From Corallochytrium limacisporum Hawaii (Eukaryota; Protista; Pluriformea): a DNA stretch of 64,000 nucleotides. How positions within the stretch are numbered: position 1 is the first letter of the stretch; every line of letters begins with the position of its first letter. Where the stretch lies: assembly GCA_002811645.1 (NCBI GenBank), contig PDIP01000052.1:107698-171697 (forward strand). Reading direction: 5' to 3'. Shown here piece after piece: positions 1 through 64,000 of the stretch. A program made the position numbers and the translations under genes. The notes under the pieces were generated by a model. It did not search any database. It was given only the letters and a program-made list of their open reading frames with translations, and was not told the DNA's origin.

Positions 1-570
1 CTCCCAAGCGACGGCAGAGCTAAATCAAAATGAGTAGATTTGATACAATATTCTCAGACAGAGGGTGGTACCACAGTTGCAGGGCATTCCCAGCACAAGT
101 GCGTCTGCGGGTACTAAATATACTTGGTATTCCGTAGTACAGTAACTAATGTACCACTACCACGTACGCTATAAGGCTTCGACATCTGTGCAAACAGCAC
201 GCTCCCGCATCCAAGACAGTGAGCAACGAAACGGGGCCTATTATTATTTCCTCCGGTTCAGCTGCGCTACAATAAAAAAGGACTCCCCCTCGCGAGGAGG
301 CCGCTCCGGCGGCGCGCCCGCCCAAAAAAAAGGGGGGGGGGGCGCCCAAAGAGGGAGCGAGGGGGCCAGGTGAGACCGCGGTAAAGTAAGAACGAGGCAA
401 GAGTGCTATCCTCCAGTTTTTCCCAAGCGGCGGGGCGGGTTATTTTCGTTGAAATTTCGCGGGGTGGTCTCGTGCACACTCCCGTCTCCTTTCCGGGTTG
501 AGTCAGTACTGAACGTACTCGGCCGGTAAAATGTCTCGGGTTCGCGTCACACTGCCGGCGAGCGACCCAC

Positions 571-673
571 AGACACAGAGAGAGAGAGAGACAGAGAGAG
601 AAGCACCTCAGAGACCGACAGCGAACGAGAGAGAAGGGGGAGAGAGAGTGAGAGAGAGGGAGAGAGGGAGAGA

Positions 674-717
<44 letters not shown>

Positions 718-760
718 CCGAGACCGAGAGAGAGAGCGAGACCGAGACCGAGAGCGGAGA
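571..760. repeat. (GA)n-rich microsatellite with GAGACC/GAGAGC hexamer variants
   Basis: Directly visible GA dinucleotide run followed by GAGACC units; it produces spurious ERERE/LSLSL ORFs. Confidence 0.95.
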
Positions 761-1028
761 GAGAAGCGGGGGTGGGCTTGGAACAGATAACGACGGGCGA
801 ATTCTTGTGCGCACCACAATTGTAATCATCCGGAATTATCTAATATAGTAAATATGACCTATATTATCACTTTCATCAATATACGGATAGTATAAAAGCA
901 TGGACAATGTCGGAGCCCCGGAAATCGCACCACCGGCAGATCCGCCAAACCGTTGGATATACGCGAGTCGACTGGGCCAGGCACTCGCCAACCCGCTAGG
1001 CCGCCCATCTTCCAACACCCCCCCCCCC

Positions 1029-1144
1029 NNNNNNNNNNNNNNNNNNNNNNNNNNNNNNNNNNNNNNNNNNNNNNNNNNNNNNNNNNNNNNNNNNNNNNNN
1101 NNNNNNNNNNNNNNNNNNNNNNNNNNNNNNNNNNNNNNNNNNNN
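1029..1144. other. Assembly gap (N run) with duplicated flanks
   Basis: N run; CCAACCCGCTAGGCCGCCCATCTTCCAAC plus a C-run occurs both at 988 and at 1145. Confidence 0.95.
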
Positions 1145-1664
1145 CCAACCCGCTAGGCCGCCCATCTTCCAACCCCCCCCCCCCCCGGGGGGGCTTGCGT
1201 TATGACTGGGTCGGCTTGCAAGCGTCTTCTGGTGGCTTTGTTTAAATCCGCGGCTCCTCATGCTCCTTGGTGGTTGCTTGACGTTTCCTTATGCGTCTGA
1301 TTCAATCCTCCTCTTCCCCTCCCCCCCCCCCTCCACATCTCCTCCACCAGAGACCAAGAGCTCTTGCCACAGGACTTTCTCTTTGTTCAAAATTTTCACT
1401 CTCCAAATTCGGCCAGCTTGGCTACTGCGATGTACCGGTCCTTGTGCTCGGTGCGTGAGTGAATACGAACAATTTTTTCTCGATTCTTCTGTGTTTGATG
1501 CGTGTACACGTCGGTGCCTCGTCACCGTGCTGAGACAAGGCAGGAGCCGAGCGCCACTGAGCCACAAAGAGAGACGGAGAGCGCAGAACAAAAAGAAAAG
1601 GTGGTCAGCAGACACCCTCCGTTCCTTGCCCACTTCCTTCGCATGACGGTCCCACAAAGGCCAC

Positions 1665-1673
1665 AGAGAGAGA

Positions 1674-1730
<57 letters not shown>
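1665..1730. repeat. (GA)n microsatellite
   Basis: Directly visible. Confidence 0.95.
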
Positions 1731-1735
<5 letters not shown>

Positions 1736-1807
1736 GACCTGAAACTTTCCTTGCTTTTTGATTTTGATTTTGATTTTTCTTGTTTTTTTATTGGGCTCCC
1801 GTGCGTT

Positions 1808-1960
1808 GCCTGCCTGCCTGCCTGCCTGCCTGCTAGCTTTCCTTTTGCCGCGGCAAAATATAAAAAAAGAAAAGGAGGGAGACCGGAGAATGCCCCGAAA
1901 AATAAAAAGAAAGAACCCGCCCAGAGCTGCCACGCAGCCAGCCAGCCAGCCAGCCAGCCA
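1808..1960. repeat. (GCCT)n and (GCCA)n tetranucleotide tracts
   Basis: GCCT repeats at ~1808-1832 and GCCA repeats at ~1937-1960. Confidence 0.85.
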
Positions 1961-2385
1961 AGGCGGGCAGCACCCCTGGTCCAAAACAAAGGATCAATCA
2001 GCGCCGGGTGGGTGCTGGCAGTGCTGCAACTCTGACCTTCTCTCCCGATACGTGTCCTGCCCTTTCGCGTGTGAAGGCGAAGCTCGCAGGTTTTGTCTTG
2101 CTCTGTTTCTCTGTCTCTGTGCGTGCGTGGCTCACCGTTACCGTGCGGTTTCGGGACCTCCTGCTGCTGCTGCTGCTGCTGCTCCCGTCTTGTCCGTGTG
2201 TGCTCAGGCACACACGCCCAGGGGGGGGATGGGGGGCCAAACTGAAATAGCCCGGACCTCCCGATCCTCCTCCTCTCTCTCACACACACAACGCCGGCAG
2301 GTGGGCTCGCTCCCGGTTCACGGAACACCCCCACCCAGGCCCCCCCCCTCCTTCTCTCTCTCTCCTGCAAGAACGCGCGGAGACA

Positions 2386-2399
2386 AGAGAGAGAGAGAG

Positions 2400-2431
<32 letters not shown>

Positions 2432-2470
2432 AGGAGAGAGAAGGCGAGAGAGGGAGAGAGAGAGAGGGAG
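2386..2470. repeat. (GA)n-rich microsatellite
   Basis: Directly visible. Confidence 0.9.
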
Positions 2471-2949
2471 AGGGGGGGGGGACGGGGCAATTTTTCTTTT
2501 TCAGGGAAAAAGTTGCGTTCATGCGGCAACAGAGGCGACCGAAAGGAAGCCAAGTAGTATCACGATGGCAAAAAAAGTTAGTAGCGAAGGACGTACCCCA
2601 ATGATGGCCCCAAACGTAAAAGGAGGAGGGAGGGAGGGAGAGAGGGGGGGGGGCAGGCAACTGCGAATAAAGGGGAAAGAGACGGTGTGATTTCCTTGGA
2701 TGCTATTTCCCACTTTTTTTTTACACTTTCTTTCTTTATCCTTTTTTTTGGTTCCTCCATTTCCGTCATTTGTTTCTCTCTCTCCCCCCCCTCTTCCTTT
2801 TTTTTTTTCCTTTTGGTTGGGGACAGATACGGTCCGCTCCGCTGACACCCTCCCCCGTGCGTGTGGCGTGTGTACGTAGGGGGAGACGGTGTTTCCGGCC
2901 GAGGTTCCCACTGGGTCCCGCTTTTGTTGGTGCGCCGTCCTTGCTGGGA

Positions 2950-3099
2950 GTGAGTAAGCATATCGTTACTTGCTTTGCGCTTTCTCGTCGTCATTTGGCA
3001 TACTGCGGTGTCGATGCTGTCCTGACTGTGTGCATGAAACGGTGGCGGTGATATGTTCATGTGCTAACCCAAACAAACTTTATATGCTCAATCGGGCAG
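2950..3099 (+). other. Candidate 5' UTR spliceosomal intron of POR
   Basis: GTGAGT donor at 2950; TGCTAAC branch site at 3062-3068; the first AG downstream is CAG ending at 3099. The donor choice is uncertain. Confidence 0.45.
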
Positions 3100-3341
3100 G
3101 ACCACGGGTGAGCGTGGCCGAGAATGCGGTGAGGTATATCAGGGCACAGGCACTGAGCAACTACTTTGGAACTCGAACGCTGTCATCCACTCGCACCGTC
3201 TCCATTAGGAAACTTTGGAGACCCAGATCAAAGACTAGACATTCAAAGACACCATTAGATCTAGCACCCGGGATAGTTATTCGGGACCAGACCTATTGTT
3301 CAGATTGGAGGACAAGTCCAGTTTCCACTAGTAGATAGTTT

Positions 3342-3384
3342 CACACACACACACACACACGCGCGCGCACACACGCACACACAC
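3342..3384. repeat. Alternating CA/CG purine-pyrimidine tract just upstream of the POR start codon
   Basis: (CA)n(CG)n(CA)n ending 13 nt before the ATG at 3398. Confidence 0.85.
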
Positions 3385-3397
3385 TCTCTGAGCAATC

Positions 3398-5440
3398 ATG
3401 GCTGACGTGGAGGACCAGAAGCCGCTGCTTGATACCATGGACATTGTCCTGCTCATTCTTCTGGGCATTGGTGGAGCAGCGTACTACTACTATAGCCAGC
3501 CAGCAAAGCCTAAGGTCTCGATCCTGGGCCCCGGCGCCAAGAAGCTGAATGGAACCAACGGAACGCGGTCTTCCGCCATGTTCGACGATAGCGACTTTGT
3601 GGAGCAGATGAAGCGGGACAAGAAGGACATGGTAATCTTCTTCGGTTCTCAGACCGGGACGGCTGAGGACTTTGCACGCCGTTTGGCCAAGGAGGCCGCT
3701 GGTCTTGGATTCAAGTGTCTGGTTGCGGACATCGAAGACTACGAAATGGAGAACCTTACCAAGTTGGGAGGTGAGCTGGGAGAGGACCACCTGGCTGTTT
3801 TCTGCATGGCCACCTATGGTGAGGGCGATCCCACCGACAACTCGCAGACCTTCTGGGATTGGATGCACGATGAAGCCGACGTCGGCGAGACTGACATGAG
3901 CAAGCTCAAGTTTGCTGTCTTCTCCCTGGGAAACAAGACCTACGAACACTATCAGTCAGTCGGTCGCTACACTGACAAGCGCCTTGAGGAGCTCGGGGCC
4001 CAGCGGATGTGCGAACGTGGTGAGGGTGACGATGATGGCAGCATCGAGGATGATTTTGTGGCATGGAAGGAGCAGTTTTGGCCAACCATCGCCGAGAAGT
4101 ACGGTCGTGAGATCAACTTTGACGGTATCGGTGAGGAACGCACCTACGAGGTGGTGAAGTCCGAGGTGGCTGAGAAGTATGTGTACACCGGAGAGCCTGC
4201 TCGCGTCGGATCCTACCGCACCCAACGGGGCCCCTACGATCAGAAGAATCCATTCCTGGCACCAATGGCAGTCAAGAAAGACCTGTTTACCGTTGGAGGC
4301 GAACGCCACTGCTACCACATTGAATTCAATCTCAAGGGATCCGGTATCAGGTACGCTGCTGGCGATCATCTCGGTGTCTACCCCACCAACGACCTTGAGC
4401 TTGTCAAGAAAATTGTTGAGCGCCTGGGTGACGACATTGACACTGTCATGAAGTTCAAGCCGATTGATCCCGCTGCCGGCGCCAAGGGACCGTTCCCGAA
4501 CCCTTGCACCTACCGCACAGCTCTCATGCACTACGCTGACATCACCACCCCTCTCAAGGGTCATCACTTTAATGAACTCGCGAAGTACTGCACGGTCGAA
4601 GAGGAGCAGAATGCAATGAAGGAATTGGGCACCAAAGACGGGAAGGCTAAACTGGACAAGTTCTTGCAGCACGGTCAGGGTGATCTGCTGGATGTGCTCG
4701 AGCGCTTCCCTTCCCTGCAGCCCCCGATTGATCACGTCTTGGAGATGCTACCCCGCATGCAGATCCGCTACTACTCAATCTCTTCGTCCCCGAAGGTCGA
4801 CCCAAACATCGTCGCCATCACTGCCGTTCTGGTGGAGTACAATCTGCCGTCCGGTCGCAACAAGAAGGGCGTTGCCACCGGCTGGTTCCACAACCTCAAT
4901 TGCGACGGCCAAGAAGTCAAGGTCCCGTGCTTTGTGCGCAAGAGCACCTTCCGTTTGCCCGGCAAGAAAAACACTCCCGTCATTATGATTGGACCCGGTA
5001 CTGGTCTGGCGCCGTTCCGTGGTTTCATTCAGGACCGCGAGGCCGACGTGAAGACCGCCGGTGGCGATACTTCCGATCTGAACATGGATCTCTACTACGG
5101 ATGTCGCAAGAGTGCCGAAGATTACCTCTACCGGGACTACCTAGAAGAAAGTGACAAGAATGGAATTTTGACCAACCTGTACACGGCTTTTAGTCGGGAA
5201 GGACCCAAGAAGGTATACGTGCAACATCTGCTGGAGAAGCAGGCGGCGCGGGTGTGGGAACTCCTGGAGCAGGGAGGTCATGTGTACATTTGTGGTGATG
5301 CCTCAAATATGGCCCGTGACGTGCACAACGTGTTGATCAAGGCCATCAAGGACGGCGGAAACATGACCGACAACGAAGCCCACGAGTATATCCAGAAGCT
5401 GGAGAAGCAGCACCGATACCAAAAGGACGTCTGGAGCTAA
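3398..5440 (+). CDS. POR: NADPH-cytochrome P450 reductase
   Basis: N-terminal TM anchor; flavodoxin motifs FFGSQTGTAE and ATYGEGDPTDN; RYYSISSS; MIGPGTGLAPFRGF; YICGDA; C-terminal DVWS. 680 aa intronless ORF. Confidence 0.98.
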   Translation: MADVEDQKPLLDTMDIVLLILLGIGGAAYYYYSQPAKPKVSILGPGAKKLNGTNGTRSSAMFDDSDFVEQMKRDKKDMVIFFGSQTGTAEDFARRLAKEAAGLGFKCLVADIEDYEMENLTKLGGELGEDHLAVFCMATYGEGDPTDNSQTFWDWMHDEADVGETDMSKLKFAVFSLGNKTYEHYQSVGRYTDKRLEELGAQRMCERGEGDDDGSIEDDFVAWKEQFWPTIAEKYGREINFDGIGEERTYEVVKSEVAEKYVYTGEPARVGSYRTQRGPYDQKNPFLAPMAVKKDLFTVGGERHCYHIEFNLKGSGIRYAAGDHLGVYPTNDLELVKKIVERLGDDIDTVMKFKPIDPAAGAKGPFPNPCTYRTALMHYADITTPLKGHHFNELAKYCTVEEEQNAMKELGTKDGKAKLDKFLQHGQGDLLDVLERFPSLQPPIDHVLEMLPRMQIRYYSISSSPKVDPNIVAITAVLVEYNLPSGRNKKGVATGWFHNLNCDGQEVKVPCFVRKSTFRLPGKKNTPVIMIGPGTGLAPFRGFIQDREADVKTAGGDTSDLNMDLYYGCRKSAEDYLYRDYLEESDKNGILTNLYTAFSREGPKKVYVQHLLEKQAARVWELLEQGGHVYICGDASNMARDVHNVLIKAIKDGGNMTDNEAHEYIQKLEKQHRYQKDVWS

Positions 5441-5760
5441 ATTCAACATAGTGTTTTGGCGGGTGGCCCTTTGCACCCATTCTCACTTCCTTTCATATTT
5501 TCACAAAAGCAACAACATCCATCTATATTTCTACATTTCCTTTCACAATTCCTAAGAAAGAACCTTCTTCAACATGATGATTCGCAATCGCGCTACCATC
5601 ACCGAACTCCGTATGGACAGTCAGACAGGCGGACCAGGTTATCACTTCCAACTCAATCGTTCGGAATAAAAGTTTGAACACCCATCATACTGAGCATGAC
5701 ATAGCAGCAGTGAATGACACTCTACGAGTTCTTTGCATTCTTGACCTTGTCAGGTGTTCT

Positions 5761-8442
5761 TCATCGGCGCCTGCGCCGCTTGCCGGAGTTTCCACGGCCA
5801 AAACGTCCGCCTTGGGCAGGATCGCGCCGTTTCAAGCGCTCCCGGAACACCACGGGACCACCACCCATCGCTGCCGCCGCTGCCGCGGACGCCTGGGGTG
5901 GGCCACTGAAGGAGCCGGCTCCCAGAGTTCCCATTGCTGCTGACCCAGGCGAGGCCCTCGCAACGGCAGCTCCATCCATGAGTGCCTTTCCACGACCACT
6001 CTGCCGCTGCCGCTGCACCTGCTGCCGATCTCCACCTTTGAGTTTAGCCAGGGCCTGCGCCAGTTGTGCCTCGGCCTGTGCCAGGTTCCTCTTCTCCTCA
6101 GGTGACAATTCCTTCGTGACAGAAAGTGCTCCCTCTGTGTCCAGATCCTCGGCATCTCCGCCATCTTCGCCCAGAGCATCTACGAGATTCCGTACCATGC
6201 GGTCCTGGCGCGCGTTCTTATTCTGTCTGTGCTGCAAGCTGTCCACGCGCTGCACGAGCTTCACCACAGGCCTCAGACGCGCCAGTTCGGTGAGGTCTAC
6301 ATCGTGTGGAGGCACGTGGGTGCGTTTAAGTTGCTGAAGCAAGGCCTTATAGTTTTTTGAATCGTCCGGCGAGACAAGCGCAATGGCCGTGCCCGTTGCG
6401 TCTGTGCCACGGGCAGTACGGCCGGAGCGATGAATGTATGTGTCTGCGGTCCGGGGCAGTTGGTAGTGCACGACGGTGGTGATACCCCGAATATCAATGC
6501 CCCTGGCAGCCACATCAGTGGCAAGCATAACACCACGCGGACTGGTCTTGAAGCGGTCCAGGTTCTTCAGACGTGCTCGCTGCTGCATGCTGCCATGTAC
6601 GGGGACGACGATTTGGTCGGACACATGTTGCTGCTTGGTCTGTGCTTTCCCTCTACTAAATTTGCCTGTCTGTAAATGTGTGTCCGGTTTACTAAGCTGG
6701 AGCAACCGACAGATGGACTGCAACCTTTGAATGCATGTGATGGAGTTGGCAAAGACAAGAGTCTTGCCCGGAGCATTCCGCAGAATGTAATACAAATATA
6801 GATCCTTCTCATCCTGCATACAAACGATCTTCTCCTCGGTTAGACCGGCTGCAGTGGCCTTGGCAGTGGTCAGATCGACATACTTGGGTTTACCTGTGAA
6901 CCGAATGCGGGTCAGGAGCATAGCCACCGTACCTTTTTCCTCATCCATCTTGGCGCCGGGCCTCTTTTTCTTCTTGACTGCGGCAGCTAGTTTCTTTTCT
7001 TTTCGCATCTTGGTCAGATCGAGACCCAGAGTTGCGGACAGCACGTAGACTTGCTTTCGCGACTTTGCTCCAAAGCCCTTTGCAACGTCGTTATCTGCGG
7101 CATTCAGGCCATCTGTCGGTTTCAATTTACCCGTGAAAAAATCTTCATCATCCGGGATGGCGTCTGGCAGCTCCATGGATAAATCACGGTCCGATCCCAG
7201 TGCCATCTGCACAATGAGGTCCAGCTCTTGGTAGTGACCCTCTTCAATCATGCGATCCGCTTCGTCAATGATCAAAAATTTGAGTCCCGAAAGGTCGTCT
7301 AGGTGGACCATTCTTGTGACCATCAGCTCATGAAGACGACCAGGAGTGCCCACAATGATCTCGGGGCGCTGTTTGAGGAGACGTTCCTGTTTTGGGATGG
7401 CCTGCCCACCAACCATGGCGGCCACAGTGACCCGCTCCTTATCAGGCAGGCGTGAAGTCACAGCCACGAGGTGGTCCCGAACCTGCAGGGCCAGCTCTCT
7501 GGTTGGTGCAATGACCAAGCCAACCAATTTTTTCTTTTCTTGGTTCTCGCTCGCGCTGTCTGCGTCGTCATTGTCGGCAGTGTCACCCTCGTCTTCGCGC
7601 TTCTTCTTGACATTTGTCTGTTTTTGCGGCATTGGCTTCGGCAACACACCTGCCTCTCGTGCAGAGATTAAATGGTGCAGCAGTGGAATACCAAACGAAA
7701 GGGTCTTACCGGAGCCCGTCTCCGCCGCCACAAGAACGTCATTGCCGATCTGCAAACCATGTGGAATGGCTCGATACTGGACGGGCGTTGGTGAGATATA
7801 TCCTGCTTTGTTGAGTGCTTGACTTACTGTGGGATGCACCCCTAAGGTAGCCCAATCTGTGTTAGTGCCATCCTCCATCCCATCCTTGTCATCTTGGCCC
7901 TCTGTCCTCCCTTCCTCTGACCCACCGGTAGCGGCCTCCTCATTGTCCTGTTCTGATACGAGTGCTCCACCATCCTCTACCCTTTCCTCTTCAAAGCTTG
8001 GCTCCTTCTTTTTCTTCTTCTGCATTTGTTTCTCCTTTTTCTTGTTCAATGACTTCATCTCCGCCTCTGCTGCAGCTTCCAGTTCGTCAATATCCGAGGG
8101 GAGATCCTCCGGAAGATCGCCGGGATCCCCACCGGGAATTTCTCCACCGTCTTCCATCCAAATACTTTCAAAGTCTACGATATTACCATCGTCATCAATG
8201 GAGTTCATGGGAATGCTGAGCCCACCTTTAGCATCCGTGTCGTAGTCATCGATCACTTCGAGGCCCATGAATCCTCCCATATCCAGGCTACGGGTCTTTA
8301 GGGAAGGTACGTCCATGCGCCGCCAACCCGTCTTGTGGCCGGAGGATTTCTGTTGGATAGATTCGCTTTCCTTCTTCTTGGTGCCCACTGTCTTACCAGT
8401 GGCGCTCTTGGCTGACGCCTTGCCCTTACGTTTCTTTCCCAT
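5761..8442 (-). CDS. DDX24: DEAD-box RNA helicase DDX24/Mak5-like
   Basis: AETGSGKT, PTRELA, TPGRL, DEADRM, SAT, TDVAARGID and HRSGRTAR motifs; N-terminal GFMGLEVIDDY segment and insertions typical of Mak5/DDX24. The first ATG (MGKKRK) is at 8442; the ORF-track start at 8634 is non-ATG. Confidence 0.9.
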   Translation of the reverse strand: MGKKRKGKASAKSATGKTVGTKKKESESIQQKSSGHKTGWRRMDVPSLKTRSLDMGGFMGLEVIDDYDTDAKGGLSIPMNSIDDDGNIVDFESIWMEDGGEIPGGDPGDLPEDLPSDIDELEAAAEAEMKSLNKKKEKQMQKKKKKEPSFEEERVEDGGALVSEQDNEEAATGGSEEGRTEGQDDKDGMEDGTNTDWATLGVHPTVSQALNKAGYISPTPVQYRAIPHGLQIGNDVLVAAETGSGKTLSFGIPLLHHLISAREAGVLPKPMPQKQTNVKKKREDEGDTADNDDADSASENQEKKKLVGLVIAPTRELALQVRDHLVAVTSRLPDKERVTVAAMVGGQAIPKQERLLKQRPEIIVGTPGRLHELMVTRMVHLDDLSGLKFLIIDEADRMIEEGHYQELDLIVQMALGSDRDLSMELPDAIPDDEDFFTGKLKPTDGLNAADNDVAKGFGAKSRKQVYVLSATLGLDLTKMRKEKKLAAAVKKKKRPGAKMDEEKGTVAMLLTRIRFTGKPKYVDLTTAKATAAGLTEEKIVCMQDEKDLYLYYILRNAPGKTLVFANSITCIQRLQSICRLLQLSKPDTHLQTGKFSRGKAQTKQQHVSDQIVVPVHGSMQQRARLKNLDRFKTSPRGVMLATDVAARGIDIRGITTVVHYQLPRTADTYIHRSGRTARGTDATGTAIALVSPDDSKNYKALLQQLKRTHVPPHDVDLTELARLRPVVKLVQRVDSLQHRQNKNARQDRMVRNLVDALGEDGGDAEDLDTEGALSVTKELSPEEKRNLAQAEAQLAQALAKLKGGDRQQVQRQRQSGRGKALMDGAAVARASPGSAAMGTLGAGSFSGPPQASAAAAAAMGGGPVVFRERLKRRDPAQGGRFGRGNSGKRRRRR

Positions 8443-9218
8443 GGCTGTGTTGTGTCTCTCTCGGCCAGTCTCGTGTACACTCAAGTCGTGCCCAGTACCC
8501 TTCACATCGCCGCTGTCGTTCGGGTATCCTCTTCCTTTAACCGTGTCACTGTTGTGTCCACGTGGTACAAAATCCTTAACTGCTCCAAAATACCTGATCT
8601 GAGCTAAGAATCGCTGGTTTTTGTTCCGGGACACTTTTGCAAACGCTCAAAACAAAGACAGCCCAAAGTCTCGGGTCTCAACCAGGTTCCCCCATCCACT
8701 CCACGCGGGTGGCGGGCTTACGAAACTGTCGCACAGACTCACCCTCTGCCGTCCGACCCGCTCCCACCTGGGTAGAGGGCTGGAGCGCGGGCTTTACACC
8801 GGTCTCGTCGTCTGGACGCCTAGCTGCCGGCCCCGGCCCCCCCTCCCCCTTCTTCTTTCTCCCTTCGCCTGGGGGAGGCCGGGCGGAAGGGGCAATACCA
8901 AAAATTTGAAACTGGGGTCGCGATGCAGAGTGACATGTTGACCAGGCCTTTGAATGATAGACCATGGTATTTTCGAAGGGACAATCAGTTTCAGATGTCA
9001 GCATGGTGATGAACAGGGGTGCTTTGTGTTGATAATGCTACGACCCGGTATAAGAACACTCCGCAGAGCGCTATCGGGAATCCGGCAGTGAAGAGAGACT
9101 CACTCTGACGTGAAGTTTGAATGTAGAGAATTTAATCACTAGCTCTAGGGCCAGCTTTACCACTTCAAAGCCCTGGCATGAATTAAAGAAAAGAGACAAA
9201 TACAGTTACAACAGAAAA

Positions 9219-10028
9219 ATGAACACAACTGTTACGGGCAACGGAGCAAATGAGGAGCCAAAGGGCGAGGACACAGCGTATGATGACATTGTTGTTCAGT
9301 ACGCCGCCAGTTCGTCGGACAGCGACAGCGAAGAGTCGGACAGCGGAGTCAGCAGCACGCGACGAGCATTTGTGCCACCAATAAATTTTGCTATGGTCGC
9401 ACCGGGTGTGTACCGCAGCGGATTTCCCAACCCTCGGAATCTGTCGTTCCTGAGAGTCTTGCACCTAAGGACAGTCGTGAACATTGGTACCGACAGCTAC
9501 TCCGAGAACTTGATGTCCTTCTTTGACGAACGCGGGATCACAGTGCTAGAGTTCCCATTGAAGGGCAATAAAGAACCGTTCACAGAAATTGATGGTGCCA
9601 CTATGGCCATGAGCTTGCGCGTTGTCCTCGACCAACGCAACCATCCCGTGCTCGTGCACTGCACCAAGGGCAAGCACCGCGTCGGCTGCTTCTGCGGAAT
9701 CATTCGCAAATTGCAGCGGTGGAGTCTGGTGTCGATCTTCGATGAGTACCGGCGGCTAGCGGGCCAGAAAACGCGGCTTCTAGATCAGCAATTTATCGAA
9801 CTCTACGATGTTCCAGACAGCGTCTGGCCGGAAGAGGAAGAGCATGCGCCCCAGTGGCTGCTGCGATGGACCTCCGATTCTCTTCTCGATGATGCGGAAA
9901 ATAACCACTACGGTGCCTCAAAGCCGCGGGAAGGAGTAACACGGTTCCGGTCTGATGGAAGGAGTCGGCGGGCCACGGTGATTGACCTGGAAGATGAAGA
10001 GGGTAATATACCGCTTGTATTTGACTGA
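9219..10028 (+). CDS. Siw14/PFA-DSP-type atypical dual-specificity (inositol pyrophosphate) phosphatase
   Basis: PPINFAMVAPGVYRSGFP, GNKEPF, catalytic HCTKGKHRVGC and DQQFIELY motifs; first ATG at 9219. Confidence 0.92.
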   Translation: MNTTVTGNGANEEPKGEDTAYDDIVVQYAASSSDSDSEESDSGVSSTRRAFVPPINFAMVAPGVYRSGFPNPRNLSFLRVLHLRTVVNIGTDSYSENLMSFFDERGITVLEFPLKGNKEPFTEIDGATMAMSLRVVLDQRNHPVLVHCTKGKHRVGCFCGIIRKLQRWSLVSIFDEYRRLAGQKTRLLDQQFIELYDVPDSVWPEEEEHAPQWLLRWTSDSLLDDAENNHYGASKPREGVTRFRSDGRSRRATVIDLEDEEGNIPLVFD

Positions 10029-10268
10029 GCAGGAAGCATACAAGCCTAAAGAAGCTTCACAGCGTGGTAAAGAAGATCATTTCAAAGAATCATACCGTGT
10101 CTTGCGAATTATGTAACTGTACGTTCACTTTGTTTAGTTTTTGGGTTGAATGATTTATGGTGAAGTGAAGGAAATGCCCCATGATTGTGCAAACTTACAG
10201 CCCTTACCCCGGGAGTTGGTTTGGAATAGTTCCTCCTTGTTCAGAATGATTGATGCTGTCTAGACACT

Positions 10269-11066
10269 TTACTGGCTGGCACCCTCATCATCCTCAATCT
10301 TGGGGGCAAGGTAGTATTTAATGTATCCAATCTCAGCCATGCGGTACTCAACGACTAAGGGGGTGTCACTGGCCATGTGCAAGCAGACCTGAGGAGTCAG
10401 GGTGGTGGCCTTGGTGAAGTTCGACAGGTACTTGATGGCAAAGGTCAGGCTGACAGCCTGTTGCAGTTCAATGGATATCTGCTCCTCGGGCTTCTTGTCA
10501 GTGGCACCGCCCTGGCGCAGCTTGACAGCTCCGGTGGAGTTCTCGCCCTGAGCAGAGAACTTGACACCCTCCTTGGTCACGGTGATGGTTACGTTCTCGG
10601 ACATAGTGCCAAGATCGCGGCAGATGCGCTGGAACTCAACACTGGGCATCTTGACTGTAGCATCGAACTGCTGCTCCGGAATACCCAGCTGCTCAGCGTC
10701 AATGTCCATCAGCTTGATGTCATACTCGGAAGTGCGCTCCTGGTCATTAGATTCGAAGCAAAATTTGACGGCATCGGGACTGTCGTCCTGTGTGGAGAGG
10801 GTGATAGCGTCTTCGTTAGTGGCACACTTCAGGACCTTGCCCAACACAGTCAGGTTCAGACCTAGGTTCACGGGGCGCTCGCAGCGATAAGACTCGAAAG
10901 CATCATTGCGGAGCAGCAGAGACACCAGAGAGACATGGCTGGAGTCCATTGCTTGCAGGGAGATACCGCCGGGGTTGCAGTCGAAGTTGGCCTCGGTGAC
11001 CATGTCCTTAATAGCATCCAGTGATCCCTTAAGGATGCGACCCTGTGCAAGACGTGCTTCAAACAT
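10269..11066 (-). CDS. PCNA: Proliferating cell nuclear antigen
   Basis: MFEARL start, LQAMDSSHVSLV, KLMDIDAEQLGIPE, YYLAPKIED. Confidence 0.99.
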   Translation of the reverse strand: MFEARLAQGRILKGSLDAIKDMVTEANFDCNPGGISLQAMDSSHVSLVSLLLRNDAFESYRCERPVNLGLNLTVLGKVLKCATNEDAITLSTQDDSPDAVKFCFESNDQERTSEYDIKLMDIDAEQLGIPEQQFDATVKMPSVEFQRICRDLGTMSENVTITVTKEGVKFSAQGENSTGAVKLRQGGATDKKPEEQISIELQQAVSLTFAIKYLSNFTKATTLTPQVCLHMASDTPLVVEYRMAEIGYIKYYLAPKIEDDEGASQ

Positions 11067-11584
11067 GGTTGCTGTTTCTCTTCTTGTATGAATGAACTAC
11101 TAAATCAGCTTTGAGCATTCCATTTGAAGCATGAGTGCCATTGATCCTGATCTACCTTTAGTACCATCAGATACCGTCGCCTTGACATAACTATGAAAAG
11201 CCCGCGCACAAAAGGCTCTGACAATTCCAAAGCATCGGCTGCTCCTGCTTGCGGCCAAGACGCACGCAAACAGACCACTAACACCACTGTCTCTGTGGCA
11301 ATCATCTCCATTACAGTTCTGTCTCTCCAAAGTATTCGCGCCCAAACCAAGATCTCAGAGGGCCTCGAACACACTAGGCGCTGCACATCCTCTCGGTCGA
11401 CCGTTTTCAAGGGAGTAACAACACGCTTAGCACAGAGTCCGAGCCACGGGGGAGAGACCAGGGAGAGACTTGCGCTGCGGACCGGACCCCGAGGAACGAG
11501 AGAGAGAAAAAAAGATATCAGAACACCCCCGAACAAAGAGAGAGTGTGGCCGTCGAAAGGTAGAGAGAGAGGGGGAAAAAAGAG

Positions 11585-11592
11585 GCGCGAAA
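11585..11592 (-). promoter_or_regulatory. E2F-like site (TTTCGCGC) upstream of PCNA
   Basis: GCGCGAAA on the + strand, ~520 bp upstream of the PCNA ATG; matches TTTSSCGC. Confidence 0.45.
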
Positions 11593-11758
11593 AGTGTCCG
11601 TACCACTCCTGAAGGTGAAAAGAAATAGGCCCCCTTCTATCGATTCCGAGACTCAGTGGAACACAAGGGCCGCTTCCTTAACTCATGACATTGTGCAAAG
11701 GGTGTGAACGGGAAGGGTACTGGTCCCATAGCTAACAGTATAATTTAAAAATCAGCAG

Positions 11759-14173
11759 TCATTCATTGGCATAAGCACCGACCTCGTCACCAAGCTTCAC
11801 CAGTTCAGTATCGAGCCGTTGCCAGTCTTCGACCATTTTCTTGGTTTGGGCCTCCTGCTTAGCCTGCCAGAGTTTCCATGCAGAGAGCTGACTAAGGATC
11901 GGCTCCGACCAGGCAGCGTGACGCTCCTCAAGGATAGCCTGCAGGATTTCAGCAGTGCGATGCAGAGGGTGTCGGACATTGTGAGTAGAGGGCAGTCCCA
12001 GCTTAGCCGCTGCTCCGGAGGAAATCTTTTGCTTCGTCATTGATTCATTCAGTGTAGTTTGGTACATATTCAGGACCTCCTGGATGTCCCGGACACTCTT
12101 CTGCCACTGTGCTTCAGTGTTCCCGAGCCCGAGTCCGCCAAAGACAACAACTGGTATAGGATCCGCGAGCATGATAGTCGCGACCGTGCCAATGGCCAGA
12201 CATGAGACGATGGAGGACATGGCCGTCAGCCTTTCACCATGGCTCAGCAAGACGCGCGTGTCCTTGTCAAAACGGAAGTGCAGCTGATTAGTTATGTCCT
12301 TGATCTGCTTTTCGACTAAGAATGGAGGTAGCGTTGCCGTGGCATCTAGCATATGTTCAGGAGCAGCCGCCTGCTGGTCCAGGGGCTTCATGCTACCCGG
12401 TCGCCGTGCAACCGCGAGATCGTGCTCTCGCCAGAGCATACGTAAGTCTTCGCTGATGCGCAGGGCACTCTGGTTTTGCTGCGCATCGATATTTGCGGTC
12501 AGTGTGATCAGCAGGTCACGCACTCGTAGTCGAAGACGTTGCGGTCCAGAGAAAAGATTATCATTTGCAGGTGCCGGGGTAGGCGACACAGTACCGGTGG
12601 TGGATGAAAGCCCTGTCCCTTCCGTGGACGACTGCTCCATGATCTCAAATTCGTCGTAGACGTCAATGTCTTCACGTCCCTTGTATTCGTCACCCACGGC
12701 AGACCACATAGCTTCTACAAGACGGTGTCGGTCCTGTTCCATTGCAAAGCCATCGCGGAAAGGCCAGGACAAGAAACGATCAGCCCACGATGCTCTCAGA
12801 GCCTTGGCTGTCCTCGTAGCCCCAGGTCGAACCTTGCCTTCGTCAGGAACCATCGGCAATCCTGCTACGGCTTGCAGATTGTTATGCATCGTGGTACCAT
12901 CCGTCAGGGCATGGCTCGGTGTGCCGCTGATAATGATGTCCATGTGCTCTGTCAGTAAGGCCTGCAAATGTTTCACCGTCGTCTCTACCTCCCGCTGCGT
13001 GTTCGCAAATGCCCGACGCAGCGCCGACTCGACGCGGTCAATTTGACCTCGAAGTCGGTCATTGCTTTCTGTCTCTTCCTTGAGCTGATGCAGACCCTGA
13101 TCCACCACGCGCTGTGTAATAAATAGCGGTGTCTGCAGCTTCCAGCGAATGTACTCATCGCCGTGTAGAAGCTGCCCGATATATGCTGTTAGTTCGTCAA
13201 AGCCTCCGGAAAGGTTATCGGTATTGTCTTGGTTCATTATTCCCATAAGCTCTGGCAGTTCGTACTGCAGTGGACTTATCTTATCTCTTTGGCCGTCCTG
13301 AATTCTCCGCTGATTTCGGGCACTCAGCAAGTAGACCATGGGACTGTCTTCCTTGCCAGGTCGACTCATCCCAGGAATCGAAGGCTTCGACTTTTCCTTT
13401 GCAACGGCAGATGTGGAGGCCATGGTCCTCTCAGCCGCGTCCCGGACGTGCTGAACCACCATTCGCGCCTCCTCGCTGTCACCGAGTAGGTCCCCCTTAT
13501 TCACAACGAAGAGGACGTGTCTCCCCCATTCGGAGAGGGTCAGCAGAAATTGACGCTCGCTCTCCGTAAACGGCCGATCAGCGCTGGTCACGAAGAGAAC
13601 TAAATCGCATCGCGGCACAAAGTCCCGTGTCAGACGCTCGTGGTCACGTAAAATTGCATTTGTGCCTGGAGTGTCGACAATGTGCACTCTGTCGAAAAGA
13701 TGCGGTTCGGATGTTGGGACGTTGATGTGTACAACCGAGGACGACTCCGTTGCTCCCGGTTCCTGTTCTTGTTCTCTCTGTTCTTCCTCCGGTCCTACAC
13801 TGATGACATGGATTGAGCCCGTAGTGGGAACCACTCCAGTTTTAGCCACCTCCTTGCCAACCAAAGCATTGATGAACGTCGACTTTCCACTGTTGAATTC
13901 CCCAATCACGACCAGCATAAAGAGTGAATCAAGGTTCTCTCGAGCGCTGGTGAGCAATTTCAGTCGCTCTGCCTCTTCTGCCCCTCCCAGAATCCTGACC
14001 TGATCATAGATTTCTTGGATGTGTTTCTTTTCTCGTTCTATAAGTTTCGACTGTTGCTCTGTGAATCTCAGCCCTCGGTGGCTCCGTAAAGCAGCGGTGC
14101 TGTAGTATCTAAGTGTCCCAGTGGTCATCCGTCGCACTGGGACCCGGAACATCCCGGCTATTGTACACAACAT
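11759..14173 (-). CDS. FZL/bacterial dynamin-like GTPase with a mitochondrial-type leader and a C-terminal hydrophobic segment
   Basis: G1 GEFNSGKST, G2 GVVPTT, G3 DTPGTN, G4 NKGD; the LFVTSADRPFTESE segment resembles plant FZL; Arg/Thr-rich acid-free N-terminus; hydrophobic segment IVSCLAIGTVATIMLADPIPVVVFGGLGLG. Confidence 0.85.
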   Translation of the reverse strand: MLCTIAGMFRVPVRRMTTGTLRYYSTAALRSHRGLRFTEQQSKLIEREKKHIQEIYDQVRILGGAEEAERLKLLTSARENLDSLFMLVVIGEFNSGKSTFINALVGKEVAKTGVVPTTGSIHVISVGPEEEQREQEQEPGATESSSVVHINVPTSEPHLFDRVHIVDTPGTNAILRDHERLTRDFVPRCDLVLFVTSADRPFTESERQFLLTLSEWGRHVLFVVNKGDLLGDSEEARMVVQHVRDAAERTMASTSAVAKEKSKPSIPGMSRPGKEDSPMVYLLSARNQRRIQDGQRDKISPLQYELPELMGIMNQDNTDNLSGGFDELTAYIGQLLHGDEYIRWKLQTPLFITQRVVDQGLHQLKEETESNDRLRGQIDRVESALRRAFANTQREVETTVKHLQALLTEHMDIIISGTPSHALTDGTTMHNNLQAVAGLPMVPDEGKVRPGATRTAKALRASWADRFLSWPFRDGFAMEQDRHRLVEAMWSAVGDEYKGREDIDVYDEFEIMEQSSTEGTGLSSTTGTVSPTPAPANDNLFSGPQRLRLRVRDLLITLTANIDAQQNQSALRISEDLRMLWREHDLAVARRPGSMKPLDQQAAAPEHMLDATATLPPFLVEKQIKDITNQLHFRFDKDTRVLLSHGERLTAMSSIVSCLAIGTVATIMLADPIPVVVFGGLGLGNTEAQWQKSVRDIQEVLNMYQTTLNESMTKQKISSGAAAKLGLPSTHNVRHPLHRTAEILQAILEERHAAWSEPILSQLSAWKLWQAKQEAQTKKMVEDWQRLDTELVKLGDEVGAYANE

Positions 14174-14596
14174 TGTCGATATCTGTCTGTCCTTTGCATC
14201 AACGGAACGGGTCGCCGTACCTCAAGACCAAGATCATTCCCATCTTGTTTCTATCGCCCTTAACCACTACAAATTTCAGCAGGTAGACTTCATATGTTGA
14301 AACGGCGCAAAAGGACGGTCCGTTGGTATTGGATTTGTTCTTGTGGACTTTAAAAACACATGAAGTATCTACGGTTGATTCGTGTTAGGGTCTCAAGTAC
14401 CTTCACCCAGGGCTAGGGCCCCCGCGGGGCCCGGGCGGATCCCCGGGGGGGCGCACACGGCACGGTGCGGGTAGCAGTGTGCCAACATACTCAGTGGCGC
14501 CAGTTACCTCGCTTTAGCGGGGGCCTTGGGGAGGGGAGGAGAGGTGAGGCTGCCGAGGTCTTGGTAGATCGCTGTGGATCAAGAAGCGGGAGTATT

Positions 14597-14864
14597 TCAC
14601 CAAATGTCCTCGACGGTTTCGGCGATGAACTTTTGCTTGACATCCAAGAGATATGCATCACTCTCCAGGGACTTCTCTGTGACTGTTTTCCAAGACCTTC
14701 GCAGATCGTCGGGTTTCATCAAGTCAACAGGTACCTCTATTGCATATATGATCAGAGTGCGGTGGCGCTCATTAAGATCTTCAAAAGTCAGTACCACCTG
14801 GATTCTTTGAATCGAACTATCAACATTGCGCGTTGTTAGTTATCTGCAGAAAACAATACCTCAT
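14597..14864 (-). CDS. Small spliced protein (74 aa), possibly KEOPS subunit Pcc1/LAGE3-like; exons 14864-14860 and 14816-14597
   Basis: aatcATGAG|GTATTG...ACTAAC...GATAG|TTCG: removing the 43-nt intron 14859-14817 joins the ATG in frame to an otherwise ATG-less ORF start, giving MSSIQRIQVVLTFEDLNERHRTLIIYAIEVPVDLMKPDDLRRSW...KFIAETVEDIW. Confidence 0.55.
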
Positions 14865-15125
14865 GATTTGGGTATACAATTTGTAGCCATTGCTGGAATT
14901 GATTTCTTGATTTCCATGAAAAATCTGAAGTGGCTGAAAACAAAACTCGGGGGAGACGGGTGGTGTGGTCCTGGTGGACGGGGCGGTACGTTTGGTTCAC
15001 CATCACAATGGCCAAGTTGCCTGCCCGGTATTTCAAGGTGTCCATGAGCGCGCATTCTGCGGCTAGATCGTAATATTCGCTTAACGCCATTTCGTATCGT
15101 GAAAAGAAAGCAATTGTGTAGAACT

Positions 15126-15542
15126 ATGCCTACCTGGAAGCAAAGACTGCCGCGGATATGGATAGGCCTGGTTGGTCTGATCGCTATGGTGCAGTCCCCG
15201 TTGGCCTACATGGGACCACAGTATCTGTCAACCACCGTTTGGGAGGGATATCAAGTAGACGCCCTGGCGTCTCGCCATTACGCGCTGTGGACATTTACCA
15301 GCGGATTGGCGCGGTGCTCGTTTGCTATTGATCCGTCATTGGGATCCTGGCGCATGTCTTTGGCCACCTTTTTCATTGCGCTCGGTCACTTCCTTACCGA
15401 AATCGAGCTTCACCATACGGTACAGTACCAGAGAGCATCTATATCGCCCCTAATTGTGGCAACCCTGTCTATTGTGGCTCATTTTGCAGATCTCATTCTC
15501 AATAAGGAGGAACGCTACAGTCCCAAGGCAAAGGAAGACTAG
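15126..15542 (+). CDS. ERG28: Ergosterol biosynthesis protein ERG28-like
   Basis: Small 4-TM protein with SRHYALWTFTSGLAR, TFFIALGHFLTE and SPLIVA motifs; first ATG at 15126. Confidence 0.85.
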   Translation: MPTWKQRLPRIWIGLVGLIAMVQSPLAYMGPQYLSTTVWEGYQVDALASRHYALWTFTSGLARCSFAIDPSLGSWRMSLATFFIALGHFLTEIELHHTVQYQRASISPLIVATLSIVAHFADLILNKEERYSPKAKED

Positions 15543-15601
15543 AAAGTTTGATAGTGTATAATATACTTGTAGCGTACAGTAAGGAAAATGTACAAAACAC
15601 A

Positions 15602-16612
15602 TCAGGGTTCGGGTTCAGTGGGCAAGTGGATGTTGTTCAAACGCTCCAGTCCAATCTGCAATGCGTGGGTACCACGTTTACCCTCACCTTGGGCTTTCAG
15701 AGCCACATATAGTTGATGGGCTAGAGCAAGACCAGGCAAGGACAGTTCCAGCCGCCTGGCTTCATCTAAGGCGATTTCGAGGTCTTTGACGAAGTGCTCA
15801 ATCATGAAGCCCGGTTTGAAATCACGGCGGAAGATCCGCGGTGAGTAAGTTGTCAGTGAGAAGGACCCGGCTGCCCCCTTGCTCACAGCGTTCCAGACTT
15901 CTTCTGGGTCAAGACCAGCCTTGTATGCGTAGATCAGTCCCTCGCACATGCCAATCATGTTAGTGCAGATAATGATTTGGTTAGCCATCTTTGTGTGCTG
16001 TCCGCAGCCTGGGGGACCCATGTACTTGATTGTTTTGCCCATGGCTGAAAAGATGGGGTTCAGGTCGTTCACAATGTGCTCCTCGCCACCGATCATCATA
16101 CTAAGTGTTCCGTTCTTGGCTCCTACATCACCCCCAGAAACAGGCGCGTCCACGCTGTGCACGCCCTTGGCTGTGGCTTTCTCGGAGATCTTTTGAGCAA
16201 GGGCAGGTTTGCTGGTTGTCATATCAATAATCACACCATCATCTTTCATGCCTGCGAGCACACCAGTCTTCTCATCCAAGATCACGCTTTCCACATCCCT
16301 GGGGTAGCCCACGCAGGTGATGACCACATCACTGTTCTTTGCGACATCAATGGGCGCATCAACACGCTTTGCTCCAAGATCTTCCAACGGCTTACACTTC
16401 GAAGCTGTACGGTTGTAAACTGTCATGTTGGTGAACCCGGCGTTGTAGATGTGTTCTGCCATGTAGCGACCCATAACCCCCATTCCTATGAAACCCACAC
16501 GAGTCGATCCAGGACCGATATCAATCGCTTTCCTTTTTGACACAGAGAAACGACGGCACCGTCCAATGAATTGTCCAGGACGTAAAGGCTTTTGCCGCAC
16601 GATGCGCAACAT
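15602..16612 (-). CDS. NAD(P)-dependent beta-hydroxyacid dehydrogenase (3-hydroxyisobutyrate dehydrogenase/tartronate semialdehyde reductase-like), probably mitochondrial
   Basis: GFIGMGVMG Rossmann motif, DAPVSGG, KMANQ and HFVKDL; Arg-rich presequence. Confidence 0.93.
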   Translation of the reverse strand: MLRIVRQKPLRPGQFIGRCRRFSVSKRKAIDIGPGSTRVGFIGMGVMGRYMAEHIYNAGFTNMTVYNRTASKCKPLEDLGAKRVDAPIDVAKNSDVVITCVGYPRDVESVILDEKTGVLAGMKDDGVIIDMTTSKPALAQKISEKATAKGVHSVDAPVSGGDVGAKNGTLSMMIGGEEHIVNDLNPIFSAMGKTIKYMGPPGCGQHTKMANQIIICTNMIGMCEGLIYAYKAGLDPEEVWNAVSKGAAGSFSLTTYSPRIFRRDFKPGFMIEHFVKDLEIALDEARRLELSLPGLALAHQLYVALKAQGEGKRGTHALQIGLERLNNIHLPTEPEP

Positions 16613-17216
16613 TGTTGTTCAGATCTCTCGATCGGATGCTTTGTAAACTGATCTCCTTGTGGTTGTGCGTGCTGGACTGTCACAGAGAATGCACTGATCA
16701 ATTTGTACCACTGAGGAAGACCTTCTCAAAAAGTAGATTCGTCTTCTCTTTCATCGAAATATAATAACGGATAGTCGTATCCTGAGCCTCTCAGCGGTTC
16801 TGATGTGCGGATGAATGATGGTCGCGACGAATGAACAAGAACCAACCCCGAGCACTGTCAAACAGTGATTTGTTTTCTAACCCAGTTGCGTAAACACTGA
16901 CGAGCTTGCATCAGCTCCTAACAGTAATTAGGCCCCCGTTTCCAACGGGAACGGGAGGGGAGGTTAAAAATGGATCCCGGAGTCTCCCAAAGGCCCTCGG
17001 GGGCGGGCCAGTTGTCAAGGGTTTGGACACGCTCTACCCGTGAAATAAGTCGAGACGGACTGAAATTTTCCACGAACTTGCTTGGACGAGCGCGGTGGGA
17101 CATAGGAAGAGTGCAACCACTATGACGGTCGGAGCACACGGAAATCAACCACAATATGGGGACCCAAAAGTTCCACTCTGTTCTCTCCTGACCGGGGAGT
17201 CAGCACGGGACCTGAA

Positions 17217-17309
17217 GTGAGTTTACGGGGAGTAGTATTGTTTGTGACAGATGAAAGGCTACCAAGGCTTCTGTTACGTGAAATGACACTCTATTTTGTT
17301 CTATTTCAG
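17217..17309 (+). other. Candidate 5' UTR intron of the alkaline phosphatase gene
   Basis: GTGAGT donor, ATGAC branch-like site, and pyrimidine tract CTCTATTTTGTTCTATTTCAG; 93 nt. Confidence 0.5.
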
Positions 17310-17434
17310 GGACAGGCTTTGACTGGGTCAAACTTCTGGTACTTGTTCACGTTGTAATTCAAAACCATAGTAGCCCGTAGCCAACGGACAGGCTTTGGAG
17401 ACACTTGTCCAGACCTCTACTCGTATAGATCAAA

Positions 17435-19456
17435 ATGTCACGTCGGTGGCAACCCCTTAGCGGTGATGACGAGGACAAAGGGATAAAAATGACCGACCTT
17501 GAGCCAGGTCGTGCGAATCAGGACGGGGACGATGACTTTGGACTGGATCCCGTGGAACAGTATCAGAGTGCAATGCCTGCATTCCCAATGGAAGAATCGT
17601 GGGCCGGCATTACAGTGAGTAAGAGGAACTTCCGCTGTCTCGTTCTCCTTGCCGTACTTTCATTTACATTGTCAGGCATTCTCGTATTGCACGCAATTTT
17701 CTCTCCGGGCTCGACAGCGATCGAAGGAGGGGCCGTCAACGGGACGTTTGCGGGAAAGAAGCCCCGCAATATTATTTTCATGGTATCTGACGGTATGGGT
17801 CCTGCTCAAGTTGGTTTGGGCCGGGCACTGCAAGTTTGGGATCGGGAAATCGAATTTGATATCCCTTTTCATGAGGGTGAGAATGGTGAGGATCTTGACG
17901 CAGGTAAAGAAATCGACAATAGTGATCCCAGAGATGCAGTATATAGGGAGCGCCTGGCCAAGCAGAAGGATAAGCACGAGCAGCGTATGAAAGCATGGAA
18001 AGAGGAAAAGGCAAAACAACCTGAGCTGTACAGTGAAAATGGTAACCACGGAAGTTCACGGCTAGATCTGACCCTTGACAGTATCCTGACCGGCTCAATT
18101 CGCACACGGTCAGCAAGTTCATTTGTCACAGATAGTGCTGCGGGTGGCACTTCATACAGCTGTGGGCAACGGACACACAACCGCTACATTGCGGTCACTC
18201 CTGATGGAAAGCCGTGTCCCACCATCATGGAAGCGGCAAAACGTGCTGGATACCGCACCGGTGTTATTGTGACTTCGCGATTGACGGACGCTACCCCGGC
18301 CACCTTCACATCTCACGCCCGCGATCGTGAAATGGAACGTCTAATTGCGCAGCAACAAGTTGCCCTCAAACCAGATATTCTTCTAGGGGGTGGCTTAGAT
18401 AAGTATGAGAAGTGGGAAGGAGAAAAACTTTGTCCAAGTGACAACAACCATCCCCTACAAGATGCTCTAGATGCAGGCTATCAGTATGTTCAGAACAAGG
18501 ACGAACTAAGCAAGATTACTACCATCAACGAGAAGCCTTTGTTAGGTCTGTTCGCTGACGGACACATCCCCTTTGCAATCGACTTGCCCGAGAATCTTCC
18601 AGCGCTCAAGGACATGGTTGAGAAAGGCTTGGAGCTGCTGACGGCTGCGACGAAAGATTCTCAAAAGGGATTTTTCCTTATGGTTGAAGGCTCCCGCATT
18701 GACATGGCATGCCACCGTAAGGACGCTGCCGGGTGCGGACGCGAGGTTCTCGCCTACGATGCCACCATGAAGGCTGTGAAAGACTACATCGACAAGCACC
18801 CTGACACTTTGGTAATCTCTACAAGTGACCACGAAACGGGCGGCTTATCTTTGGCCTACCAGTGGACACCAGAGTACCCCGAGTACAAGATTGATTTGAA
18901 ACGATACGTTTACGTAGATCTCAGTTTAGAGAAGGCCATCGAGATTCTGGCCAACGGTCTTCCCAAGGACCCACAGGAGCGCAGTGAATTCGAAGAATCA
19001 ATGGATATGGCTCGTCGCCGCGAACCCAAGGACAAATCCAAGCGTATCGGTTACAAGAATAAGGACCTGGAGGGGATTGTTCGTCGGCTCGGCCTGGCGG
19101 AGTTTATGTGGGACGAGGAAGAATTTGACACTTGGTCCGTGCTTTCTCAGAACATCTTCAAAGATGATGGCCAGTCGGCTTCGAACATTATATTCACCGA
19201 CGCTATGTACACCAAGGTAGCAAAGTCCGCGGGAATCGGATACACCACCCACGGACACACTGCCGTGGACGTCAATCTCTATGCGTACGGTGCAGGTGCT
19301 CAGAATGTCGCTGGCAACATGTACAACTATGAGCTGGGTCAGCTGCTGCAAACCCTTGATGATGATTTCGACATGGATGCGGTTGCGAAGCAGCTCGCCG
19401 AAGATGGCATTGACACAAACCAACCACACTGTGCATCCAATGTGCCCCACGTCTGA
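17435..19456 (+). CDS. Type II membrane alkaline phosphatase (Pho8-like)
   Basis: N-terminal TM helix; NIIFMVSDGMG, catalytic-Ser motif TDSAAG, TDATPA, EGSRIDMACH, SDHETGG and HGHTAVDV. Confidence 0.95.
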   Translation: MSRRWQPLSGDDEDKGIKMTDLEPGRANQDGDDDFGLDPVEQYQSAMPAFPMEESWAGITVSKRNFRCLVLLAVLSFTLSGILVLHAIFSPGSTAIEGGAVNGTFAGKKPRNIIFMVSDGMGPAQVGLGRALQVWDREIEFDIPFHEGENGEDLDAGKEIDNSDPRDAVYRERLAKQKDKHEQRMKAWKEEKAKQPELYSENGNHGSSRLDLTLDSILTGSIRTRSASSFVTDSAAGGTSYSCGQRTHNRYIAVTPDGKPCPTIMEAAKRAGYRTGVIVTSRLTDATPATFTSHARDREMERLIAQQQVALKPDILLGGGLDKYEKWEGEKLCPSDNNHPLQDALDAGYQYVQNKDELSKITTINEKPLLGLFADGHIPFAIDLPENLPALKDMVEKGLELLTAATKDSQKGFFLMVEGSRIDMACHRKDAAGCGREVLAYDATMKAVKDYIDKHPDTLVISTSDHETGGLSLAYQWTPEYPEYKIDLKRYVYVDLSLEKAIEILANGLPKDPQERSEFEESMDMARRREPKDKSKRIGYKNKDLEGIVRRLGLAEFMWDEEEFDTWSVLSQNIFKDDGQSASNIIFTDAMYTKVAKSAGIGYTTHGHTAVDVNLYAYGAGAQNVAGNMYNYELGQLLQTLDDDFDMDAVAKQLAEDGIDTNQPHCASNVPHV

Positions 19457-20154
19457 TGTGACATATCCAGCTTGCGAGTGACGGGCGGAGGGTGTTCGGA
19501 CGCGCATTGGGGGGGGAGGGGCCCTTGCTTCGAAAGGTTCCAACCGAAGAGCGCACGCAGACACGCACAGAGTACCTGAAGAACTACTTCTTTTTTTTCT
19601 TTTCGTTTGTCAACCCGTCCCCCACCCTTTGGCCTCTACCTGCCATTGACTTAATACAGGAACATGTGCCAAAGTATAATTCTGTTTTCGTTCTCTCTCT
19701 CGCTCTCTCATTTTTTTTTTCTTCTTCTCCACATTAATGGTCGAACGGTAGGGCTCCAAATAAGCACGTCCCGTCTCCGCATTGGTCAAACGAGTACACA
19801 TGCCCCTCCTTCCAATCTCTCCACCACCAATTCTTCAACCGCACTATGCTGTTAATTTCTGAACTGGTGCAGACACAGCAAGCAACCCCCAAAAAGAAAA
19901 ATCTAACACAGAGAGAGTGGGGGGAGGTAGCTCTTGCTCTTAGGGGCGGTGGGGAATGGGGTCGAGGGTGATGATATATTTTTGCTGTTGAAGGGGCGCG
20001 GGGAGAGCGCGAGGGTTTTTACTTTTTGCTGGCACTTTCGCTACACCGGGAGCAACAAAACACAAGAAAAAATAACAGCCGCCCGCTCGGCCGACCCGCT
20101 CGGGGTTCCCGGTAGGGACTGCCGGTGGGTGGGGCGGGGGGGGGAATGGCTGGC

Positions 20155-20397
20155 CCAGAAACTCGGGGTGGCCCTTTGGTCTCAAGCACAGTTGGCAACC
20201 ACCAATCCCTGCGATTGTTTGTAGGGAAGGGGGGGGGGGAGGGGAGCGCAAAGTGACAACAACGCTGCAGAAAAACCAGAAACTCGGGGTGGCCCTTTGG
20301 TCTCAAGCACAGTTGGCAACCACCAATCCCTGCGATTGTTTGTAGGGAAGGGGGGGGGGGAGGTGAGCGCAAAGTGACAACAACGCTGCAGAAAAAC
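20155..20397. repeat. 121-bp tandem duplication (2 copies)
   Basis: CCAGAAACTCGGGG...GCAGAAAAA starts at 20155 and again at 20276; one visible mismatch (GGGGAG vs GGTGAG) next to a G-run. Confidence 0.9.
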
Positions 20398-20802
20398 AAA
20401 GGGGGGGGGGGCCTGGGCCGATCGGTCTCTCATTCCTGTGCGGCGGATTGGATCGCCGCCAGTGAACGGTGTGTGTACGCACACGATGGGCAAGAGATGG
20501 CTTACATAATTGTAGCATTAGAACGCGGCGGAAAGTAGTTTCTGTTGCACAGTGCAAGGGTGTGGCGAGGTTTGGAGGCAGTGATATAGTGCGAAACGTA
20601 GGAATCGGAACGCTGTTGACGCGGGTACTTAAGCGCTACATGTTGACACTATTGAACACCATTGAACATTACAATAGGTAAGTGTGTGTTCCTGGCTTCG
20701 ACGATGAAAGGGGTTGTGTAGTAAATTATAGTAGAGTAGAAGAAACAAACATGTGTTCTGGGTAGATAGCTGAGCTAGTATCCATATTATCGTAAATGAA
20801 CC

Positions 20803-23073
20803 ATGGATCAAGCCTATCTTGAAAACGCAGCGCGCCAGACAGCGCGTGCCTTCCAACGTCCAGAACAGCTGGACCGTGTCGGTGATCTTGTGGTCCAGTA
20901 TCGGCGGAAGAAGACCAACGAGGACACCCGGTTAAAGACCATTGTGCAGGCACAATTAGAAGATTTCCAGACGGGCCATGACCTCATTCAAACATCACAC
21001 ATCGCATCCGTACATCTTGTGGATACACTGCAAAAGATTCGAGTTACTCTGGACAAATCCAAGGAACTGTTTCCGGACTACGACCAGTTGCGGCATGTTG
21101 CGGAAGCCCGGGAGCAGTTGTACTCGACAGCAGAGGGTTTGGACACATTATACTCAGCCCGTGAAGTAGCAGAGGAGCTCAAGGAGCAATTGGAAGAACC
21201 AGACGTGAACATGCTGGAGATTCACCAGCGGTTGCGTAACTTGGAGGCATGTCGCAACGATATGTTGGACTATACCAAAGACTTACCAAGCGAACGGCGG
21301 ACACTTCTGTGGTACTTTGAGGCGGTCGAGGAGGTGCGCTCTATCCTGGACCAGCGGCTATGGGACACTATTAGTATGATGATGGAGATCGGTGAAGAGG
21401 ACTGTCCGGTTACAGCCACAATGCTCGTGTCCGTAATGCGCATCATTGAACGCGAAGAAATCATCGATACCTACGTGGAGCAGAGCCCCCAACTAAAGGA
21501 TAGCGGTATTGCTCGCGATCGACCGCGTAAGTATAAGGCGAAGTGCATGGAGGCCGTCCAGAATATGATCCATGAAAGATTTCAGGAACAGTATAGCGAG
21601 TTTCCCTCGGTGTTCACCCACAACATGGAGCAGTTTATTGTCAAGGATATCATCAAGGGTTATATCACGATTGGCAATAGTTTTCCACCTACCTACCGCA
21701 TTGCGCGTGTACTGCTTGAGTCCTATCATCTCCAGGTGTATCAAATGCTTGACGCAATGTGCACTGATGTGGCAAACATGGACAGTGCAGCATGCGTGGC
21801 TCTGTTGAACTTTGAGAACTGGTACTATGGTGAACTCAAAACTCGATTCCGCAAAGAACGTCAGAATTTTAACCTGGAAATCCTCGACTTACACAAGTCA
21901 GATCTTGTGGAGCGATATGTTGAACTGGCCGACGAGAAAACCGAGGAATGGCTGGGCTCTCTTCTGTCCAACGAATTCAGCGAATGGTTCAACCAACCGT
22001 ACCGTGACACGCCTCCAGAGGAAGACACTAATGGCTACTACATGACATCGTTCCCAGTGATTTTGTTTCAGATCCTGAACCAGCAAATTGGCCTCGCTGT
22101 TGACACAAAGACCCCCGCACTGCTCATCGGTGTGGTGAAGATGGCCGTTAAGAAAGTCCGGGACCTAACCGGAGACCTACAGAAGCGACTGAGCTATACA
22201 ATGTACCGCCACTATGAGCTGCCTCCCGAGGATAAATTTCCGTTCCTTGTGGAGTACTTGATGGCCGCAATGAATAACCTCCAGAAATGCATCACCCACT
22301 TCGGTGAGATGACCGGCGACGTCCTAGAAAGTCTCCCTGACGTGGACCGGGCCGAAATCCGAGATATTTCCTCATCAGTAGAGAAGGAACTGAACAAGGC
22401 CATCCAGAGCACAGCTAGCCAGCTACTGAGCATTATCATGACTGACCTGCAGCCATTCCTTGGAGAACTGTTTGGCAAGGCGTGGCTGCACCACCAAAAG
22501 GATCCGATGAAGGTGATCATTACCACTCTGGAAGACTACGGTGGTGACATTGTGACACATGTGGATCCCCTTGTCCACCCGGTCGTCTTCGATGAGCTGA
22601 ACTATCGCATTAGTGCGGCATACGTTGACGCGCTTTTCAATTCGAAGAACCAACTCGGAGGCGATGTGGCTGGACCCATGATTCAGCGGGAGATTGACGA
22701 CCTCGACCTGTACTTTGATGAGATCATTGATGTTTTCAGCGACCAAATGGATAAGCTCAATTACCGCCGCCTGATGATGCGCGCCGTGCTGGATGTCTTC
22801 TCCACGTCCAACGAGATGTTAATGTTGAACTTTGGCAATGCAAAGCGTACCGACCCTGACTTTAGCATAGATCACGCACTTACACTTGTCAAGCTTCGCA
22901 ACGACATGCCCAAAGCCCTGCAGAAAGACTGCAAGTACCAACTGCGCTCCCAGCGCATGCGCCGTACCGACAGGACCCGTCTACCGGCCAAATGCGGCCG
23001 CTCGATTCTGCCGCGGCCAGAGAAACACGATCAGAAGAAGTCGCCGCTGAAGAAGTTCCCGGGCATCAAATAA
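20803..23073 (+). CDS. EXOC3: Exocyst complex component Sec6/EXOC3
   Basis: N-terminal FQRPEQLDRV...RLKTIVQAQLE, MRIIEREE, FPPTYRI, P(E/D)EDTNGYY.T..PVILFQIL and TLEDY motifs; 756 aa. Confidence 0.9.
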   Translation: MDQAYLENAARQTARAFQRPEQLDRVGDLVVQYRRKKTNEDTRLKTIVQAQLEDFQTGHDLIQTSHIASVHLVDTLQKIRVTLDKSKELFPDYDQLRHVAEAREQLYSTAEGLDTLYSAREVAEELKEQLEEPDVNMLEIHQRLRNLEACRNDMLDYTKDLPSERRTLLWYFEAVEEVRSILDQRLWDTISMMMEIGEEDCPVTATMLVSVMRIIEREEIIDTYVEQSPQLKDSGIARDRPRKYKAKCMEAVQNMIHERFQEQYSEFPSVFTHNMEQFIVKDIIKGYITIGNSFPPTYRIARVLLESYHLQVYQMLDAMCTDVANMDSAACVALLNFENWYYGELKTRFRKERQNFNLEILDLHKSDLVERYVELADEKTEEWLGSLLSNEFSEWFNQPYRDTPPEEDTNGYYMTSFPVILFQILNQQIGLAVDTKTPALLIGVVKMAVKKVRDLTGDLQKRLSYTMYRHYELPPEDKFPFLVEYLMAAMNNLQKCITHFGEMTGDVLESLPDVDRAEIRDISSSVEKELNKAIQSTASQLLSIIMTDLQPFLGELFGKAWLHHQKDPMKVIITTLEDYGGDIVTHVDPLVHPVVFDELNYRISAAYVDALFNSKNQLGGDVAGPMIQREIDDLDLYFDEIIDVFSDQMDKLNYRRLMMRAVLDVFSTSNEMLMLNFGNAKRTDPDFSIDHALTLVKLRNDMPKALQKDCKYQLRSQRMRRTDRTRLPAKCGRSILPRPEKHDQKKSPLKKFPGIK

Positions 23074-24094
23074 GTCCCATCATTGAACACACACTGGATC
23101 CGTTAGCGTAAGTCGCATCTTGATCATTGATATACTCTAAGCTTTAAAATATAATGAAGCGGACCCTTATTATAAGCAAATTATACTAAATAGCGTCAGT
23201 ATTTATTTATACGGAGGATTCTAAATTTTATATCCCGTAGTGCAACAATGGAACTCAAGTTGCCATAGACCCAAGCAGCTTTCCGGTTTCCTTACCCCTC
23301 CTCCGCCCCCCGGAGGCAAAGTTTTTCAGAGCGCACCGCGGAGTGGTGGAGTCTCACAGTGGAAAACGAACCCCCCCCCGGGGGAGGGGGGTGGATCCGG
23401 GGACCCCGTGAACGGGCGATGACGAGACTCGGCCACACCGAAGCACATCAATAAATTTCCCTTTGCTTGGAAAAACTCCTGGGTCCCAGGGTAAGAGCCC
23501 AAATCACAAAATCTCAGGCGGGTCGGTGGGGGGGGGGGACTGTGCATAGCCGGCCCGCTAGGGGAACACGGACGGAACAATTTTTCTTCTGGATTTTTTT
23601 TTTCTTTTGGGTCCCAGTGTGCAGGTAGCGGTCCTGCGTAGGAAAGCTGGGGCCGGGGGATGGGGGGGGGTCCCCGAGGCCATAGAAAGGCTACTACCGA
23701 CTGACAGGCCCCCAAACTCCAAAAGCCCAAGGGGGGGGGGGGTGGAGGTGCGGTTCTCCCGGTGGTTGAGCTGGGCAGCAGTGCCAAAAAAGGGTCGCAA
23801 GTAAATGTTGTAACGTACCTATGTTGCACGCTGTTCACATTTTCCTTTGTTTTTGAGATTTTAAACAATTATGTTGTTGCGCACCAAGGATGGTTATTGA
23901 TAGTGTCATGAAGGTATGTAGAAAGCACACGACGGCTATTCTTCACGGTATGGAAATGCTGAGTTAAGTTTGTAACAGAACCAGCACCAGCAAATCAAGA
24001 GAACGCGAGAGTCTCACCCGTGGGGATAGACAAAAGTACACAAGTACAAAATTCAAAAAGCTTAAATTACGATATCGAGATCGAAGAATTAATC

Positions 24095-24692
24095 ATGCCG
24101 GCTATGACAAGTAGTAACAGTAATAGTAATTTGTTAAGTAATTCCCAGGAGGCGGCCATGCTCACCAGCCGCCTCCTGGACAACCAGCCTTCCTGCACCA
24201 TGGCTCGCGCCGCTGAAGAATGCTGGACCTTGGGTGCTGCAAAAGGGTGGTATTCCTGATGTCCGTGTGGATGTACTTGGACCAGATGTTATTGATCAAC
24301 ACTATAGAGTTCTGCGGGGCGCGGACGATGCCGCGAATGACCCAGTGGTGAGTGCGTTCCAGGCAACATTTCACGAAAAAATAGGCCATGGCGTGATTGG
24401 TGAGTGGCAAGTCTTTGTCTCCCAGTCAAAGCGCATGTTCCTGTTTGCGGGTGACAGCTACGACATTACATCGGAATCAAAGGAGAGCCTGGTGGGTCTG
24501 CTGGAGTTTGCGGAACAGACCAAGCTCCACCAAGTCTTTGTCTGCCTGGAGAGGAAGCAGAGTAATGCGGCGAAGTTGCTGAAGGGTCTGCTTTACCTAG
24601 GTTTCAGCTTGGTGTCCCCACGTCGTTCCCGTTTTACGTACAACCAACAGTTTGTCCTCCTGCGTTACAATGTAGGACCCCAGGATTGTTGA
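24095..24692 (+). CDS. OAZ: Ornithine decarboxylase antizyme, translated via a +1 programmed frameshift (ORF1 24095-24256; ORF2 24258-24692; ~198 aa)
   Basis: ORF1 ends TGG TAT TCC TGA T. The +1 frame encodes the antizyme domain SKESLVGLLEFAEQ..HQVFVCL.......LLKGLLYLGFSLVSP and has no ATG near its start. Confidence 0.95.
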
Positions 24693-25618
24693 ACAGGTGT
24701 GACGACAGCGAAGGTGACTAAGATCTTCCGCCCCTTTATCTATTGAATTTGTACCACATGTTCGCATACACACAGGAAGGATACAACATGGAGTCAGCTT
24801 GAGCATATAGATCACCAGTGACACAGAAGAAAGCATGTCCAATGTGTGCCTGATCATCAAGCTGCCATTTACCGCTCTGATTGCCACAATCTTTTTCCTA
24901 TTTATCACTTTAACAACACAGTACACCGGAGTAGGTACCCAACCCTCCATTAGCTAACCCTCTTTCCCTTTGATAGTAAATGTATTGCGTTGATACTCGG
25001 CCCTTTGCTTTTGCAGCCCGGAAAACAACGAGCACGAAAAGAAAAACGCAATCTTTGGCCAAAGTTCCGGGGGCCAGTTTCCCGTGCCTAGAGAACCTTT
25101 GGGGAACGGCCAATGGTGTCACCCGGCAGGCGCGCTTGCAGTAGGGAAGGAGAAGGGGGGTGGTGAGGGGAGAAGGAGTTGCCTCCCTGGCGGCGGGTGG
25201 GCACGTTCAAATTATTTCGGCGCGGATGGTTGGGGGGGGGGGGGCCTACAATTGCCCTCCCCCCCTACCGGGGCAACTGAGGAGATCGATAGCGGAGACG
25301 CCAATGGGAGGAGCGGCGAAAATCAAAGGCCGGCTTGTGTGTTTGGAAGGAGTGGCTGCTGTTTGATGTGACCGTACGTTGCGTGGACTGCAGTGAGAAT
25401 AGAAAAAAGAAAGTCTTCGGATTCGAGTGCGGGTATTTGTATGGATGAACAAAGCAGTCGTCTATTGTGGATCCCCTTATCTCTTTGGTATGTACGTTGA
25501 CAGGAGGTTATGAAGAAAGCCTTAGCCCATTCACAACTCACCATGGGACGGTGATCAGCGAAAAGTTCGCATGACAAGGATCTACGGTCTTAAAAATTCT
25601 CAAGCGTAGCAAATAACT

Positions 25619-26704
25619 ATGGGAGCACAGTACGAATTGAATCAGACATCGTTTTGGATGCTGGCCAACCTGTTGAGCAGTTTGTCAATAGTCATGGTTA
25701 ACAAGGCCTGCTTTGTTAGTTACGGGTTCAACTATCCAACAGTACTGACCTGTGTACACTTCACGGTGACCGCGATATGTCTCAAGGTTTGTGCGGAGAT
25801 GGGAGTTTTCAAGGTAAAAACAGTTGCAATTCCAGAGGTACTCAATCTCTGCGTCTCATTCTGCGGGTTTGTGGTACTGACAAATTTGAGCCTGCGATAC
25901 AATTCAGTCGGGTTTTACCAGCTGGCCAAGGTAATGACAACGCCTGTGATTATTGCAGTCCAGATGTATCATTATAAAAAGAAATTCTCTCGGGAAATCT
26001 TGCTCAGCTTGGCACCCATTATTGTAGGGGTGATTCTGAACGGATCGTTTGACATCCAGCTCAATCTTATAGGAACCTTCTACGCTGCAGCAGGCGTTCT
26101 GAGCACCAGCTTCTACCAGATTTGGGTTGGCACCAAGCAGAAGGATCTCGATATGACGTCAATGCAGCTCCTTTATTACCAGGCTCCCATTAGCGCACTG
26201 ATGCTGGTCGTCGCCGCACCGTTCTTTGACCAAATCCTCGGGCCGGAGGGTCTTCTAAACTATCAGTTTACAACGGGTGCCGTCTTTACTGTGCTGTTGA
26301 GCGGGCTGATCTCGTTCGCAGTCAATCTGAGTATCTTCATGGTCATCGGCAAGACTAGTCCAGTCTCCTATAATGTCCTGGGGCACTTCAAACTCTGCGT
26401 TGTCCTTCTTGGCGGATGGATCGTCTTCCAAGAACAATTGAACTATGTGCAAATGTTCGGCACTGCAATTGCCCTTGGTGGCATCTTCTGGTACACCCAT
26501 CTCAAACTACAGGAGCAAGAACGGGAGAAGCGGGCCAAGGAGAAGGGCAAGATGGCACAGCCCGTCAATGGAAGCCCTACCCCGGGGTCCCAATACATCA
26601 GGACCACCACGAGCGCATCACCCGCACACACGGCCGTCTACCGCAGCGTCAGTGTCAATGACGCTGCAGAGACGATCAACACCGCGCCCTTGCTGCCCAA
26701 ATGA
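25619..26704 (+). CDS. Nucleotide-sugar transporter, TPT/SLC35E family (SLC35E3/plant UXT-like)
   Basis: SIVMVNK, LTNLSLRYNSVGFYQLAK, QLLYYQAP and SPVSYNVLGHFK motifs; about 10 hydrophobic segments. Confidence 0.92.
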   Translation: MGAQYELNQTSFWMLANLLSSLSIVMVNKACFVSYGFNYPTVLTCVHFTVTAICLKVCAEMGVFKVKTVAIPEVLNLCVSFCGFVVLTNLSLRYNSVGFYQLAKVMTTPVIIAVQMYHYKKKFSREILLSLAPIIVGVILNGSFDIQLNLIGTFYAAAGVLSTSFYQIWVGTKQKDLDMTSMQLLYYQAPISALMLVVAAPFFDQILGPEGLLNYQFTTGAVFTVLLSGLISFAVNLSIFMVIGKTSPVSYNVLGHFKLCVVLLGGWIVFQEQLNYVQMFGTAIALGGIFWYTHLKLQEQEREKRAKEKGKMAQPVNGSPTPGSQYIRTTTSASPAHTAVYRSVSVNDAAETINTAPLLPK

Positions 26705-27432
26705 AACATAAAATGGAAAGAGAAATAAACTTGCACATGACATCGTCATGATTGGAAAGCCCCCAGTGTAAGTGTTTTCGTTAGGATCCGGTCTCTTGGC
26801 GCTTTGGTCGCATCCGACTTTTCCAGCGATGTAATCACCCACCCGCCAGCCCGGCCACCGCGCACTCAACCCACCATCCCACTCCCAAAGGGAAAGGTGA
26901 GTGAGAATTGATGAATATGAAAGGCAGCACAGAGCCTGGGGCAGGGAAGAGGCCCCCCCCCCCCCCGGGGGGAGGGGGAAGGCGGTTTGGCGCTCTGCCC
27001 CATAACCCCGCGAATGCGTGTGTTTTTTATTTGGCTTTTTTTTTGTATTTTTATTTTTGGTTGGGTTCTTTAATTTTCTCCCGGGATGGGTGTACCCCAA
27101 GAACGTGTACGATTGTATACAATACAGTCCCTGGAATTTTTCTGTGCGTGGCAACAATGCCCAGTGCCCGCCACACACACTGCCGGACCTTCCCTTTTCT
27201 TTGGACAAAGGGCTAGGAATACCAGGAATGTCATATTCCACGATATCTGCAGAGTCGTATTTAAGAGATGTAAGCTAACGACGACGACGACGACGAAATC
27301 AGAAGTTGTAGATGATACAACACTCTTGTGGATAGAATTGGCAGGTGTGCGGTGCACGATAGCGGCTCAACAACTCGATGATGTAGGAGCCAATAGGAAA
27401 CACAGAGTGAAAGAAGAACAAGCAAGAAAACC

Positions 27433-28899
27433 ATGAATACTCAAACTCCACAAGAGCGGTTCATGACCAAAGCCCGGGATCATGCCATCAGCACGACTCT
27501 TGTAACACTATTGACAATGGGAACGTTTCTTTCCTGGCTTTTCTCGGATTACACGAATCCGCAGCTACCCCCGGCTTTTGTGGTCGCGTCTGAGAACGCC
27601 TTGAGCTTCCTGAGCCTACTCCTGGCAGGTTTTGTAGTGGTAAGATCGTACACACTTGGAATCTTCATACCATGGCTGCTGAGTTTGCAGGCAGTGATTA
27701 CACTTTCGGTACCGGTAGATAGCATGGAGAGTTATTGGCAAACCATGACTGCGGGACTAGTGGTAACGCAAGTGGCAACCAACATCACGATGAGCACCAT
27801 GATTGTCATCCTCTACCTTATTACGCAGGCAGAGTACCTGCTCTTCACCATATACGGAGCACCCTATGCTCTGATTGGTAGTCTGTTGGTCGTCATCAGC
27901 TACTGCTATCCCGACCATTCGACCCTGATTGGCTTGCTGTTGCACACGGCGGTGCCGGAGGAACTCCTGCTCAGAACAAGCGCCGGCAGGACCATCTTGG
28001 CCTTCATGAGTGGTGGGTCGAGCACCACGACTGTGAACGGGGGAGCGTCAGGGGCGGTGACGGGTAATGATCCATTTATGAGCGGCTTGCTGTCCCTGTC
28101 ACCGTCGGTGGCGCGCAGTCCGTTTGTGTACGTCATCTGCCTGGTTGTTTTCCACATCCTGCAGATGGTCACACTGGCATCGGTGATTGGTACGTCCATT
28201 GCGGTGTTGTACACTTGGTTTTTCCTCGTCTTCATCATGGAGGAATTGAAAATGGAAAGGAGGAAAGCTGTCGGTGGCATGCAAATGAATAGCTCGCACG
28301 ACGATGCGGATGGTACCACCAACGAAGTTGGGGAGCAGCACTTGATCGACCACGACCCGACGGATCCGGGATCATCGGCACGGCAGGCAGCGGCAGCTGT
28401 GGCATCTCAGCATGCAGGCTTAAATAACATCACCAACCGAGGCTTGCGGCCAATGTTTATGCTCCCAGCCCCTGTGGGCAACCTGGTCGAGGCAACCTTA
28501 CTGCCCAGCCTTGCATTCTTGGACCATGTTTTGCAAAAGTTTGTGCAAAAGCGCATGATTCAGCTTATTAATACCATCGGCCTCGACAAAGGTAATGCGG
28601 CGGCGGAAATGGACGCGGAAATGGAGGCAGGCAGCAGCCGACGGGCTGGCGGCTTCACGGAGTCCACTCCCGCTCCGGAAGCTGCACCGGTGGACTTTGC
28701 CAACGACGCGCGGCGACAAGCTGCATTGCGGGACCTTCAATCCCAGCCCGCGGCTGCGATACCATCCACAGGAACAACAGCCGCACCGGCAGCCATGCCA
28801 ACTTCGGACGCGGACTTAGATGAAGCTGCGGAACGACGGCGCCAGTTGGCAATGCAGGACCTTGGTCGAGCGGTTGGGGGCGGACCCGACAGCCAGTGA
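27433..28899 (+). CDS. Uncharacterised polytopic membrane protein with an acidic/Ala-rich C-terminal tail
   Basis: 488-aa ORF with good start context (aaccATG); several hydrophobic helices in the N-terminal ~270 aa; no family recognised. Confidence 0.75.
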   Translation: MNTQTPQERFMTKARDHAISTTLVTLLTMGTFLSWLFSDYTNPQLPPAFVVASENALSFLSLLLAGFVVVRSYTLGIFIPWLLSLQAVITLSVPVDSMESYWQTMTAGLVVTQVATNITMSTMIVILYLITQAEYLLFTIYGAPYALIGSLLVVISYCYPDHSTLIGLLLHTAVPEELLLRTSAGRTILAFMSGGSSTTTVNGGASGAVTGNDPFMSGLLSLSPSVARSPFVYVICLVVFHILQMVTLASVIGTSIAVLYTWFFLVFIMEELKMERRKAVGGMQMNSSHDDADGTTNEVGEQHLIDHDPTDPGSSARQAAAAVASQHAGLNNITNRGLRPMFMLPAPVGNLVEATLLPSLAFLDHVLQKFVQKRMIQLINTIGLDKGNAAAEMDAEMEAGSSRRAGGFTESTPAPEAAPVDFANDARRQAALRDLQSQPAAAIPSTGTTAAPAAMPTSDADLDEAAERRRQLAMQDLGRAVGGGPDSQ

Positions 28900-29002
28900 T
28901 AAGGGCCTTTATATTCGTCGGTCCAACAGTAAAGAAGAAGGGAAACCTTTCTATTAGCAATCCTTTTGTGTAGTGTTTAGTATTCTTTGAATTTGACATC
29001 CA

Positions 29003-32000
29003 TCAGGGTTGTGGCATTACCGAGCCTAGGCTGCGCTCTAGTGCGAGGTTCTGCCGCAATCGTTCTACTGTCATTGTGGCTTTCAGGCTCTCCACGGCTG
29101 CCTCATAGTCGAGCAGGGCGCGGGCCTCGATTGCCTTGCCAGCAGCATTTTGGGCGCGCCGACTTCGGCAGTGCGTTGGGGTCGATGGCGACGATGTTAC
29201 TGGAGATTTTAGTTTGAGGTTCTCAATGTTCGTTTTGGAGCCACCGCTGATGCTATCATCCTTGTCCGTAGCCGCGTAGAGCAAGGTGCTGTCGACGGCG
29301 TAGAGCGCTCCGGTGGCGAACGCCACACTTCCATCACCACATCCGGTCTGGTCTTTGGTCAATCTCTCGGCGCCAGTACCTCGCAGGGGTGTCGAAACAC
29401 CGGCAGCGTCCGGTGTACCGTACACTTGCCGTCCGACCATCATTGACCGCATCCAACTGCCGAAGGTGCTTTCGCTTCCAGCGCGTCGGTGCTGATCCAT
29501 TGGGGTCGATGCGGGGGTAGCAGGTCCTCCCGTCGATGCCGCAGGGGCGGTAACCCCAGTTGGTGGCATCAATTGCCAGGGGACTAAACGCAAATCGAGG
29601 AATTTTTCTACAACGATCGGATCCACCACACCAACAACACGCACTTTCACGGCCAGCGCAAAACGGAGGACATGCCCCGGTGCTGTGACGCGGTGCAGAC
29701 GTGGATCTTGCAATTGTCCAAAATCCCATGAACACATTGCGGACACCGCGCTGCCAGCGTCTCCGATAATATCGCGAATTAGAATCGGCAGGATCTGCAC
29801 CGTGCTGAATTGTTCTGGGGCACCTGCGGTGGACGGCCCCGAAGTGTCAGCAGCTGATGATGCGCCGTGAGTCATGGGCACGCGCTCTGGTGACCCATCG
29901 CGGGGAGCTGCCATACGGCCCACACTGTGTCCAATGCCCTGTGCAATAGCCGTAGATGATGTGGCATTGAAAATGGTCGAGTCCAGGACGTCCCGGTCGT
30001 CGACATCGATCACGGCAGTCGCAGCCTCGGCAGACTCTGGATTTAGAGCTGCAGTATCGGCGTTTCCATGTCCGGCGGGGTAGCTCAACCGCTCCTCGAT
30101 GGCGATATCACTACTGGACCACAGCGAACGTTCCTCCGGCGGCAGTCGCTCAATGATCTCTGCGACGGCACTGATGGTGAGGGACGCGGAGTGCATGCTC
30201 TGATCTGCATCAGTGCCTACCGCCACCATTGTTGGCACCTGAACTAGAGGTGGATCCCTGCCCAGGCCCAAGCTATTGTTATCGTTGTTGATGTTAGTGT
30301 TGGAGGCCAAGTCGCCAGTGTCATTACCTCGATCCTGCATGAGGCCATCCCTCTGCAGCAGCAGGGACATGCTCTCCCGGATAAGCCGGTCCTGGCGCCG
30401 TCCGAGGCGTTCTGTGGGCATCGCGTCACCTCCATGATCGATTTCTAAGTGGCTGAGATTCTTCACTGATGACTGTGGCGGTACTATACTGTCGTCAGCT
30501 TTGGTAATGTCATTCCGTCGACCAAGGAGCTCCTGGAGCTGACGGATGCGTTCGTCAACTGCCCGCTTCCGGAGCTCAAGTAATGCAATGTCCCGATCAA
30601 TCGCCAGGGATCGTGAGTCTTGCGGAGCTTGGGCATCCAAAGCCACTTCTGTAACGTTTACCAGGGCCACCTCCTCAATTGCCTCAAGCTGCAGTTTTGC
30701 CAGATTAACGCCACCGCCACCGGTCATGTGGTTTAGGTGACTGTGCTCGCCTCTCAGCCCGTGGCTTTTGTGCGCTGCGTACGCCATGTCCAGGCGTGAC
30801 ACATAAACACTCAGGCGCCGCACGGAGCCTTGGCGGGCGGCAATCACTCCGCCAGCATGGAGAGAGACAGTGTCGGTCTCCGAGCCGAAGTTCCACCGCT
30901 CTTGTGTAGTCATTGGTCCAAGCCCATGGCCCTCGAGGGTCCAGGCAATCGCCCCTGCCAACGATCGTGGCGGCTTCCGTGGTGGTGCGCGGATTGGCAA
31001 GGGCACGAAAATACCATCCTCGTTTGGCTCCAGAACGGAAAACTGTAAACCCACGCCCCAGAAGCCTCTGATGGCATCTGTGAATTTGCCCAGGCGTGCC
31101 ATGCTTTCGTTGTCGACTGTGAGGCAGTGCAAAGGCAGCTCTCGCAGCGATCGGAGAATGGTCCGTGGTACAGCCAGGTGAGCACCAGGCCCGGAGCCAG
31201 TTGGCTGCCTGAAAAGAGCGAGCCAGCGCTGTTGGTTTGCCATTCCCCGAGGAGTCAGTCCTTGCGTATCATCAAGGAAAGGCGAATTGGAAGCCGATGC
31301 CACGGTTCTATTGTGGCTGTTGCCGGCGGTGACTGCAACTGGTCCGTCGTCCCCTCCTCGTGGAGAGAGTCCCCGCATCGCGAGGCGAACATTGTGACCC
31401 CACAGCTCGATAGCCAGCGCTCCATTGCTAAGGTATTGCAGAAACATGTCATCAACCGGGTCGACGGCAAAAACTTTTCGACTATTGAAGCGGATTGTTT
31501 CGGTTTCGTCCTGCAAGGATCCCTCGAGCTGTTGGAAACTGTCGCCTAAGTTTTCAACATAGGTACTAGGGTCATCGCTCTGCTCCATGCTGTCTGTCAT
31601 ACGATCTGGCCTCTCCTCAGGCACACGGATCTCCTCCTGCTGCCAGAAATGATACTTTGCAAAGACAAAGTCAGTGTTGTTACCGCTTAGACCCTCGGCC
31701 ACTCCGAGGATGATTTCGTATCGTTCACTGTCGCCAGCCTCCGTCTCCCTCACAATCGCTGTGCGCGCGCGGTCGACGCTTGCCTGCTTGACGCCCCTCG
31801 CAAATAGCACATCCTTTGGCGGAGAATGATTGTGCAGACCACTGCCGTGTGTGTGGTGAAGCATACCATTGCTGCTCTGCGGACATGGAGTCGCCTTTGA
31901 CGGCTGATATCGACCGGCATCCGGTGTGGCTGTGCGGTTGTTGTTCTGCAAGGCTTTCGTCGGAGATTTTCGTCCATTCTTGAGATCCACATCTGTGAAA

Positions 32001-35000
32001 CTGGATCGTCTCCCGGGGTTTATTTCGCTCGCATTCGGCATAACCGTACCTTGCATAAGCTCAGCGTTATTAAGGCTGAGGTACTCACCTAGGGCCGCCA
32101 CTTCGTGGCGCTGCGGAAGGCGCCTCAGAGCAACACTCAGGCGGCCGCGCTTGAGTCCCCTCTGGTCAAAGATCGGTGTCTGAACAACGAAACCTGGCAG
32201 CGTGAACATCAATGGTCTGAGGTAGACATGCGCAATCCCCGCCAGCGCATAGTCATGCGGTTCATGGAACGGGTTCCCCACTCGACCGTTGCTGTCTGTG
32301 TCGGGCTCGGCAGGGCCATCATCGAGGGTCAGAGAGCTCGCTTCCGGTTCGTCCGGCCTCGTGCCGGTCTCTTGATACTCTTCGTAGATCATTTGCATGT
32401 CTTCCACTCGTTCCTGGAACTTGTCCAGAGACAAGACGTGCATCGCATTCTCGCGGCCATCTATAACCTCCACCACTATCTCTCCTTCCTGGTAGTCCTC
32501 ATGGTAGAAGTACTTGTGGTCGCCGTCCACGGCCGTGAGAGCAAGGTCACCTGCTTTCTGTAGTACCTCAGAATGCAGTTGAATCTTCGCATGGAAGGTG
32601 ACCTTTTCATGAAGGGCTTCCGCAATGGCGTTCGCAGTACGTATTTTGGGCATTACTACGAGCAAGTCTTGAAGCAGGCGCTGTCGTTCGCGGGCACGCC
32701 AGCGCATCAAAGCTTGCGCTTCTTCATGGGCCGGGTCAAGAAGTTTGCGCTGATGTTCCTCTTCCAAATTGTTCAACTTTTGCTGATACTCATTCGCCAC
32801 CTCCCGAGTTGCTGATTCCCGAGCTTCTTTGATCCGTGCCTCATACTCTGCACGAAGCGCTTCCTCATCGGCCGTAGACAACTTTGCCTTCTCAGGAGAA
32901 GTAGTATCGTTACCGACGCTTTCTTCTGTCAACTCTCGAAGGGCCACATCTTCGTCGTTGTAAATGAGTTCACGCTGGGCCTGAGCCCATAAACTGCCGC
33001 GCACTCCGCCGATTTCTTGGCCACCTGGTCTCGGACATTGAGGTGCGTGCATGCGGTATAAATGGTTGTTGCCAAATAGAATACGGTCCCGGTGGTAAAT
33101 CTGCTCTGTCATACCATCTACTACACGTTTACCGTTGATAAAGATATCGGCATCGCAGCTTGGATAGGGAGTGATGGTAATTGAACAATTGTCTTCCGCC
33201 ACGTCGATCAAGCAGTGCCGGTCCCGGATACCCAATCCATTGAATTGAATGGTGACTTGGTCAACATCTGATTCCGATATCGGCTTGTTCTGGTTGGGGT
33301 TGTCGCTCACCTGTGGCAAGTCTTCTCCTGGTACCATCTTGCCGACCACATTCGAATAGTCCAGGTGGTATACCAGCAGCTCGTTCAGAGCAGGATCCTC
33401 ATTCAAATTGATCAGGTATGGCTTATTCTGATCCAGTCCAATACCCCTTTGATCTGCCGCCAAGGTGATCCCAATGCGATTCAATTGTCGATTGTACTTG
33501 TTTAAATGTTCTTGTGACTCCTTAACCTTCTCTTCCCATGGCTTACGAAGTTTTTCAATAAGAGACTCTGACTCCTCGAGTTTAGCACGCAGTTTGGCGG
33601 CCTCATCTCCACCCTTGCTTTTGGTTGCAGTACTGTTATGTCCGTCACCAGCTGCAAGCCTAGCCTTGAGTTCTGCAAGTTCGTTTTTCAATTCCCGAAT
33701 TATCCGTTGCTGCGGATCTTCATTGATTACAGCATGGTTGATAATCTTCTTCACGCTCTCGGCGTAGCGCAGGGTGCTCAGTGTTTCCTCTGCGTGCAGT
33801 GCGTTGGGAGTGATTGCGGCAACCATAATGGTCTTGGAATTGCCTCCCAAACTGTCTTTCAGTAACCACGTCAGCGTACTGTTTCGATACGGAATATGTC
33901 TTGTTCCATCAGTTTTCGAGGGACCCTCGGCCAGCCGATTGATCACCAGACCCAGAGTACTCAGGCTCTTGTTGATGTTACCACTCTCCTTGAGCCGGAC
34001 ACCCTCAGCTCCTGTCTTGCTCACCCGCTCACTACCAGCCAGGTCAACCAGACTGACACGTGAAGAGCGGATCATTGTGAGGTCTTTGCCCTCGCGTCGA
34101 ACACTAGCAGATTCTGAAGGTATTTCCCCGGCATCATCGTCTACCTTGCTAATGGCCTTCAGTGGAGACTTTGACAGAGATCCGTTGGCGGGTTCTGCGC
34201 GCTCCTTCCGAGTGGTAGTTCGGCGCTCCACATTGAGCATGAAGATAGCATGACTGCGACTACTCCGCGCATTCATGTTTGTGGCAGCCACCATCCGTGC
34301 CCGATTGCCGTTTGCTATCGTCTGCTCTATCTCCTCTAGGGTAGTGACAGCAAGAGATGTCAGGCCCTCTACGTACGGACCGATACGGTAATGTTCTCGA
34401 ATACGCAGCGGTTTGGCACTGTGCGGTTTGGCATCTGCAATACCTATCGACTGCCCCGATTTGTTCTCACTTCTGTTCTTGGTCGGAGTTGGACTGGCCG
34501 AAGTACCTCCAGCGTCCTGGGCTAACAAATCTCGCACCTTTTCATTGTAGATCTCCAAGTAGCTTACCTCAACGTGGTACTTAGTCTGCGATATGTCTCC
34601 GGTGGCAAGATCTTCCACAGATCCCTTCGCCTCATCAGCTGCGATCCGGTCAAAAAGCCCCTTAGTCAATCGTGGGATGATACCTGGTTGCTCTGCTGTA
34701 CCAAGCATGGTATGTGTTTTTCCTGCCCCTGTCTGTCCGTAAGCAAAGATACAGTTGTTGTAGCCAGCGACGCAATGGTCAATCACCGGCTTCGCCACGG
34801 TCTCATAGACCAATTCTTGAGTAGTTTCTGGTCCGAACACATGGTCGTAGTTGAATTTCTTCACATCCTGCCTATGGCTGTCTGTGGCTTGGCCATGGAC
34901 CGTGTAGTGCGCACATCTGGCCACAGCAGAGTCCCCATCACAACCGACTGCTTCCACAACATTGGCTCGCTTTGACCGCCTTTCGGAATCGTTGTTTGGA

Positions 35001-35077
35001 CGTATACGCAACGCAACTTTGATCACCTCATCAGACCCTTCACCAGACGCTTTGACGCACTCTGTTTCTGAAACCAT
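29003..35077 (-). CDS. Kinesin-3 motor, KIF13-like
   Basis: GQTGAGKT, NARSSRSH and DLAGSER motifs; neck followed by YLINLNEDPALNELLVY (KIF13-type) and an FHA domain; C-terminal VERLRQNLALE helix; no CAP-Gly seen; 2024 aa uninterrupted. Confidence 0.92.
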   Translation of the reverse strand: MVSETECVKASGEGSDEVIKVALRIRPNNDSERRSKRANVVEAVGCDGDSAVARCAHYTVHGQATDSHRQDVKKFNYDHVFGPETTQELVYETVAKPVIDHCVAGYNNCIFAYGQTGAGKTHTMLGTAEQPGIIPRLTKGLFDRIAADEAKGSVEDLATGDISQTKYHVEVSYLEIYNEKVRDLLAQDAGGTSASPTPTKNRSENKSGQSIGIADAKPHSAKPLRIREHYRIGPYVEGLTSLAVTTLEEIEQTIANGNRARMVAATNMNARSSRSHAIFMLNVERRTTTRKERAEPANGSLSKSPLKAISKVDDDAGEIPSESASVRREGKDLTMIRSSRVSLVDLAGSERVSKTGAEGVRLKESGNINKSLSTLGLVINRLAEGPSKTDGTRHIPYRNSTLTWLLKDSLGGNSKTIMVAAITPNALHAEETLSTLRYAESVKKIINHAVINEDPQQRIIRELKNELAELKARLAAGDGHNSTATKSKGGDEAAKLRAKLEESESLIEKLRKPWEEKVKESQEHLNKYNRQLNRIGITLAADQRGIGLDQNKPYLINLNEDPALNELLVYHLDYSNVVGKMVPGEDLPQVSDNPNQNKPISESDVDQVTIQFNGLGIRDRHCLIDVAEDNCSITITPYPSCDADIFINGKRVVDGMTEQIYHRDRILFGNNHLYRMHAPQCPRPGGQEIGGVRGSLWAQAQRELIYNDEDVALRELTEESVGNDTTSPEKAKLSTADEEALRAEYEARIKEARESATREVANEYQQKLNNLEEEHQRKLLDPAHEEAQALMRWRARERQRLLQDLLVVMPKIRTANAIAEALHEKVTFHAKIQLHSEVLQKAGDLALTAVDGDHKYFYHEDYQEGEIVVEVIDGRENAMHVLSLDKFQERVEDMQMIYEEYQETGTRPDEPEASSLTLDDGPAEPDTDSNGRVGNPFHEPHDYALAGIAHVYLRPLMFTLPGFVVQTPIFDQRGLKRGRLSVALRRLPQRHEVAALGEYLSLNNAELMQGTVMPNASEINPGRRSSFTDVDLKNGRKSPTKALQNNNRTATPDAGRYQPSKATPCPQSSNGMLHHTHGSGLHNHSPPKDVLFARGVKQASVDRARTAIVRETEAGDSERYEIILGVAEGLSGNNTDFVFAKYHFWQQEEIRVPEERPDRMTDSMEQSDDPSTYVENLGDSFQQLEGSLQDETETIRFNSRKVFAVDPVDDMFLQYLSNGALAIELWGHNVRLAMRGLSPRGGDDGPVAVTAGNSHNRTVASASNSPFLDDTQGLTPRGMANQQRWLALFRQPTGSGPGAHLAVPRTILRSLRELPLHCLTVDNESMARLGKFTDAIRGFWGVGLQFSVLEPNEDGIFVPLPIRAPPRKPPRSLAGAIAWTLEGHGLGPMTTQERWNFGSETDTVSLHAGGVIAARQGSVRRLSVYVSRLDMAYAAHKSHGLRGEHSHLNHMTGGGGVNLAKLQLEAIEEVALVNVTEVALDAQAPQDSRSLAIDRDIALLELRKRAVDERIRQLQELLGRRNDITKADDSIVPPQSSVKNLSHLEIDHGGDAMPTERLGRRQDRLIRESMSLLLQRDGLMQDRGNDTGDLASNTNINNDNNSLGLGRDPPLVQVPTMVAVGTDADQSMHSASLTISAVAEIIERLPPEERSLWSSSDIAIEERLSYPAGHGNADTAALNPESAEAATAVIDVDDRDVLDSTIFNATSSTAIAQGIGHSVGRMAAPRDGSPERVPMTHGASSAADTSGPSTAGAPEQFSTVQILPILIRDIIGDAGSAVSAMCSWDFGQLQDPRLHRVTAPGHVLRFALAVKVRVVGVVDPIVVEKFLDLRLVPWQLMPPTGVTAPAASTGGPATPASTPMDQHRRAGSESTFGSWMRSMMVGRQVYGTPDAAGVSTPLRGTGAERLTKDQTGCGDGSVAFATGALYAVDSTLLYAATDKDDSISGGSKTNIENLKLKSPVTSSPSTPTHCRSRRAQNAAGKAIEARALLDYEAAVESLKATMTVERLRQNLALERSLGSVMPQP

Positions 35078-35544
35078 GGTTGTTCAAAGAAACAACTTTC
35101 GTAGAAGACAGAATTCTATACGATCGAGATCTGCTGATCTTCGGTAGCGAAGCGGAACCACATGATACGATCCCGGCCCAGTCACACTTGTGACCGTTTT
35201 GCCTTTGATCTATTTGACTTTGGAATCCCCTGATAAACAGGTCTAACCTGGTAAGGTCAATACACGCGATTGAATACCTTGTGATTGATGGTCCACGGGG
35301 GTCTGGGGCCCGATGTCAAATTCGCGGTCAAACACGGGAATCGCCCTCTCCCAAAAATGTGACAAGAGGAAAACGTCAGGGAGCAAATAGGCCCCTGAAT
35401 TGACTGGCAAGTTCACCAACCTTCGTGACCAGAGCTGCCGATCGCATCCAGTATACGAGAGAAAGAGGAAACAGTCGCGGGCATGGATACCACATGAGCA
35501 GGCTTCACAATGTGTTTCTTTTTTATTACGTTACCGGATTCTAC

Positions 35545-37302
35545 TCAGTATTCCTCGGCGGCCTGTGCCGTTCTATAGTACTTGCCAGCGTACTCTTTGC
35601 GCGTCAGCCCCTCACGTTCCATACGGCGAGCCTCTTCGGCTAACATCTGCCCATACTCACTCTCACGTAGAGCACGGAACTCAAGCGTAGCACGCTCTTC
35701 CTCTGCCCGCCGGAGGCCAAGACGTTCCCGTTCCGAAACCTGCTCATTGAGGGCTTCGAGCTGTGCACGACGTTTTCGCTCCTTCGCCTCAGCCTCCGCA
35801 GAATTCTGTCGCTGTATCCATTCCAGGGCCTGCAGCAAGCGATCGCGCTCGGCGAGATTCTGCTCGCGTTCTCCTCGGATGCGGTCTAGGCGCTCCTGCA
35901 GCTGCACCTTCCAACCCTCAACGACTTCGACCATAAGCCGCTGGCGGGCAGCCTCTTCCTTTTCCCATTCCGCAGCCCTTTCGGCCCATACGCGCTCCGC
36001 TTCCCGCTGGAGCATGGCCTCCACGGCCTGCTCGCGCTGTTGTTCGTGCTCCTTTACTCGGTCGAGATAGTCGAGATACTCTTCCATTTCGGCCTTTCGG
36101 CGGGCAGCGTCTTCCTGCACCACATCGGCGCCCTGCACATCTGCCTTCATGAGCTGTCGGAGCATGGCAGAGTCCTCCTCGATGGCCTTTCTTACGCTTT
36201 CGGCTCGTTGCAGCATAGCAGCACGGGTCTGGCGCTCGAGTATTTGGGCTTCATGGCGCTCTCTTTGCCTTCGGGTACTTTGTTGGCGCTTGAACTCAAC
36301 TTCAGCAAACTCCATGCGCTCACGCTCTAGCTTCTCCTGCTCTTGCGCCAATGCCCGGGCTTCGTTGTTGGCGAGCCGCAGAGTCTCCAGTTGGGTCTGC
36401 AGCTCACCGGCATACGCCGCCTTTTCAGCCCGTTCTTTGCGTTCTCGCTCCGTCTCCTCCGCAACGAGGAGCTCATGGGCAATGGCAAGTCGTTTCGCAG
36501 CGGCATCTTTTTCCAGCACGAGTTCTACTGCCGCTGCCTCGTGTTCGTGCTTCTGCGCCGCTAAATTCTGAGTCTGCCTGTCCCGGAGAACGCGCGCTTC
36601 TGCAGCCTTTAATTCCGGAGCATTGCGTACCATCGCTTGCTTCATGCCAATGTAGGCATTGTGCGCACGTTGCTGTTCCCGCTGGCGGCGTAAGGTCGAT
36701 GTCCGACTGCGCAGATCTGCCAAAAGCGCAGCGCCAGACACTTTGCTTCGGTGCACTGTTGCAAGTTCGTGGCTAAGTGCTGTTTCTTCTCTGGCCAGGA
36801 GCCGCGCCAGTTCCATCCGCCGGCCTTCGAGCCATTCTTTACGCTGAGATTCAAGAGCCTGACGGTCAGTGTAAGCGGCACCCAAGTGATCGGCTCGTTG
36901 TCTCTGGCTGCGGTACGACGCAGAGGCGCTGCCAGGAGGGCGAAATTCCGGCAAGGGATCACCGTTCTGCGGTGACTGGTAGGATGTTACATCATGGGCC
37001 GGAACGTAGCCAGCATATGGCTGTGGTGATCGTGAATCCAATCTTGCGGTCTGTGCCTGTGATTCAGGCTGTGTGTGATATGCGTACGGACTTGATCTGT
37101 ACAGGTGGTCTGTGTGTGGTGTAGGCCGCTGAAGCGTTGTGCTTTGTGTGTTTTTTGGCCGGGAGTACTGGTAAAAATCTCCGTACCTAGACGAAGTAGA
37201 TTGCGCGGGGAAGTACGCACTGCTGGGCCGAAACGATCCCCGATCGGTCTGCCTGTATGAATTTGCTCCGACCATAACCGGTCGCATAGTTGGTAATGCC
37301 AT
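35545..37302 (-). CDS. TCHP: Trichoplein-like (TPH-domain) centriolar coiled-coil protein
   Basis: RRMELARLLAREE, NAPELK and MLQREAERVWAERAAEWEKEEAARQRLMVEV match remembered TCHP motifs; long E/R/Q coiled coil. Confidence 0.75.
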   Translation of the reverse strand: MALPTMRPVMVGANSYRQTDRGSFRPSSAYFPAQSTSSRYGDFYQYSRPKNTQSTTLQRPTPHTDHLYRSSPYAYHTQPESQAQTARLDSRSPQPYAGYVPAHDVTSYQSPQNGDPLPEFRPPGSASASYRSQRQRADHLGAAYTDRQALESQRKEWLEGRRMELARLLAREETALSHELATVHRSKVSGAALLADLRSRTSTLRRQREQQRAHNAYIGMKQAMVRNAPELKAAEARVLRDRQTQNLAAQKHEHEAAAVELVLEKDAAAKRLAIAHELLVAEETERERKERAEKAAYAGELQTQLETLRLANNEARALAQEQEKLERERMEFAEVEFKRQQSTRRQRERHEAQILERQTRAAMLQRAESVRKAIEEDSAMLRQLMKADVQGADVVQEDAARRKAEMEEYLDYLDRVKEHEQQREQAVEAMLQREAERVWAERAAEWEKEEAARQRLMVEVVEGWKVQLQERLDRIRGEREQNLAERDRLLQALEWIQRQNSAEAEAKERKRRAQLEALNEQVSERERLGLRRAEEERATLEFRALRESEYGQMLAEEARRMEREGLTRKEYAGKYYRTAQAAEEY

Positions 37303-38053
37303 CGTAAGAACTTTCTGTGTCCCAGCGCCACAAGTTCGAAGGATGATGCAAGGCGCTAAGACATCAACAGGGCCACCGGTTCTTCTTACACCCCACCGTG
37401 CGCTTCAAAGTCTCATCAATCCGAAAAGTAGGTGGCTGAGACTTGCAACAAGAAAGCCACAGAGACGGTTCGGACGGGCTGGGTAATCGAGACCCCGGTC
37501 CCCCCCCGGGAGGGGAAGCGAGCCTACCAACCGTCCGCAAACTTTTTTCTCTGGTCCGGTGGGGGTGGGGGAACCACCCATCGCACCCTTCCGTTTGCGT
37601 TCGGACCCTTGGCGCCAAAATCCGTGTGCAGTAATTTCACTACCACATTTTTTCGCGCTTGTGTGTGGGGTCGATGTCTGCCTCACACTCAAACTTTGGA
37701 AGGGCTCCTTATCGCCGTCGCCGTCGAGGGAGCCAGTCTGGGGAGGAAAAGTGGGTCCCGAGAGGCACGAGTGCCTGCAGATGGCCTGGCTGGTGATTTG
37801 GGTCCGGCAGGCACCCAAATCCCCCAGCTTCGAACACAAAGGGTCCTTCAATTACCCCGTTTTGTCATTACCTTTAGCACTTGTGATTGTGAGATCAGAA
37901 GGTTGTACAAGACCGTAGTCACTTAGACTATGTGAACATTACACCGTCGTCAGGTTGTGAATATATGCTGTGTTGCAGCCAAGTTAGCTTTGAAGGGATG
38001 TAATCAGTTTTGAGGAAGCGGTATCCAAACTGAGATTTCTTTGGCCTGGGACG

Positions 38054-39766
38054 ATGGCTTTTGCTAGTCCGATCCGTAGCCATCCGGCACCGGAACCTTT
38101 CCCAGCTCGGCCCGGGGTATTGAACTACGAAGACCTTGCTGCAGATAGTATTATAGAAGCGCAAACGAAACGAGAGCTCCAGGAACAGTTTGCACGCGTA
38201 ACGGGCCACTTGACCGATGAGGCCACGCCACTACCTCCCGTACAACCGACACCTGCACCAGCAGATTTTCACAGTTCAAGTGGAATCCAGCCGCGGCACA
38301 ACTTTCCTACGCCTGCAGCACCGCCGCGAAGGCCCGCGGAACAGCACTCACCAGCCGCCAGTATGGGACTAGCGTTTGGCTCCAGCGTTACGGATTCTGC
38401 ATTTGTCCACGTCAACGAGGTTGAACGGGGTTTAGATGGCAGCAGAGGACCACAGAGTCATAGATCCTTGCAGGCATCTTCGCCACCAGAACCCATTCAG
38501 ACCGAAAGCAGTACTGCGCCGCCACCGGTTACGTCTACAGTGGTTCGCCGAACCTACAAGACCAAGACCGATCCCCGCAGCGGCAGCAGCGCAATAGAAT
38601 TCTCTGTCGAAAGGCATGCACCGGGTGTGATGGTTCCTCCAGTTCCGGAACCCCAACCTAAGCCCACACCGGTACCTAATTCACCGCCGAGGACTGTGAC
38701 CAAAGGCCCCATGACCGAAGAACCTCCGCGGATAGTTCCGGCGCCAATGCCTCGCCGGCCTGTAGTACAGAGCATGAAATTCTTACTCGAAAAAATGCGA
38801 AGCCTACAGCAGGCACAAGAATATCACCGTGCCAGGGCAGGTGGTGACAGCACCGAATTCATTGAGGGTGTTACCCAAGTGATAGGTACCCGGGCCACTG
38901 ATGGCACCGCGAATGTCAACAATACCACCACTATGGGAGCCCTGTCCATGACAGACCTGCAGCCGAACACTACCACTATCGCGGCCACGGGCGTGTCTTC
39001 ACCCCGAAGGAGGGCCAAAAAGTCGTCTCGTTACTCAAACCTTGTGTCTCTGCAAGATTTTGAACTTTCGACTAACATGGCGAGTTCATCGGCGTCCCAT
39101 AAGAGCCACAATCACACGATCAGCTATGCACAGAACGTCGACATGACCGTACACAGCGACGTCAACAAGAGCAAGACTATTCCGCTCAACAACACGCTCC
39201 CTGGTGACGATACCAACAACCTGTATATGCCAAGACCATCCAAGAGGCAGGTCATGGCCAATGCCGTGGCCATGAAGGGGCGCCGTAAGGCAGCGGTGCG
39301 TTACGCTCGACGCTATGAAGCCTCCCAACCGGCCCCCAAAATCAATGATGTCGCAGCACAAGACTTGGAATCTCTGAATTGGGTACCACACGCTAAAGGT
39401 TCGCCATACAGCCTTCTGTCCGCCGTGCAAGCCAGTCGCCATAATGCCAGTATGCCTTCATCGAAGCGGACAGGCGCCCTTGCGCGGCCTAAGTGTCCAC
39501 CACCAGCTGGTCTGGAGGCGTATCCTGCGTCGTTGAAGGACTTGCAGGTTCCCCCGCAACCTATCTCAGGTGCGGAGGCGCTCTGGGGTCATTCAGCACA
39601 GGCATTGCGGGAACGTACAGTCCACGAACTGGACAAGACAAGGCGCCGTGGAGCGGACAGCTTGGGAGGCCCTCAGACCCAGCCCCACGTCACTCCGGCA
39701 ATGCGCGACGGCTGTACGTTTGCCTTTCATGAATACCAGCGCATTCAGGGCATGCAGTATGTGTGA
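38054..39766 (+). CDS. Pro/Ser/Thr-rich largely disordered protein, tentatively PPP1R35-like
   Basis: 570-aa ORF. The short islands PVVQS..LLEKM, ATDGTANV, YSNLVSLQ and C-terminal TFAFHEYQRI recall PPP1R35 C-terminal motifs, but the match is weak. Confidence 0.6.
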   Translation: MAFASPIRSHPAPEPFPARPGVLNYEDLAADSIIEAQTKRELQEQFARVTGHLTDEATPLPPVQPTPAPADFHSSSGIQPRHNFPTPAAPPRRPAEQHSPAASMGLAFGSSVTDSAFVHVNEVERGLDGSRGPQSHRSLQASSPPEPIQTESSTAPPPVTSTVVRRTYKTKTDPRSGSSAIEFSVERHAPGVMVPPVPEPQPKPTPVPNSPPRTVTKGPMTEEPPRIVPAPMPRRPVVQSMKFLLEKMRSLQQAQEYHRARAGGDSTEFIEGVTQVIGTRATDGTANVNNTTTMGALSMTDLQPNTTTIAATGVSSPRRRAKKSSRYSNLVSLQDFELSTNMASSSASHKSHNHTISYAQNVDMTVHSDVNKSKTIPLNNTLPGDDTNNLYMPRPSKRQVMANAVAMKGRRKAAVRYARRYEASQPAPKINDVAAQDLESLNWVPHAKGSPYSLLSAVQASRHNASMPSSKRTGALARPKCPPPAGLEAYPASLKDLQVPPQPISGAEALWGHSAQALRERTVHELDKTRRRGADSLGGPQTQPHVTPAMRDGCTFAFHEYQRIQGMQYV

Positions 39767-39813
39767 AAATGAAATACATGGCTTACGCAGTAACGTTTTA
39801 GTTAAGGATAGGA

Positions 39814-40863
39814 TCAAAAGATGAGGGGAAGGAGACGTTTCCGGTTCTTCGGGTACTTGTCGCCCATCTTGTGGCGATACCAGCGCTCAGTGGCCACACT
39901 ACGTCCTCCCAGATATCCAACCATGACCAGAAATACGATGTAATTTTGGACATGACCGGAGTAAATTGCCATGCCGAGCCAGATACCCAGTTCGCACAGA
40001 TAGTGTGGGCAGCAGACGTAGTCGAAAAGACCTCCCATTGGCACAACATACTCCTTCGATACTCCGGCGTCCTTCTCAGCTGTGCCAGCAGCCTTCTTGC
40101 CCTTGGCAGGCTTCCTGCCCTTGGTCGTTGTTTTCTTGGTTTGTGATTTCCCCATAGCTTCACTCTCGTCGCCTTTAGCAGTGCGCATTTGTCTGAGGAT
40201 AATGTGGTGCCATCCATTGCCCAGGAGACCGAGACTGTATACTATCATGCCAGCAATCACGTAGAATCGGTGCTCTTCCTTCACTCCGCAGTTTGCGGAT
40301 GGCACTTGGGTGTTATTGGCAACCAACCAGAGGGTTTCAAAGCTGTACACCAAAGAAATAAAAAGGGATGTCATGAGATCGGTGTTGCCGCTGTAGACGT
40401 GAACAAACATGACCTCAATACAGCGTTTGAGGAAGTGGATGATGATCATATAGGACATCGCAGCACCACGAACCTCACAGTACCGAATATTCCCACCCAG
40501 AGATGGCCCGTTCAAAACGGTTTCCCAGGGGCTGTTATGCTCGTTAATGACATGATACATCCAGTAAGTCGAAATCATAAGAGCAGGTGTGTAAATGATC
40601 ATCATGCCCAGTTGACTAGAAACCTGTAAAATTGAGGAGCCTCTTGCGAACTTGGAGTATCCCAGCTGTACAAACCCGTACCCCTCACCCATGAAGACAA
40701 TAGGCAACAATGCAAGGCAAGAAACGGTCACGAAGGCGGTGAACGGCGAGAATTCCGGCAAAACCAAGTAGTCAAAGTATGCAACCGGGATCTCTGCCCG
40801 TATTTCATTCAACTTTTCGGCCATTTGGCCTGCAGGCCCACTGGCACTGAAGAATTCCACCAT
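39814..40863 (-). CDS. 3-oxo-5-alpha-steroid 4-dehydrogenase / enoyl-CoA reductase family membrane protein
   Basis: GYSKF, HFLKRCIEVMFVHVYSG, GNGWHHIIL and YVVPMGGLFDYVCCPHYLCE motifs. Confidence 0.92.
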   Translation of the reverse strand: MVEFFSASGPAGQMAEKLNEIRAEIPVAYFDYLVLPEFSPFTAFVTVSCLALLPIVFMGEGYGFVQLGYSKFARGSSILQVSSQLGMMIIYTPALMISTYWMYHVINEHNSPWETVLNGPSLGGNIRYCEVRGAAMSYMIIIHFLKRCIEVMFVHVYSGNTDLMTSLFISLVYSFETLWLVANNTQVPSANCGVKEEHRFYVIAGMIVYSLGLLGNGWHHIILRQMRTAKGDESEAMGKSQTKKTTTKGRKPAKGKKAAGTAEKDAGVSKEYVVPMGGLFDYVCCPHYLCELGIWLGMAIYSGHVQNYIVFLVMVGYLGGRSVATERWYRHKMGDKYPKNRKRLLPLIF

Positions 40864-41712
40864 TGTTCTTTCACTTAAAGTTCAGTGTAGCATGTGCGTG
40901 TATCTGTACGGAGAAATCCGAATGAGTGCGCAATCGACTCTTGAGCTACCATGCCATGCTCGGCATGGAACAGGCACCTGTACCGTACTTTACTCCGAGA
41001 TACCCGCTCCGCAACTACCCGCCAAAAAAAATCGGTTTCCATTTTCTGCCAGAGTGCTTGCGCTCCGGGGCCTATATTCCATTTGCTAAAAGCTACCGGC
41101 AATCGGGGGCCTAATTTTATCCCCGCGGAACTGCCGGAGGGCGGACTCTATATTTAGCGGCCATCGGGGCGGTCAGCTGAATGTCACGGGGCTTTGGGTC
41201 CCGTTTGGCGTGCCCGGTGGTTAAGGTCGAATCGGTCGGTGTGACTTTTGGGGGGTTGGGGGGGGGGAAGAGCGACAGGGAGGGAGAGGAAGGAGGAGGG
41301 AGGAGGGAGGGAGGCGCACGAACTGCGCAAGGGCATTTCACAACCCGTAGAAATCAGAAAATTGAATCTCGTTTTGTATGACGACCTAACTGATTATTTC
41401 CCGGACCACCATGTCCCTACCACCACACCCACCGCACCGGCCCCCTCCCCCCGGGGGGAGGGGGGAGAGAGAGAGAGAGCCGGTCGTTCTCTGCTTTACC
41501 CCATAGGGGTTGTTCTCTCCTCTTCCTTGAGACCTTCTTTCCCGGTTTCTCGGTATTTGAAGCATGATGACGACAGCCATCGATATTTAAGGGTTGAGCA
41601 CTGTTGCTAGTTGTTAGAGTCTTTTTAGATTCCTGTCAATCTTCTATTCGTGTGAGCAGGGGTGAAAAGGATAGTCACTCGAGTCGGTTTGGGAGGCTGT
41701 TAGCGGAGATTC

Positions 41713-43500
41713 ATGGCCTCTTGTGTCCTAACACGCCTGGCTACTAGGGGATACCGTATCCGAGGCTCTCCCTTCCAGCATAAAGCGGCTCTCGCTGCAC
41801 TTTCAATCATGACAGAAACCAATACCAGCATCACTCTGTCGGACAGGCCAGGACTGTATCGCAATGTGCATGGAGCTGTGGTACTAAAGGAACCAATCAC
41901 CACGAAAGAACTCGCCAGCATTGTCAGCGGCAAGTTTCTCGCAGATCCTTCAAACTGGACCATCAGACTGAAGGAAGGTTATCCAGAACTGGAGAAACGC
42001 ATTGTTGGCGATCACTGGGCCGCCTGTGATGCAGCTGAGCAGTCTGAGTACGTTGTCTTCGATGGTTACGGCGAAAGCTTGCCTGCCAGCAGCACATGCT
42101 ACGACAATGTCAAGAAGGCAGACTACCCATGGTACGATCGGCTAGAAAAGAATTGCACACGCATCGCTGTGTGGCCACAATGCTCATTGTTTTGGGAAAA
42201 TCGGCCGAATTTCATGCAAACAAGCGTGGGACAGGACTATGTCTTCTGGAAGCCCATGCGGGAGATGGGCATTGCAATGTATCACAATCTGCACCCTAAT
42301 GTTGGCCAGCCGGAATTTGAGAACCCGGAGGATCGAGACGGAGCAAAACATTCGATCTTGTATGAAAGGGTAGCGAAGAAACGAGCGAACTTACCTGCAG
42401 ATGCCAATGCTGACGACCCTATGCTCAAAGGGTGGACGGTCCTCGTGCCAACATTCTTTGGAGATTTTTCTGAAGGCAACCCGAACATGGTCCACGGCGG
42501 TGCCATGGGTACTGTCCTGGACCTTGCGCTAGCAGCAGAAGGTTTTGAGTATGTCAGTCCACTATTCACCGCGTCGTTGCGTATTGACTACAAAGCACCG
42601 ATGAAGCCCTACAAACTCCACTTGGCCCGGTGCCGTGCTGTGTCCATCGGGCTGAAAACAGCCGTCGCCGAAGGTGACTTCATTGACCCGGAGACTATGC
42701 AGGTTATCTGTACCGGCCGTGCCGTTTATTCCAGACCATCTCGCGTGCCTGAATCGTTGCGAAACAAGTTCATGTATGATCCCCGTGTCGCGTCTTTGGA
42801 AGGTAAGCACCGGACCTGGATTCGTGACATTCTCGAAGCACCCGAGGATTGGGTCAAGGAAGACAGCGTAGCACGCAAGGAACTTCCATGGGAGACATCG
42901 CCTGGGGGGCCGGAGGTTCGCAAACCTTTTGCACCGAACCCAGAGGACACGCCATGGTACAAGGCTCTAATGGAAGACAAAAGGTTTGCATTCTTCGAGC
43001 GTGAGACTGCTCCTGGTTTCCGCCGCTCGTTTGGGGCTAAGACCGAGCTCTTCCCGGACTACTTTCCGAAGACGATCATCCGCCAGTACATTCGCAACGA
43101 CCCTGACAATCCTGAGGGCCAGGCCGCTGTTGTCTTCACACGCTACGCAGAGGGCAGCACCGCCATTGCTCACGGTGGTGCTGTCTATACCGTCTACGAT
43201 TCGGTCATGTCCGCCTTCCTGATGGGTATCGTGGGCTCTCAGGCGGTGACAGCAAGTCTGAGTCTGCAGTACAAATCTCACACCCCCCTTGGGCAGACTC
43301 TGCGCGTCCTGGTCAACGTCGAAAAGAGGGAAGGCCGCAAGATATGGTTGGCCGGCACAATGGACGACCCGGAGACCGGAGCGGTGTTTTCAGAAGCGCG
43401 CGGCCTCTGGGTCACCCCCAAGAATGCCCCTGAAAAGAAGTTCGAAAGGGTTAGTAACATGGCTGAAGCGTTTAAAAACACAGCCACAAGCAATTTGTAG
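41713..43500 (+). CDS. Tandem hot-dog fold acyl-CoA thioesterase (PaaI/THEM4-like, two domains)
   Basis: EGNPNMVHGGAMGTVLD...TASLRIDYKAP and EGSTAIAHGGAVYTVYD...TASLSLQYKSHTPL; second in-frame ATG at 41809; ends in -SNL. Confidence 0.88.
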   Translation: MASCVLTRLATRGYRIRGSPFQHKAALAALSIMTETNTSITLSDRPGLYRNVHGAVVLKEPITTKELASIVSGKFLADPSNWTIRLKEGYPELEKRIVGDHWAACDAAEQSEYVVFDGYGESLPASSTCYDNVKKADYPWYDRLEKNCTRIAVWPQCSLFWENRPNFMQTSVGQDYVFWKPMREMGIAMYHNLHPNVGQPEFENPEDRDGAKHSILYERVAKKRANLPADANADDPMLKGWTVLVPTFFGDFSEGNPNMVHGGAMGTVLDLALAAEGFEYVSPLFTASLRIDYKAPMKPYKLHLARCRAVSIGLKTAVAEGDFIDPETMQVICTGRAVYSRPSRVPESLRNKFMYDPRVASLEGKHRTWIRDILEAPEDWVKEDSVARKELPWETSPGGPEVRKPFAPNPEDTPWYKALMEDKRFAFFERETAPGFRRSFGAKTELFPDYFPKTIIRQYIRNDPDNPEGQAAVVFTRYAEGSTAIAHGGAVYTVYDSVMSAFLMGIVGSQAVTASLSLQYKSHTPLGQTLRVLVNVEKREGRKIWLAGTMDDPETGAVFSEARGLWVTPKNAPEKKFERVSNMAEAFKNTATSNL

Positions 43501-43600
43501 TTTGTATAGTCAATGACAAGGACAAACGAGCACAAGACGTGAATTATCCAATAAAGTAGGAATTGGTAGGTATTTATATCAATAGTGACACCCTGCTGTT

Positions 43601-45196
43601 TCAATCAAGTAAGAGATCGGCTTTGACATCCATGTACTTCTCGTACTCATCCTCATCCATGTCGCCCTCCATGTCTTCTGTAATTGACAGGATGGGCACC
43701 ATCTTACCGCCAAGTTTGACCTTGGTGGTCTTGCGCTTCTTTTCTAACTCAGTGTTGCCATCGACAGCAGAAGCGGCAGCAGCGCTAGGACCATTGCTGG
43801 GCGCCGTTTTAGCCGTGTTCTCACCCTCTTTGTTTCCATTCTCGGTGGCAGACACTGCAGCATGAGCCCCTACAGGCACTTCATTGTTGACTAACAGGCG
43901 CCGCAGGGCCGCGTCGCTAACTCTTCCTTCGTCTGTTCCGCGCACTGGCGTCTGTCCTGCAGAGGAGGCCTCCGTTGTGACCGCTGAGGGCGCTGCCGAC
44001 GCCGCGGGAGCGGCCGCTGCTGTGGACGATACGCCAAGTGCGGACGCTTTACTCACTACCGACTCACGCCTGTGGACAGGCATCGATTCGTGGGTATCCG
44101 TGCGGGGCCCTCCAGGCCGCGAAACATTTCCTGTGCGTGCGACCTTCTTTGCACGATCCTGATCTGCTGCAGCATTGCCCTCGAACCACTTTGGCTCGTC
44201 GCGCCGCTTCGTGCTCCGTCCAACGTCCGTTTCCACAATCTTCACCTTTAGCTCATTGTCGCCATCATCCAGCTCGCCCATGGGCATGGCGTCGATGTCC
44301 TCATCCTCCTCTGCACCGGCTGCGAAGGCCAAGTCCTCGGCGAGACGGAAGTCCATGTGTCGCACCTGTTCGAGGTTGGGCATGGCAATCTCTCCCGATG
44401 GAACCATCCGTTTTACCGTTTCCAACACCGACACGAAGGGCTGAATCTCTCCCATCAGCTTTCGTGCATGAACGGCACCAGCTTCGTCACTTTGAGTGTT
44501 TTCTACTAATTCCTCATCGCAGTTTTCGCACCGCAGCGTGCCGTCAGGTGCCAACAACGAGCTTGCAGCATCCATCATTGAGTATTCCGTGCCGCAGTAT
44601 GGGCACTTGAACATATGCTCTGGAGCTTCATTCTCCGCTGTCTCTTCGATTGCCTTGCGCATGTGCAGCAGTTTGAAACTGACCACGTTAAAGACCTCCG
44701 CAAAATCAATGGCCACCACACGAAATCGATATTGACGATATTTCAACCGCTTTTGACCCTCTGGCAGCGTACTCTCCAAGACGATGTCCTTACGGTCGAC
44801 GTGATCATCTTCAACCACGACCAATTTGTCGTCCTTCAACCGATCGATGACTTGCTGCAGCTGTTGTGATCCCATGTCAAGCGCAATTTGCAAGAGGTCC
44901 AGACGCCACGGACTTTCTGAGAGGACGTCAAGGATCAACAGACAGTCGTCACTATAAAACGCACTACCGACCATACGCACCAACTTCGTAAGTTCCTTTC
45001 GCAATTTCGGATCATAGCTGTCGTATAGATCAGAACGGTAGGGTTCTGCTTTCAGCTTCGCCCGTGCTTCCGACTGTTTGAGAAACCGTTTCTGTTTCTG
45101 TGTGATCGACACAGTGTCGTCGCCGACAGTGGCGATCGCCCGCGGCTTTGGTGTATAGTTTGCATTGGGCAAGTATCCGCCTTGTTGTGCTGACAT
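43601..45196 (-). CDS. GTF2E1: General transcription factor TFIIE alpha subunit
   Basis: Winged-helix region LVRMVGSAFY; zinc ribbon CPYC...CENC; C-terminal VKLGGKMVPILSITED...M..DEYEKY. Confidence 0.9.
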   Translation of the reverse strand: MSAQQGGYLPNANYTPKPRAIATVGDDTVSITQKQKRFLKQSEARAKLKAEPYRSDLYDSYDPKLRKELTKLVRMVGSAFYSDDCLLILDVLSESPWRLDLLQIALDMGSQQLQQVIDRLKDDKLVVVEDDHVDRKDIVLESTLPEGQKRLKYRQYRFRVVAIDFAEVFNVVSFKLLHMRKAIEETAENEAPEHMFKCPYCGTEYSMMDAASSLLAPDGTLRCENCDEELVENTQSDEAGAVHARKLMGEIQPFVSVLETVKRMVPSGEIAMPNLEQVRHMDFRLAEDLAFAAGAEEDEDIDAMPMGELDDGDNELKVKIVETDVGRSTKRRDEPKWFEGNAAADQDRAKKVARTGNVSRPGGPRTDTHESMPVHRRESVVSKASALGVSSTAAAAPAASAAPSAVTTEASSAGQTPVRGTDEGRVSDAALRRLLVNNEVPVGAHAAVSATENGNKEGENTAKTAPSNGPSAAAASAVDGNTELEKKRKTTKVKLGGKMVPILSITEDMEGDMDEDEYEKYMDVKADLLLD

Positions 45197-45883
45197 GACT
45201 GCTCAACTGGTGTGTTTTAGATCCTGATAAGTTCTTCTGTTCCCTGAGAACCGAATTTTCCTTATGCCTTCATTTGTTTTCGACCGTTCTCGGAATATCT
45301 ACTATCAGTTATAGACTCATCACAGGCTTGTCCGCGACTAAAATAAAGCCAAATGTAAACAACTTCCGCTTACGGAACTTCTGTGCTCTTATTTATTCTG
45401 TACAGATGTCATTTGTAATTATATCTAATCTTTCATTGCCGATATACCTTCGGGAAGTCTCTGGATTGTACGTGGGCCGAGGCCCCACCGCGGGTTCCCC
45501 AGGCCCAGGGACGGCGAGGGGGCCGGGGTGGTTCTCCGCCTCAGACCTGCTGGCCCTGGCCCCCCAGCTCCCCTCCTCGGGGAAACGGAAGAAGCGCCGC
45601 CCCGAAAAGAGACAAAGCGAAAACAAAAAAATCGGGAAAGCATGAAAACGAAGAGGGGGGGGGGGAACGAAAAGCCACAACAGGGGCCCGGGCCCCCAGG
45701 GGCTTTCCAGGCACGAACGCACTGTGACACACCTGCAAAATGGGGAGACGCGGTGGTGAAATGGTATGGGATGTGTGTTTGTATGTCGATGATTGTTATG
45801 AAATGGGTACAGTGGTACCTGGTGGTACCAACAATGAGAAAATAATTGTGGGTAGGAGCTTAGTAGTTTGCGATGGTCGTGGG

Positions 45884-48673
45884 TTAGCAGCCGGACTCAA
45901 TAAGCTCCTCTACGCGACCAACGATGGCCTCCAGACGAGGCTCAGCCTGGGCCACAGCCTCCAAGACTTCCATGGGACTTGGCACAACCTCCAGACGGAC
46001 ATGGAGGGCGTTGCTACCACTGCCAGAGTGCAGTAGACCGCGGGCAACGAGGTTGTACGTGATGAGTGACAGTTGGTGCTGGGGTAGGCTGAACGGCAGC
46101 GTGGCCTTGCGTGCCAACAGGAGGGCATGGTCGCACAACGCGGAGAACGTGAAGTCCTGCAGACCGCGCAGACGTGCAAGGTCGCAGCCGGCCACAAGTA
46201 CGAGTTGCTCGAAGAGTGTACTTTCTCTGACTGCCTGCATGGCAGGGGAGGTTGTCATCTCTGCGTACGTTTCGAGGAAATGCGCGGTGGTAACCTTAGG
46301 CGCCTGGCGGGACTGAGCAAGTGTTGCGGCCTTTCGCATAATATCCAGCACACGGCGAGCATCACCGGACAGTGAGGCAATCTTGCGACAGCAGGCGCTA
46401 ATAGCTTCCTTTTCAAAAACGACACTCAGATTTTGTTTCTTCCTTTCAGGGACCTCATCGTCGTCGGAATCGAAGCATTCAGAATCTGGTTTCAGGCGCT
46501 CAGTTATGATCTTTTCGAGCTGGTCAGCGTTGTATGTGCTGAATTTGATCCGACAGGCGCCGATGCGGCTGGCAATGCGGGCGTGCATGAGACGCTCGGG
46601 CATGTCCAGGGCATTGGCAATGCCAATAACAATCAAACCACTGCGACGCCCGTGTGGCCATTCAAAGATATTGTACAGCAGTTCCTGTTTGCCTTTGACA
46701 AGCTGGTCAAGCTCATCGAGCACGAGGATGGTCGGCGTCACGTCGTCGGCGCGCCGCTTTGGAGCTACGGTTGTGTAGTGAGTGCGCAGCAATGCAAGAG
46801 CCTGGGTGGGAGATGGACTCGTGGGCAACGCACCTTCACGAGCGGACCCTTTGCAGCTTGTGCTCCTTTCGGTCTGCTCGGCAAGTTCATCGGCAAATGT
46901 TGCGTCGTAGAGGGCACAGTAGGTCTGCCGAGCATCCAAAATATTCAGGCCATTAATCTCGGCGTCGTTGAAATGTGGAATCTCTCCGGCGGCAGCCTGC
47001 TGGCGGAGCTGACGTAGGACAGCATGGACGGTAGCTGTCTTCCCGGTGCCAGGAGTGCCCGCAATGTACACTGTGGTGCCCGCCGCATTGGGATCGCAAA
47101 GACCGTCAAGCAAAACCTGGTAGAGATGATCAAACTCCTGCTCACGGCATGGCAAGGTCTTGGGACAGCTGGCCATGTGCAGAGCCTCCTGCGCAAGCTC
47201 CATGCTTCGATCAAGAGCGGTAGGGTCCTCATTTATGGTCATGGACTGTTTCTGCACTTTCTTCTGTGTGCGCCTGGCTCGCATGGCCGCGACACGCCGT
47301 GCGGCAGCTGCAGTAGTTTTTGGTGTGGCCTTGGGCGTGGATTTTACAATGGTCGGCTGTGCAGGACGGCGAGTGCGGGTGCTGCGGCACTTGTTGTTTG
47401 CAGCAGGCGTTCTGACGGATTTCCTCGCCGGAGGAGCAACTGCGGTGCTGGCATTCTTCGCCGTTTGACGACCCCGACCAGTGGTTTCTTTCTTTGTCGC
47501 CTTGCGCTTCTGTGCAACCGCTTTGGCTTTAGCTTTCACCTTGGTGCTCTGAGCCCTTGTCATTTTCTGTTTCTGTGGCTGCTTCTCATGTGATTCCATA
47601 TCCTGATTCCTCTTCTTTGCGTCGGTGACACCCTCACCAGCCTGCCTCCGTATGGCCGCAGTGGCAGACTTAGCCGCACTGCGCGTAGGCCGTCTCGTGG
47701 CCAGGGAGGGCGCAGTGGACCTCATATCGTCCTCTTCAGATTCTGAAGTGCTCTCTTCCGCGGTTGCAGCTGCAGTTGCTTCCTTATCCATGGCTTCCTC
47801 GACCACAGCCATGGCAGACTCGAACGCGGCGTCCATGTTTTCTTCCCTGCCAACTTCTGGGCCCTTCTTGGTTTTGGTTGCATTTTTCTTCCTAGACACC
47901 GCTGTAGCTGCCGTTGGCCGCCGTGCTAACGCTGCCTTGGGCTTCTTGGGCGCTGCAGGAATCTTGATCTGAGTCTTGGAAGCGATTTTAGGGGTGACGA
48001 CTGCATCGGCAGTAGTCGCTATGTTTTTTCCGGCCTTGCAGGCCGCGGCGGTGCTCCGGATCTGTGATTTTGACTTAGACGCGGCCGCTTTCTTTGCCGA
48101 AATCACCGTTGGCGGGCAAATTTTTGTTGGACGGGGCGTTCTCTGTACCACCTTCGTTTCTGCTTTTGGCTTCACTGTGGAGGAAATGATCTTCTGTGCC
48201 GTTGTCCCCTTGATATTTTCTTTGTCTGATTCTGTCTCCAAATTCGCCAAGTCAAACAGCAGCCTCTGTGGTACAGTGGACGAGCTGGTTTTCTGCGAAG
48301 AGGTGTAGGTTACGCGCATGTCTTGCGTTCGCACTGGAGTGGAAGACAGGACATCTCCTCCAGCCCAAGGGGAACAATCTGTGTGTCTCTGTTTTCGCGC
48401 CGGAATGTTTGTGCCAAAAATGTCTACCGGATTCGCCATGGTCATTGAAGTGTTCCCTGCTGTGTTCTGCGGTTCCAATTCATCGTCACTGTCGAACAAA
48501 TTACGTACGGGAGACTTGACACTGTTGGGCTTATGAAACATTCTCCTCTTCATAGGTGTGACCTGGTTGCTGGCATAGCCACTATCGTTCAGTGACTCAA
48601 CTGTGGTATTACTCTGCTGTGCCGACCGGTTCAAGAAGTCGTTAGCCACAATGGCCAATTGAGAAAACACCAT
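45884..48673 (-). CDS. ORC1: Origin recognition complex subunit 1 (Cdc6/ORC1 AAA+), without a recognisable BAH domain
   Basis: LPCREQEF, YIAGTPGTGKTATV, EINGL, LVLDELDQL, ANALDMPER, SRIG and SGDARRVLDI motifs. Confidence 0.9.
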   Translation of the reverse strand: MVFSQLAIVANDFLNRSAQQSNTTVESLNDSGYASNQVTPMKRRMFHKPNSVKSPVRNLFDSDDELEPQNTAGNTSMTMANPVDIFGTNIPARKQRHTDCSPWAGGDVLSSTPVRTQDMRVTYTSSQKTSSSTVPQRLLFDLANLETESDKENIKGTTAQKIISSTVKPKAETKVVQRTPRPTKICPPTVISAKKAAASKSKSQIRSTAAACKAGKNIATTADAVVTPKIASKTQIKIPAAPKKPKAALARRPTAATAVSRKKNATKTKKGPEVGREENMDAAFESAMAVVEEAMDKEATAAATAEESTSESEEDDMRSTAPSLATRRPTRSAAKSATAAIRRQAGEGVTDAKKRNQDMESHEKQPQKQKMTRAQSTKVKAKAKAVAQKRKATKKETTGRGRQTAKNASTAVAPPARKSVRTPAANNKCRSTRTRRPAQPTIVKSTPKATPKTTAAAARRVAAMRARRTQKKVQKQSMTINEDPTALDRSMELAQEALHMASCPKTLPCREQEFDHLYQVLLDGLCDPNAAGTTVYIAGTPGTGKTATVHAVLRQLRQQAAAGEIPHFNDAEINGLNILDARQTYCALYDATFADELAEQTERSTSCKGSAREGALPTSPSPTQALALLRTHYTTVAPKRRADDVTPTILVLDELDQLVKGKQELLYNIFEWPHGRRSGLIVIGIANALDMPERLMHARIASRIGACRIKFSTYNADQLEKIITERLKPDSECFDSDDDEVPERKKQNLSVVFEKEAISACCRKIASLSGDARRVLDIMRKAATLAQSRQAPKVTTAHFLETYAEMTTSPAMQAVRESTLFEQLVLVAGCDLARLRGLQDFTFSALCDHALLLARKATLPFSLPQHQLSLITYNLVARGLLHSGSGSNALHVRLEVVPSPMEVLEAVAQAEPRLEAIVGRVEELIESGC

Positions 48674-48700
48674 GACTCTCGTTGTTTGACTTCTATCTCG

Positions 48701-48829
48701 CTACAACAGGATTGTGTTTATGTGATTAGACACCAGTTTGATCTATTTAGAACAAGTTACATGCGATCATTTAAATACCAGCACAAAGATGGCGCCAGAA
48801 AACAACCACAACGAAAGCAAACAACATAC
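48701..48829 (-). other. Candidate 5' UTR intron of ORC1
   Basis: On the minus strand: GTATGT donor at 48829, CTAAT branch site at 48729-48725, and first downstream AG (TGTAG) ending at 48701, 27 nt before the ATG. Confidence 0.5.
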
Positions 48830-48976
48830 CAACTGAACAAGCACGCCACAAAAAAGAAAGGGGGCTCCAGCCTTAGGGCACACCACCGGGACCCGGGGCA
48901 CCCAAGTCGTTAGTTTCAGCACCATCGTGCTCGAGACCTGAGAACCCCCCAAAGGATATCCTTCACGACGGGAGAG

Positions 48977-49318
48977 CCTTTCGCGCGCGTAGGGTCCCCG
49001 CACAACCAGCGGGTTTCAGACTGCTGCACTCAGGCTGGGTTTCCGTTCGTACTAACTTTTTCTAACCTTCAAAACCCCCCCCCCCCCCGGGGGGCTCTTT
49101 CCTTCTTNNNNNNNNNNNNNNNNNNNNNNNNNNNNNNNNNNNNNNNNNNNNNNNNNNNNNNNNNNNNNNNNNNNNNNNNNNNNNNNNNNNNNNNNNNNNN
49201 NNNNNNNNNNNNNNNNNNNNNNNNNNNNNNNNNNNNTTTTCTAACCTTCAAAACCCCCCCCCCCCCCCGGGGGGCTCTTTCCTTCTTGCTCCTGTAACGG
49301 CTCAAACCTTTCGCGCGC
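48977..49318. promoter_or_regulatory. Two copies of CCTTTCGCGCGC (E2F-like) upstream of ORC1
   Basis: Identical 12-mers at 48977-48988 and 49307-49318 contain TTTCGCGC. Confidence 0.5.
49108..49236. other. Assembly gap with duplicated ~50-bp flanks
   Basis: TTTTCTAACCTTCAAAA-Cn-G6-CTCTTTCCTTCTT is present on both sides of the N run. Confidence 0.95.
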
Positions 49319-49880
49319 ACCAAAAATAGACTCCCTTTGTCTTTTTTGATTTGAATTTAAAACAATCAATAAATCAAATAAGAGGTACGGATGGAAAAGT
49401 GGCTTAAAAAATAAGTAACTGTGGTCAAAGAGGAGAGGGCCCCCTGTGTGCCCTGCGTGCCCCCCCTCCCTGCGGGACTTTGGGTGTGAGGGGACCGAAA
49501 GACGGGAGCCCATTTTGGTTACAAACAGGGGCACACTGCCTTTTGGAAAAACCGATGGTAGTGATACCACTGGGTAATACCTGCGAAATATTCGGGGCCT
49601 AAAGCAATGTTACGTGGAGAGTCAAGCTTGGCAGTTTGTGTTCGCAGTGAGCGACGGGGCTTCGGGCCCACCATGCCCCAAAGTCCGTGAGCGCCGGCGC
49701 TGATTTGGAGTAAAATTTAATCTGTCCTCACGGTTTGGTATGTAAAGTTCACCATCGCAGTGGTCTATGGGCCTTTTTTGGTATAATACAATCTGAGGTA
49801 TCGGCTTGAATATAGAAGCGGCGAAAATGCGGAGAGTGTCAGGGTCATAACAATTGGACTATCCGGCCATACAATCAACC

Positions 49881-51284
49881 ATGGCCCAAGTCATAGATCG
49901 TCTTAACGCAGCATCGTTCCGTGTGTACAATGCCCTGGGAATTGAAAACTTCAAGCAGTCGTCGATCGGCCATTCCATTGGTCAATTCTCGGAACGGGTC
50001 CAGGAAAAAATTGCCGCCTACCTGTGGCCACATGGCTACCTGGTCATTGACGCGATGATGAGCTTGGTGTACATAGATGCCTTCCCCGCAGACCATGTGC
50101 TATGGGATAAGAATATGAGTCAAGTGGTGTCAGTCATTGGCGGGGAGTACAACTATGAGCGGATCGGTCGGGACGACTCACCAATTGGATATCCCGCAGG
50201 CCATATATATCTCTTCTGGCTCCTGGATTATATCGGTGGTGGTCCAGAGAACATGTTCGCGTCCCAGATCTTCTTTGCACTGGTGAGTGTCGCGACATGG
50301 TGGCTCATTGCACAAATCCACTCCGAGTTCTTCCAGGAGACAATAGACCGAAAATCGCAGGTGCAAAAGGGCCATGCCGAAGCCGCACATTTTCTCTATT
50401 TGCTCGCGCCGACGGCGCGTCTGCTGCTGGTCACAAGATGCAGTCCGGATGGTATTGCTATGCTGCTTGTGTACGCAGCGTTGTATTTATACGCGGTAAA
50501 GAGGCAGTGGATTGCGGGTACGGTTGCGTATGCGCTAAGTGCCAGTATCCGGTCGTCGGCCCTTGCGGATGCACCTGCGCTGATTATTATGCTCTGGCGA
50601 AGCTTGCCGGAGCGACACGCGCTTATGCACATTGGCATCATCGCTGCCATCCATCTCTTGCTCGGATGGCCGTTTCTGGTAGCAAATCCATGGGCCTATT
50701 TGCAACAAGGCTATTCAATGGTCGGTGGACCAGAAGCCACGCACCACCCTGTACCGGGTATTCCTCGCGAAGTGATGGCCCTCGGGGCGCATGTTGGACA
50801 CGTAGTCATGCTCTATGCTTTCGCTATCAAGAAACAATGGACCAACAAGAGGGTACCCCGCAGTAAAGAAATGGTTACCATGCTGATCAACTGCAATATG
50901 ATTGGCGCCATGTGGCAGCAGCACCTAGTGCGCTCGCGATATCTACGGTACTTCCACACCATGCCCTTTGTGTTGGTCTTGGCTAACTTTGACGGATGGT
51001 CCATGTTCGTGGTCGGTCTAGTACTCGAATGTGGCTGGTTTTCTATGCCAGGAGATGTCAGTCAATGGTTGGTGACACTGATGCAGGCTCTGATATGTTT
51101 CCGTCTCTACGTCGAGACGGGCACGGAGATCGCAGGTCACTCCGATCTCCTGCCGCACACCTTGGCCGGTGCACAGCACGCGTTCAAGAACAGTTTGTCT
51201 CTACCGACGGACATGAGTGTGGACGAACTGGAACAATACAATCTCTACCCGCATGACCGCGTGGAAGACATCGTGCATCAGTGA
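49881..51284 (+). CDS. Divergent ALG3-like (Dol-P-Man-dependent mannosyltransferase family) membrane protein
   Basis: GEYNYERIG...PIGYPAGHIYLF, LLGWPFL..NPWAYL and YFHTMP motifs; many TM helices; first ATG at 49881. Confidence 0.8.
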   Translation: MAQVIDRLNAASFRVYNALGIENFKQSSIGHSIGQFSERVQEKIAAYLWPHGYLVIDAMMSLVYIDAFPADHVLWDKNMSQVVSVIGGEYNYERIGRDDSPIGYPAGHIYLFWLLDYIGGGPENMFASQIFFALVSVATWWLIAQIHSEFFQETIDRKSQVQKGHAEAAHFLYLLAPTARLLLVTRCSPDGIAMLLVYAALYLYAVKRQWIAGTVAYALSASIRSSALADAPALIIMLWRSLPERHALMHIGIIAAIHLLLGWPFLVANPWAYLQQGYSMVGGPEATHHPVPGIPREVMALGAHVGHVVMLYAFAIKKQWTNKRVPRSKEMVTMLINCNMIGAMWQQHLVRSRYLRYFHTMPFVLVLANFDGWSMFVVGLVLECGWFSMPGDVSQWLVTLMQALICFRLYVETGTEIAGHSDLLPHTLAGAQHAFKNSLSLPTDMSVDELEQYNLYPHDRVEDIVHQ

Positions 51285-54175
51285 GAGTATCCATCACACG
51301 ATGAAAATCCTCCACCATATTCCAGCCGTTCGAGGCTGATGAAGAACCAAAATACATACGGATAGTCTTAAAATGTTATAAATATCTGTTTTTTTAATAT
51401 TAATATATATATACTTATATTTTAAATATTGTCCCTATTGAGAACATTGTACGCACTAAACCACCTGCACCAAAGTTGCTATCTGGGCGCGAAATATTTC
51501 TAAACCAACCAACCCCGTAACCCGCATTTTCCATAGTGAGTGTGTACGTTTTGAGCGAGTGGGGGGGAGAAGGGGTTCCCAATTTTAATCCCCCCCCCCT
51601 CGGGGGCCCGTTCTTCTTTCTGTCCAGACTGGCCTCTGCACCGTCAGTGTGTATAAGTTGCCCATTGCTCCAGTACCGCGTTTTCGGAGGCCGCGACTAA
51701 GCTGCCCAAAGTTGTGTAGAATACTCGGTGTTTTGTCCTGTCCGCCCTGCTCGGTGGCCACTCCGTCGTCGTCATCATCACGTAATACTTTGGGTACTCA
51801 ATTCTTAATCTACCGTCCGCACAAGGCATTTTGCGATAGAGTGGTCAACGTCTATACTCTCGTGCACTCAGGGAGTGGCAAAAATTTGGTGGTTGTACGT
51901 TCGTTCGAGCACAAGACGTGCACATGGAAAAGTAGGCCAAAAGGTGTACTAATGTTCAGTATACGATCGAGGGAAGTGGAACACCCTCGTTTACAAAGGG
52001 GGGTGGTGGTCATAGAGCTTGTCGCCCCTACGTACGTGGGCTCACCCGCACACTACGACCTCCCAAAGCCCTACAGAACACATTTCTGAAACCGTGCTCT
52101 TCCTTCCGATTGGGGCCCTTGTCTTCGGTATCTTTTGTATCGAAATGGCACCACTGGAAACGAGCACACACACCCCCCCCTCTCCCCGGGCGGGGCGAGG
52201 GAGCGATAGCTTCCCTTCTTTTTTTTTTCATTTTTTTCTTTCAGTATTTTCCTTCCTTTGCTGAAAGGCCGTTGCGAGCCCAATGAATGTGCATCGCTGC
52301 TGCCAATGATTCCGTTCCCGGTGCCCCAGCAAAACACTGGCGCAAGGGATACAGAATTGAATTCTGGGGGTTCTTAAGGGTTTGGGAGGATAATACGTTC
52401 TGTACCGAAGAGCGATCGCGAAATGAAAAAGACAGATCCCTAACCCCCTCCTCCTTCTTCACCCCTGCCACTGGCGGACTGCTTGTTTCGCGCGCTTGTG
52501 TGGTGTTGTGCTCAATACCCGGGATAAATTACCATACAAAAATTGTAGGAAGCCTCACACTAGACTGGAATATGCTGAGCGAGAGATTTCGGATCTGGCG
52601 TTTCGTCTCCCGCTTCTTTGTCTTCTTAGATCCAGTACTGTAGATTAGAATTTCTAGGTTTTCGGTCTTGGATGGTGAACTGCCGTACCGCCGCTGCTGG
52701 TCGGCATCGGAAGAACACCGAAGCAAAGATGGGAAGGTAAACCTCAAGAACTATACATACAAAATGTATAGAAAGCTGGGCTCGACGGCACAAGCCAATA
52801 CGCAATGGACAGCACAAAAGCCTTTTCGTTGCCTGGGGTATACTCAGTACACAAAGTATAGAAATCTTGACCCAATTTTTTGCGTGTAGTGAAAAAAAAA
52901 AAGCAAATGCAGTCAGTCAACAGCCACCTGCCAATGCACAAAAGACAGGCAGGACCTCTTGGTAAAGAACAAACGAGCAATAGCGGACTCCTGGGATTCT
53001 ATATTTTCTGTTGGTCAGTTTGTATGTGCGAATGACAAAACTCGATCACCGGTAAACAGAAACGTTGAGGAATGCTTCTAAGAACTTCTGAAACTCTTCG
53101 TCGGCCTCATGTTCCAGGCACCATATCCAAGCAATGGAACCTCAGCGGTTGAACACCATGTGTTAGTATCGCTGTGAAAGGAAGGAGAGAGCAGAGAGTG
53201 AGAAAATTGAGCGGGTGACCGGCTTCAGACGCTCTTGCCCCGGCACTTGGTCAGTTTCGTAGGTCATTGGTCCAATACATTCTCTAAACATTTGGAATCA
53301 GTGTGGAAGTATGAAAATTTTCTCTGCACTGCGTACAAGATCATCAAGCGATAGTCGGAGTTTTAGCAAGGCAAATGCAGTGCAGTCATAGGGTCCCAGG
53401 GTTTGTCCGCTCAACACTTTCTACCGAAAATGTGAAACTGACCACTCACCGCGCAAGGTTTCATTTAGATAGTGGAGGAAGGGAAGAAAATAATTGCTAC
53501 TGATAACTATTTCAGCGGCCGTTTTTATTGAAGTTATTACTCCGCAAACCCAATGGGTACGTTGCCCACTACATTGTTAGTGGCACAGACGAAAGATAGA
53601 GTCCCGGAGAAACTGATTATTTCAAGGGCTCCTCCGCCCCCCTCTCCTCCCCTCGCGATTACCACGGTGGTTCCTGTCCTCTCTCTTTTTGTACAAGACG
53701 GACCATATGGAGTACGGTAGTGCCATACTTTCACTATCATTTTCTCCGGACCATTGAAATCATCGAAGGCCCGACACACAATGGGCCCGCACATACCTGT
53801 CGGTGGAGTGGTACCTGTGCCACACAGAGAGAAAGTATATAATGCAAGTCGTAGTCCGCGGACCGGTGTCTGACAAAAGGGGTAACCGACCCGACGTGGG
53901 TAGCATCTCGTACTTTTCGGCGATTTCCCTCATTGTTTCATTGTGGACAAAAAATGTAGTGTATTCAGTATGAAATCGGGTTTCCGTTCTGGAGTTTATT
54001 TTTAGAAAATTTTGACAAATGATACGGTTGAGATATCTTAGGTTCTTCCATTGTTTTCTTCGGTCAAGGCCCATGCCTTCCACGCTTGGTGTGTGTGGTT
54101 TCCCGATGCGTAGAGCGGAAACATACTGAGATACGAGAGATCAACCCACGACTTTCTTTCCTTTCTTCCTTTTTC

Positions 54176-54178
<3 letters not shown>

Positions 54179-54220
<42 letters not shown>
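54179..54220. repeat. (TG)n microsatellite
   Basis: Directly visible. Confidence 0.95.
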
Positions 54221-54221
<1 letters not shown>

Positions 54222-57200
54222 ACCTCTGTCCGACCTCTCCCTTTGTTGCAATTCCTCTGTCATGGTCCACGCCCTGCGTTGTCGGGTGACGAGGATGGGC
54301 AAAGGTGAGAAAGGAATGGGGCAAATATTCAAGAAAACTGGAGAAGGAAAACCGGGGAGGAGAAAGAACAAAAAAGAGGGAAAAAAAAAGACAAGACAGA
54401 AAAAAAGAGAAAAAGAAAAGGTGCCACCAAAGGAACACAGACCACGGACGAAACGAGAGCAATTAAATAACGGCGTACGCTTCCCCATAAAGGGCTCTCA
54501 CACTTTTGTCAGCTCCATTGAGTACATTTACAATGTAGAAATGAAACGTGCCGGCAAAAACGAATGAGACCAAGCGACCATCGATGGATGACATCAAACG
54601 TAGGAATACGGAACAGGAGCCAAGCCAAAGGAAGAGTAGTACTAGCGAACTCCGTCCAGCACATGTCCACGACGAAGCCTCTTCGACGTTTTTCTTTTGT
54701 TGCAATCCGCAAAGAGGTGTCATAATTATGGTAGATTTACTACTGCTCATGAGTAGGGTTGAGATTTTAATTTAGAAAAAATGTACGACACAGGACAGAG
54801 TCACTGTGGAAGGGGTTCGGGTAGCCGGGGTACCGCCAACAACCAAAGAAACTCCAAAAAAAAAAAGAGGAATCTTGCACAGCAGCAGACAAATCCGGAA
54901 AAGACAATGAGAAAGACAATTAATGACGGATTGCACAACCCGGGCATAGTATGGAATGCCGATGCAGCACAACAGAGAGGACATGTCCAGGTATGCCACT
55001 GTGGGGACTGGTTGAGGCAAAGGAAAGAAAGAAAGAAACAGGAGACCGAGAAGGGAACGCGGGGGCGCCGGGGATTTCAAGCGAGGCGATGAGTGTGCCA
55101 GTGCAGAAGGAAAAAAAGTTGGGGGCGGTGGCTCCGGTGGGCACTTTTTGGTTTTGGGATTGGTTCGGTATTTCTTACAGTACTTTTACTATTTCTCAAG
55201 AGAGGGTGTTCTCCAGGAAGGTGAGCGAGAAGAGACACGCGCGCGAAGACACGAGAGACATCTTTGGAAGCGAACAGACTGACAAGAACCAGCAGCAGCA
55301 GCAGCAGCACAAGGAATTCATTAAGAGCAAGACAGGGAAGGACGAGGGAGGCGCACGGCGACAGGTTCTCAATAGCTAACCCGCCGCAATACCGGTTCGG
55401 CTCTCACTGTCTCAACTCTTTGTTCTCGGATCACAGCTTGGCGTCAAAGTGTCCACGAAATCTGCATCACTATGAAATTCCACAGTGAGTAATGGAGTAG
55501 TAGCAGTCGGGATCGGGCCGAAGGAAACGAAGAAAAGGAGAAGTACAATGGTTTTTTATTCACCCGCAACGAACTTCGACTCCGAAGGAATCAAAAGACG
55601 AAACAAACCACGAAAGTTACAAAAAGACATGAAGGAAGTCGAAAAAAAACTCATCAGTCACTAACCGAAGTCCCAGGAGCACCAAATACCCACGCGGGTT
55701 TTTCAATTTGGAGAGCCCACCCGCGTTAGATGTTTGCTATGGTGAATGCGCGATAAAGAATGTGAGAGATGGTCCTGGGGGTTGGTTGCGGGAGGGGAGC
55801 TTTGGTGAAGCAAACAGTGAAATCATCGCCTGCTCATTTGTCCGGTACGTTCCCATATCGAATGAACCCCACCTTTCCTAACCCTTCCTCCGCCCCAGTG
55901 TTTTTTTTTTCCTTTTGGTCTCTCCTCTCTTCCCTTTGTGTGTGTGTACGATTTTTGCGTTGTCCTCCCCTTTAGATGCCGGGTCGTGTCACAGGCGTTC
56001 GGGAAGAACTGAGACAACATCAACAAACAAACAAAAAGGTGCCAATGAAATAGACAAAACCCGCCAGCCCGACAGGTGAAGCTGTTTAGTTTTCCCCGAA
56101 CATATTGAATACTCCAAGCTTACGCAACACATCGTGCGGCGGTTTCACAGATGAAAAGAAAAAAAAAAGCAGCCGCAGTGCAGCAAATCAAGGCTTAGTT
56201 AGGGTAAGTCCTCGCGACGCAGCAGTACTCGTGCCGTAGGCATTTTTGTCTCGTCTTTTTCTCTTTTTCTTTCGTTTTTTTATTGTGGCATTGGCCATGC
56301 GCGCGTGTCGTCGAAGTGCGGGTCTTTGGTGTAGTGATCTCAGTTACATTTCTAACTTTTTAATCGTTTTCTGACTACCGCAGAGATCGGTCTTTGCCTT
56401 TTTTTTTCCTCTGTGTGTCTACTGATTTTCTTGGAGTTAAATTTCCGTTCGGACGGCGGGAGGGTTGGCTATTGAATTTTTGCAAAACAAGAAAAGTTAG
56501 AAGAAGAAAACTTCAGAGCATCCCACTTTCTCTTTCGTTTTTGACATTGGTTTCTCTGTGTGCGGCTCCCTGGCTAAGCACAAAAAAAAAGAAGGAGAAA
56601 GTATGGTGCACCAGGACGAAACGTGTGCGTGTGCATTGCATGGTACCCTCGCGGGCAAAGCACCACGAAGCAGGACGAAAGAACGTGGTGATGGTGGGAG
56701 ACTGACTGACTTTTTGCGAAGCCTTTAGAAATTTTGAAAGCCACCTGCTTGTGCTTACAAGTACCAACAAAAAGGACCCTTTCACGGTGGACGTTGTTAC
56801 ACGAGCCGACCAAGCCGTTGTGAAAAAACAAGCACCAAAAAAACAAGCATGGGAAGGTCCTGATAACGCGGCATTTTGCCATGACAGTCGGCTGGTCTCA
56901 GGGGTCTAACTCTGTTTGTTTGGGCACTAAAGCACCTTGGATTTGTTTGTGCCTTCGGTTTCCCTAGGCGTTGTCGGGCACCTTCGTCGATGTGTTGATT
57001 TCACGATCCCGTGTGATGAGATCTGCAACACACAGACACACACACCCTCCCCCTGTTTGGGGGTGGGTGGGTTTCATCCATATCTCCTCCCTCCCCGCTC
57101 TCGGGGTTTTAGGTACGTGTTAAGCGGTTCGAGTTGGGCCTGCCTGGGGAAAAATCCTCCCCCCCCCCTCTTCCAACCCAAAAAAGAAAGAACTAAGTAG

Positions 57201-57487
57201 ATATCGAGGAAAGAAAGGGGGTCCCGAAAAATGCAGAACGTGTAATGACCCCCCTATCGGGAAAGCATAGGATCTCTCTCTCTCTCTCCTATTATTTTTT
57301 CGTGTACAATGCGGGTCCCATCTTTCCTAGTTCCTATGAGTTAACGGTGTCTATCTCGGTAACTTGGCTTCATACTCTCACAGTGTCGGTCATACATCAG
57401 CAGACCAGGCCTGTTCCAAAATTCCACGATTGATGTTCCAAATCTTTTTCCCTTGTGTGAGTCAACTACCACGACCCCAACCCCCCC

Positions 57488-57682
57488 NNNNNNNNNNNNN
57501 NNNNNNNNNNNNNNNNNNNNNNNNNNNNNNNNNNNNNNNNNNNNNNNNNNNNNNNNNNNNNNNNNNNNNNNNNNNNNNNNNNNNNNNNNNNNNNNNNNNN
57601 NNNNNNNNNNNNNNNNNNNNNNNNNNNNNNNNNNNNNNNNNNNNNNNNNNNNNNNNNNNNNNNNNNNNNNNNNNNNNNNNNN
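57488..57682. other. Assembly gap flanked by C-runs
   Basis: N run between poly-C tracts. Confidence 0.95.
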
Positions 57683-58068
57683 ACCCCCCCCCCCACCAAC
57701 CACCACGGGGACCCCAGTGCTCTCCTAGTACATTTACTACTCTACGCAGTTTACTTTCTTCACCGGTTGGGACGTTCTGTTTTATCTGCGTGTTGGTGCT
57801 GAACAGGGACCCGCTTTTTCGTCGCTGCTGCCAACGACCAGTGTGTCCCACAGGTCTGCCATCATCAGCAGACATGTGTGAGCAAGCCCGGAGGCTTTCG
57901 GTGTCTCCAACGATGTACACTTTGACGCTCTAGATGATGTTGAAGATGTCCAGGATCATCATCCTCAGAGACAAGAAAGGATGTTGAATTCACTCACTGC
58001 CTCTGTTGGGCATGGGTGCAGCATGCTAAACCTGTTGACTGATTCCTGATGATACGCTCTCATTTCAA

Positions 58069-58069
<1 letters not shown>

Positions 58070-58159
<90 letters not shown>
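58070..58159. repeat. (TG)45 microsatellite
   Basis: 90-nt perfect TG run. Confidence 0.95.
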
Positions 58160-58160
<1 letters not shown>

Positions 58161-61100
58161 TAGGTGCGTATGATACGCGTATGTTTTTCGTGTTCTATCC
58201 GTGTGCGTGGGCATGAGTGAGTGAACAGAATGAGAGAGCGTGTGTGGGTGAGAATTTGCCTGATGAAAGAACAAATAGAATCAATCTCAGTGTGCAATAC
58301 GGGGATGATAATGACAAGAATTTTTCCCAAGCTGCAGCATACTTGTAGTTGTTGCTGTACTATACTGTGATCTTGGATGCATCCCAAAGGGTTGCACACG
58401 TACACATCACACTCTAGACCCCTTCCAGTCCCGTTATCCATGCGATACGACTGTGACACATGCTCGGATCATCGCGACTTGGACCATCATCAACAGGCGT
58501 CAATCATTCCTTCATCATTGGGGCATCAACAGATGTCAGCAAGAGGCATGTGTGGTATGCATGTCAAGGGATTGTGACCCCAACGAAAGGCGTAAAAACG
58601 CACGCACAACCATGACCACGATGAGGACCACCAAAACTGATGGTGACGAATCCGCATTGAACGCTGATCAGGATGGGCGCGAGGAAGGCCCGAAAACCTG
58701 CCATGACACCACTACCACTGCCACTACCATTGATGAACATAGCCAAGTTTTTTCTGCCCACCCTTAGGTTCTCCGTTGTTGAACAACGGAAAAGACGCAA
58801 TGATTACCTCCTCCACCTGTACAGCCACCAACTCACAGTCATCATCACTATCATCTCTTCTGGGCGCCCTCCACATCGATGTTGGAGGGTGAGATATTAA
58901 CGACATCCACCCTATCTCGGATCCACAACTGGTGAATAGGGTTGACAACGGCTAGGAAGGTAAGATCAAGAACCGCACAAACTAGACGCGTACACCACAC
59001 CACCACACCATCCACACAACCACAACAAATCTATTTATTCATAACGAGAGGGGCTGAGGGCATAGGGGAGACCTCCGCAAATCCATCCTCGGGAGAACCC
59101 GCAAACCCAGGGTGCTAGTAATGAGGGATCGCAAGCACATAGACACCGCTGCACTGCAGAAAAGAGGCACACCATCACCGCAGACAACCGAGCATGATCG
59201 GGATCCATCCACGCTGAGCATGAAATCTGCGACACCGCACAGGCGCACTCCAAGCCAATTCCTTTGACCCTCCCGCCCCATGCAAGTTCATCCGTCCACC
59301 CCAATGCGACACCCCCGCTCGCTCGCTGCTTTGACGTGCCATGGTGCGTGCCCCATGAAGGCGGTCAACAGCGAACGGGGGGCTGCACACGGTGGGCATC
59401 AGGGCTCTAGCCCAACCCCACAGTCGGCCCTATCCACCGGCAAACCAGGCGACCTGAAAAGACGGGCTCCTGGTGCGTTCTGCGGAATAACTGCTCCCCG
59501 ACCGACCGGTTCTCCTCGACCTTGTGCACCTTGTGTGTAGGAGGTACGGGGAATCAGAAATTGCTCTTGTGCCGGAGTGTTTCCTTTTTTGCCTTTCGCT
59601 ATTTTGCTTGTCAAACAGATCGGTCCGTTTGTTGTTTGCGTGCCTTTTTACATTTGATCAGCGGCTTGTCTGATCGCTCCTTCGATTTCTGAGGCACCGA
59701 TGGAGCCCGTGTTTCCTTCTGTCCAACCCCTTTGTCTTTTACCCGAGATTGTAAAACACGGTTGAGTTCGCACACAGACCGCCTCGCCTCTCCACCACCG
59801 CGACTACCTTTCTAACAAGGGTGTTCCCTAACACAGCACACAGGACCAGCGGAGCACGCACGTCATCTTCCTGCACGCACGGACGGGTGTGTATTTCCCA
59901 CCAGCACCAAGTTTTGCATAATAAGTCTTCCCTTTGCCATGGTGCCGACATTGCTTACTTGGGGGTCATCCTTATCCTTTCATGACGCACCGTCAGGCTT
60001 CGACACAGATGTGACACCAACAGGCACACCGAGAGATGCGAGAGAGATGAAGAAAGATGAGAAATTTTAGCAATGAAATGAGTACTGCCGCATGTCATGC
60101 TGTAGCAGTAAGGAGATACCAACTTCTTATACTTTCATTTTTTGCACCGACTCCTATGCCTGCCGGAAAAGATGGTATGTGTGGCTAAGTTGGGCAGAGC
60201 TTCTATGGAAACTGTCGAGTTGATGATATAAAAACCGGGAAATTGGGTGGGTGTAAAAAAAAATTACAATGCCGAAGACCCACCGCCCAGCTTAAGGAGA
60301 AATTCACCAAATTGTACGGCAAAAAAGACCTTCTTCTTCCTCTTTTTTTTGTCCCCTCCCCCTCTGCACCGCACCGAGTTCAAACTGGGCACACAGACAG
60401 GCAGGCCGGTGGACAAAAGAAGGAGGTGTAAGCGGATCAAAGCGCAAAAAAAAGAAAGTCTGGAGCACCAAGATTAGCCGCACTTATGTAGAAAGCAAAA
60501 TTTTCCTCATGGATATACCTCCCCATCTTGGAGAACATTGCCTTTGTATGGCCATTGAAGAATATGGAAATTTTACTACTGATAGCAACCCCGGAGATTT
60601 AAACAGAAATACCGGTAGGGCGTTTCGATCTTTCGGCATTTGCCCGGGTAAAGAGGCGTGAAGGAAGGTGGGAGGGGAGGTTGTTACCACAGATTGGGAG
60701 GTGCACGCAAACGGTTCGGACTGTCTATGTGGTACTAAAAAGTACATTGATTTACTACTGTAGGCACGGGGAGCATGGTTTCGTAAGGATGGCCCAACGG
60801 CCAGGGCAATGCAGAGTATAGAAAAGGCAAGCGGATGGAAGAAGGAACGCCGAGGAAAAAAACCTAAACAGCGTTGCAAACAACTAGTTCGAACGCAACG
60901 GGCGATGGGAGATTAGAAGAGAACCTAGAAAGTCGGGGACTGCCAGCACCGTTTTGGCCTCCTATACTCAGTATCAGCGTCACTGATTCTTCTTTTTGGT
61001 AAAAGCAGGGGTGGGCTCCAAGTTTCCTCTCCTCCCTCCCCCTCCCGGGAGACGGAGCATAAAACATGGAGGAGGGCAGCACGCGAAAGTGTTGCGGAGC

Positions 61101-64000
61101 GAACACGGGAAGGACAAAATAACGAGCGCAACCGGCTCCCCTCCCCTCCCCCATTTTTTTTGCAGTTGGACGCTGTTATGGTTATTTTCAAGTCCAATTG
61201 GAGAGTATTGTCGATGGCGATAATGGACATCGGACCAACACGTTCAGAAGACCAAGACAAAAAAACGTGTTTGTCCGATATGGGCCCGATGCCCGCAAAA
61301 GACAACGAGGAGTGGCCAAAGACCTGTCATTTTTTTGGAGTTTGTTGCGTCCCATCTCCTATGCAAGTTCCATGAATCGGTTAAGATTAATCACCCGCAG
61401 TGGGCGTCCGTCCGTTTCAAGTCAACGCGAAAGAAAGAATGAGAGGAGGATGAGAAACGTAAGAATGTGTTGTGTAGTGTTAATGCCATGCGAAACCATC
61501 TCGGCATGCCTGCCATTCAGTCTATGAATTGCGCTTGGTATGGTGGGTACGCGTGGGTGGCGTGAACAAGGGTGTGAGTGTGTGTGTATGGGGGAAATGG
61601 GTACACCCCGACCTTGAGTGGACACGGCAGGTGTATGACATACGTTCTGAAAAGTCGCGCAATGGCCCGAGTCATGGCGCAAATACGCCGAGAAAACGAG
61701 AGAGAGAGAGAGCACAGGAAAACAGAGAACGGGAGTGACACAGAAAAGGCCGGGGTGTGGAGCAGTGAAAAAAGAAAGCGAGATACTTCTGTAGTGACCG
61801 GTGGTGAAGCGTGCGCGTCACGGAAGCGTTCGGAAGAGTCACACACGGCCCGAGCGCTTCGAAAACAACGGCACCGTGCTGAAACACACCCCCGTGGGGA
61901 GAGAATGTGTTCGTCCCATTGCGACGAAGGAATGCATGGCACACTCGCTGACTCCTGCAGATAGTGGTGGTGCACACAGAGTAAGACATAACGCCCGTTT
62001 TGCGTCTGTGTGAGTGGATGTGCATGGCCACTGTGTACGGGATCATGACATACGACAGAAAGAATGGCAAAAGACAGGACCGCCGAAATCCCAGCTCAAG
62101 ACGGGCACGACAGAAAGGCGGGAACTCAGCCCGACGCGCCGGCCCGGGATTCTTACACACAGCAGCAGACTCGGGCCATTGTTCAGGTTTGTTTGGGGCA
62201 CACACACACACACACACCCACATACGCAAACTCACACCCCCACACGGGAGGCATGTTTAGAAAACGAACGTATGGTTCCATCGGATGAGATCTCCCGCCA
62301 TCATTCACATGACATGCTCTGTGTCCCCGTGTATTTGGATTCAGATGCACGTCAACAAATGTGCGCACCAACAGGTGTGTAAGTTAGGGGCCTGTTTAGG
62401 ATGGAATGCCCACTCTGCATACTTAATAAATAGTTAATATCTTTGGGGCACTGCCATAAACAAAGCTGCATGTAACACCATAGCAAATGCGCGCAGAATG
62501 TGCACGCCGCGAAGGAATTACTGTGTTTTTCCCAAGTGTTTCAGTTCGTGCTCAACCCACCGAACACATCGTCAAAATCACATAAATACTCGTCCTTCCC
62601 TCGTGGTCCTGATCACGAACGCGTACATTACATACTGCATTTGTTCCCATCGCATACCGAGCGCAGGCTGCCAGACCTGTCTGTTTCTCCAACAACCAAG
62701 ACCGAATTTCTTTCCGTTTCTCAGTTGCACAGCAGCCGGTCGAAATCGGCCAACACTGCAACAAAAAATATACCTAGGAATTAGATGCGTTTCGTATGTA
62801 CAGGGCATTCTCTAGTATCTAGAGTACGAAAAAAACACAGGGCGAGAGACGCGTGGTGCATTCCTCTCGGCCGAGAGAGCGAGAGGGTTGGAGCTGTGAG
62901 TGAGCGTCCATTTTTGCTTAGTTGCCGGGAGTTCGATTATCCACCGCGCGCTATGGCCGGTCAGTTAATTGGAATCGCATGGGTGTGCGGGTATGTACGT
63001 CTGGCAAACACAAACAAATAAAACAAATTAAACGGGATGGGAAGGGCAGAGGAGGGCAGAGGGCAGAGGAGGCAGAGAGAGAGGGGCAGGGGGGGAGACG
63101 CTATGAATTTGCTGAGTCATCAGAATTTATGGTTACGAGCCAGTTCAGAAAAGATTACAAGTTATGTTCCATGTGTCTAAATATTAGTACATTAAGTATT
63201 TATGGGTCTATGAATAATACGAACCGAGCTATGAGCGGCTGCCCAAGAGCTGACTTTTTCGTTGAAGATACAGAATTCTTGTCACTCGCGCGATGTGGAC
63301 CTGAAATCGAAGCTGGTCACGAAATGATACTGAAAGACTCGTGATCTGGTCCGGGAGTGGGAATAATGCAGTTGCGCGCGGAGATAATACGATGGGCACT
63401 ATGGATCCGATCGAGAAAATATGTGGACCGTGGCAAGATATGGTCCCCAATTCACACGCTTGTCAGGGACTTTTCATATTGTACGATTATCAAAAAGGCA
63501 AGAGGGCCAAAAAAAACAAAAAGGGGAAAAACCACGGAGAGCGAGAAAACCCCGGGGGGAGAGAGGGGGGGGTGCAAGATTACCACACTCAACTGAAATT
63601 CATTTGGCCTCCGTTGCTTTGTGGTCTGAGGTTCACACGGTCACATCGAGTCAGTGAGCACGCACGATGTTGGGCTTGAGAGAAGGCGTCGCACTTCTCC
63701 CTTCCCTTTCTCCCCCTTTTTTTCCGCTCTGCTTTTCGTTTTCATTCTCTCTTTTGTTTTCTCGGTTCTTAATGGGGTCACTTGTCCCTCAATACTTTGC
63801 TCAACAACTGACCATCTACATAACGTAAAAGAGAACGGCATGAATTAATCACACAGAGTTTGGCGTCGTGTGCCCCATTTGCCTTCGACAGGCACGCATG
63901 CCATTGCGTGCCGCCGAGGCTAGACTCCCACAAGAACGTCCACTAATTTAATATGTAGAATGGAACGAGGTGAATTTTACGCACCAACGTTACGCATCGT

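Follow-up and report, generated by a model that had tools for sequence, protein, structure and literature searches.

How Corallochytrium limacisporum, an early holozoan with a compact and almost intronless genome (PMC5560861), reads a protein from two overlapping frames, the first of which closes at UGA while the second lacks a start of its own, is the question raised by positions 24095-24692 of the window, by which we mean the whole 64-kb stretch of DNA analysed here. The ribosome may change frame where the two meet, the transcript may be spliced as the public gene model has it, the second frame may be reached by another route, or the sequence itself may be in error. It is confirmed that this is an ordinary polyamine-regulating ornithine decarboxylase (ODC) antizyme gene, laid out for the known +1 frameshift. 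Further, by analogy with the antizyme family, we hold with high confidence that this single ODC antizyme gene of C. limacisporum is decoded through polyamine-stimulated +1 frameshifting.

Two overlapping frames and an antizyme domain

The features of the transcript are as follows.
23966..24094, plus strand: 5' leader with no AUG, from RNA-like contig coverage (X3 from 23966, X4 from 24049)
24095..24259, plus strand: ORF1, 54 codons and UGA, ending TGG TAT TCC TGA T
24245..24253, plus strand: G-W-Y codons of the 5' context (GGG 24245, TGG 24248, TAT 24251)
24254..24260, plus strand: shift site UCC-UGA-U (TCC 24254-24256, TGA 24257-24259)
24258..24692, plus strand: ORF2, the antizyme body of 144 aa in the +1 frame, from DVRVDV to the stop at 24690-24692
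24417..24632, plus strand: ODC_AZ core, residues 54-125 of ORF2, including the conserved Lys (K75) and the LLEFAE helix, from Pfam and alignment to rat/human antizyme
24693..24945, plus strand: 3' UTR as covered by the RNA-like contig X3

The initial annotation, made from the letters alone, had placed the shift codon and the stop at these positions, and the sequence confirms them. The +1 layout that it proposed is likewise borne out, with the skip of T24257 opening the 144-aa frame, and so is its claim that the antizyme domain has no start of its own: the ORF2 frame is open from 24138 but has no AUG before codon 60 (24435), which falls within the ODC_AZ domain and comes after several other AUGs of the transcript. 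The overlapping frames, of 54 + 144 codons, fit the typical antizyme ORF sizes of 60 + 160 codons, and the shift site of rat antizyme 1 is identical (PMC1874602). UCC-UGA-U is the commonest antizyme shift site in animals and many fungi. ORF1 holds four in-frame AUGs (24095, 24104, 24158 and 24200, giving 54, 51, 33 and 19 codons), the last of them in the best Kozak context. Since the leader holds no AUG, 24095 is the first one met, and the transframe protein starting there is predicted to have 198 aa; the contig ends that delimit the leader do not fix the true start of the antizyme mRNA. A W codon followed by any codon, TCC, TGA and a pyrimidine is expected 0.26 times on both strands of the window and was seen twice, the second match lying on the minus strand of an unrelated gene. 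The chance of the pattern is ~2e-6 per position, and ~2e-4 over the ~90 correctly phased positions that precede the sole ODC_AZ domain of the genome.

The protein and domain searches took ORF1 and ORF2 as separate queries, not as a joined protein. ORF1 had no Pfam match, while the antizyme identity proposed for ORF2 stands: it scores 50.6 bits against Pfam ODC_AZ (PF02100), for which the curated cut-off is 24.2, and it matches the fold of solved antizymes. Rat and human antizyme 1 were the sole sequence matches to ORF2 among solved structures. An AlphaFold2 model of ORF2 (mean pLDDT 88.8), made from an alignment (A1) that contained antizyme homologues, with the vertebrate-like P0032 among its rows, has human antizyme 1 bound to ODC as its top Foldseek match (4zgy_B; E 1e-6, rmsd 2.4, TM 0.65/0.74). 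The top four Foldseek matches are all antizymes, and GNAT acetyltransferases rank after them, as expected for the GNAT-like antizyme fold. The human landmarks from K153 to Y216 align in ORF2 (K75, LLEFAE, LGF and a Tyr close to the C-terminus), the conserved Lys lying 75 residues past the shift here and 85 in human antizyme 1. The neighbouring genes, an intronless Sec6 and a TPT-family transporter, have no functional link to antizyme.

A frame of this kind could also be reached mainly by a -2 shift at the same site, from a near-cognate GUG at 24234 or from the internal AUG at 24435. The mammalian cassette does shift mostly by -2 in S. cerevisiae, and a simple +1 shift reportedly does not account for the Capsaspora antizyme. 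However, UCC-UGA in its native mammalian setting directs a +1 shift that was established by sequencing, the GUG lies in poor context downstream of four ORF1 AUGs, and a start at 24435 would drop three predicted beta-strands of the antizyme domain. Such routes to ORF2 therefore appear highly improbable.

The junction in DNA and RNA-like contigs

Logan contigs from one DNA run (X2) and two RNA-like runs (X3, X4) were compared over 23100-25700. X2 spans 23783-25257 and is gap-free at the shift site, X3 spans 23966-24945 with 0 differences and 0 gaps, and X4 spans 24049-25397, colinear across ORF1 and ORF2 with no gap in either. X4 comes from a second strain and carries 12 substitutions over 1346 nt, the sole coding change being synonymous (Val54). 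The RNA nature of X3 and X4 is presumed, as they leave the upstream intergenic stretch uncovered whereas the DNA run X2 covers it. The check for an indel or intron at 24254-24260 that the initial annotation had proposed found none in X2, X3 or X4. The colinearity of X3 and X4 through ORF1 and ORF2 leads us to reject an indel or constitutive splicing at the junction.

It could be argued that the real gene is one ORF, broken here by an assembly error or by a recent single-base insertion that made a pseudogene, given that X2 is possibly the source of the assembly and so is not independent. However, X3 and X4 come from other studies, X4 from another strain, and the junction is the same in all. Moreover, the antizyme is the only one in the genome (assembly 24.1 Mb, 286 contigs), and a random indel would hardly be able to create the canonical site of the antizyme family. 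We put the likelihood of such an error or insertion as next to nil.

The contigs hold other observations around the gene. X3 begins with 23 letters before 23966 that were placed nowhere in 23100-25700; library chimerism, a trans-spliced leader or a distant exon could explain them. An intron-like stretch upstream of the antizyme, at 23914-23978 (GTATGT donor, pyrimidine-AG end), was set aside, as no contig shows a joint for it and the start of X3 lies within it. Both flanking intergenic regions contain G/C homopolymer tracts (23370-23750 and 25220-25260), at which the DNA contigs branch, so that similar tracts recur elsewhere in the genome.

The public gene model raises the question of splicing upstream of the junction.
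24120..24168, plus strand: 49-nt 'intron' of the public model, retained in X3 and X4, with a weak donor

The initial annotation had predicted that gene finders would truncate this gene or invent an intron, and the latter has indeed happened: the public model Clim_evm37s202 (P0001, 182 aa) joins the frames by a 49-nt GT-AG intron, the removal of which reproduces P0001 exactly, with translation entering the ORF2 frame upstream of the UGA. As the stretch is unspliced in both X3 and X4, this intron is most likely a gene-finder artefact. Another protein, P0002, is a repeat protein without relation to this gene.

Were the public model true, antizyme would be made without a frameshift, either always or as a minor, polyamine-independent isoform. 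The splice sites are GT-AG and their use yields an open frame, ORF2 is open for 40 codons upstream of the shift site, and frameshift-free antizymes are known from Tetrahymena (PMC1874602). However, the stretch is still present in X3 and X4, its donor is weak and a branch-like motif is lacking, any of 41 GT-AG pairs would connect the two frames equally well, and Corallochytrium has ~0.0 introns per kb of CDS (PMC5560861). A true intron would also leave the canonical shift site without explanation. Annotation is documented to remove antizyme shift sites in error (PMC1874602), and shift sites are likewise masked in the Diversispora and Syncephalis gene models. We thus consider it very unlikely that the intron is real. 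Rare isoforms are lost from Logan contigs, so a minor spliced form making polyamine-independent antizyme could escape detection there; we judge it less likely than the undescribed 3' stimulator weighed below. On the frameshift reading, the public gene model is to be corrected, its N-terminus and junction not being the true ones.

Signals around the shift site

The UGA followed by U after the shift codon would be a weak termination context, by comparison with known antizymes. Eight further antizyme loci, from widely separated eukaryotes, have the same junction layout, and the 5' context is shared with L005, L006, L007, L008 and L010. Fungal and red algal antizymes show G-W-x-x-UGA, and a glaucophyte shows W-x-x-UGA; ORF1 ends in G-W-F-F in a Galdieria-like locus, Q-W-Y-F in the Cyanophora cluster, G-W-Y-V in Syncephalis and, read across an inferred intron, G-W-R-S in Diversispora. 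In L005, a soil eukaryote antizyme that groups with non-opisthokont protists, a UCC-UGA site (at 143-145) reads K-G-W-C-S / D-V-R, nearly as here. The W-x-S-stop context, which had been called metazoan-like, is therefore not specifically so, and that description was too narrow, as fungal, red algal, glaucophyte and protist-like antizymes share the 5' context. In Diversispora epigaea (L006 1200-1290), the stop codon of ORF1 seems to be interrupted by an intron (TCC T / GA), and the shift site is hidden in the deposited model. Judging from sequence, the G-W-Y codons are probably the proximal 5' stimulator and may correspond to module A of Ivanov and Atkins. In the published view, the proximal 5' module is older than the split of animals, fungi and protists, and the 5' contexts collected here fit this view.

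On the 3' side, the initial annotation had found no strong vertebrate-type pseudoknot, and the follow-up agrees. RNAfold on windows 3' of the shift site gave z-scores of -0.4 to +1.2, no better than shuffles, an Rfam scan returned no antizyme element even at E 10 and nothing near any gathering score, and there is no UCCCU-like element 3' of the UGA. A strong class I/II-type pseudoknot was likewise not found ~3 nt 3' of the stop in Corallochytrium. The weak hairpin that the initial annotation had noted at 24259-24274 can form, but at -3.6 kcal/mol it is not a credible stimulator. A scan for pseudoknots leaves one marginal candidate.
24260..24338, plus strand: candidate pseudoknot, marginal; stem 1 24260-24268/24319-24327, 1-nt hinge, stem 2 24309-24317/24331-24338

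This candidate is unproven. Its stack score in the scan is -29, against -48 and -50 for two class II-like control loci. With coding positions and dinucleotide shuffles as background the empirical p is 0.04, with synonymous recoding it is 0.13, and it lies at 0.06-0.45 when a longer loop 3 is required; the best of these values are optimistic, because the loop limits were chosen after the candidate had been spotted by eye. As to covariation, the second strain (X4) shows no change within the region. It is conceivable, though unlikely, that the frameshift uses an undescribed 3' stimulator, namely this weak, long-loop pseudoknot of class II topology and unrelated sequence, which if true would put the class II architecture before the origin of animals. 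The most likely source of stimulation is the stop context together with G-W-Y-S on the 5' side, without a strong 3' structure.

Two loci, L003 (108-190) and L004 (245-330), have in common a strong class II-like pseudoknot that sits in the same register and shows paired changes in its stem 1, and their antizymes branch at the base of the animal clade. If they are not from animals, the class II-like structure would be older than reported.

Probable polyamine control and the place of the gene among known antizymes

Given what is known of the family, decoding would proceed as follows. Ribosomes initiating at one of the four AUGs of ORF1 would pause when UCC occupies the P site and UGA-U, where termination is slow, the A site. 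When polyamines are scarce the short ORF1 peptide would be released, whereas at high polyamines a share of the ribosomes would skip one U and read GAU (Asp), giving an antizyme of 163-198 aa. The antizyme would then bind ODC monomers, block dimer formation and hand the monomers to the proteasome. The frameshifting and its polyamine control, as well as the ODC binding and proteasomal delivery, are inferred from the antizyme family.

The genome encodes one eukaryotic-type ODC (G000:C22:140922-141638), the catalytic motifs of which are intact (the Lys of AVKCN and the Cys of GPTCD), making it a plausible antizyme target on sequence grounds. A uORF upstream of it (L002 1107-1262, G000:C22), in which an in-frame AUG precedes the stop by 29 codons, ends in F-F-P-R-E-P-S-stop; this Pro-Ser-stop end matches the uORFs of animal ODC homologues, the adjacent prolines of which are absent in Corallochytrium (PMC2811004). 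There is also a bacterial-type Orn/Lys/Arg decarboxylase, in a 988-codon frame (G000:C7:43815-45242; L011, L012). Enzymes of this type are folded differently and would not be targeted by antizyme; this one is a possible antizyme-independent polyamine route.

The antizyme frameshift, the best-known cellular one, was by 2007 on record for nearly 300 species (PMC1874602); the Corallochytrium case adds to a surveyed family and leaves the knowledge of the mechanism unchanged. It does provide one phylogenetic data point. The 2007 survey lists no UCC shift codon among protists, with Capsaspora deviant (PMC1874602), and the presence of the canonical UCC-UGA in a holozoan that branched off early supports its view of this site as ancestral. 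No paper in the searchable literature treats Corallochytrium and antizyme together, although later surveys beyond it may cover both, and the only other unicellular holozoan whose antizyme is discussed there is Capsaspora owczarzaki. Sequence searches recovered no named choanoflagellate, filasterean or ichthyosporean antizyme, a word-indexed protein search for close relatives returned Clim_evm37s202 only, and a metagenome scan for them found none. In a quick tree, from which four vertebrate-like proteins were excluded (P0032, P0041, P0050 and P0052), the Corallochytrium antizyme sits on a long unsupported branch, in no supported clade, and accordingly no claim is made on its origin or transfer. 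Corallochytrium is stably transfectable, which would make a native reporter test practical.

Compared with known systems, the Corallochytrium gene shares UCC-UGA-U with the invertebrate class II antizymes, and its candidate pseudoknot resembles theirs in having stem 1 beside the stop, a long loop 1 and a 1-nt hinge; its stems are much weaker, however, its loop 3 has only 3 nt, and its sequence does not match the L003 and L004 stems. With fungal and protist antizymes that have no known 3' structure (Diversispora, Syncephalis, Galdieria-like, Cyanophora and L005) it shares G-W-x-x-UGA, or Q-W in Cyanophora, although several of these shift at UUU or GUU and Corallochytrium at UCC. Capsaspora owczarzaki, compared by published description, reportedly has an upstream ORF of 6 codons for which no simple +1 shift can account, whereas Corallochytrium is canonical. 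Mammalian OAZ1 has in common with it the UCC-UGA-U site, a W two codons ahead of the Ser, an ORF1 with several in-frame AUGs, the fold and the conserved Lys and LLEFAE helix; identity over the structural alignment is ~22%. Unlike OAZ1, Corallochytrium has no class I pseudoknot, UCCCU element 3' of the stop or upstream Pro-Gly run, and its ORF1 ends in GAAKGWYS where that of human OAZ1 ends in GPGPRWCS.
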